DNA from: Candidatus Levyibacteriota bacterium
GTDB taxonomy: Bacteria; Patescibacteriota; Microgenomatia; Levybacterales; UBA12049
DNA: 64,000 bases
Direction of reading: 5' to 3'
NCBI GenBank assembly: GCA_027459725.1
Contig: DAIDHK010000001.1
Location: 131,411 to 195,410, forward strand
Numbering within the stretch: the first letter of the stretch is position 1; each line of letters begins with the position of its first letter. Positions 1-64,000 of this stretch are shown here, in pieces. The translations under genes were made by a program, and so were the position numbers. Under the pieces are notes generated by a model. It was not told the origin of the DNA, searched no databases, and was given only the letters and a program-made list of their open reading frames with translations.

Positions 1-696
<696 letters not shown>

Positions 697-699
697 TTA

Positions 700-1203
700 T
701 TAATTAATATTATTCTTTTTACCAACTGTTACTTCAGCTGGCCTTAATAATTTATCATGCAGCATAAATCCTGCTCTTATTTCTTCAATTACTTTACCTT
801 CTTCACCTTCTACTACTTGTATCGCTTCCATCAATACTGGATCGAATTTCTTACCCTTTGTTTCAATTTTAGTAACTCCTTCGTCCTTCAATGCATCTAA
901 AAATTGAGCAATACTGACGAGTAAATTCTGATCCTGACTATGTTTACTTGCCAACATTAGTGTATCTAAAACTGGCAACATTTTCAAGAGAATATTTTTA
1001 CCTGCGCTTTTAATCCATTCTACTCTCTCTTCACGCGAACGCTTTTCTAAATTCTGATAATCGGCTATTGCCCGCATGTATTTGCTTTTAAACTCTTCTT
1101 TTTCCTGTTCTAATTTTTCTAGATCTTCGTTTACTACATTTTCTTCCTCTTCTTCAAGTATCTCTTTTTGATCTTCATGTTTTACTTTTTGCTTATTATC
1201 CAT
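700..1203 (-). CDS. grpE: Nucleotide exchange factor GrpE
   Basis: RAIADYQNLEKR, KFDPVLMEA, GFMLHDKLLRPAEVTV motifs; between hrcA and dnaK. Confidence 0.97.
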   Translation of the reverse strand: MDNKQKVKHEDQKEILEEEEENVVNEDLEKLEQEKEEFKSKYMRAIADYQNLEKRSREERVEWIKSAGKNILLKMLPVLDTLMLASKHSQDQNLLVSIAQFLDALKDEGVTKIETKGKKFDPVLMEAIQVVEGEEGKVIEEIRAGFMLHDKLLRPAEVTVGKKNNIN

Positions 1204-1210
1204 AGTTATT

Positions 1211-1951
1211 TTATCTGACCCCCAATAATTCTTCTACCAAATTCCCAAAATAGCGAACTGTGGGTATAACTTGCTGATAATTCAACCTTACCGGGCCCAA
1301 TACGCCCACCTGACCGGTCTGATTGAGTGGAGTATGATATTGTGTAAAGACAAAACCGTAAGGACCATTCAAACGAGATCCCAAATCTTCTCCGACCAGT
1401 ACGTAAGTATCATCCTCCATAGGTGTTTGGGTTAGATGGCTAAACAAATTTTGAAAATAGTCATATTCATCAATAGTTGCCAAAAGATTTTTCGTAACAT
1501 CTATATCAAAAAACTCAGGCATATCTAAAATATATGAATAACCAGATGTATACATTGTACCATCTCCACTCGTTGCTATAGCAAGTGTCCTGGTTTTATC
1601 AGCTAAAGATTTAGTTATCTCCTTCATAAATCGATTCATCTGATCACGATAATCCCACACTCTTTCTTTCATGGCTACTTCCTCTACAGTTGATAGTTCC
1701 TTTTCTTTCATCAGCTCTTTGACATAGAGTTTCATACCCTCAGCAGTTGGCACGCGGCCTGCTGAAGAATGAGGTTTTTTTAAATAACCAAGTTCTGATA
1801 ACCGAACCATTTCATTACGGATAGTAGCAGGTGAGGCGCTTAAATTATGTTTTTTTTCAATAGTTTCACTGCCAACTGGTTCAGCAGTATAAATATACTC
1901 TTCAATAATACTTTTAAGAATATCTATTTGTCTTTGTGTGAGATTATGCAT
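1211..1951 (-). CDS. hrcA: Heat-inducible transcription repressor HrcA (short form)
   Basis: LTQRQIDILKSIIEEYI..AEPVGS, SPATIRNEM, PHSSAGRVPT, GVLGPVRLNY; start moved from TTG 1990 to ATG 1951 because the extension is the promoter. Confidence 0.95.
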   Translation of the reverse strand: MHNLTQRQIDILKSIIEEYIYTAEPVGSETIEKKHNLSASPATIRNEMVRLSELGYLKKPHSSAGRVPTAEGMKLYVKELMKEKELSTVEEVAMKERVWDYRDQMNRFMKEITKSLADKTRTLAIATSGDGTMYTSGYSYILDMPEFFDIDVTKNLLATIDEYDYFQNLFSHLTQTPMEDDTYVLVGEDLGSRLNGPYGFVFTQYHTPLNQTGQVGVLGPVRLNYQQVIPTVRYFGNLVEELLGVR

Positions 1952-1953
1952 AA

Positions 1954-1990
1954 TTAGCAAAATAATAACACGAGTGCCAAGAGTTGTCAA
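1954..1990 (-). promoter_or_regulatory. Sigma70 promoter of hrcA-grpE-dnaK overlapped by a CIRCE-like operator
   Basis: Minus strand TTGACA-17nt-TATTAT (extended TG); TTGGCACTC-N9-TTTTGCTAA at 1980-1954 versus consensus TTAGCACTC-N9-GAGTGCTAA. Confidence 0.85.
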
Positions 1991-2007
1991 GAAGCCGAAA
2001 TATTAAA

Positions 2008-2334
2008 TTATTTGACTAAAGATAAATATGGAGTCCGTGATCTAATATTTTTTTCAGACTTCTTTACCAACAGTTGTTCTCTAATCGTTCTTCTGATAAT
2101 AGCAACCTGACTCCATCTCAAACTTGCCCCTGTATGCAAAGGCACATGCCCCTCCGCATTACCTATACTTATCAAATTTCTAAGAGGATTAACTACCAAT
2201 CTTCCCCCTGACTCCATCTCTTGAGCAGCCTGACTACCTAAGAAGGAAGCATATTGTCTTTCAGCTAATGATAAACGTGGTTTCCTTACGAGAGCTCGAG
2301 CACTTCTTAATATCTCAATTGACGCTATGGCCAT
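2008..2334 (-). CDS. Hypothetical protein (108 aa)
   Basis: ORF with upstream TTGACA-17-TAAAAC; no recognisable motif. Confidence 0.6.
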   Translation of the reverse strand: MAIASIEILRSARALVRKPRLSLAERQYASFLGSQAAQEMESGGRLVVNPLRNLISIGNAEGHVPLHTGASLRWSQVAIIRRTIREQLLVKKSEKNIRSRTPYLSLVK

Positions 2335-2410
2335 AAAACATTTGTAGTTTTATCACTAAGAAATGCTAATGTCAAGATAGGATAATATAATTTGTGCTAA
2401 CATAAATAAA

Positions 2411-2797
2411 ATGCAGATAAAAATCTTCAGATTTAATATCTTTAACCGGTTTTTTTATCTTTTACTAACTTTAATTTCTTTTGCCACCACAGTTTACGTT
2501 ATAAACATGTACTCTCCCCAGGATACTATTGATCTGCAAATTTACTCATTTAAGTTATCGTCAGTTTATGCGGTATATTTTTTAATCTTTCTTTTTTGCC
2601 TGTTCTTTATGAGAGCCATGACACGTCATTTTATTCACGGTATAAGTTTGGGGATTTTTGTAATAAGCCTGCTGTTGTTGAAATCAAATAACTTTTTCCA
2701 GGCGAGTTTAATTGGACTTCTGGTGTTACTGGTCTTTGTACTTGAGTTTGCTTTCTGGCCTAAAAGGAATAAGCAGCAAAAGCTCCCTAGAAGTTAA
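2411..2797 (+). CDS. Hypothetical membrane protein (about 4 TM)
   Basis: Four hydrophobic segments; TGcTAACAT 7 nt before ATG. Confidence 0.75.
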   Translation: MQIKIFRFNIFNRFFYLLLTLISFATTVYVINMYSPQDTIDLQIYSFKLSSVYAVYFLIFLFCLFFMRAMTRHFIHGISLGIFVISLLLLKSNNFFQASLIGLLVLLVFVLEFAFWPKRNKQQKLPRS

Positions 2798-2827
2798 AGT
2801 ATCACTTTGTAAAACCAGGGAGCTTAA

Positions 2828-2911
2828 TTAATTTTGAGTCTGATCTTTTCCTACTTGTTCTCTGATTGCTGACACGGCTGTTTTCAGTTCTTCTTTCAGC
2901 TTATTCACTTC
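2828..2911 (-). pseudogene. Possible 3' remnant of a gene cut by the IS21 element
   Basis: Open frame EVNKLKEELKTAVSAIREQVGKDQTQN* starts exactly at the IS end and has no start codon of its own. Confidence 0.4.
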
Positions 2912-2971
2912 TGTCAAGTATAAAATAATTTTGGACAATAATCGGAAACAATTATAAAATAAAATTGGACA
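2912..2971. repeat. IS21 left terminal inverted repeat with a second transposase-binding repeat
   Basis: TTATAAAATAAAATTGGACA at 2952-2971 is the exact reverse complement of 4268-4287. Confidence 0.9.
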
Positions 2972-2988
2972 TAATTGCCTAAAAAAAA

Positions 2989-4212
2989 TTAGTCTCTCTT
3001 TTTAAACCGGTAACTCTCTCCTTTAATTTCGATAACTGTACAGTGATGCAGGAGCCTGTCAACAACGGCGGTTGTTAATGTTTTATCAATGAACACTTTG
3101 TCCCACTCATTAATTGACCGGTTGGTGACGTAGGTTCCCATTTCTGTACTTATCGTGTGGAGGGCTACTTGCTCTCCCTCACAGATAATCCTCAGCAGAT
3201 GCTCATTCCACCTAATGGTCACGTCTTTGCCAACAAGACGGGAAGGAACAGAGTAATAGTTATTGGCAAAATGAATATGACAATTACTTGCCACCACTCG
3301 TTCCCCCCGGTTAAACAGTGCAAAGGGAGTGTCCGGCTGTGACTGTAGCTTACCTTTCTCCTCACTTAAAAATACCTCCATGGGTACTTTCCTGGTTGTC
3401 CCATGCACTCTTTTGTTGGCATAATTATTCATCCAGTCAGTTAATTGCCGCTTCATATCAATGCTGTCATGAAAGGTCCTGCCGCTGATAAAGTTGCCCT
3501 GCAGGTATTTAATCCCTGATTCAACAGTTCCTTTCTGTTCTGGAGAATACGGAGTACAGGGAATGATAACTGTATTGTAGTGATAGGCAAACTCTAAGAA
3601 ATCCTGGTTAAATTCTAAGTCATAATGCTGGTTTTTCAGAATGGCTGTTTTCATGTTATCCACCTTAAGCCTTCCGGGAACTCCGTCAAAATACAGGAAT
3701 GCATTCTCCATTTCTTGTATCAGTGTCTCCAACTTTTGATCATAGGTAATGGCATAAAAATCCAGTCGTGAGTAGGGCAGAATGACTGCTAATCCATAGG
3801 TTTTAACCAGAGGGCCAAGAGGTCCGGGGAACATCCCGACATACCCGAAATCAATCTCAGCTACTTCTCCCGGAAGAACTACCTGAACACCGAATGCCTC
3901 TTTTTGTTTGGGGAAGCGAACCTGAATATATTTACAAAGATTCACATAGGTACTTGAAACCCCATGTGTTTCTGTCAGTATTTCATACATGCGAAGAATT
4001 GATAATTTTTCTTCGATCCATTTCTTAATTTGTTCCTGGTAAGGGTCAAACAATGATCCTTTTTGTCGTGTCTGTTTTTCAATGAAGTTTTCACGAGACA
4101 ATACGTTTGCAATGGTATGACGGTGGCAGCCAAGTTCTCTAGCAATCTCTGATTGTTTCACCCCCTGCTTCTCAAGTGTTTTGATTGTTATTTGTTTGTA
4201 CATAGTTAGCAT
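2989..4212 (-). CDS. istA: IS21 transposase IstA fused in frame to the last ~45 aa of IstB
   Basis: N-terminal HTH (QSEIARELGCHRHTI), DDE core (EIDFG, VDNMKTAI, PEQKGTVESGI); tail SINEWDKVF...VVDRLLHH...GESYR is the IstB C-terminus. Confidence 0.88.
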   Translation of the reverse strand: MLTMYKQITIKTLEKQGVKQSEIARELGCHRHTIANVLSRENFIEKQTRQKGSLFDPYQEQIKKWIEEKLSILRMYEILTETHGVSSTYVNLCKYIQVRFPKQKEAFGVQVVLPGEVAEIDFGYVGMFPGPLGPLVKTYGLAVILPYSRLDFYAITYDQKLETLIQEMENAFLYFDGVPGRLKVDNMKTAILKNQHYDLEFNQDFLEFAYHYNTVIIPCTPYSPEQKGTVESGIKYLQGNFISGRTFHDSIDMKRQLTDWMNNYANKRVHGTTRKVPMEVFLSEEKGKLQSQPDTPFALFNRGERVVASNCHIHFANNYYSVPSRLVGKDVTIRWNEHLLRIICEGEQVALHTISTEMGTYVTNRSINEWDKVFIDKTLTTAVVDRLLHHCTVIEIKGESYRFKKRD

Positions 4213-4267
4213 AACAGATCTTGGTTTTTCACCTCCTACTCCGGTGGTACCCACCAAGATCTATTAT

Positions 4268-4316
4268 TGTCCAATTTTATTTTATAACTATGTCCATTTT
4301 AATATTATATTTAACA
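4268..4316. repeat. IS21 right terminal inverted repeat
   Basis: Two tandem TGTCCA..TTTA units ending in TTAACA, inverted relative to 2912-2971. Confidence 0.9.
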
Positions 4317-4379
4317 ATACATATTTATACTATCAAATTCAACGATTATTACAAACTAACCCAAGACTCCAAATTTTTC

Positions 4380-4414
4380 TTGCCTCGCTATCCTACGTCT
4401 GTTAAAATCAAAGC
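4380..4414 (+). promoter_or_regulatory. Probable leaderless promoter of metG
   Basis: TTGCCT-17-TAAAAT (TG extended), then 6 nt to ATG; no SD. Confidence 0.7.
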
Positions 4415-5875
4415 ATGGGAAAATTCTATATTACAATCGCAATTCCTTACGTCAACGGCAAACCGCATCTAGGACATGCGCTTGAATATTTTCAGGCTGA
4501 TGCAATCAGAAGATTTCATGAAATTAACGGTGATCAAACATTACTCCTATCCGGAGCAGATGAAAATGCGCTGAAAAACGTTCAAGCAGCCGAAAAAGAA
4601 GGTATCTCAACTCAGGAATTTTTAGATAGGAATTCTAACGTATTTCGTGAAGCTTTTGTCAAACTAGGTGTTAATTTAGACGTCTTTCAACGCGGATCCG
4701 ATCAGCAAAAACACTGGCCGGGAGTGCAGAAACTGTGGCAACTTTGTTTTGACAACGGAGATATATATAAAAAAAGTTATGAAGGACTTTATTGTGTGGG
4801 TTGCGAGAGTTTCAAAACTGCAGAAGAATTGACCGAAGATGGATTATGTAGGGAACACTTGAAAAAACCGGAGTTGATCAAAGAAGAAAATTACTTTTTC
4901 CGTCTAAGTAAATATCAGGAGCAGCTTGTTGATTTAATTGAAAGCAATACTTTGCAAATTATCCCAGATAATAAACGTCAGGAGACGCTAAGCTTTATCA
5001 AACAGGGCCTGGAAGATTTTAGTATCTCACGCTCTAAAACTCGTGCTAAAGGAGTAGGTGTTCCCGTACCCAACGACTCAGAACAAATTATGTATGTATG
5101 GTTTGATGCTTTGACGATTTATATGACTGGAGTTGGGTTTGGCATTGATGAGTCTAAATACAAGACTTGGTGGCCGGCAGATTTACATATTATCGGCAAG
5201 GATATTAATCGCTTCCATACAGTCTATTGGCCAGCTATGTTACTCTCAGCTAGACTGCCTATACCCAAGCAAGTTCTCATTCACAGTTTTATAAATGCTC
5301 CCGGTGGAGTAAAAATGAGTAAGAGTCTGGGAAATGTAATCGATCCATTTGACATGGCCCGGGAGTTTGGACTGGAATCTTTGCGCTACTACTTGCTTTC
5401 TCAAATTCCCCTGGCTGAGGATGGTGAAATGAGCCTGGAAAGATTTAAAGAGGTTTACAACGCTGATCTTGCTAATGGACTGGGTAATCTAGTTTCCCGC
5501 GTGGCTAAACTATGCGAGATGACTAAACATGAACAACTAGCCCGAGCAGACCGTTCTACCAAACATCTGATGGGTATTGATACTTACCTGCAGGCAATGG
5601 AGAATTATAAGATAAATGAAGCCTGTTCCTTTATCTGGCAGAAAGTAGCGGCTTTGGATAAGTATATTGTCGAGGCCAAACCGTGGGATTTAATCAAAAC
5701 TGAAGATCCAAGACTGCGTAGCGTCCTGGCACATTTAGTAGATGGTCTGCAGGAAATAGGGATATTATTATCACCCATCCTACCTGAGACATCAGGTAGA
5801 ATTGAACAGGTCTTCAAAGGCCCTGAGATAAAAAGCACCACGTCTTTATTTCCAAGGCTAAAAAAGGATAATTAG
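4415..5875 (+). CDS. metG: Methionine--tRNA ligase (short form)
   Basis: YVNGKPHLGH, YCVGCE, YVWFDAL, GKDINRFH, KMSKSLGN. Confidence 0.97.
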   Translation: MGKFYITIAIPYVNGKPHLGHALEYFQADAIRRFHEINGDQTLLLSGADENALKNVQAAEKEGISTQEFLDRNSNVFREAFVKLGVNLDVFQRGSDQQKHWPGVQKLWQLCFDNGDIYKKSYEGLYCVGCESFKTAEELTEDGLCREHLKKPELIKEENYFFRLSKYQEQLVDLIESNTLQIIPDNKRQETLSFIKQGLEDFSISRSKTRAKGVGVPVPNDSEQIMYVWFDALTIYMTGVGFGIDESKYKTWWPADLHIIGKDINRFHTVYWPAMLLSARLPIPKQVLIHSFINAPGGVKMSKSLGNVIDPFDMAREFGLESLRYYLLSQIPLAEDGEMSLERFKEVYNADLANGLGNLVSRVAKLCEMTKHEQLARADRSTKHLMGIDTYLQAMENYKINEACSFIWQKVAALDKYIVEAKPWDLIKTEDPRLRSVLAHLVDGLQEIGILLSPILPETSGRIEQVFKGPEIKSTTSLFPRLKKDN

Positions 5876-5902
5876 TAACTGAGATCTATATATAAACGAT
5901 TT

Positions 5903-6709
5903 ATGATTGACGCTCATTGTCATTTGAACTTTCACGCTTTTAATAAAGACGTCGATGAGGTCATAAAAAGATCTCAAGCTGCCGGAGTAGAAAGAATTAT
6001 TAATACCGGTACCAAACTGGATTCAAGCGCGCATGCTCTACAACTGGCAGAGCAATATGATAATCTCTATGCGATAGTGGGAGTTCACCCTCATCATGCA
6101 GATAAAATTGAAGAAGAAGGAGACTGGGTTGGGCAGCTGAAGATAATGACTAATAACCCCAAAGTCGTGGGTATAGGTGAGATAGGTATGGACTATTTCT
6201 CATATCACTCCAATGGCATAGTTGATCCTAAATTACAGAAAAGTGTATTTGAACAGCAGATTATGCTTGCATATAACACAGGCTTACCTCTGCAAATTCA
6301 TAACCGCCAGGCTGGCGAGGATGTCATTGAAGTGCTTAAAGCACATAGAAACTATTTGCAAGCAATCCCAGGCATGTTTCACTGTTTTGCAGGCTCAATG
6401 CAGGTTTTAAAAGAGGCACTTAATTTAGGATTTTTTATAGGATTTGACGGCAATTTGACCTACCCTGGGATGGCACCCGGAGAGACTACCGCTTTGTCTG
6501 ATATAGCTAAATATGTACCTTTAGAGAGGATTATTTGCGAAACAGATAGTCCCTATCTTACTGCTGTGCCTCACCGAGGCCAGAGAAATGAGCCTCAATA
6601 TGTTATACTAGTAGGACAGCAAATTGCCCGATTGAAGCAAATTTCGTACGAAAAAGTCAAACAACAAACTATAAAAAATACCTATACTGTTTTTAAACGT
6701 CTGAAGTAA
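5903..6709 (+). CDS. tatD: TatD family hydrolase/DNase
   Basis: IDAHCHL, VGVHPH, GEIGMDY, HCF, ETDSPYL; follows metG. Confidence 0.95.
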   Translation: MIDAHCHLNFHAFNKDVDEVIKRSQAAGVERIINTGTKLDSSAHALQLAEQYDNLYAIVGVHPHHADKIEEEGDWVGQLKIMTNNPKVVGIGEIGMDYFSYHSNGIVDPKLQKSVFEQQIMLAYNTGLPLQIHNRQAGEDVIEVLKAHRNYLQAIPGMFHCFAGSMQVLKEALNLGFFIGFDGNLTYPGMAPGETTALSDIAKYVPLERIICETDSPYLTAVPHRGQRNEPQYVILVGQQIARLKQISYEKVKQQTIKNTYTVFKRLK

Positions 6710-6725
6710 TCAGAAATGGTGTACT

Positions 6726-8219
6726 ATGAACGATTTTTTTAATCATATTTTTACCAGGTATCCCATCAAAACACGCCGTCTTCTGGAGTTGATGCCAGGC
6801 CTTACCGCCTGGGCTATTATCTTTTTACCCATCTACGGTTCGTTCCTTTTTCCCGAAGCCCTCTCCTGGATGATTCTTTTCTTTGATGTCTATTGGCTCC
6901 TCAAATCTTTTCATCTGGTTATTACCGCCTATAGAGCTACAGCAAAAATATTAGCTTCAGAAAAAGAAGACTGGAATGCCAAAGCCTCAAAATTACCTCA
7001 CTATAAAGATATGACACATGTATTAGTACTACCCAATTATAAAGAATCGGTCTCCAAGTTGAGATCAACCCTTGAAGAGTTAACTCATCAAAGTTTCCCT
7101 TTAAAAAGAATCTTTATTGTCCTGGCAATGGAAGAGAGGGAAATCGAGGCAAAAGACAAGTCTACTCAACTCATTAAAGAATTCAAACCATATTTTGGCG
7201 ATGTCATTGCCACTTTTCATCCTGACGTCATAGGAGAAGTAAAAGGAAAATCTTCCAATGAAGCCTATGGAGGCAGGGTCGCTTATGAAATGCTTTATGC
7301 TAATAATAAATATGATATAAATTATGCAACCGTAACGTCAGTTGATGCAGACTCTATATTTGATAAGCAATATTTTGCTTATCTAAGCTACAGTTTTATA
7401 ACGAACAACAACCCATATCGCAGATTCTGGCAATCAGCCAACGTCTTTTACAACAATCTGTGGGATGTTCCCGCGCCGAACCGAATTATTTCATTCTTCG
7501 GCAGTATGTATAGAACAGCTGTTCTTGTACAAGGAGATCGCTTAATAATCAATGCTACCTATTCCTTATCTTTTAAACTTCTTAAAGAAATAGATTTTTG
7601 GGATGTTGATGTTATCCCTGAAGATTACAGGATTTTCTTTAAGGCTTTTTATCGTACCAAAGGTGAAACTTATGCAGTGCCGATTTTCCTAAAAACCTCC
7701 CTCGATGCACCAAAATCCCCGACTTATTTAAAGAGTCTGCAAAACAAGTACCAGCAGGAAAGGCGCTGGTCATGGGGAGTTTCTGATGATCCTTTATTTA
7801 TTAAATGGTGGCTCACAGTTCCTGGTGTTCCTTTCTATAGAAAAACTGTCCTACTTTTCAACGTTCTTTTAGATCATCAGCTCTGGCCAGTTAACTGGTT
7901 TATTATTACAGTAGCGGCTAATATCATGCCTATTATAAATCCTGTCTATTCACGTACTACACTTGGCTACATGCTTCCTCAAATTGCCGCTTCCATTTTG
8001 ACCTTGTGTTTACTCGCCATCGTAGCCTTAATTTATCTGGATTATAAAAATTCTACTGAACATCGCTATGTTTCCAAGCGCAGAAGACTTCTTTTCCCTA
8101 TTGAATTTATTTTAATGCCAATAGTCGGATTTTTCCTTTCTGCATTACCAGCCCTGATCTCCCATACTCAACTTATGTTGGGTAAACGTCTTGAGTATAA
8201 GGTCACGGAAAAAGCATAA
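6726..8219 (+). CDS. Membrane glycosyltransferase family 2
   Basis: LPNYKE, GKSSN, VDADS (DxD), IPED, QERRW motifs plus N- and C-terminal TM helices. Confidence 0.85.
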   Translation: MNDFFNHIFTRYPIKTRRLLELMPGLTAWAIIFLPIYGSFLFPEALSWMILFFDVYWLLKSFHLVITAYRATAKILASEKEDWNAKASKLPHYKDMTHVLVLPNYKESVSKLRSTLEELTHQSFPLKRIFIVLAMEEREIEAKDKSTQLIKEFKPYFGDVIATFHPDVIGEVKGKSSNEAYGGRVAYEMLYANNKYDINYATVTSVDADSIFDKQYFAYLSYSFITNNNPYRRFWQSANVFYNNLWDVPAPNRIISFFGSMYRTAVLVQGDRLIINATYSLSFKLLKEIDFWDVDVIPEDYRIFFKAFYRTKGETYAVPIFLKTSLDAPKSPTYLKSLQNKYQQERRWSWGVSDDPLFIKWWLTVPGVPFYRKTVLLFNVLLDHQLWPVNWFIITVAANIMPIINPVYSRTTLGYMLPQIAASILTLCLLAIVALIYLDYKNSTEHRYVSKRRRLLFPIEFILMPIVGFFLSALPALISHTQLMLGKRLEYKVTEKA

Positions 8220-8270
8220 GAGTTAAGTTATTAGATTGAATAAAAAGAAAAAATTGATAATAATTAACAT

Positions 8271-9794
8271 ATGAAAGACCTTCTCTATAGACTGGAAAAA
8301 TCTACTGCAACATGGGTACTGCTTATTACACTTTTTATTTTCTTTCTACTGCGTCTTCCTTCCCTGGTTGAACCTTATTGGTATGGTGACGAGGGAATTT
8401 ATGAGGTAATCGGTAGTGCGTTAAGACATGGTGTAGCTTTATACTCAGGTATTTGGGACAACAAACCCCCTCTACTTTATCTTACTTATGCTTTATTTTC
8501 CGGGGACCAATTTTCTGTAAAACTTCTGTCGCTTATTTTCGGCTTGCTAAGTGTAATTGTTTTTTTCTTTCTTTCTAAAAAGTTGTTTAGTCAACCCAAA
8601 ATCCAATATTTAACAACTATTATTTTTGCTTTACTTTTTGCCACTCCAGTCACTGAAGGAGATATCGCTAATGCTGAAAATTTTATGCTTCTCCCTATCC
8701 TGCTAGCAGCATATCTGGTTTATAATCTGTCCCTAAAGAGAGACTTCCATCTGATGGTAGGAAAGGGGGAAATAGGTAATTCTATTGTTAAATATCAAAT
8801 ATGGGCAGGGCTTTTATTAGGAATAGCTTCTCTATACAAAGTTGTTGCAATATTTGATTTTGCAGCTCTGGGATTATTTTTGTTCTTTTCGGTTTACTCA
8901 ACAAATTATAGAATTACCGATTTAACAGATACAAAAATTCTTAAACCTCTGGCAAAATTACTTTTACCTTTTGCTATTAGTTTTTTTGCCCCACTTGTAA
9001 TTACATTAATTTATTTCACTTCAAATGGAGCAGGAGTTGATTTTTTAAGGTCAGCCTTTAGTAACAATGTAGGATATGTCGGATACGGGAATACCCTTGT
9101 TATTCCTCAAGGATTTCTGATCTTAAAAGTTTTAATTCTGCTATTAATTGTCTGGTGGTTATACAGGCAAAGAAAAATATATACTAAAGAAACAATTTTT
9201 ATTTTATTGTGGTTTACATTTGAAATTTTTGACAGTTTTTTTTCTCAGCGGAACTACACCCATTATTTTCTGATGAGTATTATAAGTATATCTCTTTTAG
9301 TTGGATTACCAAGTTTGAAGAATAAGAATAATTGGAAGATAATTATACCTTTTGCTGCCTTAGCCGTTTTTACTATAGTATTTTTTATAAATATCCGGTT
9401 TATAAACTTACCAGGTTATTATCAAAATTATCTCTCCTACATTACTAATCATAAATCTGTTGATAACTATCGTAGTTTTTTTGACAAAACTACAACTCGT
9501 GATTATGCTATTGCTGATTATTTGAAACAGAATACTAAACCATATAGTAAGATCTTTATTTGGGGCAACAGTGCACAAATCTATGTGTTATCAAAAACAC
9601 TTCCTGTAGGAAGATATACAGTCGCATACCATATAACAGGGAAGGCAATTGACGAAACCCAAAGTACAATCGAAAATCAAAGACCCAAATTTATTGTAGT
9701 TCTTTCCGATATATCTCAATTCCCATTTATTATCAGCAATTATCAACCAGTTTTTTCTATGTCAGGTAATATAATTTATGAAAAAAACATTTAA
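8271..9794 (+). CDS. GT-C type (ArnT/PMT-like) membrane glycosyltransferase
   Basis: YGDEGIY...LYSGIWDNKPPL loop after TM1, NAENF, many TM helices. Confidence 0.8.
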   Translation: MKDLLYRLEKSTATWVLLITLFIFFLLRLPSLVEPYWYGDEGIYEVIGSALRHGVALYSGIWDNKPPLLYLTYALFSGDQFSVKLLSLIFGLLSVIVFFFLSKKLFSQPKIQYLTTIIFALLFATPVTEGDIANAENFMLLPILLAAYLVYNLSLKRDFHLMVGKGEIGNSIVKYQIWAGLLLGIASLYKVVAIFDFAALGLFLFFSVYSTNYRITDLTDTKILKPLAKLLLPFAISFFAPLVITLIYFTSNGAGVDFLRSAFSNNVGYVGYGNTLVIPQGFLILKVLILLLIVWWLYRQRKIYTKETIFILLWFTFEIFDSFFSQRNYTHYFLMSIISISLLVGLPSLKNKNNWKIIIPFAALAVFTIVFFINIRFINLPGYYQNYLSYITNHKSVDNYRSFFDKTTTRDYAIADYLKQNTKPYSKIFIWGNSAQIYVLSKTLPVGRYTVAYHITGKAIDETQSTIENQRPKFIVVLSDISQFPFIISNYQPVFSMSGNIIYEKNI

Positions 9795-10131
9795 TCGATT
9801 ATTCGCCGACCGTTTAATTTTACAAGCGACAACATTGACTTTTATTTTCTTATTTTTAAGTGTAATTGCCATTGCAATCGCTTGGCAATACTTGCCACCT
9901 GTTGTTCCTTTATATAACCAGGCCAGCTGGGGAGACCCAAGGCTAGCCGATAAAATATTTTTGTTTCTTCCATCTTTAATAGTCCTAACAGGTGTGATAA
10001 CCAATTCGATAATTGCAAGACTTTATTTAAATTCTATGCCAATGATCGCAAGGTTTTTGACTATTACTATCACTTTTAGCGCAATTTTAGTTTTTATATT
10101 TGATATCAGAACACTACAGTTAATTATATAG
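9778..10131 (+). CDS. Small membrane protein (DUF1648-like)
   Basis: LPPVVPLY...WG motif between TM helices. Confidence 0.65.
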   Translation: MKKTFNRLFADRLILQATTLTFIFLFLSVIAIAIAWQYLPPVVPLYNQASWGDPRLADKIFLFLPSLIVLTGVITNSIIARLYLNSMPMIARFLTITITFSAILVFIFDIRTLQLII

Positions 10132-10140
10132 TTTAAATCT

Positions 10141-11235
10141 ATGAACTCTATAACTTCTTCTTTGCTTTTTTTAGTTTTTATACCTTTATTGTTATCTTTA
10201 TTTTTTACTGGTATACTGACACCCATTTTTATCAAAATTAACACACATTTAAAATTAATTGATGATCCAAAAAAACATAAACACCCTGCAATGTTACATA
10301 ATAAAATAATACCAAGAGGCGGAGGGCTACCATATTTTTTAGGTATTTTAATTACAGCATTGTTTCTTCTGCCAATAACTCAACAGAATATAACTATTTA
10401 CATCGCCGGTGCGATTGCACTAATTGTGGGTATTATAGATGATAGAATGAATGCTGAAGGAAAGGATATCTCTCCTTATATACGTTTTCTTTTTAATATC
10501 CTTTGTGCAACTATCATTGTCTTTGGTGGAACCAATAGTACATTTATTACTAATCCACTAGGAGGTATTTTACATTTAAATATATCTTTTATTCCATATT
10601 TACCTGTTACAGTTGCTCAAATAATTTATATTATTTGGATTGTATGGGTTATGAACATTTTAAACTGGAGTAAAGGAGTGGATGGACAAATGCCAGGTAT
10701 CGTTTCTATTGCTGCCATCGTAATTGGAATTTTAAGTTTAAGGTTTTCCCTCCATGACCAGAATGTAATTACAGATACCAAATTGTCATTTATGATTGCA
10801 GGAGCCAGCATCGGTTTTTTAATTTATAACTTTCATCCAGCAAAAATTTTCCCGGGGTTTGGTACTACTTCAGTTTACTTACTTTTAGCTGCTGTATCTA
10901 TCTTATCTAGCGCCAAGCTGGCTACGGCTATATTAGTAATGGGTGTACCAATCGTTGATGCAGCATTTACCATAATACGCCGTATTTATCACAAAAGATC
11001 TCCATTTTTGCATGACCGTTTACATCTGCATCATCTGCTGCTTAACCTTGGGTATTCACAAAAGCAAATTGCGTTGTTTTACTGGGCAATATCTGCTATA
11101 TTAGGACTTGTTGCACTTACATTGCAAAGTACAAATAAATTTTTTGCTTTATTGATGCTTTTCGCAATAGTGGGTGGAGGTTTATTGTTCTTGCATTCAA
11201 TAACACAAGACAAAAATGAAAAAATTTCTCCTTGA
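10141..11235 (+). CDS. Polyprenyl-phosphate GlcNAc-1-phosphate transferase (WecA/TagO, MraY-like)
   Basis: IPRGGG, GIIDD, GVDG, YNFHPAKIFPG, DRLHLHHLL. Confidence 0.9.
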   Translation: MNSITSSLLFLVFIPLLLSLFFTGILTPIFIKINTHLKLIDDPKKHKHPAMLHNKIIPRGGGLPYFLGILITALFLLPITQQNITIYIAGAIALIVGIIDDRMNAEGKDISPYIRFLFNILCATIIVFGGTNSTFITNPLGGILHLNISFIPYLPVTVAQIIYIIWIVWVMNILNWSKGVDGQMPGIVSIAAIVIGILSLRFSLHDQNVITDTKLSFMIAGASIGFLIYNFHPAKIFPGFGTTSVYLLLAAVSILSSAKLATAILVMGVPIVDAAFTIIRRIYHKRSPFLHDRLHLHHLLLNLGYSQKQIALFYWAISAILGLVALTLQSTNKFFALLMLFAIVGGGLLFLHSITQDKNEKISP

Positions 11236-12160
11236 GTCCTTAAGATTGTTACGACCAAGACAGTGGGTTAAGAACCTGGCTATATATGCTGCTCTGCTTT
11301 TCTCAAGACAGCTCTTCGATCCTCAATCATTTTTAAATGTGACACTTGGTTTTATAGCTTTTTGTAGTATATCCAGCGCAATTTATGTTATCAATGATAT
11401 TCTTGATGTAGAAAAAGATCGCCGTCATCCGTTTAAACGTTTCCGCCCATTAGCAAGTAAAGCGTTATCAATACAATACGGGATTATTCTATCGATTATT
11501 TTAATAATCTTTTCATTTACAGTCAGTTTAGCCCTCTCTTTTCCGCTTTTACTCTTAATTATTGCATTTTTGTTTTTACAATTTTTATATTCTTTCTATT
11601 TAAAGCAAATAGCTATCATGGATATTATGGTCCTAGCTACAGGTTATATCATTAGAGTATATGGGGGAGAGTTGATTACTGGTCATCATATCTCTGTCTG
11701 GCTATTTTTAACAACTATTTCACTGGCTCTATTTTTAGCAGTAGGTAAAAGAAGACGCGAACTTACACTCATTAGCGGTTATACCAATACTCAAGTTGCT
11801 TCTATCCGTAAATCACTATCTCACTATTCGGAAAGTTTACTGGACATGTATGCTGCTGTTTTTGCTACGTCTGCTTTTATTATGTACTCACTTTTTACAT
11901 CCAGCGCAAGTCCGCAGATCACTAATAATTTATTTTTACCTGATTTTTTGCCTCAACAATTTCAGCGTAAATGGCTAATGATTACAATTTTGCCGGTAGT
12001 TTATGGACTAATGCGCTATCTGCAGGATATTTACGAAAAGCATGAAGGAGAAAGTCCGGAAAAGGTCTTATTTACAGATAAACAGCTATTAGCCACTGTT
12101 CTGGTTTGGGTAATTCTGGTCATTGCAATTGTATATGGGTTGCAATATTCTCCGCAATAG
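11216..12160 (+). CDS. UbiA-family decaprenyl-phosphate phosphoribosyltransferase-like protein
   Basis: LRPRQWVKN, YVINDILDVEKDRRHPFKRFRPLAS, LAVGKRRREL, GESPE. Confidence 0.88.
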   Translation: MKKFLLESLRLLRPRQWVKNLAIYAALLFSRQLFDPQSFLNVTLGFIAFCSISSAIYVINDILDVEKDRRHPFKRFRPLASKALSIQYGIILSIILIIFSFTVSLALSFPLLLLIIAFLFLQFLYSFYLKQIAIMDIMVLATGYIIRVYGGELITGHHISVWLFLTTISLALFLAVGKRRRELTLISGYTNTQVASIRKSLSHYSESLLDMYAAVFATSAFIMYSLFTSSASPQITNNLFLPDFLPQQFQRKWLMITILPVVYGLMRYLQDIYEKHEGESPEKVLFTDKQLLATVLVWVILVIAIVYGLQYSPQ

Positions 12161-12171
12161 CTAATCTATTA

Positions 12172-13038
12172 CTAATCATTTTTTTGTGCATATTGTGAAC
12201 TTATCCACCCAATTTTGTCATCTGGTAACTTAACCTCATACCATCCATTTTTTTCATCCAAAAGATATAAGCTATCACCCGGCTTTACCTGTTCAACTTC
12301 TGCGCTGTCTATATTGGCATCAGCTCGTACGCGCAAAAAACCTGTTGGGGTATCTAATATAGTAACCTTTGCCACCACAGGTGAAGGAGAAAGCTGTGCA
12401 GATGATGATGCATTCTCACTCGCACTACCGGATGCAGGTATTGGCTGATTAGACGCAGCTAAATAAATTGTCGCTTGCAGAATATATCCATTCGGGGTAT
12501 TTATATGTAGTATTTTATCAACGTAACCGTTTTTTTGTACTACTAATTTATGATCCGAAGCTGTCGGATTGTTATATGATAGAGGGGTATTACCTATAGA
12601 ATTATCATCAAGCAGCACATTAGCAGAGCTGGGGAAAGATGTAACCAAAAGCGAGCTACTATTAGAATTGTTTGCAGGATTTAACTCCAGAACGCTTCCG
12701 CTGGATTGTCCCGGGGGGCCAAAAGTGTAATCAACTACTGTCAAAACTCCCTTTCCTATTGAAATATGCTCAGCAAATGGAGCACTGCTCCCCTGCTTAG
12801 GGACAAGAGAAATGATGTAATTACCAACAGGCAGTACATTGCCGCTTTTGGAACTCTCACAACGACAAATTGGAGTATCACCTATATATTTGTTATTCAG
12901 ATATACCTTAGAAACCGGTTGACTCGTTATCTGTAGCTCTCCAGTACTATAGCCCTGCCCGAAGAAAAACTGCATGGTAAAGAAAATTGCCGCTGTTATG
13001 AGTAATGATAGAAGTAAAACTAGAACCGCTTTTTTCAT
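12172..13038 (-). CDS. Membrane-anchored PEGA + SH3b domain protein
   Basis: N-terminal TM, two ITSxPxxAxVxL..IGxTP PEGA repeats, C-terminal LRVRA...GWYEVKLPDDKIGWIS. Confidence 0.85.
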   Translation of the reverse strand: MKKAVLVLLLSLLITAAIFFTMQFFFGQGYSTGELQITSQPVSKVYLNNKYIGDTPICRCESSKSGNVLPVGNYIISLVPKQGSSAPFAEHISIGKGVLTVVDYTFGPPGQSSGSVLELNPANNSNSSSLLVTSFPSSANVLLDDNSIGNTPLSYNNPTASDHKLVVQKNGYVDKILHINTPNGYILQATIYLAASNQPIPASGSASENASSSAQLSPSPVVAKVTILDTPTGFLRVRADANIDSAEVEQVKPGDSLYLLDEKNGWYEVKLPDDKIGWISSQYAQKND

Positions 13039-13127
13039 AAATATGATTTATATATTTAAACTAAATTAGAAGCTCTATCAACTATATCATGGAAGAAAAC
13101 TTAGGATCAAGGAATTCAAATATATTA

Positions 13128-15014
13128 TCATTCCCAGAGTGCGAAACGTTTACTAATCTTCTCTACTTCTTCATTATCACCAAAAAATCCAACCGCATAC
13201 AATTCAATGTCTTTTTCGTCCTGTTCTTCTATCATTTTGCCTAACTTTGTATCATCGGTTGTTTCAATCATATCTTTATTAAATGCCAGATGTAACATTC
13301 TTTTGTTTTCTACTTCCTGCAAAACATCATGTAACTCTGATTCGCTGGCAACTAATATGATTATGGCATATTGAGAATTACGCGGGAGATCTTTACCGTC
13401 TTTAGTAATAAAATATTCACCAGTTCCAAAATTTACTCCCATTTTATTTCCCAAATATGCGCCTACGTGAGCAGTTGCATTCATCGCCTTCCAGGAAGGT
13501 AAATCTTTACGCACAATTACTGCTGCTTTATGGGAGAAATCCTGTTTTCCAGAGTGCTGTCCTTCGTTTTTTACTTTTTGTCCTTCATCTTGTTTCATGG
13601 TTGGAAAGAATACCATTTCACGAACCGGTTTATCTACGAGCATACTAAATAATCTTTCTGAAATACCAAAACCGGCAGCTGGAGGCATACCATACTCTAA
13701 CGCTTCCACATAGTCCTCGTCCATCATCTGTGCTTCTTCATCTCCTGCCTCACGCAGTCTCATCTGCTCTTCAAATCTTTGCTTCTGGTCAATGGGATCA
13801 TTTAGTTCAGAAAATCCTTTACCCAGCTCTGAACCCATTGCTAAAATCTGTGTTCGCTCAACTAAATTTTCTCTGCCCGGAATACGTTTGGCAAGTGGTT
13901 CTACTTCTACCGGATGATTCATAACAAACATAGGCTGAATAAGTTGGGGACGGATAGTTTTTTTATATAAATAATCAAGCAATCTACCTTTACCCAAGTT
14001 AGGTTCAACCTGAATATGCAGTTTATCAGCTAAACGATACAAATCTTCAATGGTCATTTTCTCTGTATCTACCTGCCAATGCTCATTTAACAAATCTAGG
14101 TATTCTTTACGCGGCCACTTTCCGGACCAGTTAATCGTTTGTCCCTGCCAACTTGTTTGCAAACCAGCAAAAGTTGTTTTAATAACAGTTTGGTACATAT
14201 CCTGCAAAAAATCCATCAACTGATTATAGTCCGCATATGCCCAATAAAATTCCAACTGTGTATAATCCTGTAGATGTTCATCATCAATGCCTTCATTACG
14301 AAAGATTCTGCCAATTTCAAATACTTTTTCAAACCCACCTACCAATAAACGCTTAAGTGGTAATTCTAGCGAAATTCGAAGATATAAATCCATATCCTGT
14401 GCATTATGATGAGTTATGAATGGTCGGGCATCCGCACCTCCCGGAATTGATTGTAGAACAGGTGTCTCAACTTCTAAAAAACCATTATCAATAAGATACT
14501 GACGCATACTTTGCCAGAAAATTGTTTTCTTTTTAAATAACTCACGTAATTCCGGGTGCATTAATAAATCAAGATAGCGTTTACGCAACAGTACTTCTTT
14601 ATTTTTTATATCGTAAAATTCACTTGGTAAGGGTAATAGTGCTTTGGTCAGTAAGGTAAAACTAGTAGGAGCGATTGAGATTTCCCCTGCCATTGTTTTT
14701 ACCACTTCACCCTCAACTCCAATATAATCTCCAATATCTAATAAGTTTAGATTTTTATATAAATCTCCCAACAGTTTTTTTTGAAAAAAAATTTGAATTT
14801 TACCTGTCTCGTCCTTTAAATCGGCAAAGGCGATATTGCCATGTGTACGAAAAGAATATAGTTTACCAGCTGTCTTAACAGATCTACCTTCCATCTGCAA
14901 ACACTGAAAAACTGTCTGCTGCCTATCATATTTATGTATATAAGGATCCCATCCAATTTCCCTGATCCTGGCTAGTTTATCAATTCTTGCCTGTTTAAAG
15001 TTTACTTCATCCAT
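13128..15014 (-). CDS. lysS: Lysine--tRNA ligase (class II) with C-terminal DUF2000-like extension
   Basis: GGADARPF, YLRISLELPLKRL, FRNEG, YGMPPAAGFG, FFPTMK, then ~140 extra aa; own promoter TTGTTA-17-TACAAT 6 nt before ATG. Confidence 0.95.
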   Translation of the reverse strand: MDEVNFKQARIDKLARIREIGWDPYIHKYDRQQTVFQCLQMEGRSVKTAGKLYSFRTHGNIAFADLKDETGKIQIFFQKKLLGDLYKNLNLLDIGDYIGVEGEVVKTMAGEISIAPTSFTLLTKALLPLPSEFYDIKNKEVLLRKRYLDLLMHPELRELFKKKTIFWQSMRQYLIDNGFLEVETPVLQSIPGGADARPFITHHNAQDMDLYLRISLELPLKRLLVGGFEKVFEIGRIFRNEGIDDEHLQDYTQLEFYWAYADYNQLMDFLQDMYQTVIKTTFAGLQTSWQGQTINWSGKWPRKEYLDLLNEHWQVDTEKMTIEDLYRLADKLHIQVEPNLGKGRLLDYLYKKTIRPQLIQPMFVMNHPVEVEPLAKRIPGRENLVERTQILAMGSELGKGFSELNDPIDQKQRFEEQMRLREAGDEEAQMMDEDYVEALEYGMPPAAGFGISERLFSMLVDKPVREMVFFPTMKQDEGQKVKNEGQHSGKQDFSHKAAVIVRKDLPSWKAMNATAHVGAYLGNKMGVNFGTGEYFITKDGKDLPRNSQYAIIILVASESELHDVLQEVENKRMLHLAFNKDMIETTDDTKLGKMIEEQDEKDIELYAVGFFGDNEEVEKISKRFALWE

Positions 15015-15058
15015 AGCTGTATTGTAGCTTATTTTCTATTAACTAACAATTTTCAAAT

Positions 15059-15676
15059 CTAAAATTCTATTTTTTCTGAGCAGACAAATTGCAGACCTGT
15101 TTCAGAGTGATAGTATAACTGGTAATAATCAGCAAAATCCTTAAAATTACAAATAGAATAAATCTTATTGCCATCTGCTAGCCCTACATTTAAGGCAAAG
15201 ATTTCTCTACTATTATCTTTTAATATTTTTTTTAAATTTTCTAATGCTTTTTGGGGGGAGTTATTAACCAGTTCGTTTTTTAATAAATTCCAAATCTTCT
15301 CGGCTCCAATTTTTCCTCTTATATTAAGCGACACACCACGAAGAAGCCCATTAAAAACAAAAGCGTAACTGCCTTGTATATATGGCTGGTTAAAATCAAT
15401 ATTATTTTTGTGTTTTGCAAAAGACGCGCTTCTTGCATGAACTACGAACATATTACTGTTTGGTATTATCTCAAATAGATCTCTGTCCTGCCAAATTGGA
15501 TTTAGTGATTTAAACACCCGCCATTTTTTATCCTTATCAATCCATGCCACTCCCCATCCATCAGCTTGTCTGTCACCGTCCGGAGCCATGCTTTTTTCAG
15601 CTAAATCGGCAAACCTGTTTAAAATTACTGTTGACTCATTATTATTTTTTGATTGAATGAGTAGAAATCTACACAT
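15059..15676 (-). CDS. Class II glutamine amidotransferase-like Ntn hydrolase (YafJ/EgtC/DUG3 type)
   Basis: MCRF N-terminal nucleophile Cys, DGWGVAW, HARSAS, FNG, CSE; starts 3 nt after the lysJ stop. Confidence 0.85.
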   Translation of the reverse strand: MCRFLLIQSKNNNESTVILNRFADLAEKSMAPDGDRQADGWGVAWIDKDKKWRVFKSLNPIWQDRDLFEIIPNSNMFVVHARSASFAKHKNNIDFNQPYIQGSYAFVFNGLLRGVSLNIRGKIGAEKIWNLLKNELVNNSPQKALENLKKILKDNSREIFALNVGLADGNKIYSICNFKDFADYYQLYYHSETGLQFVCSEKIEF

Positions 15677-15679
15677 ATC

Positions 15680-16843
15680 TTAATCTAAATTTTCAATTAT
15701 TTTATTTAAACTTCTTATCATTAAATCAATATGTCTTTTTTGAATAATATACGAGGGTAGAAATCTTATTACGTCATCTCCTGCAGGAATGACCAGAATT
15801 TTTTCATCCTGCAACTGTTTCATGATTTTATTCCTAATGTCTTTTTTTACTACCAGTCCGATCATTAAGCCCTTACCCCTTACCGCTAATATTCTGTTGT
15901 TTTTTATTAAAGATAGCTCCTTCAAGAGATACAGTCCGTTATTTTTAACTTTAGTTAATGTTTTCTTATCAAGTAAATCGAGTGTGGCCATAATTCCGGC
16001 ACAAGCCAGTGGATTTCCCCCAAATGTCGAACTATGAATATGCTTAGGTACCAAATTTGCCACCACATCTGTAACAATCGTAGCACCGATTGGAATGCCC
16101 CCAGCTAATCCTTTGCCCAAGCATAAAATATCACCTGCAATTCCACCACTGGCAATAAATTTTCCAGTTCTGCCCATACCTGTTTGAATTTCATCGATGA
16201 TTAACATAATTTTTTTCGATTTGCAAATCTTTGAAATATTAATTAAAAAATTATCATCAGGGACATGGATACCTCCCTCTCCCTGAATCGGTTCTATAAT
16301 AAAACCTGCTGTATTTTCATCAATTACATTATTTAAGCTTTCAATATCATTGAATGGTATACTGACAAAATCCCACAATAATGGCATGAAGGGTTGTTTA
16401 TACCTTTCACCCGAAGTTGCAGAAAGTGCCCCCAATGTTTTTCCATGATAACCATGGTCACAAACGATAAATTTTTTCTTACCTGTTGACAGCACTGCAA
16501 ATTTTAATGCAGTTTCAATTGCCTCTGCTCCTGAGTTACTGAAATAAACTTGTGTATAATCATTGCCGCACTTATTTACCAGACGAGCTGCCGCACGCGC
16601 TCTCGTTTCATTAGTAAAACTTGCATGTAACGTAGTCAGTTTATTTATCTGATCAATCAGTGCTCTATTAATCCTCAGATTATTGTAACCTAAAATATTC
16701 ACTCCGTAATTTGTCATGAAATCTAAATATTGATTATCGTTCTCATCATAAAGATATACCCCTTTACCAAGCCTTAAGGATAGCTTTCTGTCAATATATG
16801 TATTGACTAAATAATTTTTCTGTAAAAACCCACTGATGTTCAT
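15680..16843 (-). CDS. lysJ: [LysW]-aminoadipate semialdehyde transaminase (class III PLP; LysJ/ArgD)
   Basis: FSNSGAEAIE, YHGKTLGALS, EPIQGEGG, DEIQTGMGRTG, GKGLAGG, STFGGNPLAC; context. Confidence 0.85.
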   Translation of the reverse strand: MNISGFLQKNYLVNTYIDRKLSLRLGKGVYLYDENDNQYLDFMTNYGVNILGYNNLRINRALIDQINKLTTLHASFTNETRARAAARLVNKCGNDYTQVYFSNSGAEAIETALKFAVLSTGKKKFIVCDHGYHGKTLGALSATSGERYKQPFMPLLWDFVSIPFNDIESLNNVIDENTAGFIIEPIQGEGGIHVPDDNFLINISKICKSKKIMLIIDEIQTGMGRTGKFIASGGIAGDILCLGKGLAGGIPIGATIVTDVVANLVPKHIHSSTFGGNPLACAGIMATLDLLDKKTLTKVKNNGLYLLKELSLIKNNRILAVRGKGLMIGLVVKKDIRNKIMKQLQDEKILVIPAGDDVIRFLPSYIIQKRHIDLMIRSLNKIIENLD

Positions 16844-17647
16844 TTAACTAATTACTGTACCTCCACCTTCTAATATTTTAACTATTGGATGAACAATCCT
16901 CCCATCTCCCCAATACATTTTTTTTAGGCCATATGTAAATGCTTTTTCTGCTCCCAGCAATTTCTTTTTCATTCTTCCTTTAGCAAATTGCATATAATTA
17001 TTAAGTTCAGCTCTGTCAATTTTTTTAATTAAACTACACGGATCATCTGCATCACGAAGTAAACCGGGCGCAGCAAAAAGTGATATCATTTTTTTAATTT
17101 TTAAATCCCTAATCATTACTGCTGCTGCAAAGTCATTATCTGTATTAACAATTTCGTTTTCATTACTTATGGCCGGCGGACAAACTACAGGTATATACTT
17201 ATTACCCAACAATAGTAATAATAAACGAGTATTTACCTTTTCTACTTTCCCAGTTAGATTATCAGTTATGAGTTTTGTCTTGCCATTCTCAACTGAGTAT
17301 ACGAAATTCTTTCTACTGGCTTCCCATAATCTACCATCCACTCCAGTTAATCCAACTGCATTTACCCCATATTTTTGCAAGGTTACGACAAGTCTTTTGT
17401 TGATCAGTCCAGCATAAGTCATCAGAAAAATATCAATAGCTTCATCGTTTGTGTAAATGCTACTTACCCCAGAAGGTGAGTGCAAAACTTTACTTGGAGC
17501 TTTTAACTTTTTAGCGATTTCATCTCTTGTCTCACTTGCTCCATGGATGATGATTATTCGTTCTTTATTTTTCAACAAATCAGATATATCCCTGCAGATA
17601 GCATCAATATTAAGATTTTTGCCCCCACCTATTTTAATTAAAACCAT
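16844..17647 (-). CDS. lysZ: [LysW]-aminoadipate kinase (LysZ/ArgB family)
   Basis: IKIGGG, IHGAS, SPSGVSS..T, GLTGVDG, NTDND, GRMKKK. Confidence 0.88.
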   Translation of the reverse strand: MVLIKIGGGKNLNIDAICRDISDLLKNKERIIIIHGASETRDEIAKKLKAPSKVLHSPSGVSSIYTNDEAIDIFLMTYAGLINKRLVVTLQKYGVNAVGLTGVDGRLWEASRKNFVYSVENGKTKLITDNLTGKVEKVNTRLLLLLLGNKYIPVVCPPAISNENEIVNTDNDFAAAVMIRDLKIKKMISLFAAPGLLRDADDPCSLIKKIDRAELNNYMQFAKGRMKKKLLGAEKAFTYGLKKMYWGDGRIVHPIVKILEGGGTVIS

Positions 17648-17652
17648 AATCT

Positions 17653-18900
17653 TTAAGAAACCTGTTTCATTGCCTTTTCTTTATACTCTTCACCTATATG
17701 ATAACGATTAGCAACTTCCCAAAGTATAGACTCACAGGTATTATCTTTACCCATACGGCAAGACTCATCTTTATAGATATTGGTAATTACCTTTGCAAGA
17801 GTATCACTTACTCTATAGCCATGTCCTAATAAATAGCTTTGCACATGATGCCATCCGCTATAAGGATTAAGCACAAACTGATTCTCAGGAACTCCAAACA
17901 CCGATAGATCCACTGAACGATAAGCATTAGGATTTTTCATTACTGCATCTGTATGTACACCTGCACAATGTGTAGCATTGTCTTGGGAAACTAATTCTGA
18001 TTCTGGAACAGGAACTTTCAAAATATTACTCATAAGTTGATTTAAGTTGAAGATAAGTTTTAGATTAAAGCTTCTAAGCAAATTGGGATTAAATTCATAA
18101 AGTCTAAGTAATAAATTTCCAAAGGATGTTATTCCTGTCCGTTCTGCCCAACCCCATATTGATGTGTCAATCAGTGACATCCCTGCTTTTGCAGCTATTA
18201 GTGAATTATGCAACGATTCGCCTCTATCATTATGAAAATGTCCCTCCAAGTACTTATTCGGATAACGAGTTTGCATCTCTTTTATAACCTTTTTTATAGT
18301 TTCTTCCGTAGCAACTCCCACTGTGTCAGGAATTCCAAATGTATTTACATAAGGTTCAGCTGCATCAAATGCCAGTTGTCTATCAAGTGGATCTGACCTG
18401 AAGGCATCTTCAGTACTATAACGGATATATAATCCAGGATATGAGGAGCGAACTTCCCGTAAGGTTCTTCCCACTCTATCTGCAACTTCGGCAGGACTTT
18501 TCTGATGTCCGGCATATTGGGCTACCCCCATATAAACATGTATTCCGTCAACACCTCCCTCAATAGCTGAATTTATATCGTCTTCGTGACAACGAACGTG
18601 GGCATTTATTCTTGGCCTTTGTCCTTCAGGATAGCTATCCGCGAGCAGACGAACAGCCGCCAAACTCTCCCGTTCAAGACCGTTCACATTAGGTGAGAAA
18701 ACCTCAAAATTGCGTACACCTATATCATACATTGCACTAACCAGTCTTAACCTCTCATCAATATTAAGGGTTGGCCTTCCAAAATATCTTCTACTCTGTA
18801 AACCATCTCTGAGGGTTGTATCAATATTAGTTATATATTCCCCATTTACTTTGCCCGATGTTGGAAAGATTTCTGGTGATCCTGTTTCTTTTATTCTCAT
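17653..18900 (-). CDS. Homocitrate synthase (DRE-TIM family, fungal/Thermus-like)
   Basis: IDTTLRDGLQ, HVRCH, RYSTEDAFRS, IPDTVG, HFHNDRG, ERTGIT, HCAGVH. Confidence 0.85.
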   Translation of the reverse strand: MRIKETGSPEIFPTSGKVNGEYITNIDTTLRDGLQSRRYFGRPTLNIDERLRLVSAMYDIGVRNFEVFSPNVNGLERESLAAVRLLADSYPEGQRPRINAHVRCHEDDINSAIEGGVDGIHVYMGVAQYAGHQKSPAEVADRVGRTLREVRSSYPGLYIRYSTEDAFRSDPLDRQLAFDAAEPYVNTFGIPDTVGVATEETIKKVIKEMQTRYPNKYLEGHFHNDRGESLHNSLIAAKAGMSLIDTSIWGWAERTGITSFGNLLLRLYEFNPNLLRSFNLKLIFNLNQLMSNILKVPVPESELVSQDNATHCAGVHTDAVMKNPNAYRSVDLSVFGVPENQFVLNPYSGWHHVQSYLLGHGYRVSDTLAKVITNIYKDESCRMGKDNTCESILWEVANRYHIGEEYKEKAMKQVS

Positions 18901-18904
18901 AATT

Positions 18905-19933
18905 TTAAATTGGGTGCAAGCCAGTAAATGTTAAACTTGTCGTTTCCGGCCATCCACACATTAAATTCAATGCCTGTACCGCCTGCCCAGCCGTGCCTTT
19001 AACTAAATTATCTATTGCCCCTATTACTACTAGTCGATTAGTATGTTTATCTAATTCAAAACCAATATCACAATAATTAGTTCCCTGTAGAATCTTTGGT
19101 TCAGGGTAGCGATAAAGACCGCTTTTCTCTTTGACAATCCGGATAAATGGTTCATCTCTATATACACTTTTGTATACTTTCCAAATTTCTTTCTCAGTTA
19201 TCCACTCTTTCGGTCTGGTATGAATAGTCACTAATAAACCTCTTACCATATCTATGGCTGTTGCAGAAATAGAGACATTAAGTCCAGCTAATTCCTGTTC
19301 TATCTCAGCAGTATGACGATGACCTGTTGGCATATATGAGCGCACCACACCTGAGCGTTCAGGATGATGAGAAGATAATGAAAAACTCATACCTGCTTGT
19401 GAACTGCTCATTTTTGCATCGATAATAACTTCACTTTCAATCACATTATTTTTAACCAATGGGAACAGGGAAAGTATGGAAACCGTAGCTTCACAACCAG
19501 CACATGCCACATAATCGGAATTTTTTATTTCTTCCCGATGTAATTCAGAGATACCGTAGACAAATTGTTTAAGTAAATCTGCTGAAAGATGTTTTTGGTG
19601 ATACCATTCGGTAAATTTTCCTTCATCATGTAAGCGAAAATCCGCTCCCAAATCAATGATTTTTTTTGCCTTTCTTTTAAATTTATTCATTAAACTCATT
19701 GATATTCCATTAGGCAATGCCACAATTAGTACATCACATTTTTCTAATTTTGCTGGCGATACAAATGACATATCGGTTGCTTTGCGTAAATTAGGATGAA
19801 CTAAACTTACCGGTTGATTAGCAAACTGACGTGATGTCACTTGTTGCAAAGAAACTTTAGGATGTTGAAGTAAAATCCTCAAAAGCTCACCGCCCGCATA
19901 CCCGGATCCGCCAACAATAGATACCTTAATCAT
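18905..19933 (-). CDS. lysY: [LysW]-aminoadipate-6-phosphate reductase (LysY/ArgC family)
   Basis: GGSGYAGGELLR, DLGADFRL, AGCEAT, HHPERSG, HRHTAEI, IDNLVKGTAGQAVQ. Confidence 0.9.
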   Translation of the reverse strand: MIKVSIVGGSGYAGGELLRILLQHPKVSLQQVTSRQFANQPVSLVHPNLRKATDMSFVSPAKLEKCDVLIVALPNGISMSLMNKFKRKAKKIIDLGADFRLHDEGKFTEWYHQKHLSADLLKQFVYGISELHREEIKNSDYVACAGCEATVSILSLFPLVKNNVIESEVIIDAKMSSSQAGMSFSLSSHHPERSGVVRSYMPTGHRHTAEIEQELAGLNVSISATAIDMVRGLLVTIHTRPKEWITEKEIWKVYKSVYRDEPFIRIVKEKSGLYRYPEPKILQGTNYCDIGFELDKHTNRLVVIGAIDNLVKGTAGQAVQALNLMCGWPETTSLTFTGLHPI

Positions 19934-20778
19934 AAATTTTTATATACCTCCAAACAATAATCGATGACCTCTCCAGAAATATTCACTCCCGTTGGCTCTT
20001 CAGAATTCTTAAATTCCATAGTATGATTTATTTCATTGACCAAATATCCTTCGTCTGTTTCAAAAATATCCAGAGCCAGAATACCACCACCAACTGCATT
20101 TGAAGCATTACCGGCTAAAGTACGTAATGCTTTATTTAATTTACAATTTAAAGCTTCCCCTCCCCTGGCTGTATTAGTAATCCAATGCTCTGACTTACGA
20201 TAAATTGCACAAACCGCCTTCCCGTTTATTACGAACACTCTGATATCTCTACCTGGTTTTCTAATATACTGCTGGATATAGAGCGACTTCTGCTGTGGAG
20301 AACCGAGTACATCTTTATGTTCAATCAGCGCTTCTAAACTATCAGTATCATTCACTTTGGCTAATAGCCTACCCCATGAACCCAAGTTTGGTTTGATAAC
20401 TACTGGGTAACCTCCCATTTGCTCAATTGCTAATCGCGCTTCTTCAACCCCAAATACTAATGCAAATTTTGGTGTTGAAATTTTATTCTTCTGTAAAACT
20501 AGAGATGTCAAAAACTTATCCTCACAAATACTCGCTACTTTTGATGAGTTTATGACTTTAACACCCTGTGACTCTAAAAACTTAGTAGCATAGCCGCCTT
20601 TAACAGTAGACACACAACGTTCTAATGCTAAATCAAATTCTGTAGTATAAGTTAACGGATTAAAGACTACATTACGGACGTCAATTAATCTTATATTTAA
20701 CTTACGCTTTTTTGCAGCATCTAAAAGTAGTTTTTCATCAGCACGGATTAGAGTATGTAAAATACCGAGAGTAAGCAT
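19930..20778 (-). CDS. lysX: Alpha-aminoadipate--LysW ligase LysX (RimK-type ATP-grasp)
   Basis: KPNLGSWGRLL, KPGRDIR, HWITNTARGG, NEINHTMEFKNS (LysX-type rather than ArgX-type FKGF). Confidence 0.92.
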   Translation of the reverse strand: MLTLGILHTLIRADEKLLLDAAKKRKLNIRLIDVRNVVFNPLTYTTEFDLALERCVSTVKGGYATKFLESQGVKVINSSKVASICEDKFLTSLVLQKNKISTPKFALVFGVEEARLAIEQMGGYPVVIKPNLGSWGRLLAKVNDTDSLEALIEHKDVLGSPQQKSLYIQQYIRKPGRDIRVFVINGKAVCAIYRKSEHWITNTARGGEALNCKLNKALRTLAGNASNAVGGGILALDIFETDEGYLVNEINHTMEFKNSEEPTGVNISGEVIDYCLEVYKNL

Positions 20779-20802
20779 ATATTTATGTGTATTTGTGGTG
20801 TC

Positions 20803-20985
20803 TTACTCTCCCCAATCCTCCTCAACTTCAGGAGCCTCTTTTAAGACAGCTTTATTGTCGTTCAAATTGTCTATTACCAGACGTGATTTACAATCTGCAC
20901 ATGAAATAACTTCGGCAACCTGAGTTGAAGGAACCAACTTAGTTGTAGCATCACATACAGGACATACTGCAAGAATATTTTTCAT
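20803..20985 (-). CDS. lysW: Amino-group carrier protein LysW
   Basis: CPVC...CADC zinc ribbon and diagnostic C-terminal EEDWGE. Confidence 0.95.
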   Translation of the reverse strand: MKNILAVCPVCDATTKLVPSTQVAEVISCADCKSRLVIDNLNDNKAVLKEAPEVEEDWGE

Positions 20986-20994
20986 AATAATTCC

Positions 20995-21022
20995 ATTATA
21001 TTATTTGATTTTCTATAGTCAA
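20995..21022 (-). promoter_or_regulatory. Promoter of the lysW operon
   Basis: TTGACT-16-TATAAT, 9 nt before the lysW ATG. Confidence 0.65.
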
Positions 21023-21056
21023 TTTATTCACAATATTTGACAATTATTTTAATTAA

Positions 21057-21072
21057 TGTTACATATGTAACA
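21057..21072. promoter_or_regulatory. Perfect 16-bp palindrome, candidate operator
   Basis: TGTTACATATGTAACA directly before ATG 21073 and 14 nt downstream of TTGACA (21037-21042). Confidence 0.6.
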
Positions 21073-21723
21073 ATGATTACTACTACTGAAATAGTAAAGG
21101 ATATTATTCAAACTTCACCTCTGTTGGAAGATGGTCTGGCAAAAGGCATTATTAGTTACTCAGCTCTAGCAAGAGATATTAAACCAATTATTGAAAGAAG
21201 ATTATTAAAAAAAGTTACAAGAGGCGCTATCGTCATGGCTATTAAAAGATCAAGTATAAATTTAAAAAGAAGCAAAAAGCTTATAGAGAATATAGTAAGC
21301 TTAAGTAGCCTTACTGTAAGATCCAATCTTATCGAGTTGACATATCAAAACTCAGATACAATAGTTGAAAAACACAAAAAACTTTTTCTTTTGGCAGAGA
21401 AAAAAAATAATGCATTATATACCCTTTCTCAAGGTATTAGAGAAAGTATGATAGTGGTGGATGCCAATTTGGAGCATGATGTAGAAAATATATTGCTGGA
21501 TGAAAAACTTATTAAAAAAATTAGAAACTTATCCTCAATCACAATACTATTGTCCAAAGATACAGTTAATATTCCTGGAGTCTACTATTCTATCCTGAAA
21601 CTATTAGCATGGAACAGCATTAGTGTTGTTGATGTTGTATCAACTCTATCAGAGCTAACTATTGTTCTGGAAGACGCCTATGTGGATAAGGCGTTCTCCC
21701 TACTTAAAAACTACAATCTTTAG
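21073..21723 (+). CDS. HTH + ACT-domain protein, probable amino-acid responsive regulator (often mislabelled aspartate kinase)
   Basis: GIISYSALARDIKP helical N-terminus; C-terminal ACT-like PGVYYSILKLLAWNSISVVDVVSTLSELTIVL; no kinase domain; divergent from lysW. Confidence 0.75.
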   Translation: MITTTEIVKDIIQTSPLLEDGLAKGIISYSALARDIKPIIERRLLKKVTRGAIVMAIKRSSINLKRSKKLIENIVSLSSLTVRSNLIELTYQNSDTIVEKHKKLFLLAEKKNNALYTLSQGIRESMIVVDANLEHDVENILLDEKLIKKIRNLSSITILLSKDTVNIPGVYYSILKLLAWNSISVVDVVSTLSELTIVLEDAYVDKAFSLLKNYNL

Positions 21724-21734
21724 AAAAAATAGCT

Positions 21735-22688
21735 TTAAATTAGCGGGTCAATAACAACATAATTATTTTCAGGATCATGTAATCCATTTTTCTTGATCAT
21801 AACATTACCCCAATTTATATCATAATGTTGAAAGGACGGAGACCAATACCTATCTTTAATAGGATCAATAATTTTTTTAGCGGCTATTGCGATCTTAGGA
21901 ATTGAATCAAAAGCAAAATCCCAAACTCCATCGATAATTCTATCATCCTTTTCCAACACACCAGATCTCTGCAACTTCTCATAGTCATCAATTATTTGTG
22001 CAATAGTATAACCTTCTATATTCTCCTGAATTAGTATTTCACTAGATCCTAAATATACCTCGGGGACAGGTATGCCATTTTCTCCTAAATGACGCAAGGC
22101 AATATAATTTCCTAAGCCAGTTACTCCACTAAGATTCCATTCTTTTCCTGTTGTATCATCTTCATATTTTTTCCTGCCTACAGATGCTTTCCATCTTTGT
22201 TCTGAATAAGGAAATGCAAAGTTAAAGTACTTTATACAAAGATCAGGATAAGCTCGTTCTACAGTCTTAGGAGAGAAGCCTACTGCACCGTATCCACCAC
22301 CTCTAAAATTAGAAAAGCTGATAGAACCAGAACATACACTGTTTAAGAATAGCTTTAGTATTTCTCCAGCCTTTCTTCTATTTGTTAAATTTACCACCAA
22401 TCTATCCAGTACTACTTTATATCCCTCTTTCCTCGAGACATCCCGAACTGCATAACCATGTACTGCATTGGTTATCATGCAATCCACATGACCACCTTTA
22501 GAAAAATACATTAAATCTAAAGACTCCGGTGCAGTTGAAGATAACCTAGACAAATCGACTGAGTCTACTCTATCCACTGGAGTGTCTGCCATAAAAACAT
22601 TATATGGCCTAGCTTTTGGGCTCTTATGATGAAACTCACTTCTGGCCCGGGCGAACTCTGCTGGAATTTCTCTACCTTCTATCTCCAT
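21735..22688 (-). CDS. Protein-kinase-like fold hypothetical protein
   Basis: GGGYGAV loop, CIKY Lys, GIPVPEVY, QENIEG hinge, HYDINWGNVM catalytic loop, VVIDP. Confidence 0.7.
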   Translation of the reverse strand: MEIEGREIPAEFARARSEFHHKSPKARPYNVFMADTPVDRVDSVDLSRLSSTAPESLDLMYFSKGGHVDCMITNAVHGYAVRDVSRKEGYKVVLDRLVVNLTNRRKAGEILKLFLNSVCSGSISFSNFRGGGYGAVGFSPKTVERAYPDLCIKYFNFAFPYSEQRWKASVGRKKYEDDTTGKEWNLSGVTGLGNYIALRHLGENGIPVPEVYLGSSEILIQENIEGYTIAQIIDDYEKLQRSGVLEKDDRIIDGVWDFAFDSIPKIAIAAKKIIDPIKDRYWSPSFQHYDINWGNVMIKKNGLHDPENNYVVIDPLI

Positions 22689-22740
22689 AGCTACAACTAA
22701 GGAGGCATTTTATCATATCCTTATATCTTTATGATAAATT

Positions 22741-23706
22741 TTATTTAACCTTGAGGATTTGCACTTCAGGCTCGGGGGTAAAATTAAATGTTTGTGTAAA
22801 CCTATCCTGAATTGCATTAATAATAGTCAAAACATCTTCTGCTTTTGCATTACCCATATTGGATATGTAATTATTATGTTTCTCCGAAACTTGCGCACCT
22901 CCTACTTTATATCCAGCAAAACCTAAGCGACCAATAATATATGCCATGGAAACTTTTCCATACCATTTTGTTTTAACAAGTAACTCTACGTCAGGCCATA
23001 CTTGAATTATTCTTTGTACTTGATCCAATTGATTAATATTCTTAAACACCGAACCGCAAGAAGGATACTCAAGGGGATGATGTGATTTACGATAATCTAT
23101 ATTAGTCTGACAAATTTCCTTTTGTTTTTCAATTTCAATTGCGTCAGCCTTTTGTAATTTAAAAGTAGCAGTAACAATTATTAAGTTAGGATTATGTTTA
23201 AAATAACTATCCCGATAAGCAAACTCGCATTGTGATTGATCAATAGTCTGCAGTTTTAATTGGGGATCTGAGAGATCTATATAACCTACAGTACTAATAG
23301 TATCTTTTATTTCCGACCCAAAACACCCCGCATTTCCTCTTACGGCTCCCCCTACCGTGCTGGGCAATCCACCCGCCCAGGCCAGACCCGCCAAATTGTG
23401 CGTAAAAGAGAAATCTATTAAATCAGCAATTTTAACTCCTGCAAAAGCCACTATATATTTCCCATCAATCTGCAAAGATGAGTTGTCGCCTGTTATATGT
23501 AAAACTACACCATCCAAATCTTCATCTGGCAAAAGCAAATTACATCCAAGACCCAAGATATAGACCGGAGAAAGTTTATTAATTTTTATAAACTCTAATG
23601 CTTCTATAACCTCCTCTATAGAAGAAGCTTCAATAAAAATTTTAGCATTACCTCCTATACCATAGTAGGTAATTTTGGAGAGATTTATATCTTGCTTTAC
23701 TTCCAT
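22741..23706 (-). CDS. murB: UDP-N-acetylmuramate dehydrogenase
   Basis: YGIGGNA, LGLGCNLL, PSTVGGAVRGNAG, FAYRDS, PSCGSVFKN, GGAQVSEKHNN, EPEV. Confidence 0.96.
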   Translation of the reverse strand: MEVKQDINLSKITYYGIGGNAKIFIEASSIEEVIEALEFIKINKLSPVYILGLGCNLLLPDEDLDGVVLHITGDNSSLQIDGKYIVAFAGVKIADLIDFSFTHNLAGLAWAGGLPSTVGGAVRGNAGCFGSEIKDTISTVGYIDLSDPQLKLQTIDQSQCEFAYRDSYFKHNPNLIIVTATFKLQKADAIEIEKQKEICQTNIDYRKSHHPLEYPSCGSVFKNINQLDQVQRIIQVWPDVELLVKTKWYGKVSMAYIIGRLGFAGYKVGGAQVSEKHNNYISNMGNAKAEDVLTIINAIQDRFTQTFNFTPEPEVQILKVK

Positions 23707-23789
23707 ATATTTTAAGAAATCAGAGAGGGTGACTAATTAACTTTAACAGTAGTATAACAAATATTAAGTTAACTGAAAAATTAGTGGCT

Positions 23790-24266
23790 TTATTGAATAG
23801 ATACAACAGTATAAACTACTTTCCCTGCCGGTGCTTCAACTTCCACTGTCTCACCCATTCCTTTCCCTAAAAGGGCTTTGCCTAAAGGCGATTCGTGTGA
23901 AATCTTTCTAGCAATTGGATCGGCTTCCCACTCTCCTACAAGAGTATAAGTTTCAGTTTTACCATCTATTTTAAGATTAACCCTTGAACCTATGGCTATG
24001 CTTTTATCCTTACCCTTAACGGAACCTTCCTCCTTAACTACTATTGCTTTTTTAATCAGCTCTTCAATCTCCTCAATCCTTCCATCAATAAAACTCAATT
24101 CCTCACGTGCAGCTGAATATTCTGCATTCTCCGATAAATCACCCATGTCACGAGCATCAGAAACACGATCAACTATTTGAGGTCTTTTAACCTTTACCAA
24201 CTCCTCGTATTCTTTTTTAAGTTCTTCCAAACCTTCTTGTGTCAGTAAAACTTTTTTGTTATCCAT
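23790..24266 (-). CDS. greA: Transcription elongation factor GreA
   Basis: LTQEG, ARDMGDLSENAEY, KISHESPLGKALLG; start set at MDNKK. Confidence 0.97.
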   Translation of the reverse strand: MDNKKVLLTQEGLEELKKEYEELVKVKRPQIVDRVSDARDMGDLSENAEYSAAREELSFIDGRIEEIEELIKKAIVVKEEGSVKGKDKSIAIGSRVNLKIDGKTETYTLVGEWEADPIARKISHESPLGKALLGKGMGETVEVEAPAGKVVYTVVSIQ

Positions 24267-24325
24267 ATTATTTATTAAAAAACTCTCCATTAATTTAAAA
24301 CTGGGAGAGATGTATAATCTCTGCG

Positions 24326-24354
24326 AGTATAAATAATACCGTTTTCATTGTCAA
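24326..24354 (-). promoter_or_regulatory. greA promoter
   Basis: TTGACA-17-TATACT on the minus strand. Confidence 0.8.
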
Positions 24355-24364
24355 TGTCCCATAA

Positions 24365-25249
24365 TTATATATTTTTCACATTTTTTTCACGAATATTATA
24401 TTGGTTTATTACTCTTATCCTATAATCTTTAGGATGAAAGGCAGCCATATGAGCGTTAACTATTTCCGTAGTTTTATGTCGATTTATTAGCATGAACTGT
24501 ATCCACCGGGAGGGATATTCGAAAATGGCTATTATATAACACAGTACAGAATTAATAATATCTCCTCTCCCATTCATATTAAACTCTAGATGCGGATTGT
24601 AGTTAGCTAAATATTTAGCATACCAGATATTTGAAAAAAGCAACTTACGGTAGAAATTAGCTCTATCAAATAGTGGTTTAAGTTGAATTAATTCATAAGC
24701 AGTATAAAGATCCTGATGATTTTTACTAAAGTCAAGATTTGCTTCGTCCATAAAAAAATTCAGACAAATACTGTCAGGAGCATATTTCACGCTGCGCTTA
24801 CGTCTCCTCTTTAAAAATTGCAATATTATTAAGGATAAAAGTCTGGAGATCCATAACCTATTCCTGGCAGTAATTATAAACAAATCGACGTCAGCATTAA
24901 AATCTGCATTTTCCCTGGCAAGACTGCCGCTTAGACCGATAAATTTAATTGTAGGAATTTTAGCAATAATTTTGATTACTCCTATAGCAGAATTTAATTT
25001 ATTCTGACTGATTGAAAATCTGTTTTTACGTACGGAGATGATTTTTTGCCTGTTTTTCAGACAATAAAAAGGACGCCTATATTCAATATTTTCTAGTTTG
25101 ACTCCATCTAATTCGTCTTTAAAATACTGCCAGCTGACAGGAATTGGAGTTATTAGATATTTAAAGATTTCCTTTTCTGTTAGCGGATAATCAAATATAT
25201 CGCTGTATTTTAATGTCTGAATTATTGCCAGCTTTAGATTTGTGTTCAT
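24365..25249 (-). CDS. Nucleotidyltransferase-domain protein
   Basis: YSDIFDYPLT, GLSGSLA...ADVDLFII (GS..DxD), CLNFF, DLYTAYE. Confidence 0.75.
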   Translation of the reverse strand: MNTNLKLAIIQTLKYSDIFDYPLTEKEIFKYLITPIPVSWQYFKDELDGVKLENIEYRRPFYCLKNRQKIISVRKNRFSISQNKLNSAIGVIKIIAKIPTIKFIGLSGSLARENADFNADVDLFIITARNRLWISRLLSLIILQFLKRRRKRSVKYAPDSICLNFFMDEANLDFSKNHQDLYTAYELIQLKPLFDRANFYRKLLFSNIWYAKYLANYNPHLEFNMNGRGDIINSVLCYIIAIFEYPSRWIQFMLINRHKTTEIVNAHMAAFHPKDYRIRVINQYNIREKNVKNI

Positions 25250-25293
25250 AATTTAAGCACTATTATGCCACAAGCGAACTAATTAGCAATAAT

Positions 25294-26784
25294 TTATTGT
25301 ACGTATTGCTGTATAACCTGATTCACACCGTTAGCTAATACATTAACAGCATCAGAAAGAGAACCATTTGCTGCCAAATCATTTACTGCCTGTTTCAAAT
25401 AGCTATTGCTCTTATCATTAAGCCCATTATCATAGGTATTATCATTAAATATAGTGGAAACTGCGTCTGGACCCTGAACTTCAAATGGATAAAGCAAGGA
25501 ATTGGATTTGAGAGTAGTAGCTAAATCCATACGTGCATAAGGCTCTCCATATCCTCTGACTTTTGCAGCACTCGCATAAAATTCCTGTTGTGTAGTTTTT
25601 TGATTTAAGAAATTCATAAATTCCATCGCTTCTTGCATATGCTGACTGTGTATTGACACTCCCTCAACCCAATAGCTAGCTATTGTACGTTTCACTCCCA
25701 GATCAGAAGGCATAGGATATATCTGAAAATGCAGATTGGGATTTAACCTCTGAATGTTGGAAATATCCCATGAATAACCGATATACATTGCTAAATTGCC
25801 TGCAGCAAACATCTGTAAAGAACTAGGCAAAGTACTACTCCAGGTTGCATTACTACTATTGGTGAATTGCATGAAAAAATTCAATGCAGACTCTGCTCCA
25901 GATTGATTGGCTGAAATATTGGTGTAATCTACGTTGCTTTCGGATAATAATAACCCTAATATATCTGGGCCATTATTAATATTCTGTAAAGAACCTAATG
26001 CGATACCTGAGGTAGTAATAGTTCCATCTGAACCTTTAACTGTCATCTGCGGAGCATCCACTTGCACATCGTTCCAGTCAGACGGAATCTTAACTCCAGC
26101 CTTCTGAAATATTTCCGGGTTGACATACAATGCTAGCGTATCAAAATCCAGCGGAATTCCATAAATTGCCCCGTTATGAACTAAATCCTGACTCACTACG
26201 GGAAAATAAGTATTGCCGAAATCCTGAGGAGAAACCACAGATTGAGACATCGGGGCTAAAACTCCTGCTAATTCAGGGTACCAATTGTTATGAAACCTGA
26301 AAATGTCAGGACCGTTTCCCGCATTAATTCGTGCAATCAGGCGCTTTGGATATTCCTGGTTTTCGTTATATAGACTTTTGATATCCTGCAATTGGTAGTC
26401 AATGGTTATATTGGGATGCTCTTTCTCAAAAGAATCAATTACTGGCTGCATAATATTTTTATCATCCCATAAACCCCAGTAAACCAGAGTCACATGTCCC
26501 TGGTTTTGCTTATTCATATTTGGCAGAACTATGAATAAAATAACCCCTAAAACAATCACTAATAAAAGAATTCCTAAACCTAATTTAAATAAAATTCCCA
26601 GTGAGGATCGCGGCCTAGGCGGCGGCGGTGGAGTGGCTGGCGGAGGAGTCATCCAACTTTGGTTCTGCCGAAAAGCGCTCACTGGTTGAGACGAAGCAGG
26701 TTGAGCTGGAGCAGTAGGGACGGCACCTGAAATACTATTTGGAGCTGATACATTTTTAGGATCAAATAAAACATTTTCTGGCAT
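25294..26784 (-). CDS. Membrane-anchored extracellular solute-binding protein (sugar ABC type)
   Basis: Pro-rich N-terminus, TM, LVYWGLW, GPDIF, YGIPL..DTLALYVN, FAAGNLAMY. Confidence 0.85.
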   Translation of the reverse strand: MPENVLFDPKNVSAPNSISGAVPTAPAQPASSQPVSAFRQNQSWMTPPPATPPPPPRPRSSLGILFKLGLGILLLVIVLGVILFIVLPNMNKQNQGHVTLVYWGLWDDKNIMQPVIDSFEKEHPNITIDYQLQDIKSLYNENQEYPKRLIARINAGNGPDIFRFHNNWYPELAGVLAPMSQSVVSPQDFGNTYFPVVSQDLVHNGAIYGIPLDFDTLALYVNPEIFQKAGVKIPSDWNDVQVDAPQMTVKGSDGTITTSGIALGSLQNINNGPDILGLLLSESNVDYTNISANQSGAESALNFFMQFTNSSNATWSSTLPSSLQMFAAGNLAMYIGYSWDISNIQRLNPNLHFQIYPMPSDLGVKRTIASYWVEGVSIHSQHMQEAMEFMNFLNQKTTQQEFYASAAKVRGYGEPYARMDLATTLKSNSLLYPFEVQGPDAVSTIFNDNTYDNGLNDKSNSYLKQAVNDLAANGSLSDAVNVLANGVNQVIQQYVQ

Positions 26785-26835
26785 AATACTCTTTCTCTAT
26801 AGTATAATATTCTCCAACCTTCTGGCAAACTGTCT

Positions 26836-28260
26836 ATGAGATTAAAACCAACTCACTTACATCATCATGTAATTCATTTCTCCCGTATGATTTTCTGGTT
26901 CATGATAGGTGGAGTTCTGGGTTTGATATTTTTTGTAAGCTTCCTGCTTATATTCTATCAACATATATATTACCAAAAAGTCTATCCTGGTGTAATGATA
27001 AACGGAGTTAATTTTGAAGGACAAACACAAAATCAAGTCAGAAATTATTTTTTACAACAAAATGCTAAAATTGCTGATAATAAAGTTACTCTTACCTATA
27101 AAAATCAAATAGCCACAGCATCTGCCTCTCAATTACAACTGGGTTATAATGCCGACTTACTGGCACAACAAGCCATAAGCATCGGCCGTTCAGAAGATAT
27201 TTTCAGCAACGCAAGTTTATTATGGCAAGCTTATACCAGTAATGTTTCGTTGCCTCCTACCTATCAGTACGATCAACTGTCTTTAACTAACCTGTTAAAC
27301 CCATTGGAGAGGGACATAAACAAAAAGCCTGTTAATGCTTCCTTTACTATCATTAACTCGCATGTAACAGCTTTCCAATTGGCTCAATACGGACAAAAAG
27401 TAGATGATGCTCAAGTTTATCAGAATCTTCTATTACTGATTCCACAAATGCTGCGCCATCCCGAGGATAAATATGTAAAGTTTACTTTACCTGTTACAAC
27501 TCTTAAGCCTCAAGTCACCGACCAAAGTATGCAAAGTTATGGTATTACTCAGCTTATCGCCACAGGTACTTCATTATTTGCCGGATCAAATCCCAGTCGT
27601 GTATATAACATAGGCTTGGCCGCAAGCCGTTTAGACGGAACACTCGTTCCTCCTGGCCAAATATTCTCTTTCAATAAAGCAGTTGGCGATATCTCATCAC
27701 TGACGGGCTACAAACAAGCATATGTAATTTCTAATGGCCATACAGTATTAGGTGATGGAGGCGGAGTATGTCAGGTCTCGACTACTATGTTCAGAGCAAT
27801 TCTTAATGCAGGCTTACCAGTTGTGGAGAGACATGCTCATGATTATGAAGTTGATTATTATACCGAAGATGCACCATTAGGATTAGATGCTGCTATTTAT
27901 CAACCGACAGATGATCTGAAGTTCAAGAATGATACAGGTCATTATATCCTAATACATTCTATTTTCCAGCCTGAGGAAAATAGTTTAACCTTTGAATTCT
28001 ATGGTACTAGCGATGGTAGAAAGGTCAGTATTACGCAACCAGTAATAACCAATGTTCGACCTGCACCCCCACCTCTATATCAGAATGACCCCAATTTGCC
28101 AGCCGGAACGATACAGCAAACTGACTTTGCCGCTCCAGGCGCACATGTCTCTTTTACCCGGACTGTTACCAGAGATGGGAAAACTATTTATTTCGATACA
28201 TTCACATCAGATTATCAACCGTGGCAAGCTGTATACTTAAAAGGGACCAAAACAAATTAA
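26836..28260 (+). CDS. VanW family protein with peptidoglycan-binding and G5-like regions
   Basis: RVYNIGLAA, PGQIFSFN, GGGVCQVSTT, ERHAH, DLKFKNDT. Confidence 0.9.
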   Translation: MRLKPTHLHHHVIHFSRMIFWFMIGGVLGLIFFVSFLLIFYQHIYYQKVYPGVMINGVNFEGQTQNQVRNYFLQQNAKIADNKVTLTYKNQIATASASQLQLGYNADLLAQQAISIGRSEDIFSNASLLWQAYTSNVSLPPTYQYDQLSLTNLLNPLERDINKKPVNASFTIINSHVTAFQLAQYGQKVDDAQVYQNLLLLIPQMLRHPEDKYVKFTLPVTTLKPQVTDQSMQSYGITQLIATGTSLFAGSNPSRVYNIGLAASRLDGTLVPPGQIFSFNKAVGDISSLTGYKQAYVISNGHTVLGDGGGVCQVSTTMFRAILNAGLPVVERHAHDYEVDYYTEDAPLGLDAAIYQPTDDLKFKNDTGHYILIHSIFQPEENSLTFEFYGTSDGRKVSITQPVITNVRPAPPPLYQNDPNLPAGTIQQTDFAAPGAHVSFTRTVTRDGKTIYFDTFTSDYQPWQAVYLKGTKTN

Positions 28261-28261
28261 T

Positions 28262-28741
28262 ATGATTCTTTCTCTCCAGCAATTACAAAAACAAAATCTC
28301 CCAATTAAACCCAATAGAAAACTTATTTTAGTCGGAGGATGTTTTGATATTTTACACAGAGGCCACATTGAATTTATAAAAAAAGCCAAGATGCAGGGGG
28401 ATGTCTTAGTAGTTTTACTCGAAAGTGATAATTCTATTAGACAAAAAAAGGGGTCGAGTAGACCGATAAATTCTCAATTAGACCGGGCTGAATTTCTGCA
28501 AGAATTAAGAAGTGTTGATCATGTGGTCTTAATGCCTGAGAATACAACTAATCAAGATTACTATGAGGTGACCAAATTGCTAAAACCTGCTATAATCGCA
28601 ACTACTAAAGGGGATCCTGCAAGACGAGAAAAGGAATTATGTGCTAAGGCAGTCAACGGACAAGTTGTAGATGTCATTGACTATATAGCTGCCAAATCTT
28701 CATCTCGCATTGCTGATCTTCTTAAAAAAGAAGACTTATGA
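28262..28741 (+). CDS. Cytidylyltransferase-family nucleotidyltransferase (RfaE-II/TagD-like)
   Basis: GGCFDILHRGH, KGSSRPINSQLDRAE, SSSRI. Confidence 0.88.
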   Translation: MILSLQQLQKQNLPIKPNRKLILVGGCFDILHRGHIEFIKKAKMQGDVLVVLLESDNSIRQKKGSSRPINSQLDRAEFLQELRSVDHVVLMPENTTNQDYYEVTKLLKPAIIATTKGDPARREKELCAKAVNGQVVDVIDYIAAKSSSRIADLLKKEDL

Positions 28742-29211
28742 AAACAATTATTGGTTTGTTTGCGATATTGTTTGTTGTTATCATTATTACTGTGTCTGCT
28801 CTACACAGCAATAACTATAATCCCTTCACAACTAAATCTCCTATGATACAGATTGGAGATAAAACGTTCACTGTTGAAGAAGCAAAGACACAGGCAGCAT
28901 GGCAACAAGGACTATCTGGAAGAAAGAGTATGCCTGCTGATCAGGGTATGTTATTTATCTTCCCCCAGGCAGATTATCAGCAGTTTTGGATGAAGCAAAT
29001 GTTGTTTCCATTAGATATGGTTTTTATAAACAATGATAAAATAGTGACAATTCATCAAAATGTTCCCATACCCCCTGCCAATGCCAGCCTCAGTTCATTA
29101 CCAATTTATGCGTCAAGTGCACCAGCAAATTATGTTCTGGAGTTAAATGCAGGTACGGTTAAGAAAGATAATATAAAAGTTGGCGATAAAGTTACCTATT
29201 ATAACTTATGA
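28738..29211 (+). CDS. DUF192 family protein
   Basis: GLSGR, GMLFIF, FWMKQMLFPLDMVF, YVLELNAG. Confidence 0.9.
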   Translation: MKTIIGLFAILFVVIIITVSALHSNNYNPFTTKSPMIQIGDKTFTVEEAKTQAAWQQGLSGRKSMPADQGMLFIFPQADYQQFWMKQMLFPLDMVFINNDKIVTIHQNVPIPPANASLSSLPIYASSAPANYVLELNAGTVKKDNIKVGDKVTYYNL

Positions 29212-30266
29212 TCATCCTCGGAATAGAAACCTCTTGTGATGAAACCAGTGTGGGTATCATAGAGAAATCGGGAGAGCATTTGAAACTATTAACAAATGTT
29301 GTAGCTACATCATTAGCGATTCATAGTAAAAACGGTGGAATAATTCCTGAATTGGCTGCCAGGGAACAGGTGAAATTTATTCTACCGGTATTGCAACAAG
29401 CACTAAATGAGGCATTTGAGCAAAAATTTACAGATTTAAATTCTCCACCTCCACCAGTCGATGCTATCGCTGTAACGTATGGTCCAGGACTCATAGGATC
29501 TCTACTGGTAGGAGTCGAAACTGCTAAAACATTAAGTTATCTCTGGCAAATACCGCTAATACGGATTAATCATATGTACGGTCATATTTATGCCAACTGG
29601 CTAAATCAGGATGGGAAATTACCACAGACTGAAAACCTTCCGGCACTAATACTGGTGGTCTCGGGAGGCCACACAGATTTGTTAATTATGAGAGAACATG
29701 GGGATATGAAAGTAATCGGGGGGACCAGAGACGATGCTGCAGGAGAAGCCTTTGATAAAATTGCCAGACTGCTAGGTTTACCTTATCCGGGCGGTCCAGC
29801 CATTTCTAAAGCAGCATTAAAGGGAAATTCTGATTTTATCCACTTTCCAAGACCTTTAATAGGGCAAGATAATTTAGATTTCTCTTTTTCCGGCTTAAAA
29901 ACGGCCGTTTATCGAGAAGTACAAAAATATAAGCAAAAAAATGAAATTTTATCTTCTCAATTAGTCAATGACTTAGCTGCTTGCGCACAAGCTGCAATTA
30001 TTGATGTTCTAGTTAAGAAAACTATTAAGGCTGTGGAAAAGTATAATGTTAAGTCTCTTTTATTATCCGGTGGAGTAGCAGCAAACGACTTATTGAGGAA
30101 AACTTTCATAGAAGAGATCAACAAATGCGCTTTACAGACTGATTTTTTTGTCCCACAAAAAACTCTCTGTACGGATAACGGAGCGATGATAGCCGCAGCA
30201 GCAGCTTTTAATTATAAAGCAACTCCCTGGCAGGAAATAACCGCAGATCCTCAATTGTATTACTAA
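29208..30266 (+). CDS. tsaD: tRNA N6-adenosine threonylcarbamoyltransferase
   Basis: LGIETSCDET, GPGLIGSL, NHMYGH, VSGGHT, DDAAGEAFDK, GGVAAN, CTDNGAMI. Confidence 0.97.
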   Translation: MIILGIETSCDETSVGIIEKSGEHLKLLTNVVATSLAIHSKNGGIIPELAAREQVKFILPVLQQALNEAFEQKFTDLNSPPPPVDAIAVTYGPGLIGSLLVGVETAKTLSYLWQIPLIRINHMYGHIYANWLNQDGKLPQTENLPALILVVSGGHTDLLIMREHGDMKVIGGTRDDAAGEAFDKIARLLGLPYPGGPAISKAALKGNSDFIHFPRPLIGQDNLDFSFSGLKTAVYREVQKYKQKNEILSSQLVNDLAACAQAAIIDVLVKKTIKAVEKYNVKSLLLSGGVAANDLLRKTFIEEINKCALQTDFFVPQKTLCTDNGAMIAAAAAFNYKATPWQEITADPQLYY

Positions 30267-30293
30267 TTGCTAATTCATGATAAAATATAGTCC

Positions 30294-31307
30294 ATGTCTT
30301 TTGACACTGCCGTCATTATTATTCTACTCTTCGTAATCAGTGGATTGCTGTATTACTTCAATCGTAGACTCTCCACTCTGCCAACCAATCAACCAGATCA
30401 GACTTTGCTTGAGTGGCTAAAAACCATGCAGAACTCTTTAGAGAACACCAATAAAACTCTTAATGATGCCCTGAACAACAACTCATCTCATCTGGTACGG
30501 ACTCTCCAAGAGAACAGCAGACAACTTAATGACCGTTTAGATAAAGCGGCATCTGTGATTAAAGAGGTAGGAATTGAAGTCGGACAGATGAGTGAAATTG
30601 GACGTAGTATGAAAGAGTTACAGACATTTCTTAAAAGTCCAAAATTACGAGGTAATATAGGAGAGGAAATTTTAACAGATCTGATTGAGCAAATGTTTCC
30701 TAAACAATCTTTTAATCTGCAATATACCTTTCAAAGCGGCGAGAAAGTTGATGCAGCAATTAAAACTGATGCAGGCATTTTGCCTATTGATGCCAAATTC
30801 CCCCTGGAAAACTTTCAGAAGATGGTTAAAACTGAAGATGAAATAGAGAAACAAAATTTTCAAAAAGAATTTATACGTGATGTAAAAAAACATATCGAGA
30901 ATATTGCTAAAAAATATATTCTTCCCAACGAAGGTACAATGGATTTTGCACTAATGTATATACCCAGCGAAACAATTTATTATGAGATAGTAAATACAGT
31001 AGAGATTATGTCTTTTTCCAGACGTCAGCGAATTTATATTGTTTCACCTTCGACTCTTTATGCACACTTACAAACCATCCTGCTTTCGTATGAGGGTAAA
31101 AAAGTAGAAGCTAGATCAAAAGAGATATTCAAGCTTTTACGAAGCTTACAAATTGATTACGAAAAACTACAAGAGAATCTGAATATTTTGGGTAAACACC
31201 TTAACAATGCATCTGCCCAGTACGGCCAAGTTACTATCAGTTATTCCCAATTTGGTAAAAAGCTGCAAACCAGTCAATTAATTGAAGCAGAAAATGAAAG
31301 CATATAA
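30294..31307 (+). CDS. rmuC: DNA recombination protein RmuC
   Basis: N-terminal TM, coiled coil, KLRGNIGE, PIDAKFP, TMDFALMYIPSE, IVSPSTL. Confidence 0.92.
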   Translation: MSFDTAVIIILLFVISGLLYYFNRRLSTLPTNQPDQTLLEWLKTMQNSLENTNKTLNDALNNNSSHLVRTLQENSRQLNDRLDKAASVIKEVGIEVGQMSEIGRSMKELQTFLKSPKLRGNIGEEILTDLIEQMFPKQSFNLQYTFQSGEKVDAAIKTDAGILPIDAKFPLENFQKMVKTEDEIEKQNFQKEFIRDVKKHIENIAKKYILPNEGTMDFALMYIPSETIYYEIVNTVEIMSFSRRQRIYIVSPSTLYAHLQTILLSYEGKKVEARSKEIFKLLRSLQIDYEKLQENLNILGKHLNNASAQYGQVTISYSQFGKKLQTSQLIEAENESI

Positions 31308-31357
31308 AAGATACTTTTTTATTGCTCTATGGTAAAGCTTCTGTTATTATAATTTCC

Positions 31358-34294
31358 ATGTCAAACAGTGTTGATTTAACTACATTAAATGAAGAACAAC
31401 GCCTAGCGGTGACACATGAAAACGGGCCCCTGCTAATTATTGCCGGAGCTGGTACCGGAAAAACAACAGTAATAACTAAACGCATTCAATATTTAATATT
31501 AGAAAAGAAAGTAACCCCCCCGAATATTCTGGCTCTCACCTTTACTGAAAAAGCAGCAGCAGAGATGGAGAAAAGAATTGATGAAATACTACCTTATGGA
31601 TATACGGAAATGTGGATAGAGACTTTTCATGCCTTCTGTGACCGTGTTCTTCGTCAGGAAGCAATCCATCTGGGGTTGGACCCTACTTATGAATTAATGA
31701 CAGAGGCAGAGACATTACTCTTTTTACGTAAAAGTTTATTTAAATTTGATCTTGATTATTTTCGCCCACTAGGCAATCCGATGAAGTTCTTGCAAGGAAT
31801 GACTCAACATTTTAGCCGACTAAAAGATGATGATGTAACACCTGAGGATTACCTGAAATATGCCAAAAACTTAGACCAGAAAACAGATGAAAGTGAGATC
31901 AAACAAACTTTAGAATTAGCCAACGCTTATATGCTCTATGAAAAACTGAAAACACAAAGTGGAGTAATGGACTTTTCAGATTTAATTTCAAATACACTAA
32001 AACTTTTCCGTTCGCGTCCACACATCTTGAAGAAATACCAAAATCAATTTCAGTATGTACTAGTAGACGAATTTCAGGACACTAATTATGCCCAGAATGA
32101 AATGGCGATCTTACTGGCTGGTAGAAAACAAAATATTGCAGTTGTGGGGGATGATGATCAGTCAATTTATCGCTGGCGGGGGGCAGCTATCTCCAATATG
32201 CTGCAATTCCGCTCTCATTTTCCTCAAGCCAGTGTTGTGACGTTAACAAAAAACTATCGTAGTACTCAACATATTCTGGATAGCGCTTATCAATTAATCC
32301 AAAATAATAACCCGGATCGACTGGAGATCAAAGAAGGTATCGATAAAAAACTAATTGCATTGCGGGAGAACAGGAATAATAACAAGCAAAATGTCGAATT
32401 TATTTATACAAATAGTGTTGATGAAGAGGCTGAAGAAGTAGCCAAAACTATAAGAAAACTGTTAAAAAATAACAATGTCAAATACAATGATTTTGCCATA
32501 TTAGTACGGGCCAATGATCATGCCACACCATTTCAAAGAGCTCTGGAAAGAGCAAAAATCCCCTATCAATTTCTAGGACCGGGACATTTATTTGAACAGC
32601 CTGAGATAAAAGATCTTTTATCTTATCTTAAAGTTTTAACCAACTTTGAGGACACAGCCTCTTTATATCGGGTCTTAACTATGGAGATTTTTGACTTACT
32701 GCCTAGAGATATTGCAGCGTTACTTAACTATGCAAAAAAGCAAAATCTTTCTTTGTTTGAAACCCTCGAAGACGTGGAGCAAACTATGCTAACCTCAGAA
32801 GGCAAAGATAAAGTTAAACAAATTGTTGAGATGATACAAAAACATTTAGCACAAATTCCTCACCAGACTGCAGGACAAATATTATATTACTTCTTTGAGG
32901 ACTCTGGTTTGATGGGACATTATTTAGATCCTAAAACAATTAAAACCGAAAGGGAAGCACAGAATGTGGCCAGATTTTTTGAAAAACTACAGAAATTTGC
33001 TGCCAATCACGAAGATGCATCAATTTTTGCAGTAGTTGACTGGATTGATTTATCAATGGAATTGGGGGAAAGCCCACTTGCTGCTGAGGTTGAATGGAAT
33101 AATAATAATGCTGTTAATATCTTGACTGTCCACTCGAGTAAAGGACTTGAATTCCCGGTTGTTTTTGTGGTTAATCTGGTTACTCAACGCTTTCCAAGTA
33201 GAGACCGTAAGGAACAGATTCCTGTCCCTCAAGGAGTTATTAAGGAAGAATTACCAAGTGGTGACGAAAATATTCAGGAAGAAAGAAGGTTGTGTTATGT
33301 AGCCATGACACGTGCCAAAGATCAATTATACTTAACTGCTTCTAAATTTTATGGTGAAAGCAAAAGAGAACGTAAATTGTCTCCGTTTATTGTAGAAGCT
33401 ATCGGGCAGGAACAACTGGAAAAAATAGTTAAGACACATAATCAGGAAGAATCTTCACAACAGTTGTCTTTGTTGGATATGTTTAATGAAAATACTAGAG
33501 CTGAACCAGTTAAAGTAAACTCATCTTTACTAACTGTTGATAAGGTTCATAATTTGTTTCCTATTACATATATAAGCTATTCTCAAATCCAAACCTTTGA
33601 TGTTTGTCCCATGCACTACAAACTTCGTTACGTATTAAATTTACCGGCCCCGGAATCTCCGGCATTGAGTTATGGAATAAGTGTACACAATACATTAAAG
33701 GAGGGGTTTACATATTTACTACAGGAAAAAGAGCTGAGTGAGGAAGTAATAAAACAACTGGTAACTCATAATTGGCTGAAAAAAGGGTATTCCAGTAAAG
33801 AGCATGAGCGTAAAGCTTTTCAGCAAGCCGAAAAAATACTTGTGGATTATCTGCTTAAATGTAATGATAGTAAACCAGATACTTTAGCTGTTGAATTACC
33901 ATTTCAGTTTTGGTTAAAGCGGATCAAAGTAGGAGGACGAATAGACCGCATAGACCGCTTGAAAGATGACAGAATCGAAATTATAGATTATAAAACGGGC
34001 AACAATGTACCTGATGAAAAGAAGCTATTAACAGATATGCAGCTTACTTTTTATGCTTTAGCGGCAAGTGAGGTCCATGATAAAATTTTGAATCATAAAC
34101 CCGAAGAAATCGTTCTATCACTTTTCTATATTGAACCTAATGTTAAGTTAACTACTACTCGTACACTTGAACAATTAGCTGAGGCTAAGAATTTTATTTT
34201 AAACAAGGTTGAAGAAATCTCATCCAGTGACTTCAAGTGCTCACACAGTCGCTTCTGCCTAAACTGTGAATACAAGATGATCTGTAACTCATAA
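31358..34294 (+). CDS. UvrD/PcrA-type SF1 helicase fused to a PD-(D/E)XK nuclease with a 4-Cys motif (AdnA/AdnB/AddAB-like)
   Basis: AGAGTGKT, VDEFQD, VGDDDQSIY, NYRS, TVHSSKGLEF, EERRLCYVAMTRA; SYSQ..CP, GRIDRID, IIDYKTG, CxxCxxxxxC; start at ATG 31358 behind TTGCTC-17-TATTAT. Confidence 0.9.
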   Translation: MSNSVDLTTLNEEQRLAVTHENGPLLIIAGAGTGKTTVITKRIQYLILEKKVTPPNILALTFTEKAAAEMEKRIDEILPYGYTEMWIETFHAFCDRVLRQEAIHLGLDPTYELMTEAETLLFLRKSLFKFDLDYFRPLGNPMKFLQGMTQHFSRLKDDDVTPEDYLKYAKNLDQKTDESEIKQTLELANAYMLYEKLKTQSGVMDFSDLISNTLKLFRSRPHILKKYQNQFQYVLVDEFQDTNYAQNEMAILLAGRKQNIAVVGDDDQSIYRWRGAAISNMLQFRSHFPQASVVTLTKNYRSTQHILDSAYQLIQNNNPDRLEIKEGIDKKLIALRENRNNNKQNVEFIYTNSVDEEAEEVAKTIRKLLKNNNVKYNDFAILVRANDHATPFQRALERAKIPYQFLGPGHLFEQPEIKDLLSYLKVLTNFEDTASLYRVLTMEIFDLLPRDIAALLNYAKKQNLSLFETLEDVEQTMLTSEGKDKVKQIVEMIQKHLAQIPHQTAGQILYYFFEDSGLMGHYLDPKTIKTEREAQNVARFFEKLQKFAANHEDASIFAVVDWIDLSMELGESPLAAEVEWNNNNAVNILTVHSSKGLEFPVVFVVNLVTQRFPSRDRKEQIPVPQGVIKEELPSGDENIQEERRLCYVAMTRAKDQLYLTASKFYGESKRERKLSPFIVEAIGQEQLEKIVKTHNQEESSQQLSLLDMFNENTRAEPVKVNSSLLTVDKVHNLFPITYISYSQIQTFDVCPMHYKLRYVLNLPAPESPALSYGISVHNTLKEGFTYLLQEKELSEEVIKQLVTHNWLKKGYSSKEHERKAFQQAEKILVDYLLKCNDSKPDTLAVELPFQFWLKRIKVGGRIDRIDRLKDDRIEIIDYKTGNNVPDEKKLLTDMQLTFYALAASEVHDKILNHKPEEIVLSLFYIEPNVKLTTTRTLEQLAEAKNFILNKVEEISSSDFKCSHSRFCLNCEYKMICNS

Positions 34295-34296
34295 TT

Positions 34297-34881
34297 TCAG
34301 ATCATATGGGAATTTCCAATGGTAGTTAACACTTCGGGTAACTTCTTCTCATCAACCTTATCTATCTTAATACCTTCTTTTTTCAATAAAATAGGTCCCA
34401 GTATGATTTCTTTGGCTATGAAAGCATCATTTAATCTAAGTGCACCAATCAGCATGGGATCTTTTTCTCCCCTAATATGCAAAACTAAAGTTGCTAAAAA
34501 TAATGTCAGTTCACACTCCACATCTTCAATTACTTCCAATACAATTGTTTTCACCGAATAAGATTTAATAAAATAAGCTTTATAAACAGTTATGTTTTCC
34601 TCATCAATAACTATTTCTTCAGGAAAAAAAGCGAAAGGAAACATTCCCTTTATATGCAGCAACATGTGCTCAGGTTTATCTTTTAGCTTGGATAGTCTCT
34701 CATTTTCATTATCTTTATCTTCACATTCTTCTTTGTCAGCTTTGTGTTGCAAAGTTTTCTGTAATTGAGAACTTTTCTCAGTATTATTTTTGTCTAACAA
34801 GCTCTTCTTAACAACACCTTTTTTGGAGCTGGATAATTTTATTAACTTAATATCAAATATAGTTTTGGTATCTTTCATCAA
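34297..34881 (-). CDS. Hypothetical protein (possible PH-like domain)
   Basis: 194-aa ORF, charged N-terminus, FPFAFFPEEIVID beta-rich region. Confidence 0.6.
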   Translation of the reverse strand: MMKDTKTIFDIKLIKLSSSKKGVVKKSLLDKNNTEKSSQLQKTLQHKADKEECEDKDNENERLSKLKDKPEHMLLHIKGMFPFAFFPEEIVIDEENITVYKAYFIKSYSVKTIVLEVIEDVECELTLFLATLVLHIRGEKDPMLIGALRLNDAFIAKEIILGPILLKKEGIKIDKVDEKKLPEVLTTIGNSHMI

Positions 34882-34969
34882 TTCAGCCTACCATTCTTAA
34901 GTAAAAATAGAGTAATAATAGGCACAAAGTTGAGTTTAATAGCCTTTCTCTGAACCTAAATTATTCAGC

Positions 34970-34998
34970 TTGATCTCCTATAGTAGTTATAGTACAAT
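34970..34998 (+). promoter_or_regulatory. rnpB promoter
   Basis: TTGATC-17-TACAAT just upstream of the RNA 5' end. Confidence 0.7.
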
Positions 34999-35003
34999 GA
35001 ACA

Positions 35004-35380
35004 TATTCTCGGGAGGCCGGACCACTACCCTGTTTTTATTAACACCAGGGAGGAAAGTCCAGGCAGCACATATACATGGGACGGAGCGCAAGCTCCGAAC
35101 CGCTTTATTTTAAAGCGAGGCTAGTATCTCAACTCTTTACTCACATGTGGAGTTGAGAACAAATCCTGAAATGACAGGATTTGAGAGCAACAGAGACGAG
35201 TGAGTATGAAACGGGTAATCCTACCTGCTGCAACTTCCGAATGCTGCGTCTGATCTGTATATGGAGAGCAGCAAAGCATGAAGGCATCTTATCTAAAAAA
35301 TAGGACAATGTGATAAAACATCATATTGAGATAGATTGTGGTTTAAAAACAAAACCTGGCTTATGAGCTTTCCGAGAATA
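35004..35380 (+). ncRNA. rnpB: RNase P RNA
   Basis: GAGGAAAGTCCAGG near the 5' end, AAAACCTGGCTTAT near the 3' end (P4 pairing), TGAAACG core, P1 TATTCTCGGGAGGC/GCTTTCCGAGAATA. Confidence 0.93.
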
Positions 35381-35382
35381 AA

Positions 35383-35784
35383 TTAATTTGTTACCGTGGT
35401 TTTCTGGTTATTACTATCTAAATAATTTTTAACCTCATTCAATAAATCTGCCGGAGTAATTTGGCTCTTAATGATATAACCATTACCTAAATCTAATGCT
35501 TTTTTAATGTCAGCTTCATTATCTAAATTAGTAAGAAAGACTGTACATTTATTCGTGAGCTGGACCTGCTCTTCATTTAACTTCTCCATCACCTGAATTC
35601 CATCCATTATAGGTAGAACAATATCTAATAAAACCAAATCATAACCCCCTGCTTTAATTTTGTCGTACGCTTCTTGACCATTAACAGCCAAATCCACTTC
35701 ATACCCAGCAGTTGAAAGGGTCTCATTATACAAGTCTCTAAGAAATAAATCGTCTTCTACTAACAGCAGCTTTTTCTTATCCAT
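35383..35784 (-). CDS. Single-domain response regulator receiver
   Basis: LLVEDD, DLVLLDIVLPIMDG, FLTN, YIIKS. Confidence 0.92.
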   Translation of the reverse strand: MDKKKLLLVEDDLFLRDLYNETLSTAGYEVDLAVNGQEAYDKIKAGGYDLVLLDIVLPIMDGIQVMEKLNEEQVQLTNKCTVFLTNLDNEADIKKALDLGNGYIIKSQITPADLLNEVKNYLDSNNQKTTVTN

Positions 35785-35824
35785 ATATTTACAAGGGGCA
35801 GTTAACTATATTTTCTCACTGAGT

Positions 35825-36340
35825 CTATCTGGTCAAAGCAAGGTTAGGTACAGTTCCATCAATAGCCTGTGCATCAGGAGCATAAACAGTTATGCGATTA
35901 TTTGTTGAAGAAACTGAAATCTGATAACCGCTGTCATAATTGGCAGAACATGTTATTTGTTGACCATTGTTGATACTTGGATCCTCTGGAAAAGCTGCAA
36001 CATAAGATGGGACAATAGTAGAACAAATGTCTGCTTCACCAACTGCGCTATTTGGATAAGGAGCAGTAAGGCCAGCACCTAGTTCATAAACCTTACCATC
36101 AGCATTTAGTCCTGTAGGCAATTGTCCGTGATGGTCTGCTAAATACTGCCCAACAGCATCAAGAATAGTCTTAACAGCACTCTGTCTCTGAGTATTATTG
36201 GCCTGAGCAAACTGACGAGCTGGATTAATAGCAACCAGTACAATTCCCATCAAAACGGCTAAAATACCAATCACAATTAAAAGCTCAATAAGAGTAAAAC
36301 CCCGTTGAAGTTTAGAAATTTTTAATGCTGTAGAATTCAT
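35825..36340 (-). CDS. Type IV pilin-like prepilin
   Basis: RG|FTLIELLIVIGILAVL prepilin cleavage/methylation motif; INPARQ. Confidence 0.93.
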   Translation of the reverse strand: MNSTALKISKLQRGFTLIELLIVIGILAVLMGIVLVAINPARQFAQANNTQRQSAVKTILDAVGQYLADHHGQLPTGLNADGKVYELGAGLTAPYPNSAVGEADICSTIVPSYVAAFPEDPSINNGQQITCSANYDSGYQISVSSTNNRITVYAPDAQAIDGTVPNLALTR

Positions 36341-36426
36341 AATTAATTTATTGATCTGTATTTAGTATTAATTGTTTACGGTTGTTTGTCAACTGGTATT
36401 AAATATATCTATTTAATGCAATTTGC

Positions 36427-36462
36427 AAAAAAAGAAGAAGCCTAGGCATGAGCTTCTTCTTT
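36427..36462 (-). terminator. Intrinsic terminator after hup
   Basis: AAAGAAGAAGC-loop-GCTTCTTCTTT followed by a T run on the minus strand. Confidence 0.75.
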
Positions 36463-36485
36463 AATTGACTTATTCTTAATAATAA

Positions 36486-36758
36486 TTATTTAACTGCTTT
36501 TCGCAAAGTTTTCCCGGGAGTAAACCCTGGTGATTTATGCGCAGCAATGGTAATTTTTCCGCCTGTATGTGGATTTCTGCCTGATTTGGCTGCTTTTTTT
36601 CGAATAGAAAAAGTACCAAATCCCGTTATGACTACTTTCTCTCCTCTTTTTAAAGAATCACGTATGGCATTTAGCATTACATCCACTGCCTCCCTTGATG
36701 CACGATTAGTTAAGTTAGCTTTTTTAGCAATTAATTCAATTAAATCTCTTTTGGTCAC
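36486..36758 (-). CDS. hup: HU family DNA-binding protein
   Basis: KVVITGFGTF, GRNPHTG, FTPGKTLRKAV; GTG 36758 follows a strong SD AAGGAGGTGA. Confidence 0.95.
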   Translation of the reverse strand: MTKRDLIELIAKKANLTNRASREAVDVMLNAIRDSLKRGEKVVITGFGTFSIRKKAAKSGRNPHTGGKITIAAHKSPGFTPGKTLRKAVK

Positions 36759-36858
36759 TTTCTTCACCTCCTTTTAGTGAAATGTTACAATTAGACTTAC
36801 AGTATAATTAAATTGTAATATTGTCAAGTGAAAAATATTTAAATGGGATGAAGAAACT

Positions 36859-38127
36859 CTATATTGTGGTTTCAGGATAAACAGCACGGAACTCACGAAT
36901 AACGGTGACTTTTACTTCACCGGGAACTGCCAGAGAACGACTAACCTCCTGCTGAATTTTTTGTGCCAAAATAACCGTATCTTCATCAGCTAAGCGGCCC
37001 GGATTAATGATGACTCTCAGTTCCCGACCAGCCTCAAAAGCATATGCATCTTCGACGCCTTCATAACGTTTGGCAATAACTTCCATTTCCTGCAAGCGCT
37101 TGGCATAGTTTTCAATGTCTTCATAGCGTGCACCGGGACGAGATGCAGACACAACATCACCAATATGAACAATCACCGATTCTATACTTGAAAACGGCTT
37201 GTCTTCATGATGCTCGGCTACACAGTTAATAACTGCTTCGGGGAAATTATAACGTTTCAACAGCTCGACCCCTAATTTGACATGACTGCCTTCTCCTTCT
37301 AAAACTTTTCCGATGTCATGAAACAGAGTTGCTAAACGAACAGTATTTACATCCGCCCCTATTTCTTCAGCTAAGTGAATACCAACTTTAGCAACTTCCA
37401 GAGAATGGACAACTAAATTTTGTCCATATGAGGTACGGAATTTAAATCTGCCTAGAATGGGATATAAATCTGCTGGTAAATTAAAAATATTGACTTCATT
37501 AGCAATTTTTTCACCCTCAGTGAATAAAATTTTCTCTAATTCTGCTCTTGTTTGTTGGACAACCTCTTCTATACGAAAGGGCTGAATACGCGTATCTTTA
37601 AGTAACTTTTCCAATGCACGACGGGCGACTTCTCTTCTGATCTGATCAAAGGAAGATAATCTGATTACACCTTCTTCATCCAAATCAACATCTACACCCG
37701 TAGCCTGTTCAAACGCTCGAATATTGCGTCCTTCCTTACCTATAATACGACCTTTTATTTCCTCATCTTCTACTTTGACAACAGAGACTGTATATTCAGG
37801 GATGTAGTTTAATGCTCCATGTCTCATACTATCGAGCAGAATTTCCTGAGCTTTTTTATCAGCCGATCTTTTAGCTTCTTCTTCGCCTTCTTTGATCATG
37901 CGCGAAATCATTTGTGCGCTCATATGCTCTGTTTCCCTGAGAAGTTCTTGTTTGGCTTCTTCACGTGTCAAGCCTGACACTCTCTCAAGTTTTTCTGCAT
38001 ATTCCCCGCGTTTCTTATCTAATGCTTCCTTATCTTTTTCTATCTGTTCCTGCTTGGCTTCAAGTTTTTCTTGACGTTCAAGTAATTTTTTCTCAAGAAC
38101 CAATAAATCTGCTTGTGGTGTTGCCAT
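36859..38127 (-). CDS. rny: Ribonuclease Y without N-terminal TM anchor
   Basis: KGRIIGKEGRNIRA (KH), RTSYGQN, HDIGK (HD), SASRPGAR, AGRELRV, KVTVIRE. Confidence 0.95.
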   Translation of the reverse strand: MATPQADLLVLEKKLLERQEKLEAKQEQIEKDKEALDKKRGEYAEKLERVSGLTREEAKQELLRETEHMSAQMISRMIKEGEEEAKRSADKKAQEILLDSMRHGALNYIPEYTVSVVKVEDEEIKGRIIGKEGRNIRAFEQATGVDVDLDEEGVIRLSSFDQIRREVARRALEKLLKDTRIQPFRIEEVVQQTRAELEKILFTEGEKIANEVNIFNLPADLYPILGRFKFRTSYGQNLVVHSLEVAKVGIHLAEEIGADVNTVRLATLFHDIGKVLEGEGSHVKLGVELLKRYNFPEAVINCVAEHHEDKPFSSIESVIVHIGDVVSASRPGARYEDIENYAKRLQEMEVIAKRYEGVEDAYAFEAGRELRVIINPGRLADEDTVILAQKIQQEVSRSLAVPGEVKVTVIREFRAVYPETTI

Positions 38128-38145
38128 AATATCAATACTAATTTT

Positions 38146-38275
38146 GCAATAGAAGAACTGACAAGTGAATGCGGATTACTTACTTATTAATAAAGTTAGA
38201 GAAATAATCTTTTGCATATTTCCTGCAACTTCTATCGCTATGTTTAATTATACTGCAAATACAAATCTGCGTCAA
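38146..38275 (-). promoter_or_regulatory. rny promoter and structured ~110-nt leader
   Basis: TTGACG-17-TATAAT (38275-38247); leader closes with a GCGATAGAAG/CTTCTATTGC stem. Confidence 0.6.
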
Positions 38276-38347
38276 CGCGATCTGAAAATATAACTGTATA
38301 TATAGAGTAAAGCCTCTCCAAATTTATAAATTGTATACATCAATAGT

Positions 38348-38830
38348 CTACTTATTCAAAGCTGCCAAAACATTATCAATTGCTTTCTTGCTCACTGCCC
38401 AGGAAAACCCCTTACGCGCCAAAACTCCTCCTAATTTGTTATAAATCTCATGTCTTTCCATCCCATTGTATTGCCCTACTTTTCTTTCAACCAAATCCTC
38501 TGCCATCTCCAAATCACTTCTTACCACTGGCGTATCAATTATTACCTGATCAATTATTTCTTTACTGATCCCCTTTTGTTGTAATTCGTATCGTAGAAGA
38601 TACTGACTGCGTGGCTTGGAACGAGACCGGGATTCTACCCACGTACGAGCAAATGTTTCATCATTCACCAAACGTTGAGACCTTAATTTAGCAATTATTT
38701 TCTCAATTATCTCCTCTGAAGCATTTTTCTTTTCCAGGTTATCTCTTATCTCTTTTTCCGAACGTAAGCGATAATTGAGGAATCGATAAGTACTTAATAA
38801 GTATTTCTCAAAAAAAATATCCTGATCCAT
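38348..38830 (-). CDS. recX: Regulatory protein RecX
   Basis: RLRSEKEI, LVNDETFA, LRYELQQKGI, LARKGF; downstream of recA. Confidence 0.92.
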   Translation of the reverse strand: MDQDIFFEKYLLSTYRFLNYRLRSEKEIRDNLEKKNASEEIIEKIIAKLRSQRLVNDETFARTWVESRSRSKPRSQYLLRYELQQKGISKEIIDQVIIDTPVVRSDLEMAEDLVERKVGQYNGMERHEIYNKLGGVLARKGFSWAVSKKAIDNVLAALNK

Positions 38831-38867
38831 ACATTAATAATAAATTAACAGCATAACAAAAAGAATT

Positions 38868-39986
38868 CTACTGAGAGGATACTGTGGTCTCTGAATTAAC
38901 TTCATCATCATCATTCTCTACACCTACGGCTACTGGCATACGCGCACCATCGGCATTTTTAGCTCTTATCTCATCTACAATCTTTTTTTGTAAATCTTTA
39001 TTTTCTTTAAGTTTATCCATAGTCGCAGCCTTACCCTGGCCCAACATTTCATTACCATAGCGATAAAATGCACCAGATTTGGTAATTATCCCCAACTCAA
39101 CACCTACATCAACAATTCCACCTTCACGGGAAATACCATCTCCGAAGACATCAAACTCGGCAATACGAAAAGGGGTAGAAACCTTATTTTTTACCACCTT
39201 CACACGGTGACGGGAACCTATAACCTTATCTCCATCTTTTATGGTCTCTATTTTTCTGATATCCATTCTTACTGAAGCATAGAATTTCAAAGCCAAACCG
39301 CCAGTTGTAGTTTCAGGGTTACCAAACATAACCCCAATTTTCTGACGCAGCTGATTAGTAAAAATAACAACTGTTTTTGATTTAGAGATAACACCCGTTA
39401 ATTTGCGTAAAGCCTGTGACATTAAACGTGCCTGCAATCCCACTACTGCATCTCCCATCTCACCTTCGATTTCCGCACGTGGTACCAGAGCAGCAACTGA
39501 ATCTATAACCAGAACATCTACGGCTCCTGATCGAACTAAACTTTCAACAATTTCCAAAGCCTGTTCCCCAGTATCCGGTTGAGAAATCAATAAATCATCC
39601 AGCTTAACACCTATTCTCTCTGCCCAGAGTGGATCCAGAGCATGTTCGGCATCAATAAAAGCGGCAATACCACCATGCTTTTGGGCCTGAGCAATCGTTG
39701 AAAGACAAACAGTAGTTTTCCCGGAAGCTTCTGGTCCGTAGATTTCAACTATTCTACCCCGAGGTAATCCCCCTACACCCAAGGCAATATCCAGTGGTAA
39801 GCAACCCGTAGATACGACAGAAATGTCTAATTTTTGTGCTGCTTCACCAAAACGCATGATTGCTCCACGACCATATTGTTTTTCAATTTGGTCCATTGCC
39901 ATACGAATGGATTGTAATTTGGCTGTAGCGTCAGCTGATGGCTGTACTGCAATAGATTTTGTAGAATTATTAGAGGATCGAGCCAT
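38868..39986 (-). CDS. recA: Recombinase RecA
   Basis: [46 protein letters not shown]; start moved to ATG 39986. Confidence 0.98.
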
Positions 39987-40116
39987 AAAACTATGCTCAA
40001 TATATACTACATTATGATACAATGCAAGTACCAATTCCGGGAAAAATAACCAAATATTCTGAAAATTTTTCAATATTTCTTCTCGTATTAATTTGGTTTA
40101 TGATTAATGCAGATAT

Positions 40117-40187
40117 CGGGGAGTAGTTTAACGGTAGAATGCGCGCATGGGGTGCGTGTGGCCGGAGTTCAATTCTCCGCTCCCCGA
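40117..40187 (+). tRNA. tRNA-Pro(GGG), CCA not encoded
   Basis: Acceptor CGGGGAG/CTCCCCG, anticodon stem CGCGC/GCGTG with loop ATGGGGT, T arm CGGAG-TTCAATT-CTCCG. Confidence 0.95.
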
Positions 40188-40204
40188 CTGGTATAGAAAA
40201 GTTC

Positions 40205-41041
40205 TTAGACAGCTTTTACTTCTTCTGCATTAAGAAAGTTATCAACAATTGGAATCAATTCTTGCCTGTCAGAGAGAGGATTAAACCTACGTGAGGGATT
40301 ATCACTATACGCAAAGCCTAACAATCGGGCTGTAATAGTCTCAACAAACTCTTCCTCAATAGGTAATTCCTGACCTGGCTTTCTATAAAATTAAGAATAA
40401 TGTGAAACAGGATCATATCTTTCTGCAGCCTGAGCAAAACGAGTCATAAAATCCAACCCATCAACTACCTCTCCGCTGGGTAAGCGCAAAGTATATCCTT
40501 CTGTATATAAAGCTTGTGTAGCCAGTGTATGTGCGAATTCATGCACTAAACCCTCCGCATGGATAATTTTCCTAACACTCTCTGGAATAAAGGAAGGAAT
40601 TTCAAGTAGCCAAATATCACTTGAGGGACTGCCTGACTGCCGCCATCTGGTATTGTCTGTATATGAGGGAATAATAGCAGTTTTACTTAATGCTAACGCT
40701 GGATCAGATGTTGTACTTATGTTCTCAGGTGTGGCGTCATGTGCGAAATACCTCGAAGGTTTGCCTATAATCCCTCCTGTGTTGAGTCTCGATATCCTGT
40801 GAGCACGAGTTGGAAATAGGTGTAAAAGTCCACTTACTTCAGCGGACGTAACATGCAGGTGTTCAATTCCTTGTAGTGAGAATGGAGGAGCTTCCTATCT
40901 GGGTTGAGGCAAGAGTCCAGTAATCTTAGCCGTATTCCCACTATACCAGTCAATTGTGGGTCTCATGTCCAATCCGGAATTGTTTGATTGAGGCTCAGAA
41001 GGCTTGATTTGATCAGTTTGCTTAAATCTCTCACCTGCCAT
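40205..41041 (-). pseudogene. Zincin-like (HExxH) protein pseudogene with two nonsense codons
   Basis: One 279-codon frame from ATG 41041, broken only by TAG (40895-40897) and TAA (40391-40393); HEFAH at 40529-40543 and downstream EEFVET; promoter TTGCAA-17-TATAAT. Confidence 0.8.
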
Positions 41042-41110
41042 AAGAAGAATTATATAATTTCAAATTTATAATTGCAAAAACTTATGAGCTGCATTGGTAT
41101 TTGTTCACGT

Positions 41111-41848
41111 TTAAATCTTTATCTCACTGATTACAGGTAAATGATCAGAGGCTCTGGTTTCTCCCACATAAGTTTGCAAAACTTCAACATCCCGGCTGGT
41201 AAAGATATAATCAATGCGGTACTCAAGTCCATTTACTTTAAATCCTCTGTAATTGGCAGGATATACACTCCATGTTTTTTGTTTTAGATTTTTATCTGCT
41301 GATTCCAAAACTTGTGCTATCATCTGAACAGTGCTGCTTTCAGGCAAACTATTAAAATCTCCTAATAAAATCACTTTATTTTCCCGAAATAGAGAAATTA
41401 ATTTTTTAACCTGCCTGTTACGAATTTGAGATTCCTCAAAACCCTGTGAATAACCTAAATGGGTATTAAAAATAGTAAACTTTACATTGCTTACTGTAAT
41501 TTCTGTCCTTATGACCACTCTAGGTTCTGTGTCAGCAGAACCCTGGTATTCAGTTAAGGAACTCAATTCTATTACTTCAGACGAGGAGATAGGAAATCTA
41601 CTTAATATTGCATTCCCCAGATCATATTCCGGATGATGTCGATCAGTGTGAAAAGCTTTGAAGTAGATAAAATTGTAGCCTAATTCATTTGCAATGCTTT
41701 CTGCTATATTAAATTGTTTACCCTCTCGTTTCTGTTCAATTACTTCTTGTAAACCAATTACATCAGGATTTTCTGTTTTTAAATATTGAATAATTCCTGG
41801 TAAATATTTCCCATGCCAGATATTCCATGTCATAACTTTTATTTTCAT
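41111..41848 (-). CDS. Endonuclease/exonuclease/phosphatase (EEP) family protein
   Basis: MTWNI, DVIGLQEV, GNAILSR, NTHL, LGDFN, RIDYIF, SDHLPV. Confidence 0.92.
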   Translation of the reverse strand: MKIKVMTWNIWHGKYLPGIIQYLKTENPDVIGLQEVIEQKREGKQFNIAESIANELGYNFIYFKAFHTDRHHPEYDLGNAILSRFPISSSEVIELSSLTEYQGSADTEPRVVIRTEITVSNVKFTIFNTHLGYSQGFEESQIRNRQVKKLISLFRENKVILLGDFNSLPESSTVQMIAQVLESADKNLKQKTWSVYPANYRGFKVNGLEYRIDYIFTSRDVEVLQTYVGETRASDHLPVISEIKI

Positions 41849-41962
41849 ATGTGCATTCTATAGAACTCCTTCTATATAAGCAATGTGCTGCAAGTACTGG
41901 TATTGGTTTGACACTATTGGTAATTACCAAAAGATAATTACTTTATATCACAATCATATTCT

Positions 41963-42325
41963 TTGAGCTATAATACTACTGTGACTATTGAGGAAATCCA
42001 ACAAAAAGTTATTAAATTTCGTGACGACCGGAATTGGAAACAATTCCATAATCCTAAGGATCTTGCACTGTCTCTCACTCTAGAAGCAGCTGAGGTTATG
42101 GAGAAATTTCAGTGGAAAAATTCACAGGAGATGGGTGAATATATTCAGAATAATAGATCCAATATTGCAGAAGAGATCGCTGATGTATTTAAATACTTAT
42201 TAATAATTTGTCATGATTTAAATATTAATTTAGAGCAAGCTACACTTAAGAAAATGAAGAAGGATAACCAGCATTATCCCGTAAAAAAAACCAAAGGAAA
42301 ACACACCAAATATACAGAACTTTAA
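41963..42325 (+). CDS. MazG-like nucleotide pyrophosphohydrolase
   Basis: FRDDRNWKQFHNPKDLALSL..EAAEV, EEIADV; start may be GTG 41981. Confidence 0.9.
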   Translation: MSYNTTVTIEEIQQKVIKFRDDRNWKQFHNPKDLALSLTLEAAEVMEKFQWKNSQEMGEYIQNNRSNIAEEIADVFKYLLIICHDLNINLEQATLKKMKKDNQHYPVKKTKGKHTKYTEL

Positions 42326-42458
42326 AATCTGTTAGGATATATCTTTACCTATATCACAATTATCCTGTCAACTGCCCTTATTCACATCCTTGCACAAAGT
42401 TATGGGAGACTTCTAGCCCTGCTTGATTTTCGCCTAGATTTTGAAACAAATAAATAAC

Positions 42459-43340
42459 TTATCTGCTCCATCGCGCATAAATTCCAGTTGATAATAGTCT
42501 TTTTCTGCTTTTTTCTTCCAGCGCTAATTCTCCAGATTCAACTGTCCCATCAAACTTTTGCATCATATCCTCAATTGTGTTCAGTAGCATGATGGAAGAA
42601 GCGGAAACTGCATAGGCATTAATTAGCACAAACAGTGGAGTACTTGATAAAACCTGCTGACAAGCGTCCACCAATTTAGGGAAACTTTCCGTAAACTCCC
42701 AGCGTTCACCTTTGGGTCCGTGACCAAAGACAGGAGGATCCATAATTATTCCGTCATATTTAATACCTCTTCGAATCTCACGCTGCACAAATTTTAAACA
42801 GTCATCCATTATCCAGCGGATTGGTTTGTCGGATAGATTGGACAGACTTTGATTTTCTCTCGCCCAACTAATCGTCGGATAAGATGCGTCCACATGGGTA
42901 ACATTTGCTCCATTAGCAGCACATACCAAACTTGCAATACCAGTATATCCAAATAAATTCAAAACTCTTATTATTTCTCCATGCTTGGTTTTTGATCTTT
43001 GCAATTTTATTTTTCCTTCCAGCCAATCCCAGTGCAGATGCTGCTCCGGGAAAACCCCTGTATGTTTAAAAGGCGACATTTTAACCCTGAGGGTCAACTG
43101 TTTATAGCGCATTTTCCAGCTTTCAGGCATAAAATGGCTACGCATCCAACTTCCTTTACCGTTCTGCTCCCTAAAAGATGCGTCAGCCTTAACCCAGTCT
43201 AAATTAGAGAGGCCAGGCTGCCAGAGGCACTGCGGATCAGGCCGTGACAGAATATAAGGCCCAAACCGCTCTAGACGCCTCAGATTGCCGCTATCCAGTA
43301 GTTCATAATCCATCCATCCCCGAGAGGATAAAATAGTCAT
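42459..43340 (-). CDS. Class I SAM-dependent methyltransferase (RlmI/RlmK-like)
   Basis: DYELLDSG, RLERFG, RPDPQ, FKHTGVFPEQ, VLNLFGYTG, DPPVFG; ATG 43340 behind TTGCTT-17-TATACT. Confidence 0.9.
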   Translation of the reverse strand: MTILSSRGWMDYELLDSGNLRRLERFGPYILSRPDPQCLWQPGLSNLDWVKADASFREQNGKGSWMRSHFMPESWKMRYKQLTLRVKMSPFKHTGVFPEQHLHWDWLEGKIKLQRSKTKHGEIIRVLNLFGYTGIASLVCAANGANVTHVDASYPTISWARENQSLSNLSDKPIRWIMDDCLKFVQREIRRGIKYDGIIMDPPVFGHGPKGERWEFTESFPKLVDACQQVLSSTPLFVLINAYAVSASSIMLLNTIEDMMQKFDGTVESGELALEEKSRKRLLSTGIYARWSR

Positions 43341-43525
43341 GTTATTTAGTATAATCTTAGACACCCTCACAAGCAACTCGTTTAAGACTACACAGATTAG
43401 GCACATTTTGTGCTCACATTGTCGTACAATTAAAATGATCACATTTTTACTATATATTATGCCTGATTTGTGCCTATAGAGTATATTTTATACTCAATAT
43501 AGATCTTGTTCCCTGGTCAACCCTG

Positions 43526-44038
43526 ATGTATAATGGAGATTACGTTATGAAGAATGATATGAAAAGTAGACTTATTGATTTTTCCAAACTTAAATTCGAA
43601 GTACGCAAAGCAATGCGATATAACGACGTCGGAGATTACTTTGGTAATACTATTATTTCCTACGATATGGGCGATGAAATAGTTAATAATGCTATTATGC
43701 TTCACGAATTTATTGAATATACGCTGATTAAATCTGCCGGTATTCCAGTTGGACTGATTGATGCTTTCGATACTACCGACGATGCTGAAGAGAAATATCC
43801 AGGAGAATTCAAACTATATAGTAAATTTCACAGATTAGCTAACGCAATCGAGAGACAATTTATAGAGAATTTAGGTCTGAACTGGCAAAAGCACGAGAAG
43901 ACTATTGATACAGCTAAAGTAGAAGTGGCGATGAAAAAAATTGAAGAAGAATTGCATAAAGAGCATCCATCCGAAAAAAAGCTTGAAGCTTCAAAAGATG
44001 TAGTAGAGGATGTGTTTAAGGAAAAAGGAAATAAGTAA
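43526..44038 (+). CDS. Hypothetical metallo-hydrolase-like protein (HExxE...H...E)
   Basis: RYNDVGDY, HEFIE, GI..IDAFD, FHRLANAIER; start may be ATG 43547. Confidence 0.7.
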   Translation: MYNGDYVMKNDMKSRLIDFSKLKFEVRKAMRYNDVGDYFGNTIISYDMGDEIVNNAIMLHEFIEYTLIKSAGIPVGLIDAFDTTDDAEEKYPGEFKLYSKFHRLANAIERQFIENLGLNWQKHEKTIDTAKVEVAMKKIEEELHKEHPSEKKLEASKDVVEDVFKEKGNK

Positions 44039-44039
44039 G

Positions 44040-45449
44040 CTATTTAATTTCCCCTACTTTTACGTCAAAAGGCAGACTATAAAGATTTCTCTCCAAACCA
44101 TAGTTAAGTCTGTTTAAAATTGATGAGGAATAATCAAGTGACAAATAATCATCTTTTGAGCGATAGTAGGCTCCAATAAAGGCAAACCCATCAACATTAC
44201 GATACATCTTATTAACTGCTTCATTAATACTTTTGCCAGCGCCTGTAATTACAGCTAAATTCCAATCAGTTCCCACTGAGACAAATTTACCACGCCGATT
44301 ACGTTTGACATCCCATAACCACAGATCTTTTTCAATCTCCGGCTTAAAATCAACAGTAAGATCAGCAGATATTTGTTCAGTTTCGTCATTGCGGTTAAGA
44401 TTAAAAATCCGTACTGAAGAGCCTACAGTTCCAATACTTAAAGGATTTTGTTTTTTAACCATTCTCTCAAAATATTCATGAACAGAGGGCGCTTGTGAAA
44501 TTTGCGTAAAGTATTCATTATATCCAGGACGATTGGAACAAAATTCACCAAAATATATTCTGCCATCTTTTTTATTAATCAAAATTGAAGCATCCCAGAT
44601 AAACAATCCCTTCCTAGTTTTGGCAATCTCATCAACAATGGGAGGAAAACACAGTTTGTTAATTCTGTCTTCCATCAATGTGGGGAATACTAAATCTTCT
44701 GAGCATCCTGTCTGAATAGAAATATTTCCGCTGCCAAATGATTTATTTTCTATATCTATAGAAGTTCCAATAGGAACTCCATCATAATATAATTTTTCCG
44801 GTGTTAATTCGATAATGGATGGTATAAATAATTCAAGTATAAAACCACGTTTTTCGTATTGTTCGGGGAAATTAATTAACATTTCCAAAATCTGTCCTTT
44901 TGCCAAATCAGGATCATAAACATCAGGAACAAAAGTACGAGCACCATCATCTTTGCCTTTTAAAACCCATAAATCATTGGAAGTTTCTAGGAAAGCAACT
45001 GCTTCTTTAGTTTTTTCAAATTCTACAACGTCGGGAGTATACAACTTAGGATAATTCTGACGAACAAATTTTTTAGCACTGTCTCTATCAATTTCTAACA
45101 TAAAGTCTTCTTTTGTCGGAAAATTTCCTTCGAATCCTTTATCTCTTAAACGTTCAGCCCATCTATATAAATTATTCTCTTCAAAAAAAAGATACCATTC
45201 CTGAGGATTTTTTACTTCTAACAATTCCTGTACTACCTTCTCTGCAGATTTAATATCCAAAATACCTTTAAACAGCTCTAATCTTCTCTGCTTATTAAAT
45301 GAAGATTCTGTTGCCCTTGAAACTTCTTCCTCCATGACATAATCTTTTACATCTTCAATGATACCTACCAAAACATCATAACCTTCCTGTTGTAATTTAT
45401 AGGCGATCGGCAAACTTAGTCCACTAAAAGTAATAAAAGCATATTTCAT
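44040..45449 (-). CDS. PurD-like ATP-grasp ligase lacking the PurD substrate motifs
   Basis: LEIDR..AK, WVLKG, FILELFI, ENK.FG.G....TG, EFCSNRPGY, AYYRS; no GSGGREHA. Confidence 0.75.
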   Translation of the reverse strand: MKYAFITFSGLSLPIAYKLQQEGYDVLVGIIEDVKDYVMEEEVSRATESSFNKQRRLELFKGILDIKSAEKVVQELLEVKNPQEWYLFFEENNLYRWAERLRDKGFEGNFPTKEDFMLEIDRDSAKKFVRQNYPKLYTPDVVEFEKTKEAVAFLETSNDLWVLKGKDDGARTFVPDVYDPDLAKGQILEMLINFPEQYEKRGFILELFIPSIIELTPEKLYYDGVPIGTSIDIENKSFGSGNISIQTGCSEDLVFPTLMEDRINKLCFPPIVDEIAKTRKGLFIWDASILINKKDGRIYFGEFCSNRPGYNEYFTQISQAPSVHEYFERMVKKQNPLSIGTVGSSVRIFNLNRNDETEQISADLTVDFKPEIEKDLWLWDVKRNRRGKFVSVGTDWNLAVITGAGKSINEAVNKMYRNVDGFAFIGAYYRSKDDYLSLDYSSSILNRLNYGLERNLYSLPFDVKVGEIK

Positions 45450-45507
45450 ATCCAATTAATTAAACTTCATAAAGTGAAAAAAATCAATAACTAAAATAAG
45501 CATTAAA

Positions 45508-46473
45508 TTATTTTTTGATGAGGTTGATTAATATTTTTTTTATATCGTTAATTGAGTCATTATCGTAAATAGATATTTTATAAATTTTTTTCTGCAAGTT
45601 CTTCAACTTTTCCTCTTTTATATTTAATTCTTCTTTAGTAATTAAATCGATTTTTGTTAGTAAAATAATTTCCTGTTTTTGATTAATCTCATTACCATAT
45701 TTCTCAAACTCATCATGAACGGCTAGGTAATTATTAACTAAATCATCTTCACTACAGTCAAGGCAATGCACTAGTACTCTTGTCTTCTCTATATGTTTTA
45801 GGAATTTAAATCCAAGTCCTCTTCCCTGACTTGCTCCTTCAATCAAGCCGGGAATATCAGCTAATATAATTCCATCCATTACCCCTAGGTTTGGTTCAAG
45901 GGTAGTAAAAGGATAATTGGCAATTTTTGGTTTTGCGTTAGTCAATACTGATAACAAACTGCTCTTACCTGCATTAGGTAAACCTATAAAACCAATATCC
46001 GCAATCAATCTTAATTCCAGTTTTAAATTTTTCACGCTTCCTTTAGTTCCCGGTTCTGCATAATGAGGGGCCTGGTTAGTTGAAGATTTAAACTCAGTGT
46101 TACCTCTACCTCCTATACCACCTTTAGCGATTAACAACTTATCTTCTATATTGTCTATTTCATAAGTCTTATTTTTATCTATATCTGTAACACTTGTTCC
46201 CAGAGGTACAAAAATTACTAAATCCTCTCCGGTACGCCCAAATAAGTTTTTATTTTTACCATCTACTCCATTCTGAGCTTTCCATTCTTTTTTAAATTGA
46301 AATTGTTGCAATGCAGTTAAGTCAGTTGACCCCTGCAGATAAACACTACCACCGTTACCACCGTTTCCGCCGTTAGGTCCTCCTTTAAAATTAACTGATG
46401 TGTGTAAAAAAGTGGAAGCACCATTTCCTCCATCCCCACCTTTAACCGTAATTAAGACATTATCTATTAACAT
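45508..46473 (-). CDS. obgE: GTPase ObgE/CgtA
   Basis: GGDGGNG, GLPNAGKSS, YPFTTLEPNLG, DIPGLIEGA, TKID; start MLIDN. Confidence 0.96.
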   Translation of the reverse strand: MLIDNVLITVKGGDGGNGASTFLHTSVNFKGGPNGGNGGNGGSVYLQGSTDLTALQQFQFKKEWKAQNGVDGKNKNLFGRTGEDLVIFVPLGTSVTDIDKNKTYEIDNIEDKLLIAKGGIGGRGNTEFKSSTNQAPHYAEPGTKGSVKNLKLELRLIADIGFIGLPNAGKSSLLSVLTNAKPKIANYPFTTLEPNLGVMDGIILADIPGLIEGASQGRGLGFKFLKHIEKTRVLVHCLDCSEDDLVNNYLAVHDEFEKYGNEINQKQEIILLTKIDLITKEELNIKEEKLKNLQKKIYKISIYDNDSINDIKKILINLIKK

Positions 46474-46612
46474 AATCATATTGTATCATCAGTGATACTT
46501 AAAAAGAAGTTTTTTTCTTACGAAAGATTTACCATATCTTTTTTCTCGTCTAATCAAAAAATTAGAGAATTATTTTATTATATCCAATAATGATCTAACT
46601 AAAATTCCACAG

Positions 46613-47077
46613 ATGGCAAATAGTAATACCACGGATCCAACTTCCAATAACGATAATGAAATGAGAGATACAAGGGAATTTAATAGGCATCACACAGAAC
46701 TTAGCCAATAATTTCCTTTCTAAAAATGACGGAAAGCCCAAAACTACTATATAACTGGATCGAAGAGACTCGATAATGAGACTGCTCAAGAAACAGATAG
46801 CAGTTAGCCTGAACATTCTGGTAAATTCAGAAAATTGTCAGATAAAAGCAGCGCTATTCAAGATCTAGTGGATGAAGGGCACAATAAAAAATATATAGGA
46901 CAAACACCTCCAAGTATTCAGGTGGAACCCTCTGCTGCGGTCGAGATTCCCGATCCTGTCTCAATCAAAGATACGCTTGATAATGCACAGAGCATGGAGA
47001 TGCAAGAGAAAGAAGACTTAGAGTATGCTGAAGCGGTCGGTATTAAAAGATCTGTAGATGAGGCGGAGAATACCTAA
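46613..47077 (+). pseudogene. Probable decayed gene for an acidic low-complexity protein
   Basis: ATG 46613 is in frame with the 46835-47077 ORF; four in-frame stops (TAA,TAA,TGA,TAG) and no frameshift. Confidence 0.45.
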
Positions 47078-47130
47078 AAATACACTAAACTAATAACTTC
47101 TCTTGTTTCCACTTTTTGTATAATAAACAA

Positions 47131-47799
47131 ATGATTTATGGAGTAGTATTAATTGGGGAGCTCCTTTTACTTTATCTATTTTCTCAATTATTATCAAAAT
47201 CTATCTCTTTATTGTTCCAGATATTCAGATTCCATCAAATATTAATTGTATTTATCATGGGTATTATTTTTTTGCCAGGGACTTTAATTCATGAATTAGC
47301 ACATTGGTTCATGGCAAAACTTCTTTTTGTACCAACCGGGAAAATCTCTCTTTTACCTAAGTTACAAGGAAATACCATTCGAATGGGAACGGCAGAGGTT
47401 GGTAAATCAGATATTGTCAGACAATTATTAATTGGTGTGGCCCCTTTTATCCTAGGGATAACAATACTGTTCTTGAGCTTTTATTTTTTACTACCCAAAC
47501 TTTCTTCTTTAAATTATGTGCTTCTAGATTTATTCATTTACCTGCTGTTTACAATCTCCAACTCTATGTTTTCAAGCAAGAGAGATTTGGAAGGCATAGC
47601 ATTCTTCTTATTTATATTAATTATATGTTTTAGTTTATTGATAATTTTTGACAAAGAAATAATTGTTCAATTACAAACATTACTGTCTTTATTACCCGCA
47701 CGATATTGGCAAACAGCCATTTACTATTTGTTGATACCTTTAACGCTTGACATCATCATACTAATCGTATTAAGATTGTTTATTCAGTTATTCAAATAA
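47131..47799 (+). CDS. M50-like membrane metallopeptidase
   Basis: LPGTLIHELAH, IGVAPF, SSKRD; TATAAT 6 nt before ATG 47131. Confidence 0.8.
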   Translation: MIYGVVLIGELLLLYLFSQLLSKSISLLFQIFRFHQILIVFIMGIIFLPGTLIHELAHWFMAKLLFVPTGKISLLPKLQGNTIRMGTAEVGKSDIVRQLLIGVAPFILGITILFLSFYFLLPKLSSLNYVLLDLFIYLLFTISNSMFSSKRDLEGIAFFLFILIICFSLLIIFDKEIIVQLQTLLSLLPARYWQTAIYYLLIPLTLDIIILIVLRLFIQLFK

Positions 47800-47806
47800 T
47801 ATACCT

Positions 47807-48283
47807 ATGAGAAAAGACATTATCAGCGCTATTATAGTTTTTGTAGTAATTGTTGCTGCAGGAACTGGACTTATGTATGTAAGTGCAAAAACTTCATCAA
47901 GCAATGCCACTCCTACACCTACTCAACAACAAAATAGTTCAAGTACCTCAACAGCTGATACAAAAAAGCTACAGATTACTGATGAAAAAGTTGGGACAGG
48001 TCCTGCTGCTAAAAAAGGTGACACAGTAACCGTCAATTATGTAGGTACTCTGATGAATGGTAAACAATTTGATAGCTCTTATTCCAGAAATCAACCTTTC
48101 ACTTTCACTATCGGCGCTGGTCAGGTTATCAAAGGATGGGATTTGGGAGTGGTAGGTATGAAAGTCGGTGGAAAAAGAAAATTAGTGATTCCACCGGATT
48201 TAGGATATGGGAGTACTGCTCAAGGAAGTATCCCTGCTAATTCCACTTTAATTTTTGAAATCGAGTTATTAAGTATCAAGTGA
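47807..48283 (+). CDS. FKBP-type peptidyl-prolyl isomerase, membrane anchored
   Basis: VNYVGTL, FDSS, VIKGWDLG, GMKVGGKRKLVIPPDLGYG, IPANSTLIFEIEL. Confidence 0.95.
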   Translation: MRKDIISAIIVFVVIVAAGTGLMYVSAKTSSSNATPTPTQQQNSSSTSTADTKKLQITDEKVGTGPAAKKGDTVTVNYVGTLMNGKQFDSSYSRNQPFTFTIGAGQVIKGWDLGVVGMKVGGKRKLVIPPDLGYGSTAQGSIPANSTLIFEIELLSIK

Positions 48284-49981
48284 TCATTTTCTCTTAAAAA
48301 CTCGATACAAATCCATTTGAGAAACATAAACTCTAGTAGGACGTCCATGTGGACACGTAGTATTATTGCTGGTTTTATTTAATTGTTCAAGCAATCTCTT
48401 CATCTCAGAATTAGATAACATGTCCCCAGCCATAATAGCTTGCCTACAGGATAGATATGCCAGTGTTTTGTGGGTTTGTATATCTGTTCTAAAACTTTTT
48501 TCTTTAGCTACTAATACATCATCTGTCCTGGTGAGTAGTTCTAAAATTAAATCTACATAATTCCTGTCTCGAAAAATCAAAGGTACTGCAGTTAAGAATA
48601 ATCTTGTCTTATTTGTTGAAAACGTAAAACCAAATCTCTTTAAAAAATCTCTTGAATCTGTCAATTTTTGCATCTCGACAAAGGGCAGGTCTAACTCTAC
48701 CGGAGCAGATAGAATAAATTGTTCTACTTTACTCTGCTCAAGAAGAAATGCTTTACTGAATTGTTCATACAAAATACGTTCATGTGCGGCATGCTGATCA
48801 ACCAAATAAAATCCTTTTTTTACAGGAAGTAAAATAAATGTTTTATCAATTTGTAATGGATCACCTTTTAACGCATTTTGCTCACTATCCCGTACCATCC
48901 AGGTATCTACATTTTCTTGCAAGAGTAGCCCCATGACAGAGTTAGTAGTTTTGTCTTTAGGGGAAAAAAGAAGATGCACATCTGAAGTAATTGTATACTT
49001 TTGGAGAGCCTGCTGAACTACTTGGGTTAACTCCTCAATTAAATTTTCTTTGTTAGCAATACCTACTTGCTCTTTACGTGGATGAATATTAACATCCACA
49101 AACTCAAAAGGAAGCTTAATAAAAATTATAAAATAAGGATATCTGTGAAACGGCAATAAACTCCCATATGCCAGTTTTATAGTTTTCTGCAGTTGAGTAT
49201 CAGTAATTTGACGTTCGTTAATATAAATTATTTCTTTATTAGAAGTAGATAAAGATTCCGTCGGTGGACTTATTAATCCTCTTATCTCAATAAATTGATC
49301 TTTATGACTAACTTGTATCATATTACTCATCTTGGAAACCGGAAAAAGTAAACTGATACGTTCTAATCTTTCTTTTGATTTATTCAGAATCAATATTTTT
49401 CTTTGATTATGATATAGAGAAAATCCAATTTTAGGATTACCTACTGCTGCAGATATCACTATATCTATTATATGTCCTAACTCTGTTCGTGCACTTTTTA
49501 AAAATTTTTTGCGGGCTGGTATTGTTTGAAACAAATTATTAATAATTACCGTCGTTCCTACTGGCATACCTAGCGGATTTATAGAGTTAACAACTCCATT
49601 TTTTAATTTTACTTCTGTTCCCACTAAACTAGATTCATCCCTACTTTGAATAACCAATTCCGACATAGCTGCCATACTAGCAAGTGCTTCACCCCTAAAA
49701 CCTAAAGAATTTATATTGCTTAAATCATCAACTTCATGTACTTTACTGGTAGTATGAATCTTAAATGATTCAAGCAGGTCATCTTTACTCATTCCATGTC
49801 CATTATCATGAACAATAATCTTTTTTAACCCGTTATTTTCTAAATAGATAGTTAAATTATCAGCTCCCGCATCTAAACTATTATCAATCAACTCTTTAAC
49901 AGCGTAAGCTGGTCTTTCAATCACTTCACCTGCAGCAATGCGTGAAATAACTTCAGGTGGTAAAAGTTTAATAGTTTTCAT
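48284..49981 (-). CDS. mutL: DNA mismatch repair endonuclease MutL
   Basis: IAAGEVIERP, GFRGEALAS, DVNIHPRK, DQHAAHERI, CPHGRP. Confidence 0.97.
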   Translation of the reverse strand: MKTIKLLPPEVISRIAAGEVIERPAYAVKELIDNSLDAGADNLTIYLENNGLKKIIVHDNGHGMSKDDLLESFKIHTTSKVHEVDDLSNINSLGFRGEALASMAAMSELVIQSRDESSLVGTEVKLKNGVVNSINPLGMPVGTTVIINNLFQTIPARKKFLKSARTELGHIIDIVISAAVGNPKIGFSLYHNQRKILILNKSKERLERISLLFPVSKMSNMIQVSHKDQFIEIRGLISPPTESLSTSNKEIIYINERQITDTQLQKTIKLAYGSLLPFHRYPYFIIFIKLPFEFVDVNIHPRKEQVGIANKENLIEELTQVVQQALQKYTITSDVHLLFSPKDKTTNSVMGLLLQENVDTWMVRDSEQNALKGDPLQIDKTFILLPVKKGFYLVDQHAAHERILYEQFSKAFLLEQSKVEQFILSAPVELDLPFVEMQKLTDSRDFLKRFGFTFSTNKTRLFLTAVPLIFRDRNYVDLILELLTRTDDVLVAKEKSFRTDIQTHKTLAYLSCRQAIMAGDMLSNSEMKRLLEQLNKTSNNTTCPHGRPTRVYVSQMDLYRVFKRK

Positions 49982-50063
49982 CTCACCTACTGTAGCAAAA
50001 AATAATTAAGAAGCCAACAAAAATTCTGTTGATAAAACCTTTCTACGCTGTTGTCAGTCTAAA

Positions 50064-52691
50064 TTAATCTTTTTCAAAATAATTTTGTTTATTCTCCTGA
50101 TTAAATATTTTCTGGTGTTCTTTCAATTCAGCCAATTTATTCAGAGCTTCCAAAGGTGTCATTTGCGAAATATCAATTTCAGTCAACTCTTTACTAATTA
50201 AATGCTCAACAATAATTGTAGGTTGGGTCGGGAAGTTAATATTTCTTTGTATCTCACTTTTTGTTTCTAATTCGCTTAAAATTTTATTGGCGCTATTTAT
50301 AACTTCCTCTGGTACTCCAGCCAATTTAGCAACAGCAATTCCAAAGCTATGTGAAGCACTACCAGGCATTATCGTGTGTAAAAATATCGGCCCATCTGTT
50401 CCGTCCTCTGTAGCCATGAAATAATTGGAAATCAGTGTAGGATATTTTTCCGCTAAACCTTGCAACTCATGATAATGTGTGGCAAAGAGCGTCCTGGGAG
50501 GAGAAGAGAAATGAGTTACTAAATACTCAGCTACTGCGCTAGCAATACTAATACCATCATAGGTGCTCGTTCCTCTGCCTATCTCATCCATAATGATCAA
50601 GCTTTTACCAGTCGCCTGACGTAAGATATAAGCTGTTTCTGTCATCTCAACCATGAATGTAGATAATCCCTCGCCAATAACATCGGATGCTCCAGAACGA
50701 ACGAAGATTTTATCAACTAAAGACAGCTCTGCACTTTTAGCGGGAACAAAACTGCCTATTTGATTCATTAATACAATCAAAGCAATCTGGCGGATAAAAA
50801 CTGATTTACCTGCCATATTTGGACCGGTAATTATCCATAGTGACGGACTATCTTGGTCTAAAATCACACTATTAGGACAAAAACGCTGTTCGGCTAAAAG
50901 TGTCTCCACTACAGGATGTCGTCCTTGCGTAATAGAAAACTTTCCTTCCACAAACTGGGCTCTTATATACTGCCTTTTTTCGGCTAATTGAGCAAAGTTT
51001 ATCAGACAATCTAAAATGGCAATTTGTCTAGCCGCTTGTTGAATACTGTTTGTATACGATAAGACATATTCAAGTATTTGCCAGAATAAATTATATTCCA
51101 ACTCCGACATTTTTTCCTCAGCCGAAAGAATAATTGCTTCCTGTTTTTTTAGTTCTGGAGTAGTAAATCTTTCACCATTCACTAATGTCTGCTTACGGAA
51201 GTAACTTGAGGGTACTAAAGTGAGGTTGGCCTTACTCACTTCAATGTAGTAACCAAAAACTGAGTTATAACGGACTTTTAAGGAACCAATTCCTGTTCGA
51301 GTCCTCTCTGCATTTTCAAAATCATTTATCCACTTTTTAGATTTTGCAATAATTTCATGAAGTTTATCCAGTTCAGGACTGACTTCCTTTTGTATCATCT
51401 TCCCGATGCGCAAATCTATAGGAGGCTCGGGGACAATATTTGCATCTATATAAGGAATAAGTTTTGTTAAATCATCGCTTATAGATAAATTTATTTCTTT
51501 TAGTAAAGGCGATTTCGCCTGCTGTAAGAGCATTTTGAGCTCTAAAATTAATTGCAAAGCAAGTTTAAGATTAACTAAATCCCTGGCATTCCCTATGCGC
51601 ACACTTAAGCGTGAGAGTAAACGTTCTATATCAATAACTTCTTTTAATCTATCTGCTAACTTCTGTCTCAATTTAGAGTCTAGAAGAAGTTCATCAACTG
51701 CGTCATGGCGTGCATTAATTTTTTCTACACTATATAAAGGAGACGTAATCCACTGACGCAATAGTCTGCCTCCCATAGAAGTAATAGTTTCATCTAACAC
51801 AGACAATAGACTCCCTTTGAAATTATGTTCACGAATTGTCGAAAGAAGTTCAAGGTTCAAAATTGTTGAACGATCAAGCTGGACCGACTCTTCATCCACA
51901 ATCTCTTCGATCGTACGTATATGTACAACTTTTGTTTTCTGAGTTTGCTGTAAATATCCAATAAGAGTTGCTGCAACTTCCTGCAGTAATAAATTAGTCG
52001 CGATACTGAAGGCTTTCAGGCTGCCGACAGCAAAATGCTGTTGCAAAATGCTAGTCGCCTGATCAGCTATAAAATTCCATTCCTGAAAACAATTAATGTT
52101 TAAGTTATTTTGCCTGCGTAATAATCTAATAAAATCTACATTGTTATAAAGACTGGGTGAAAGAATACATTCTGAAGGCTGAAGCCTGGAAAGTTCGTTA
52201 AATAAAGTTGTTGCTAAATTAATAAATTTTACTTTCCTTACAGCAAAATAACCAGTCGATATATCAGCAATAGCTAAAGCAAGAACATCTTCAGATAAAG
52301 TTATACAAATAATATAGTTATTTTCTTTTTTCTCCAATGCTTTCTCATCAAGAATAGTTCCAGGAGTTACAACTCGTATAACATCCCTTTCTACTAGACC
52401 TCGTTTATTAGGAGGACTTAACTGCTCACATACAGCCACCTTGTAGCCCTCCTTAACTAGCTTGGTGAGGTAAGAATCAACTGCATGGAAAGGTATACCA
52501 GCCATGGGAATATTACCGTCTTTTCCACCTCTTTTATGAGTAAGAGTAATATTAAGAATTTTACTACCAATCAAAGCATCTTCGAGAAATAGCTCATAAA
52601 AGTCGCCCATGCGATATAAAAGTAAGCAATCTGTATATTGCTTTTTAATCTCCTCATACTGTTTCATCATTGGTGTTGAGAAAGACCGCAT
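50064..52691 (-). CDS. mutS: DNA mismatch repair protein MutS
   Basis: TPMMKQY, RMGDFYELF, TGPNMAGKS, STFMVEM, DEIGRGTSTYDG, ATHYHEL. Confidence 0.97.
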   Translation of the reverse strand: MRSFSTPMMKQYEEIKKQYTDCLLLYRMGDFYELFLEDALIGSKILNITLTHKRGGKDGNIPMAGIPFHAVDSYLTKLVKEGYKVAVCEQLSPPNKRGLVERDVIRVVTPGTILDEKALEKKENNYIICITLSEDVLALAIADISTGYFAVRKVKFINLATTLFNELSRLQPSECILSPSLYNNVDFIRLLRRQNNLNINCFQEWNFIADQATSILQQHFAVGSLKAFSIATNLLLQEVAATLIGYLQQTQKTKVVHIRTIEEIVDEESVQLDRSTILNLELLSTIREHNFKGSLLSVLDETITSMGGRLLRQWITSPLYSVEKINARHDAVDELLLDSKLRQKLADRLKEVIDIERLLSRLSVRIGNARDLVNLKLALQLILELKMLLQQAKSPLLKEINLSISDDLTKLIPYIDANIVPEPPIDLRIGKMIQKEVSPELDKLHEIIAKSKKWINDFENAERTRTGIGSLKVRYNSVFGYYIEVSKANLTLVPSSYFRKQTLVNGERFTTPELKKQEAIILSAEEKMSELEYNLFWQILEYVLSYTNSIQQAARQIAILDCLINFAQLAEKRQYIRAQFVEGKFSITQGRHPVVETLLAEQRFCPNSVILDQDSPSLWIITGPNMAGKSVFIRQIALIVLMNQIGSFVPAKSAELSLVDKIFVRSGASDVIGEGLSTFMVEMTETAYILRQATGKSLIIMDEIGRGTSTYDGISIASAVAEYLVTHFSSPPRTLFATHYHELQGLAEKYPTLISNYFMATEDGTDGPIFLHTIMPGSASHSFGIAVAKLAGVPEEVINSANKILSELETKSEIQRNINFPTQPTIIVEHLISKELTEIDISQMTPLEALNKLAELKEHQKIFNQENKQNYFEKD

Positions 52692-52761
52692 AGATATATA
52701 TCTTAGGCCAAACTCACAGACATGTCCAACTTATAAATTGAGAATATTGTACAATGTAATT

Positions 52762-53208
52762 ATGGAAAACAGTATTGTCCCTACTGGTTATGTTCCGCAA
52801 CCTAATGCACTTACATGCCAAGTTTGTCATATCGTTGTCAGAAACAACTGGTATTTTTGTCCAAACTGTGGCAAGAAACTTAAGAACGCACCTCTCTCTA
52901 CCTCAGCATGGAAACAATTCCAACTTTATATATTGAGTATCTTTTTACCTCCTTTTGGTTTGATTCCAGGTATGAGATACTTATTTGATAAAAATGGTAA
53001 CGCGAAACTAGTAGGAACAATTTGTTTACTTCTAACTGTGCTGTCGAGTATATTAACTATCTGGATAACTATGGTACTTGTACAACAGATTAATATTGAA
53101 CTCAATCATGCACTTACCCCATTGCCAGGTTTACAATATAATCATGGTTCTTCGAATACTAATAACTCGATGAATTATACGAATAGTATTCTCAAAAGCC
53201 TGCAATAG
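52762..53208 (+). CDS. Zinc-ribbon membrane protein
   Basis: CQVC...FCPNCG then two TM helices; ATG 52762 lies 6 nt after TACAAT and avoids overlap with mutS. Confidence 0.75.
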   Translation: MENSIVPTGYVPQPNALTCQVCHIVVRNNWYFCPNCGKKLKNAPLSTSAWKQFQLYILSIFLPPFGLIPGMRYLFDKNGNAKLVGTICLLLTVLSSILTIWITMVLVQQINIELNHALTPLPGLQYNHGSSNTNNSMNYTNSILKSLQ

Positions 53209-53259
53209 ATATTCCCATCTAGAGAATGTCAATTCTAGTGAGAAGTATAAGATAGAAAG

Positions 53260-53739
53260 TTAGCGTTTTGGAGATTGCTTCTTGCGACGGGCTTTTCCAC
53301 CAGTACCAACTTTACGTCGTTCCCTAACACGAGCATCGTGAGTCAAAAAACCTTTGGATTTCAATACTGCACGATACTTTTTATCTTCAACTAAAGCTAA
53401 GGCATTAGAAATTCCACTGACTATCGCAGCTAGCTGCCCACTCAAACCACCACCGTCAACTTTTACAGTAAAAGTGTATTTATTAGCGGTGTTAGTTACT
53501 CGAAAAGGCTCAGAAAAAATATGACGTCGAATAGTATCGGCATATATTTCATTTATCAGCTTACCATTGACTAAAATATCACCTTTATTAATCAAGACGT
53601 TATCCCAGCTCAAACTATCCTTAACATGTTCATATAAACGAACACGTGCCACTGCTTCACGTCGACGACCTACTGCATAGATAAAATCCTGCTTTTTATC
53701 TTTTTCTGTTTTTTGAGTTGTAACTTGTGTGTCTGCCAT
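53260..53739 (-). CDS. rpsI: 30S ribosomal protein S9
   Basis: GRRREAVARV, GGGLSGQ, RERRKVG, QSPKR. Confidence 0.97.
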   Translation of the reverse strand: MADTQVTTQKTEKDKKQDFIYAVGRRREAVARVRLYEHVKDSLSWDNVLINKGDILVNGKLINEIYADTIRRHIFSEPFRVTNTANKYTFTVKVDGGGLSGQLAAIVSGISNALALVEDKKYRAVLKSKGFLTHDARVRERRKVGTGGKARRKKQSPKR

Positions 53740-53747
53740 ATCTATAA

Positions 53748-54164
53748 TTAATTTGTTTTAAATTTGTCTGCAAATCGATGTTCGCTTCCGGCAAAAATAA
53801 ATAATCGCTTGAGCATCTTATCACGAAGTTTGCTTTCAGGCAACATACCTCTGACAGCTTTTTCTACAATTTCCTCCGGTTTACGTGCCCTTAATTCTTT
53901 GACAGTTTCAGATTTAAAACCTCCCGGATACATGGAATGTCTCGCATACGATTTTGCTGTTTCTTTCTTACCTGTTAATCTTACATTTTTTGCATTAACT
54001 ACCACTACATAATCCCCACAGTCCAAATTGCGAACAAAATAAGATTTAGATTTACCCATCAATAACTCTGCAATTTTAGTAGCTTGTCTGCCCAAAACCT
54101 GATCATTCACATCGATTAAATGCCAAGTTCTTTTAATATCATTAATTTTTGTTGCTGGTGTCAT
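53748..54164 (-). CDS. rplM: 50S ribosomal protein L13
   Basis: WHLID, LGRQAT, DCGDYVVVVNA, HSMYPGG, AVRGMLP. Confidence 0.97.
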   Translation of the reverse strand: MTPATKINDIKRTWHLIDVNDQVLGRQATKIAELLMGKSKSYFVRNLDCGDYVVVVNAKNVRLTGKKETAKSYARHSMYPGGFKSETVKELRARKPEEIVEKAVRGMLPESKLRDKMLKRLFIFAGSEHRFADKFKTN

Positions 54165-54166
54165 AA

Positions 54167-54685
54167 TTATTTAACCTCTTTCTTAGCCTTAGATGTTTTT
54201 TTCACTTTGGTAGATGTCTTTTTTGCAGAGGTTTTCTTAGCTTTTGCAGTGATTTGATTTGATTCTTTGCGAGTTAATTCTTTTTTATCCGTTTTAATTG
54301 TTTGGCTTTGATTTTTAAGATTCAAATTCTTACTCTCCGTCCATTCAATAAAAGCAGTTTGTGCGTTATCGTTAAAGCGACGACCTAACTTTATAATCCG
54401 AGTATAACCTCCCTGACGATCAGCAAAACGGGGACCCAAATCATCTATTAGCTTCATTACTGCAGTTGAGCTAACGAGTGGCTGTAACAAGATTCTAGCA
54501 TGTAATTTGTCATCATATTTGGCTTTGGTAATCAATTTATCAGCGTCTGATTTAATAGCTCTCGCTTTTTCTAAAGTTGTTTCAATTCTCTCATGTAAGA
54601 CAAGCTCTGATAGCAAACTCTTAAAGAGCGCTTTTCTCTCATTAACATCTCTTTTAAATTGTCTACCAAATACATTTTTTCGCAT
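54167..54685 (-). CDS. rplQ: 50S ribosomal protein L17 with Lys-rich tail
   Basis: ERIETTLEKA, RQGGYTRIIKLGRR. Confidence 0.96.
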   Translation of the reverse strand: MRKNVFGRQFKRDVNERKALFKSLLSELVLHERIETTLEKARAIKSDADKLITKAKYDDKLHARILLQPLVSSTAVMKLIDDLGPRFADRQGGYTRIIKLGRRFNDNAQTAFIEWTESKNLNLKNQSQTIKTDKKELTRKESNQITAKAKKTSAKKTSTKVKKTSKAKKEVK

Positions 54686-54695
54686 AAATATAAAA

Positions 54696-54812
54696 AAATC
54701 CGAGTCTCAAAACCCGAAATACGAAACATTTCAAATAAAATTTCTTTTAAATTAAACCGACAGTTTGGAAATTATTATTTGTTTCGAATTTCGATATTCG
54801 AACTTCGGATTT
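54696..54812. repeat. Heptamer-periodic imperfect palindrome (TTCGAAT type)
   Basis: AATCCGA GTCTCAA AACCCGA AATACGA ... TTCGAAT TTCGATA TTCGAAC TTCGGAT. Confidence 0.75.
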
Positions 54813-54813
54813 A

Positions 54814-55734
54814 TTAGATAGTTAAATTAATACCTTTTTGTTGCAATTTTTCTTCAATTACAGCAATTGATTTACCACCCATATTGCGCATAGAAGCAAG
54901 TTCTTTTCTCGGAGTTTGTAGTAATTGTTCCACCGTTTCAATTCCGCCATTGCGCAAACTATTATAAATTCTGGTAGGCAGATCTAATTCATCAATGGTC
55001 ATATTTAAAGAAGGCTGTGAGCCGGATACGGGAATTGCCGTTTCTACACTGGAATCAGCATCTGGTGAATATACCTGTGTAAATAATTGACTTAACGTCT
55101 TTGAAGCAAAATCGAGAGCTTCCCTAGGAGTAACACTACCGTTTGTCCAGATCTTCATGATTAACTTATCAAGATTTGTTTGGCGTCCCACACGAGTTGA
55201 TTCAACACTGTAGGTTACTCTTTTAACAGGAGAAAAAATAGCGTCTGTTGGAATGACACCAACTGAAGATACCTTACGTTCGTCTGCAGGGGAGAAACCA
55301 TATCCTCTTTCAACTATCATTTCCAATTCCAATTTGGCTTTTTCATTAGCCAATGAACCTAAATATTGATCTTTGTTTACAATTTCTACACCATCACTGA
55401 CATTAAGATCAGCAGACGTAACTTCTTTAGGACCCTTTACGGAGAGATTAATTGTTCCTGTTTCTCTATTCTCTGACAGTCGTACTTGCAGTTGTTTCAC
55501 ATTTAAAAGAAGATCAATAACATTTTCTTTCAATCCTGAAATAGTAGAGAAACGATGCTTAACTCCAGAGATTTTTACTGAAGTAACTGCTGCCCCAGGA
55601 ATTGAAATATACAAAACTCTTCGTAATGCGTTTCCCAGAGTATGTCCATATCCTGGCTGAAGCGGCTCTATCACAAACTCCCCAAAATCTTGAGTTGCCG
55701 TTAATTCTTTTACTGTAAATTTTAAATCTTCCAT
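54814..55734 (-). CDS. rpoA: RNA polymerase alpha subunit
   Basis: EPLQPGYGHTLGNALRR, DAIFSPV, RVGRQTNLDKL, RIYNSL; start MEDLK. Confidence 0.97.
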   Translation of the reverse strand: MEDLKFTVKELTATQDFGEFVIEPLQPGYGHTLGNALRRVLYISIPGAAVTSVKISGVKHRFSTISGLKENVIDLLLNVKQLQVRLSENRETGTINLSVKGPKEVTSADLNVSDGVEIVNKDQYLGSLANEKAKLELEMIVERGYGFSPADERKVSSVGVIPTDAIFSPVKRVTYSVESTRVGRQTNLDKLIMKIWTNGSVTPREALDFASKTLSQLFTQVYSPDADSSVETAIPVSGSQPSLNMTIDELDLPTRIYNSLRNGGIETVEQLLQTPRKELASMRNMGGKSIAVIEEKLQQKGINLTI

Positions 55735-55741
55735 ATCCTGT

Positions 55742-55770
55742 ATTGTATCACTATCTTGAATAATATTCAA
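55742..55770 (-). promoter_or_regulatory. Internal promoter for rpoA in the end of rpsD
   Basis: TTGAAT-17-TACAAT (TG extended), 7 nt before the rpoA ATG. Confidence 0.6.
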
Positions 55771-56353
55771 TAATCTGTTGAGTATTAAATGGCACTTCTA
55801 TATCTGCTCCTTTTGGCATGCGTAATAATTTGCCAGTGGTTGCTTGTCGTTCCAAAAACGGCAAGATATTGGGAGTGTCCTCTAATAGTTTAACAATTTG
55901 TGAATTTTTTTGCAACTTAGGACTTAAACTTACTACATCATCCACTTTAACCTGGTAAGATGGGATGGACAATTTTTCTCCGTTTACCAACACATGACCA
56001 TGTGAGACTAACTGACGAGACATATAACGACTAGAAGCAAATCCCAAGCGGTATACTACATTATCCAGTCTAGTTTCAAGTAATGAGAGTAACAATTCCC
56101 CCGTATCTCCTTTTTGAGTAGCAACTCTATCAACCAAGCCTTTAAATTGTTTTTCTAAAAGTCCGTAAATTGCCTTGGCTTTTTGCTTTTCACGCATCTG
56201 CAAACCATACTCTGACATCTTCTTCCTACGTTTTTTACCATGAACACCGGGCGGAACTGATAAACGTCGCAACAAACTATTGGAAGTTTTATCTAGTACA
56301 TTTATACCTTCTTTTCTTGCTAACTTATGTTTTGGTCCAGTATATCTTGCCAT
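55751..56353 (-). CDS. rpsD: 30S ribosomal protein S4
   Basis: MARYTGPK, PPGVHG, SEYGLQMREKQK, LETRLDNVVYRLG, IIEYYSR. Confidence 0.97.
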   Translation of the reverse strand: MARYTGPKHKLARKEGINVLDKTSNSLLRRLSVPPGVHGKKRRKKMSEYGLQMREKQKAKAIYGLLEKQFKGLVDRVATQKGDTGELLLSLLETRLDNVVYRLGFASSRYMSRQLVSHGHVLVNGEKLSIPSYQVKVDDVVSLSPKLQKNSQIVKLLEDTPNILPFLERQATTGKLLRMPKGADIEVPFNTQQIIEYYSR

Positions 56354-56370
56354 ATTTTTAAAATCAAAAA

Positions 56371-56775
56371 CTATACACGTCTACGAACGGGCGGACGTGG
56401 TCCATTATGCGGAATTGGTGTAATATCCGCAATAGAATTAATTGACAATCCAGCAGCTTTAACTGCCCTTAAAGAAGAATCTCGACCAGAACCAGGTCCT
56501 TTGACAAACACATCCACCGTTTCCATACCTCTGTCAACAGCTTTTTTAGCAGCAATTTCCACAGCAGTAGAAGCGGCGAATGGAGTAGATTTACGTGTGC
56601 CCCGAAAACCAGCATTACCGGCAGAACTCCAGGAAACAGCATTGCCTTTATCATCGGTTATAGTAACTAAAGTATTGTTGAAAGTAGCCGTTACGAACAA
56701 TCTTCCGTGTTTAGACACGGTTTGAACTGTTTTTTTATTACTACTTGTTAATTTAGTTGTTTTTTTAGTTGCCAT
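56371..56775 (-). CDS. rpsK: 30S ribosomal protein S11
   Basis: [35 protein letters not shown]. Confidence 0.98.
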
Positions 56776-56778
56776 AGA

Positions 56779-57186
56779 TTATTTTGTTTTTGCTGCTGTC
56801 GCTGCCTCGATCTTGGCGGCTACTTCTTTCTTAATCGCTCCAATTGTCATTCTCTTACCACGCTTAGTTCTAGCATTCGAACGAGTTCTCTGTCCACGAA
56901 CTGGTAAATTTCTAGCATGTCTTAATCCCCGATAAGCACCAATATCACGCAAAGTTCTAATGTTGCCACTAACTTCCGCTCGTAAATCACCTTCTAATTT
57001 ATAGCTTTCTAAAACTTTGGTTAATTTTTTAACCTCATCTTCTGATAATACTTTGGCTCTAATGCTCCCATCAACTGAAGCAGCTGTCAAAATTTTTTTG
57101 ATATTACTCCTGCCTATCCCGTAAAGATAGGTTAAAGCTATATCAATTCTCTTATCATCAGGTATATTGGTGCCTAAAAATCTCAT
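56779..57186 (-). CDS. rpsM: 30S ribosomal protein S13
   Basis: ALTYLYGIG, EGDLR, YRGLRH, LPVRGQRTRSNARTKRG. Confidence 0.98.
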   Translation of the reverse strand: MRFLGTNIPDDKRIDIALTYLYGIGRSNIKKILTAASVDGSIRAKVLSEDEVKKLTKVLESYKLEGDLRAEVSGNIRTLRDIGAYRGLRHARNLPVRGQRTRSNARTKRGKRMTIGAIKKEVAAKIEAATAAKTK

Positions 57187-57196
57187 ATTTTAATAA

Positions 57197-57310
57197 TTAA
57201 CCCTGGCGTTGTTTATGCTTCGGAGTTGAACAAATAACCCGAACAACACCTTTACGTCTAATAATTTTACATTTCATACATCGTTTCTTTACACTTGCTT
57301 GTACTTTCAT
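57197..57310 (-). CDS. rpmJ: 50S ribosomal protein L36 (not in the ORF track)
   Basis: Manual translation [37 protein letters not shown]. Confidence 0.97.
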
Positions 57311-57321
57311 CTTTAATCTCC

Positions 57322-57540
57322 TTATCTATAACGTAATATAATACGTCCTTTATTTAAATCATATGGCGTCATCTCAATCCTTACCCTATCGCCAGGAAGA
57401 ATTTTGATAAAATTCATTCTCAGTTTTCCCGATAGATGACATAAAACAATTGTTTTATCCTCTAACTCTACTCTAAACAATGTATTAGGCAGCGACTCTC
57501 GTACTACTCCGTCTTTCTCAAATGAACCTTGGTGAGCCAT
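57322..57540 (-). CDS. infA: Translation initiation factor IF-1
   Basis: [38 protein letters not shown]. Confidence 0.97.
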
Positions 57541-57544
57541 AAAA

Positions 57545-57655
57545 AAAATTCAAAACCCAAAATGCAAATATCAAAATCTAATTCGCTAGTATACTGCGAG
57601 CAAACTTTTAATTTTGACTTGCAATTTTGCCTTTTGAATTTTGCATTTTGAACTT
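57545..57655. repeat. Heptamer-periodic imperfect palindrome (ATTTTGA/C type) in the infA leader
   Basis: AAAATTC AAAACCC AAAATGC AAATATC ... ATTTTGC CTTTTGA ATTTTGC ATTTTGA. Confidence 0.75.
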
Positions 57656-57660
57656 AGGAT

Positions 57661-57689
57661 ATTATAGCAAACACACTACGCAAGCGCAA
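57661..57689 (-). promoter_or_regulatory. Promoter of infA-rpmJ-rpsM-rpsK-rpsD
   Basis: TTGCGC-17-TATAAT with TG extension. Confidence 0.7.
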
Positions 57690-57691
57690 GG

Positions 57692-58465
57692 CTAGGGAGT
57701 AAGTATTATTGGCTCCCCCCCTGTAATAGCGATGCTACGCTCAAAAACAGCAGACAATGACCCGTCTTTACTGACTATTGTCCAGTCATCTGTACCTAAA
57801 TAAACTACCTCTCCCTTGCCCATATTATATATTACCTCAACAGCTATCGTCATACCGGGTTTGAGCAATACAGTCCTTTCAATCGAACCTTCTAAGTATC
57901 CTGGCACTTCAGGATCTTCATGCAGCTCACGACCAACCCCATGGCCGATCAAACTGCGTACTACAGAATAACCGTTATCCTGTTCTACAATCTGTTGAAT
58001 AATCTTTGAAATGTTTCCGATATGATTACCAGCTTTTGCCTGTTTAATAGCCGCATTTAATGCCTTTTTACCGGTAGCTAAAAAATCATCAATCTGTAAC
58101 TCATTATTAATCTTGCCGCCCGCCGATTTAATTTTAACTGTCTCACACATATCTGTATGAAATCCACCGTAAAAAACACCCATATCAATATCTATAATAT
58201 CTCCGTCCTTGAGACGGTAATTGGTAGGAATGCCATGTACTACCACATCATTGGTACAAGCACAAATTGTATTATGATAACCGGGAACTTTCATGAAACC
58301 AGGTTCTCCTCCTTTTTCTCTTATCAGCTTCTCAGCCATTTCATCCAGTTCTAACTCAGAAACTCCGGGTTTGGCGGCCCGACATACTTCCCACATCACT
58401 TCTGAAAGTATTCTACCTCCAAGCTGCATAAGCTTAATCTGTTCAGGTGTCTTAATATCAATCAT
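57692..58465 (-). CDS. map: Methionine aminopeptidase type I
   Basis: VVHGIP, DIDMG, GFHTD, GHGVGRELHEDP, AVEV, FERS. Confidence 0.96.
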   Translation of the reverse strand: MIDIKTPEQIKLMQLGGRILSEVMWEVCRAAKPGVSELELDEMAEKLIREKGGEPGFMKVPGYHNTICACTNDVVVHGIPTNYRLKDGDIIDIDMGVFYGGFHTDMCETVKIKSAGGKINNELQIDDFLATGKKALNAAIKQAKAGNHIGNISKIIQQIVEQDNGYSVVRSLIGHGVGRELHEDPEVPGYLEGSIERTVLLKPGMTIAVEVIYNMGKGEVVYLGTDDWTIVSKDGSLSAVFERSIAITGGEPIILTP

Positions 58466-59154
58466 AAATTTCTATATCCTCTGACCTCATCAATAACTCT
58501 TAATATTTTCTCAATTGTCTGCTCTTCTGTCAAATTGCTATCGTCTACTATATTATAGCCGTATCTTTCGGGCTCAGACACCAAATTATGTAAATCACCA
58601 AACATATCTTTTTCGTCCCGATATTTGGTTTCCTCCAGCACTTGTTGCAAACTCTCATCTGTATCCATGCTTTGCTGCAAATATCTCCTTTTTGCACGCG
58701 TTTCAAGATCTGCTGTCAGATAAATTTTAACTTCTGCATTTGGAAAAACTTTGGTCACCATATCTCTTCCTTCCGCAATAACAATCTTTTCTTGTGACAT
58801 TTTAAGTCCTATTTCTCTCTGCATTGGTATCAAATAATCTCTTACAAAAGAATAATTGGCTACGATAGTTACTTCTTTATCCACATTAGACTGTTTCAGA
58901 TAACCTGTGACATCTTCTTCGTTCAATATCGTAGTTTCTCCACTCACACGGACTTTTATTTTTCTTAATATCTGCCTTACCGCTTCACTATTGTCAATGC
59001 TAATATCATGCTGAAGGCAATAATAGGTAACTGCACGATAAAACATACCAGTGGTCAGAAAAAATGCATTTAACCTACTAGCTAATGCTTTTGCGATAGT
59101 CCCTTTTCCTGAAGCTACGGGGCCATCAATTGCGATAATAAAACCTTGACTCAT
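58462..59154 (-). CDS. cmk: (d)CMP kinase
   Basis: IAIDGPVASGKGT, TGMFYRAV, EGRD, KIYLTA..ETRAKRR, RDEKD. Confidence 0.92.
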   Translation of the reverse strand: MSQGFIIAIDGPVASGKGTIAKALASRLNAFFLTTGMFYRAVTYYCLQHDISIDNSEAVRQILRKIKVRVSGETTILNEEDVTGYLKQSNVDKEVTIVANYSFVRDYLIPMQREIGLKMSQEKIVIAEGRDMVTKVFPNAEVKIYLTADLETRAKRRYLQQSMDTDESLQQVLEETKYRDEKDMFGDLHNLVSEPERYGYNIVDDSNLTEEQTIEKILRVIDEVRGYRNL

Positions 59155-59198
59155 AAATTAATAACAAAATACTTCTCTTACAGTACTATCCAACTATT

Positions 59199-59774
59199 TT
59201 ATTTAATGTTTATACTATTCTTCACATCCTTATGCACTTCTGCAATCGGCTTCATTCCATCAACTGTTAAAAGTTGATATTTGCTTTGTATAACCTGTAA
59301 ACGTTCAACTAACTTGTCGTTAAAATATGCCAAACGCGACTTAATGCCCTCTATTGTATCATCCCTCCGTCTACGTTTGCTTACCAGTCGTTTGATACTC
59401 TCTTCTTCAGAAATATAAATATACAAAACCACTACTGGTAGTGTCAATCGCGATTCCTTTAACAAATCATCAAACTGTATTGTTTCCTCATATGTGCGTA
59501 AACTGCCATCTAAAATTACCCCTCTCTGATATTGTTTTCCATTCAATGTCTTAATAAAAATTTGTTTCAAAAACTTTGCTGCTAAATAGCTGTGGCTGGC
59601 AAACATTTTTCTGGCAGCATTTCCCAATTCTCCTCTATCATTCTCGGCAAAAGAGCGAATTAAATTACCCGTTGATACATACGGCAATCCAGTCTTTGTC
59701 GCCAGTAAATTAGCTTGCGTCGATTTTCCAGCCCCCTCCGGCCCAATAAAAATGAATATTCTGTTGTGTTGCAT
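59199..59774 (-). CDS. Adenylate kinase-like NMP kinase (second, divergent paralog)
   Basis: GPEGAGKSTQA, VSTGNLIR, ILDGSLRT, RRDD. Confidence 0.85.
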   Translation of the reverse strand: MQHNRIFIFIGPEGAGKSTQANLLATKTGLPYVSTGNLIRSFAENDRGELGNAARKMFASHSYLAAKFLKQIFIKTLNGKQYQRGVILDGSLRTYEETIQFDDLLKESRLTLPVVVLYIYISEEESIKRLVSKRRRRDDTIEGIKSRLAYFNDKLVERLQVIQSKYQLLTVDGMKPIAEVHKDVKNSINIK

Positions 59775-59806
59775 ATCCCAGTAAGGAGGCACTTTGAATT
59801 AAAAAT

Positions 59807-60352
59807 TTAATCTAATTTGTTTGCGATTTCATTGAAAACTTCCTCTATTGATTTCTCTCCATCCACCTCTACTAATTTATGATGGTGACGGTAATGAGCT
59901 AAAACTGGTTCAGTGAATTTATGAAAGAGCTCTATACGCTTAAAAATAGCTTTTAAAGTATCATCTTCACGCTTTTCTTTTTCGGTAACCGAGCGTCCCG
60001 CTAAACGCCAAAGAGCCTCTTTGTCGGAGACTTTCAGGTACACTACCTTAGTTATACCATTGGAAAACTTTTCAGCCTGCTGAATGGTACGAGGAAAACC
60101 ATCTAAAATATAACCCGCTTCATATTCAGACCTATGCAAGTATTCACTTACGATTTCCAGTGTTTTATCGTCTGGAATTAGATAACCTGCATTCATCACT
60201 TCTTTAATGTAGCGGCCTAAGGGTGTGTGCTCTTTAGCAATCTCGCGAAAAATATGCCCTGTGGATAAGTAAGGAATTTTGAATTTTTTCGACAGCATAT
60301 TACCCTGAGTTGATTTTCCTGCACCTTGGATACCAATCAAAATAAGTTTCAT
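59807..60352 (-). CDS. adk: Adenylate kinase (short LID)
   Basis: GIQGAGKSTQ, LSTGHIFR, GYLIPD, LDGFPRT, REDD; follows secY. Confidence 0.93.
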   Translation of the reverse strand: MKLILIGIQGAGKSTQGNMLSKKFKIPYLSTGHIFREIAKEHTPLGRYIKEVMNAGYLIPDDKTLEIVSEYLHRSEYEAGYILDGFPRTIQQAEKFSNGITKVVYLKVSDKEALWRLAGRSVTEKEKREDDTLKAIFKRIELFHKFTEPVLAHYRHHHKLVEVDGEKSIEEVFNEIANKLD

Positions 60353-60355
60353 AAG

Positions 60356-61648
60356 TTACCTCTCCAAAAATCCTTCATAATTGCGCATGACTAAATTAGC
60401 TTCAATCGACTTATAAGTATCTAAGACCACACTTACAACGATCAGAATACCTGTACCTCCCAAAGTCAGTGTAGAAATTCCGGTAGCAGAACTTACTATT
60501 GTGGGAAAAACTGCAATTATACCTAAAAAAATGGCTCCGACCAGAGTAATACGCGTCATGATGTAATTTAAATATTGGCTAGTAGGTGTTCCTGGACGAA
60601 CACCAGGAATAAATCCCCCGGCTTTCTGCATTTCCTCAGCAATTTTCTTCGGATTGAAAACTACAGCTGTGTAAAAATAAGTAAAAGCTAAAACTAAAAG
60701 GAAATAAGTGACATTATACGAGATGCTGGTTGTACTAAACCACTGAGTTAAGTTGGTGCCAATAGCATATAAAGTAGTATTCTTAGAGGTAAGCAGGTAA
60801 TTACCTACCACAGAAGGCAACAAAACTAAAGATACGGCAAAAATAATCGGAATTACACCTGCCTGGTTCAAACGCAAAGGCAAATGTGTGGTATCACTGC
60901 CACTGGCAATATTATTTCCCCGAGATCGCCTGGCATAGTAAACTGTAATTTGTCTTGTTGCTTCATTAATAATGATAATCGAAACCACCACAATTAAGCC
61001 TAAAACTGCAAAAGTTAAATAACTTACAACCGATTGAGTAGAAGCCGTAGAGGCTGTCTGTGTTAAAGCTACTGGCAATCTTCCCACGATACCAGCGAAT
61101 ATTAATAAAGAAATCCCATTGCCTACACCTCGTTCAGTAATTAACTCACCTAGCCATACTAACAGCATTGTCCCTGCTGTCATGGTCAAAATGAACACAA
61201 TCACCTGTACTGGACTTAACGTAATAATAATACTTTGTGAGCGCAGTAAAGCATACATGCCGATTGACTGCAACACTGCCAATGGAACTGTTAGCATTCT
61301 TGTGTACTGGTTAATTTTACGACGACCACTCTCCCCTTCTTTTTGCAACTCCTCCAGTTTAGGCATCACCATCATCAATAACTGTAAAATAATCGACGCA
61401 TTGATATAAGGATTTAATCCTAATGCCATAATGGAAAAGTTAGCCAAAGTTCCTCCTGAAAAAATGTCAAGTAAACCCAAAAACTGGTTTTGTGCAAACA
61501 AACTTTTAAGTTGGGCAACATTAACACCTGCTACAGGAACATGAGCAAATATGCGAAAGACTAGAAAAATGAGTGCTGTAAAAAGAATTTTATTGCGAAT
61601 CTCCGGAGTACTAAAAGCTGTTTTAAAAATTGAAGTAATACTATTCAT
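60356..61648 (-). CDS. secY: Preprotein translocase SecY
   Basis: [54 protein letters not shown]. Confidence 0.98.
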
Positions 61649-61655
61649 GTAATTT

Positions 61656-61739
61656 GTCTTTGGTTTTTAGTCGTTCGTCTCTAGATAAACCAAAACTCTG
61701 TTTACACCAAGGACAAATGACCAAAGACTACAGACTAAC
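61656..61739. repeat. Heptamer-periodic imperfect palindrome (GACCAAA type) overlapping the rplO stop
   Basis: GTCTTTG GTTTTTA GTCGTTC GTCTCTA ... CACCAAG GACAAAT GACCAAA GACTACA GACTAAC. Confidence 0.7.
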
Positions 61740-62165
61740 CGTGCCACCGGCTTTCTCAACCTTTGTTTTTGCTTTCTGAGAGATGGGCAAACTTATAGTC
61801 AAAGCTACTTTTAATTCACCATCTCCTAGGATTTTAACTCCCCTGAGTTGAGCATCATCTATCCTGACTAATTTCTTTTCTACCAAACTTTCAATTGTAA
61901 TAACACTTTTGTCTGTAAAACTATTCAAATCTGACAGATTAATCACAATCGGCTTTACATTAGCTTTGTTGCGTCCTTTACCTCTTAAATAAGGGAGACG
62001 TTTTGTCAGCGGTAAAGCACCGCCTTCAAATTTAAGCCCTCGAGAACTACGAGCATTCTGACCTTTGGTGCCACGTCCGGAAGTTTTTACTCTCCCAGAA
62101 CCATGACCCTGACCAAGACGTCGTCTTTTTTTAGCTGTAATAGATGGTAAAGTATGAATATTCAT
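61728..62165 (-). CDS. rplO: 50S ribosomal protein L15
   Basis: RLGQGHGSG, GRGTKGQNAR, FEGG, VKILGDG, EKAGG. Confidence 0.97.
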   Translation of the reverse strand: MNIHTLPSITAKKRRRLGQGHGSGRVKTSGRGTKGQNARSSRGLKFEGGALPLTKRLPYLRGKGRNKANVKPIVINLSDLNSFTDKSVITIESLVEKKLVRIDDAQLRGVKILGDGELKVALTISLPISQKAKTKVEKAGGTVSL

Positions 62166-62166
62166 A

Positions 62167-62700
62167 TTATTTTTTCAATGCTGCTTGTTTAGCACTACGC
62201 TCACTCAAAATCCTCAGAGCCTCCAAAGTGGCTAACACATTATTGGCTTGATTTTTAGTACCCATCACTTTAGAGGAAATGTTTTTGATACCAGCAGCAG
62301 AAACTACACTACGTATAGCTCCTCCAGCAATAACTCCACTTCCCATTGGAGCTGGTTTTAGCATAACTTGAGCCGCTCCAACCTTGACATCTACACGAAA
62401 AGGAATGGTTCCATTGACAATAGGCACAGCAATCATATGTTTTTTAGCCAAAATAATACCCTTGCGAATGGCATTAGCCACATCCGGTGCTTTACCAAGT
62501 CCTACACCTACTTTTCCATTTCTGTCCCCAACTACTGCCAATGCGGCAAAACCGATCTTATTACCTCCTTGAGTCTTCTTGGAAGTACGACTGATACGTA
62601 CAATCTTCTCGTCAAACTCACTCTCTACACGAGGTGCATTATTCTGACGATCTCGGTTTCTATTTTGATTAAATTGTCTATTATTTCGATTATTATCCAT
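62167..62700 (-). CDS. rpsE: 30S ribosomal protein S5
   Basis: KKTQGG, VVGDRNGKVGVGLGKA, PAPMGSGVIAGG. Confidence 0.97.
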   Translation of the reverse strand: MDNNRNNRQFNQNRNRDRQNNAPRVESEFDEKIVRISRTSKKTQGGNKIGFAALAVVGDRNGKVGVGLGKAPDVANAIRKGIILAKKHMIAVPIVNGTIPFRVDVKVGAAQVMLKPAPMGSGVIAGGAIRSVVSAAGIKNISSKVMGTKNQANNVLATLEALRILSERSAKQAALKK

Positions 62701-62770
62701 ATATTCTAAACTTATAACTTCACCCGAGTAATTTCTGAATTAATATTTATCAGAAGTTAGTAAGGCAATA

Positions 62771-63100
62771 TTAAAACTTAAGCCCTCCTTCTCGTGCTCC
62801 TTCTGCAAGGGCTTTAACTCTGCCGTGATAAGAATAACTGCCTTTATCGAAAATTACAGTCTTAATTTTCTTTTCTAAGGCTAATTTAGCCACTTCCAAA
62901 CCTAAATTCTTTGCCTTATCTGTTTTTGTCCCTTTAGCTTTAGCATCCCGCATGCCCAGCAAAGTAACATGCTTTAAATCATCAATAAATTGTACTGCAA
63001 TCCCTTTATTGGAACGAAAAACACTCATTCTCGGTCTATCAGCTGTACCTGTTATTTTTGCTCTAATTCTTCTTTGTCTTTGTAATTTATTCTTTTTCAT
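62771..63100 (-). CDS. rplR: 50S ribosomal protein L18
   Basis: GTADRPRMSVFRSN, FDKGSYSYHGRVKALAEGAREGGLKF; start MKKNK. Confidence 0.96.
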   Translation of the reverse strand: MKKNKLQRQRRIRAKITGTADRPRMSVFRSNKGIAVQFIDDLKHVTLLGMRDAKAKGTKTDKAKNLGLEVAKLALEKKIKTVIFDKGSYSYHGRVKALAEGAREGGLKF

Positions 63101-63116
63101 ATTGATAATCAACTGA

Positions 63117-63671
63117 CTATTTAGCCGCTCCAACCGCTTTGGCTGCCTTACCTGCTTTGCGCCGGATATATTCACCTACGTATTTTATTCCTTTACCTTT
63201 ATATGGTTCTGGCGGACGGATGGATCTAATTTCCGCTGCCATTTCGCCTACCATCATTTTATCAATTCCAGCTATCGTAATAACATTCTCTGCTACCGAA
63301 AATGTAATACCTGGCTTAGCTTTAACTTTAACCGGATGAGAAAAACCTAGTGACAATTGTAAATCAGTACCTTGGATTTGAGCTCGATAACCAACTCCTG
63401 ATAATTCAAGTTTTTTTTCAAATCCTTTATCGACACCAGTTATCAAGTTAGCCAAAGATGCACGTGTCAAACCAAACAAAGCTCTTTTTTTAATATCATT
63501 AGGAGTTTTCTGACTAACCACAATCTGGTTGTCTGCTACAGCAACATTAATATCATTTGGAATTACAAAGCCTAGTTCACCTTTAGGGCCTTTTACGACA
63601 ACCTTACCGCTATCTAAAGTTACTGTTACACCTGATTGTATCTTAATTGGCATCCTTCCGATCTTTGACAT
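63117..63671 (-). CDS. rplF: 50S ribosomal protein L6
   Basis: MSKIGRMPI, VKGPKGEL, GVGYRA, LGFSHP, RPPEPYKGKGI. Confidence 0.98.
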   Translation of the reverse strand: MSKIGRMPIKIQSGVTVTLDSGKVVVKGPKGELGFVIPNDINVAVADNQIVVSQKTPNDIKKRALFGLTRASLANLITGVDKGFEKKLELSGVGYRAQIQGTDLQLSLGFSHPVKVKAKPGITFSVAENVITIAGIDKMMVGEMAAEIRSIRPPEPYKGKGIKYVGEYIRRKAGKAAKAVGAAK

Positions 63672-63698
63672 ATATTGGATTTAAGAAACTTACACAAA

Positions 63699-64000
63699 TT
63701 ACCAGATCTGAAAAAGTAACTCTCCTCCTACTCCTTTCTTGTTAGCCTCGCGTCCCGACATCACGCCCTGGCTGGTTGATAAGACAGAAACCATAGAACC
63801 ATTGTGTGCCGCAGAAATTTTTTTGTTAGTTGCATAAGCTCGCAAAGACGGCTTAGAGATAATCTTTACCCCCTCGACTACTGGTCTACGATTTACATAT
63901 CTAAGATTGACCAATAGCTGTTTTTTATTCTCAATCGTTTCTTCTCTTACGTCAGCTAAGAAACCTTCTTTAACTAAAACTTTAGCAACGGCCTGACTTA
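63699..64000 (-). CDS. rpsH: 30S ribosomal protein S8, 3' part; starts beyond the window
   Basis: Frame open to the edge: AVAKVLVKEGFL...ISKPSLRAY...LSTSQGVM..EA..GVGGELL. Confidence 0.96.
   Translation of the reverse strand, partial: SQAVAKVLVKEGFLADVREETIENKKQLLVNLRYVNRRPVVEGVKIISKPSLRAYATNKKISAAHNGSMVSVLSTSQGVMSGREANKKGVGGELLFQIW

Follow-up and report, generated by a model that had tools for sequence, protein, structure and literature searches.

Which enzyme releases lysine from the carrier protein LysW in a bacterium whose genome has no recognizable LysK? This question is raised by a seven-gene unit on the minus strand of the window, i.e., the whole stretch of 64,000 nucleotides that was analyzed. 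In 5' to 3' direction the unit consists of lysW, lysX, lysY, a homocitrate-synthase-like (hcs-like) gene, lysZ, lysJ, and a gene for an Ntn hydrolase. The intergenic gaps from lysW to the Ntn gene are 24, -4, 4, 5, 0, and 3 nt, and lysS follows 44 nt further on (Table 1). We consider it about 87% likely that the stand-alone Ntn hydrolase takes the place of LysK at the final step of the LysW pathway, a predicted activity that would represent a new variant of this pathway. The first-pass annotation had described a packed series from lysW to lysJ with a GATase-like gene 3 nt behind it, and the gaps, the family matches, and the motifs confirmed this description. It had assigned the feature to positions 15059..16843, which indeed cover the Ntn gene and lysJ, but the unit extends to 20985.

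Table 1. Positions of the genes and of a putative promoter element at the locus, in window coordinates.
Feature	Position	Strand	Matches and remarks
lysS, class II lysyl-tRNA synthetase	13128..15014	-	NF001756, 541 bits, residues 7-475 of 628
Ntn hydrolase, stand-alone, 205 aa, class II GATase/EgtC-like fold; proposed LysW-gamma-lysine hydrolase	15059..15676	-	
lysJ, class III aminotransferase	15680..16843	-	PF00202, 333.9 bits; NF042418 (LysJ), 309 bits, cut-off of 700 not reached
lysZ, [LysW]-aminoadipate kinase	16844..17647	-	NF010659, 299.3 bits, cut-off 223
Homocitrate-synthase-like gene	17653..18900	-	PF00682 and PF22617; best NCBIfam TIGR02146, 192.9 bits, below cut-off of 413.55
lysY, ArgC-like reductase	18905..19933	-	TIGR01850 (argC), 392 bits, cut-off 233.6
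lysX, ATP-grasp ligase	19930..20778	-	TIGR02144, 321.7 bits, cut-off 275.6
lysW, zinc-ribbon carrier, 60 aa, C-terminus EEDWGE	20803..20985	-	NF041070, E 1.9e-12; PF21344
Sigma-70-like site TTGACT-16-TATAAT, just upstream of lysW	20995..21022	-	Score 11/12
Divergent gene, 228 aa, DUF7523/ACT-like; candidate regulator travelling with the operon	21037..21723	+	No Pfam/NCBIfam match

The operon contains the hallmarks of the LysW pathway, namely a zinc-ribbon carrier with an EDWGE end together with LysX, LysZ, LysY, and LysJ. The NCBIfam cut-offs were passed by LysX, LysY, and LysZ. LysJ, HCS, and LysW matched the expected families with scores that do not reach the curated cut-offs, and the two LysW matches, to NF041070 and PF21344, were both just or well under the cut-off. 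The LysX signature F182-I192-T203-N258-S259 is of the aminoadipate type (F-I-T-NS), which is listed as the 'LysX type' signature in Table 1 of PMC12998189 (section 6). Because LysX carries this signature, the product of the operon is likely to be lysine.

The genome of the window has a size of 1.5 Mb and is 98.67% complete. LysK was not found in it as a release enzyme, and genome-wide searches with the M20 models PF01546 and PF07687 (E<=0.1) revealed no M20 peptidase; the same models were positive in all 14 control genomes. The lack of an M20 carboxypeptidase, which had been noted for the window, could thus be extended to the whole genome. Of the upstream enzymes of aminoadipate synthesis (HCS, LysT/U, HICDH), only the HCS-like gene is present, and no match was found in this genome for aconitase (PF00330), the isocitrate/isopropylmalate dehydrogenase family Iso_dh (PF00180), ArgJ, or LysA-type proteins. 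These missing matches leave no evident source of aminoadipate, and hence of flux through the pathway, in this genome, which counts against a replacement of LysK. The HCS-like gene has been kept despite the lack of aconitase and Iso_dh matches, and its GC content of about 0.40 is higher than that of its neighbors.

The Ntn protein passed the cut-off of Pfam GATase_4 (PF13230; 37.4 bits, cut-off 23). Its predicted structure has an Ntn fold with EgtC as the top match in a structure comparison, and a Cys sits directly after the initiator Met (MCRF). Further motifs are DGWG (39), HARSAS (80), FNG (108), and IGAE (123). C2, R82, N109, and G110 are invariant across an alignment of Ntn relatives (A1). 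An alignment by eye had suggested that the carboxylate-binding Arg and the Asn-Gly oxyanion residues are kept, and both R82 and the oxyanion motif N109/G110 were indeed found in 120/120 closest relatives. The same alignment had read IGAE in place of TDSE, and this was upheld by three computed alignments, i.e., with PDB 3mdn (GSTDSEV), with two GlmS plus two GATase_4 proteins, and with hhalign. In class II GATases the Asp of TDSE binds the alpha-amino group of glutamine. Its column is occupied by Gly124 in the Ntn protein. Gly124 was present in 120/120, 66/69, and 72/80 members of three sets of relatives, an Asp in 0/269, and Lys or Arg at position 127 in 120/120, 66/69, and 72/80 members of the same sets.

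Several known families were compared with the Ntn protein. The nearest in function is LysK, the [LysW]-lysine hydrolase of the M20 ArgE/DapE family (TIGR01902, NF003367; PDB 5xoy), for which the reaction, the substrate, and the pathway step are the same as those predicted for the Ntn protein; the reference LysK that was used matches PDB 5xoy at E 1e-93. However, LysK is a metallopeptidase of 350 aa and the Ntn protein is a cysteine hydrolase of 205 aa, with an unrelated fold and chemistry. Membership in the M20/LysK family was rejected, because the Ntn protein matches no M20 model and has an Ntn fold in the model. EgtC, the amidohydrolase of the ergothioneine pathway (TIGR03442; PDB 4zfj, 4zfk, 4zfl), is 18-20% identical and acts on a small molecule, whereas a protein C-terminus is the predicted substrate of the Ntn enzyme. 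Identity with EgtC was also rejected, based on a score of 57.2 bits against a TIGR03442 cut-off of 218.65 (four relatives: 36.7-65.2) and on the gene neighborhoods, in which the recurrent genes are lys genes and no egt gene (egtABDE) was among them.

The glutaminase domains of the class II amidotransferases GlmS/GFAT and PurF differ from the Ntn protein in three positions: the Trp of the ammonia channel is Ser83, the His of NAHP is Gln97 or Met, and the Asp of TDSE/TDTE is Gly124. In addition, no synthase domain is fused to the 205-aa open reading frame. Longer forms were found only as read-throughs into LysZ (P0255) or from LysJ (P0272), and the search among longer proteins carries little weight. 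Lacking both the Asp of the glutamine pocket and a synthase domain, the protein was not regarded as a class II glutamine amidotransferase proper; the genome encodes its own GlmS and PurF. The Pfam family and the fold are shared with the stand-alone GATase_4 proteins (SPO2029, PDB 3mdn; P. aeruginosa, 1te5), but 3mdn and the two aligned GATase_4 outgroups keep TDSE, unlike the Ntn family. Further stand-alone members of GATase_4 are DUG3 and YafJ. In a tree, a long branch (100/100) separates three GATase_4 outgroups from all 49 rows of the family, including both of its clades. Among named relatives, the one nearest to the Ntn protein (68% identity) belongs to a Candidatus Levyibacteriota record, and the annotation of family members does not go beyond 'glutamine amidotransferase' or hypothetical.

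The distributions of the Ntn gene and of LysK were compared in three samples of genomes, and the anti-correlation predicted by the first-pass annotation was observed. In the class of the window (301 genomes) LysX was present in 16 genomes, all of which have the Ntn gene, which was found in 17 genomes in total; LysK over the cut-off was found in none. Among 201 Acidobacteriota genomes, the 25 with LysX comprised 14 with only the Ntn gene and 11 with only LysK, while none had both and none had neither. LysK had been predicted for just the 11 Ntn-less genomes with LysX, and it was found in exactly those (Fisher p 2e-7, an overstated value because related genomes are not independent). Of the 121 Chloroflexota genomes, 47 contained LysX, and all of these had a LysK-type match (46 above the cut-off, one partial at E 7e-45). 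The Ntn gene was found only in the centre genome of this sample, which had been picked for carrying it and has both enzymes. Since bacteria with the LysW pathway almost always have either the Ntn gene or LysK, the Ntn enzyme likely cuts lysine off LysW. The two Ntn copies sampled from genomes without LysX were both decayed: the copy of G282 (L118:9203-9900) has no Met-Cys-Arg start, and that of G526 (L308:9920-10800) is a fragment adjoining a short lysJ remnant.

For clade 1 of the family, the best 80 of 251 genome stretches encoding an Ntn relative were analyzed. In 65 of these 80 loci the Ntn gene lies directly after lysJ. This is also the slot of lysK, which occupies it in 10 of the 11 Acidobacteriota LysK clusters that were fetched (the 11th stops at a contig edge) and in L123 and L145-L147. 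Genes for HCS, LysT/U (the homoaconitase subunits), and HICDH were present at 35, 11, and 13 of the 80 loci, respectively. As most of these genomes are incomplete assemblies, absence of LysK or M20 means 'not found'. With this reservation, a canonical LysK (above the TIGR01902 cut-off) was found in only 1 of the 65 genomes whose Ntn gene adjoins lysJ. This genome (G029) has two separate clusters, one closing with lysK and the other with the Ntn gene. Together with the lack of a canonical lysK in the genome of the window, this result supports the replacement of LysK that had been suggested before.

In the remaining 15 clade-1 loci the Ntn gene is not adjacent to lysJ. Three of them begin at a contig edge, five are from Entotheonella, and seven are from genomes with a canonical LysK. 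In the latter seven the unlinked Ntn copy has intact motifs. The Ntn family can therefore persist alongside LysK, and these genomes argue against a strict one-to-one rule. The five Entotheonella genomes contain LysX, an intact unlinked Ntn copy, and no LysK over the cut-off; their sister G076 has both enzymes.

Clade 2 emerged when 1.84 billion representatives were searched with a profile, and it is 29% identical to clade 1 by profile. The best 80 of 453 metagenome stretches were analyzed, and a lys neighbor was found at 79 of these. The gene order is lysW-lysX-lysY-Ntn-lysZ-lysJ, and thus the Ntn gene lies between lysY and lysZ and not in the lysK slot. This arrangement, the seven genomes with both enzymes, and the Gln-ended carriers described below go beyond the earlier annotation. 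No LysK was found in these 80 loci, with at least 1.5 kb visible past lysJ in 28 of them. The named members belong to Calditrichota, Ignavibacteria, Bacteroidota, and Acidobacteriota, and include Pyranulibacter aquaticus (WP_436270383.1), which we take to be a cultured organism. Clade 1 contains 733 clusters at 90% identity and the clade-2 profile finds 3367. The family as a whole occurs in Patescibacteria, Acidobacteriota, Calditrichota, Ignavibacteria, and others. In the LysX tree, 62 clade-1 rows form one clade (99), and the LysX of clade 2 is nearer to the LysK-type LysX. Two clade-1 Ntn genes are paired with a clade-2-type LysX, and the Ntn gene thus accompanies more than one LysX lineage. 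The F-I-T-NS signature was found in 50/63 clade-1 and 42/42 clade-2 LysX rows. The 13 other clade-1 rows have T/V/H/N-I-T-NV (11) or Y-I-T-NS (2); for LysX proteins with these signatures, the loaded substrate may not be aminoadipate.

The replacement of LysK is based on the fold, the conserved catalytic residues, the operon position, the lack of M20 in the genome of the window, and the either/or distribution, and from the distribution we infer hydrolysis of LysW-gamma-Lys. The bond to be cut would be the isopeptide between the gamma-carboxyl of the C-terminal Glu of LysW and the alpha-amino group of lysine. After removal of Met1, Cys2 would attack the gamma-carbonyl of the terminal Glu, while Asn109-Gly110 would hold the oxyanion and Arg82 would bind the free C-terminal carboxylate of the carrier. 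Lysine would leave, and hydrolysis of the thioester by water would regenerate LysW-Glu. With Gly124 in place of Asp, there would be space for the carrier chain, which runs on from the alpha-nitrogen of this Glu, and Lys/Arg127, a nearly invariant position, may serve to bind the acidic end of LysW. With ammonia as leaving group, the identical steps could convert LysW-Gln to LysW-Glu.

Deamidation by the same chemistry would explain the frequency of Gln-ended carriers in Ntn operons. LysW ends with Gln at 10/55 clade-1 and 19/44 clade-2 loci (29/99 in total). Gln-ended carriers were seen in 5 of 10 visible Ntn clusters versus 0 of 11 LysK clusters of Acidobacteriota, and in none of the 23 Chloroflexota loci with a visible LysW (30 examined). 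This frequent association suggests an added LysW-deamidating role of the Ntn enzyme. We lean slightly towards a single enzyme that both matures (Gln to Glu) and unloads LysW in place of LysK, and that would belong to an undescribed cysteine Ntn family of primary metabolism with a protein C-terminus as its substrate.

The Gln-ended carriers could also indicate a pure maturase or repair enzyme, which deamidates LysW or strips mis-loaded amino acids while another hydrolase frees lysine. Amide hydrolysis with release of ammonia is the ancestral reaction of the family, and in G070 a LysK coexists with an unlinked Ntn gene and with a LysW that ends with Gln (L139). However, 70 of the 99 carriers, including that of the window, end with Glu and the gene is nevertheless retained, the genome of the window has no M20 enzyme, and the mutual exclusion with LysK in Acidobacteriota (14 versus 11, none with both) is not expected of a maturase, which makes this explanation improbable. 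An equally small probability is assigned to the release of lysine by a generic M20 enzyme of the ArgE/DapE type that is encoded elsewhere in the genome; the Ntn protein would then be co-regulated and hydrolyze a small molecule, as a gamma-glutamyl amidase or glutaminase. Promiscuity of the M20 family is illustrated by LysK of T. thermophilus, which also takes N-acetylated substrates (PMC12998189, introduction). At E<=1e-5, M20 matches were obtained for 39 of the 65 genomes in which the Ntn gene adjoins lysJ (for 38 of them solely under the LysK cut-off). A DapE/ArgE-like M20 gene is located 0.3 kb upstream of lysW in L039, and in G575 and G599, two of the 14 Acidobacteriota Ntn genomes, an ArgE-like gene lies close to the operon within an arg-like cluster. 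Yet the other 26 genomes had no match, nor had the nearly complete genome of the window. In addition, the Asp that is retained in GlmS and GATase_4 proteins is missing throughout the Ntn family, and the Ntn gene decays where LysX is gone, neither of which fits an amidase for a small molecule.

The least probable of the explanations is a transferase that passes the gamma-acyl group or lysine from LysW conjugates to an acceptor, so that the product of the operon would not be free lysine. Acyl-thioester intermediates can be resolved by amines, the upstream aminoadipate genes are often missing from the clade-1 loci, as the counts for the homoaconitase subunits and HICDH given above illustrate, and a minority of LysX proteins (13/63) has non-canonical signatures. 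However, neither clade shows a recurrent, conserved gene for additional tailoring, some operons are complete (hcs-lysT-lysU-hicdh-lysZ-lysJ-Ntn in L124-L126), and a lysyl-tRNA synthetase gene often follows. Of the 80 clade-1 loci, 14 have a LysRS gene behind the Ntn gene and in the same orientation.

If the replacement of LysK by the Ntn hydrolase is true, the missing last step of lysine synthesis is filled in many bacteria, two unrelated enzymes for one carrier-release reaction provide a clean case, and a new type of substrate is added to the GATase-like Ntn fold. Pathway reconstructions would have to be corrected, including those for Patescibacteria, which are usually taken as amino-acid auxotrophs. 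No description of such a LysW-releasing Ntn enzyme was found in open-access full texts; subscription journals are mostly outside this search, and a prior report is possible. For the genome of Caldithrix abyssi, LysWXZYJ and Hcs are reported in one locus of eight genes; LysK is not named in the passage on this locus, in which the authors flag a possible non-orthologous displacement (PMC5317091).

The 228-aa gene divergent to the operon is a candidate for an amino-acid-sensing regulator. Homologues are present at 43/80 clade-1 loci and beside several clade-2 clusters, and its Atlas look-alikes are DUF7523 and ACT_7 (score 0.95, family share <30%). A paralogue is located at G000 C1:20338-21000. 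The sigma-70-like site upstream of lysW had the top score of 41 sites found, with a chance expectation of 35.0 +/- 6.3, and is a lead only. Next to the divergent gene, a 317-aa open reading frame (21735-22688, minus strand) has a kinase-like tail (HYDINWGN...VVIDP) and had no match in Pfam and NCBIfam searches. On the other side of the operon, the C-terminus of the lysS product has about 150 extra residues outside the LysRS models; the LysRS genes following the Ntn gene in relatives are of class I or class II.

A few records deserve mention for their titles. Near-identical Gottesmanbacteria-like clusters (L032 and L035) occur in records titled Borrarchaeota archaeon and Dehalococcoidia, a likeness due to either recent transfer or a binning error. 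L003, L007, L012, L018, and others are titled 'uncultured Gammaproteobacteria', have a size of about 1 Mb, and encode a LysX that groups with Patescibacteria; these titles may be wrong. Lastly, lysW is present in tandem, in two or three copies, in the LysK-type clusters L123, L229, L230, and L233.

Follow-up and report, generated by a model that had tools for sequence, protein, structure and literature searches.

An EgtC-like Ntn hydrolase at the lysK position of a LysW-type operon in a CPR bacterium

One of the closest described systems is the LysW (AmCP) pathway of Thermus thermophilus. As given in the accessible part of PMC12998189, it shares with the locus analysed here the clustering of LysW ending in EDWGE, LysX with the five-residue signature F-I-T-NS (aminoadipate-specific in Table 1 of that paper), LysZ, LysY, a LysJ-like enzyme and homocitrate synthase (HCS). 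It differs, on the same source, in that T. thermophilus has the M20 metallopeptidase LysK where a cysteine hydrolase of the Ntn type is found here, in that the present genome lacks homoaconitase and homoisocitrate dehydrogenase, and in that a divergent DUF7523/ACT-like regulator and a downstream lysS accompany the operon described here. The lysW-X-Y-Z-J-K clusters of Chloroflexi (L049-L084) have the same gene order up to lysJ, and their LysX proteins are the next-best relatives (47-50% identity); unlike the present operon they end in LysK (above the cut-off in L050), often beside argG/argH, and their LysW ends in Glu in 33/33 cases. A hydrolase with the fold in question is EgtC of mycobacterial ergothioneine synthesis, which, according to the accessible part of PMC9103826, strips a gamma-glutamyl residue, i.e., hydrolyses a gamma-glutamyl amide. 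Searches of the literature outside subscription journals and supplements gave no report of a link between LysW and an Ntn hydrolase or of a LysW operon in CPR bacteria, and the accessible part of GapMind mentions neither.

Organization of the operon

The genes are arranged in the order lysW-lysX-lysY-hcs-lysZ-lysJ-ntn-lysS on the minus strand of the window, i.e., the whole 64,000-nucleotide stretch that was analysed (Table 1); the source genome (G000) is 98.67% complete. The first six are intact open reading frames within 15680..20985, in agreement with an earlier note on this DNA, and they bear out its reading that this CPR genome encodes a LysW route; the genome is of the Microgenomates type. 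The EDWGE terminus of an intact zinc-ribbon LysW was confirmed, and both WITNTARGG and FKNS were recovered when LysX was aligned to its Thermus counterpart. The cluster is not, however, directly upstream of lysS, as had been stated, because the Ntn-hydrolase gene, which begins 3 nt after lysJ, intervenes. This hydrolase, overlooked in that note and occupying the place of LysK, is the most unusual feature of the locus; LysK itself, which the earlier note did not list among the missing enzymes, is also absent.

Table 1 Features of the operon and its upstream region
Feature	Coordinates	Strand	Basis or remarks
lysS, class II lysyl-tRNA synthetase with C-terminal DUF2000	13128..15014	-	44 nt after Ntn hydrolase
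Ntn hydrolase, EgtC-like, class II glutamine amidotransferase fold	15059..15676	-	205 aa, PF13230, Met-Cys-Arg start; candidate LysK replacement
lysJ, class III aminotransferase	15680..16843	-	scores below the cut-offs for ArgD and LysJ; named from its position
lysZ, LysW-aminoadipate kinase	16844..17647	-	NF010659 above cut-off
hcs, homocitrate-synthase-like	17653..18900	-	catalytic motifs kept; no downstream pathway partners in genome
lysY, LysW-aminoadipyl-phosphate reductase	18905..19933	-	argC TIGR01850 passed; PDB matches
lysX, ATP-grasp ligase, aminoadipate-type F-I-T-NS signature	19930..20778	-	TIGR02144 above cut-off; alignment to Thermus LysX
lysW, amino-group carrier protein	20803..20985	-	60 aa, two CxxC motifs, C-terminal EEDWGE
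Operon promoter, Sigma70-type, TTGACT-16-TATAAT	20995..21022	-	9 nt before lysW start
Perfect 16-bp palindrome, candidate operator	21057..21072	.	immediately ahead of regulator ATG, overlapping the probable extended -10 box of that gene
Divergent regulator-like gene, DUF7523/ACT-like family	21073..21723	+	atlas neighbours, head-to-head position

LysX scores 321.7 against TIGR02144 (cut-off 275.6) and LysZ 299.3 against the [LysW]-aminoadipate kinase model NF010659 (cut-off 223), and the best PDB matches of LysY are Thermus-type LysY structures. LysJ, HCS and LysW match their families with scores below the curated cut-offs, LysW (Pfam and NCBIfam LysW families) only just. The Thermus-type set is thereby represented by LysW, LysX, LysZ, LysY and, by position, LysJ, and it is incomplete in LysK and in aminoadipate synthesis, for which only HCS of three enzymes is present.

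Origin of aminoadipate and identity of the product

Homoaconitase and homoisocitrate dehydrogenase, noted previously as absent from the window, are missing genome-wide: a search for leuC/D-like and leuB/hicdh-like genes detected no aconitase and no isocitrate/isopropylmalate dehydrogenase (PF00330, PF00694, PF00180), and these profiles, like PF01546, were each positive in 14/14 control genomes. AcnX (PF04412), PrpD (PF03972) and IlvD (PF00920), as stand-ins for the absent steps, were found neither in the source genome nor in any of five HCS-only genomes (5/5). An aminoadipate aminotransferase, listed in the earlier note as absent from the window, may be present: a Phe/Tyr-pheS operon on a different contig encodes one class I aminotransferase, a possible candidate. 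Both middle-step enzymes occur in some relatives; in 7/17 lysine-type genomes with LysX (completeness 87-99%), Aconitase_C and Iso_dh both go undetected, which points to salvage of aminoadipate or 2-oxoadipate. Since homoaconitase and homoisocitrate dehydrogenase were not found in the genome, aminoadipate, or 2-oxoadipate acted on by a general aminotransferase, would come from outside, supplied by the host or neighbours. The earlier note had allowed for completion elsewhere or by host-supplied aminoadipate; the steps were not found elsewhere in the source genome, outside supply is the best reading, and we judge it likely that the precursor is salvaged instead of being made by a hidden de novo route.

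The orphan HCS is still under purifying selection, with dN 0.21 and dS about 3 relative to a congener that shares the truncated pathway state. Its best matches are the homocitrate synthases 3ivs/2ztj (E about 1e-46), and its TIGR02146 score of 193 lies below the cut-off of 414, which the HCS from a complete operon also fails to reach (199). An HCS that is intact, conserved and kept alone in many relatives would suit a complete de novo route, in which the absent steps are carried out by unrecognised non-homologous enzymes, encoded outside the assembly, or bypassed by a host that exchanges homocitrate for 2-oxoadipate; acetyl-CoA could be provided by ATP-citrate lyase, the single non-homologous exchange within this operon is a precedent for others, and LeuCD/LeuB-like genes in 4/18 genomes of the class might substitute. 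We nevertheless regard this route as unlikely, as the profiles listed above, which define the scope of the search, are without a match in the congener too, and HCS itself is absent from other genomes, e.g., G072/G135 (97% complete) and G038 (94%). Counted against salvage were the conserved and retained HCS, which makes no sense if salvage is pure, and the lack of an evident reason to import aminoadipate in place of lysine. A role of HCS as an irreversible sink for 2-oxoglutarate made by LysJ was rejected as not general, glutamate dehydrogenase being present in 3/5 HCS-only genomes tested, with none in G000 and G003.

LysX carries F-I-T-NS in its strict form, in contrast to F-M-T-GL in the two arginine-type operons. 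No argG, argF or lysA was detected in the source genome, where PyrB is the sole carbamoyltransferase; the ArgX-type signature, argF and argG of an ArgW/ArgX arginine pathway are thus all lacking. The gene next after ntn is lysS in 19/75 scored metagenome loci (class I in 10, class II in 9; 16 at contig ends). Because LysX has F-I-T-NS and lysS lies downstream, the product is very likely lysine, as judged from these sequence features; the same observations, with lysS of either class often downstream, leave the previously proposed ornithine route or novel product unsupported. MurE has the motif EDPR instead of DNPR, which we take to indicate a non-DAP enzyme, and the class does contain arginine-type versions, both in keeping with a system that, without aminoadipate, acts mainly on glutamate to give ornithine for peptidoglycan or polyamines. 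Thermus LysX also has measurable Glu activity, below 10% of that with aminoadipate (AAA), and LysZ and LysY take LysW-Glu (accessible part of PMC12998189). The strict signature, the lack of argF and argG and the linkage of the operon to lysS and HCS nonetheless make ornithine quite an improbable main product.

The Ntn hydrolase at the position of LysK

A whole-genome search with PF01546 found no M20 peptidase in the source genome, and the LysK model TIGR01902 exceeded its cut-off in 0/48 genomes with the same LysX type and in 2/2 Chloroflexi controls; weaker M20-family proteins occur in 24 of the 48 (best 115 bits, cut-off 163). The ntn gene directly follows lysJ in 37/38 LysX-selected loci that have lysJ (including L016 and L035), and lysJ is directly upstream in 76/80 Ntn-selected metagenome loci, none of which contains LysK. 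Among 401 genomes of the class, LysX is present in 18 and the hydrolase in 20, which include all 18; of the two additional genomes, one has its operon at the end of a contig and the other a solitary ntn gene that lacks the Cys start. These counts, like those of the loci, are not independent, since the genomes are related MAGs and 9/18 recur among the LysX-selected loci. Tree distances of the hydrolase and of X-Y-Z-J are correlated (Spearman 0.69, 0/999 permutations, 56 rows), and two arginine operons (argH/argF or argH/argG) likewise end in lysJ-ntn. The weaker M20 proteins of the 24 genomes could act at this step there, which was counted against the hydrolase.

The AlphaFold model of the hydrolase (pLDDT 96) has EgtC (4zfj/4zfk/4zfl) as its top Foldseek matches, with TM 0.71-0.78. 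C2, R3, R82, N109 and G110 are invariant in 33 aligned rows, and 97/115 full-length representatives start with MCR, so that the catalytic Cys after Met, the conserved Arg and Asn-Gly and the alpha-beta-beta-alpha fold of class II GATases/Ntn hydrolases are all present. The N-terminal Cys and the DGWG and F-NG motifs are shared with EgtC; however, identity is ~18%, the TIGR03442 score is 57 against 218.65 bits, and the context is lysJ/lysS, not egt genes. As the score is far below the EgtC cut-off, homology does not fix the substrate, and the glutamyl group proposed here would, unlike that of EgtC, be the C-terminus of a carrier protein. A predicted complex with LysW scored 0.45 (best control 0.00), a weak value in the range up to 0.60 that was reached by 18/157 solved pairs and 2/215 mismatches, with contacts agreeing to at least 89% and partner pLDDT of at least 72.

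On sequence grounds the hydrolase is most likely a non-homologous replacement of LysK, and fold, synteny and co-occurrence make it very probably the release enzyme. The class II GATase fold, an EgtC structure titled 'with glutamine' and Gln-ended LysW in 18/80 Ntn-type loci would also fit a glutaminase or amidotransferase supplying Glu to LysJ, or a LysW deamidase only, with release by another, unlinked hydrolase. This is very unlikely, as the gene sits exactly in the lysK position and never alongside LysK in the loci examined, the source genome is without any M20 enzyme, and the hydrolase is conserved to the same degree in loci whose LysW has a terminal Glu.

We favour, with some confidence, a LysK-less carrier system that converts scavenged aminoadipate to lysine, released by the EgtC-like hydrolase. 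By homology to the Thermus enzymes, LysX would load aminoadipate onto the terminal Glu of the carrier, LysZ would phosphorylate it, LysY would reduce the phosphorylated intermediate, and LysJ would aminate the product, all on LysW. After removal of Met1, Cys2 of the hydrolase would attack the gamma-glutamyl amide, yielding free lysine for LysS, and probably also MurE, and regenerating LysW. To our knowledge, unloading of an amino-group carrier is known only from M20 peptidases; the assignment would thus add a non-homologous route and give an unannotated enzyme family a testable function. Pathway-completeness tools would score such genomes as lacking the last step.

Decay of a formerly complete pathway is highly improbable. 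The middle-step genes are patchy across the tree, and all that is left in G296 is a remnant of the hydrolase that lacks Met-Cys and sits between greA and lysS, but comparison with the equally truncated congener shows purifying selection on all operon genes (dN 0.14-0.25, synonymous sites near saturation), stops and frameshifts are absent, and promoter and palindrome are retained. Repurposed carrier systems make a non-proteinogenic amino acid in Streptomyces, and divergent HCS-like genes as well as unrelated enzymes in the lysY-lysZ slot of L009 and L017 (threonine-synthase-like, ThDP, transaldolase-like) could hint at the same, but an operon without tailoring or NRPS genes, with a LysX signature identical to that of Thermus and linked to lysS, renders this extremely improbable.

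Spread and control region of the operon

The earlier note suggested horizontal acquisition; the operon is not a one-off in the class, 18/401 genomes having LysX, and the lysine-type operons form one clade. Arginine-type LysW-Ntn operons are present too. LysW ends in Gln in the 18/80 Ntn-type loci and in 0/33 LysK-type loci, which suggests an unrecognised maturation step of Gln-ended carriers. Four pattern matches to a Gln-ended LysW among 251 Chloroflexota genomes were discarded (one without a stop codon, three not LysW once translated); the Glu-end pattern, as pattern matches only, occurs in 85/251. A tentative wider reading is a carrier branch of Microgenomates and a few other phyla in which a cysteine Ntn hydrolase recycles the carrier, for lysine and ornithine, and also deamidates Gln-ended carriers to Glu, many symbionts keeping only the second half, from host aminoadipate to lysine. 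Selection maintains in a CPR lineage a half pathway that consumes ATP and NADPH, which suggests cross-feeding of one particular metabolite and offers a handle on Microgenomates hosts; salvage of host aminoadipate, if true, would identify these hosts as producers of aminoadipate or 2-oxoadipate.

The divergent gene, which faces away from lysW in a head-to-head arrangement that most related loci share, may have a regulatory role. It has no Pfam/NCBIfam match; its atlas neighbours are DUF7523 and ACT_7 (score 0.97), families found in only 11-29% of cluster members. Its likely start is ATG 21073, leaderless, where the ORF caller had chosen TTG 21037. The palindrome has one match in the window, which is weak alone as 11/100 shuffles also yield one; TGTTA-N6-TAACA is perfect in 28/47 related loci and matches at least 9/10 in 37/47, the promoter consensus partly accounting for one arm. 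A palindrome-matrix search of the source genome gave no convincing second site and no transporter. The operon promoter, with 11/12 matches, is the best of 41 sites in 12900-21800, a total at chance level, and in relatives TTGAC recurs at its position.

An Ntn hydrolase as the proposed replacement of LysK

The six-gene LysW cluster of the earlier note is borne out: lysW, lysX, lysY, the homocitrate synthase-like gene (HCS), lysZ and lysJ follow in this order on the minus strand, close-packed and all intact. LysX, LysZ and LysY pass the curated profile cut-offs; LysJ, HCS and LysW match their own families, but under these cut-offs. Thermus-type enzymes are the top PDB matches for both LysX and LysY. 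The assignment of the source genome G000 (52 contigs, 1.495 Mb, completeness 98.67%) to the CPR is supported, as Microgenomates-type, since the nearest LysX relative (78% identity) belongs to a Levyibacteriota congener, G003. The cluster had also been placed directly upstream of lysS, which does lie downstream; however, a gene for an EgtC-like Ntn hydrolase intervenes, beginning 3 bases after lysJ.

Comparison strongly supports the proposal that this hydrolase replaces LysK, the M20-family enzyme that takes lysine off LysW in the Thermus-type pathway. From 80 loci selected by LysX, the 44 best-ranked (L005-L048), L081 and the archaeal L078 were examined; among the 38 reaching lysJ, the hydrolase comes next in 35 by ORF calling and in 2 further by tblastn, the sole exception being archaeal. 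The archaeal locus holds a regulator, two lysW, several lysX, HCS/T/U/HICDH, Y, Z and J, with neither LysK nor hydrolase in view. Chloroflexi clusters differ in having a ~350-aa gene in this slot, which is LysK in the single locus scanned. When loci were instead selected by the hydrolase (best 80 of 146 confirmed metagenome loci), lysJ ended at most 400 nt upstream in 76, three others lay at a contig edge, one had no lysJ match within 430 nt, and LysK was found in 0/80. The LysK model exceeded its cut-off in 0/48 whole genomes with this LysX type versus 2/2 Chloroflexi, weaker M20 proteins being present in 24 of the 48. A class sample of 401 genomes contained LysX in 18 (nine coinciding with LysX-selected loci) and the hydrolase in 20, including all 18; of the two extras, one is an operon at a contig end and the other a solitary hydrolase gene that lacks Met-Cys and is flanked by greA and lysS, which resembles a deleted operon. 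Tree distances of the hydrolase and X-Y-Z-J correlate (Spearman 0.69, 56 rows, 0/999 permutations), as common ancestry alone would also produce.

Two arginine-type operons, argH-carA-carB-argF-W-X-Y-Z-J-ntn (G004) and argH-argG-ORF-W-X-Y-Z-J-ntn (G476), carry F-M-T-GL as the five-residue LysX signature, form a separate branch and end in the same hydrolase, so the hydrolase goes with the LysW carrier irrespective of product. The literature outside subscription journals and supplements yielded no CPR LysW operon and no Ntn replacement of LysK.

Lysine is attached to LysW via the gamma-carboxyl of the terminal Glu. The bond proposed for the hydrolase would therefore be of the type cleaved by EgtC, an Ntn hydrolase that takes off a gamma-glutamyl residue (PMC9103826). 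EgtC is also the best match of the structure model (pLDDT 96; E 1.7e-9, TM 0.71-0.78), sharing its fold at ~18% identity. Across 33 homologues C2, R3, R82, N109 and G110 do not vary, and the family comprises 137 representatives with E < 1e-30. Complex prediction with LysW lends weak support to an interaction, scoring 0.45 versus 0.00 for the best control (contacts agreeing to 89% or more, partner pLDDT 72 or higher), where scores of 0.60 or less are reached by 18/157 solved pairs and 2/215 mismatches.

LysW ends in Glu in the window and in Gln in 18/80 Ntn-type loci versus 0/33 Chloroflexi-type loci; the Ntn-type count includes a few near-duplicates, and three Chloroflexota chance matches and L048, with no hydrolase in view, were dropped from it. 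No true Gln-ended LysW was found in 251 Chloroflexota genomes, where the Glu pattern matched 85. Some archaea probably have LysW ending in Gln. Carriers ending in Gln could be deamidated by an enzyme with a glutaminase fold.

Coordinates of features in the window and in other loci
Feature	Location	Strand	Remarks
lysS	window 13128-15014	-	class II LysRS, C-terminal DUF2000
Ntn hydrolase	window 15059-15676	-	205 aa, N-terminus Met-Cys-Arg, PF13230
Regulator	window 21073-21723	+	
ORF	window 21735-22688	-	317 aa; no Pfam/NCBIfam match; congener copy 74% identical
pheS operon, G000	L110:9585-13194		prephenate dehydrogenase/dehydratase, aminotransferase, pheS
Regulator paralogue, G000	L112:8256-11001		C1, ~18-21 kb
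ATP-citrate lyase, G000	L113:6850-9857		two subunits
Extended ArgG	L114:7255-8886; L115:8143-9762		~545 aa
Lone hydrolase remnant, G296	L213:7203-7877		
Inserts in related operons	L009:3555-4973; L017:11978-16176; L010:12972-13844; L011:11807-12622		

Product and regulation

Two features point to lysine as the product. The window LysX, like most relatives, has exactly the residues F-I-T-NS (H/N/V-I-T-NV in one sub-clade), a signature described as aminoadipate-specific with activity on Glu below 10% (PMC12998189). A lysyl-tRNA synthetase gene comes after the hydrolase both in the window and in 19/75 metagenome loci scored (class I in 10, class II in 9; 16 stop at a contig edge), and the occupation of one spot by two unrelated synthetase classes argues for lysine. 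Of the lysine or ornithine route envisaged before, the ornithine alternative fares poorly: argG is absent from G000 (single match, E 3e-4, under cut-off) and PyrB is the sole carbamoyltransferase.

Many of these genomes have an extended ArgG apart from the LysW operon, in one case adjoining carAB/pyrB/pyrC. In L006, L009, L044, L047 and L081 the class I synthetase downstream of the hydrolase is fused to a B3/4 (editing-like) domain; this domain and DUF2000 possibly serve proofreading against pathway intermediates. MurE enzymes that add DAP have the motif DNPR; MurE of G000 (L202, C2) has EDPR, consistent with Lys- or Orn-type peptidoglycan.

Divergent from lysW lies a putative regulator gene, DUF7523/ACT-like as a lead only. 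The intergenic region has conserved back-to-back sigma70 boxes and a palindrome, TGTTA-N6-TAACA, conserved at 9/10 or better in 37/47 loci; we infer amino-acid-sensing control. A paralogue is divergent from a 352-aa ORF and a histone-deacetylase-family gene, perhaps an acetyl-lysine salvage neighbourhood.

The missing middle steps

The lack of homoaconitase and homoisocitrate dehydrogenase, noted earlier for the window, holds throughout G000: neither aconitase subunit, large or small, nor isocitrate/isopropylmalate dehydrogenase was matched (controls positive 14/14 each), so that no leuC/D-like or leuB/hicdh-like genes were found for the suggested completion of the route elsewhere in the genome. 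LysK is absent in addition, because G000 has no M20 peptidase match (controls 14/14). lysA was not found in G000, nor AcnX, PrpD or IlvD in 5/5 searched genomes with HCS alone of the early steps. The reported absence of an aminoadipate aminotransferase stands for the window only: one of four PF00155 matches in G000 is a class I aminotransferase in the pheS operon that might aminate 2-oxoadipate. That operon is a second instance of late biosynthetic steps adjoining the cognate synthetase.

Among the 18 LysX-positive class genomes, HCS, homoaconitase and dehydrogenase all lie inside the operon in five, Leu-type equivalents only, outside the operon, occur in four, an aconitase-like protein without dehydrogenase in one and neither family in seven (completeness 87-99%); one is arginine-type. 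In the operon tree (FastTree, midpoint root) complete operons are dispersed over the lysine-type clade (78 rows, support 0.995), which suggests repeated loss.

Uptake of aminoadipate or 2-oxoadipate from outside is the simplest reading, in line with the earlier idea of a host supply and with the seven genomes having neither family, but the retained orphan HCS does not fit pure salvage. Its acetyl-CoA could come from ATP-citrate lyase. A role of HCS as a 2-oxoglutarate sink is only partly consistent; PF00676 (pyruvate dehydrogenase E1) and glutamate dehydrogenase have no strong match in G000. A decaying operon is ruled against by dN of 0.14-0.25 with synonymous sites almost saturated in all genes versus the congener, values from which the half pathway appears to be maintained. 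The G003 operon is in the same truncated state, and HCS (dN 0.21) retains its metal and catalytic motifs.

Distribution and variants

The same operon occurs in L035, L038 and L045, from Aminicenantes-labelled genomes (3.4-4.9 Mb) and a 2.7-Mb bacterium; L035 and L045 branch from inside the CPR clade, which suggests that the operon was transferred from one phylum to another. Operons of L010-L014, L016, L018, L020, L022 and others, labelled 'uncultured Gammaproteobacteria' (0.7-1.8 Mb genomes), cluster with Microgenomates, and these labels are probably placeholders. Inserts within related operons encode threonine-synthase-like, ThDP acetolactate-synthase-like and threonine-transaldolase-like enzymes and, on the opposite strand, PP2C phosphatases.
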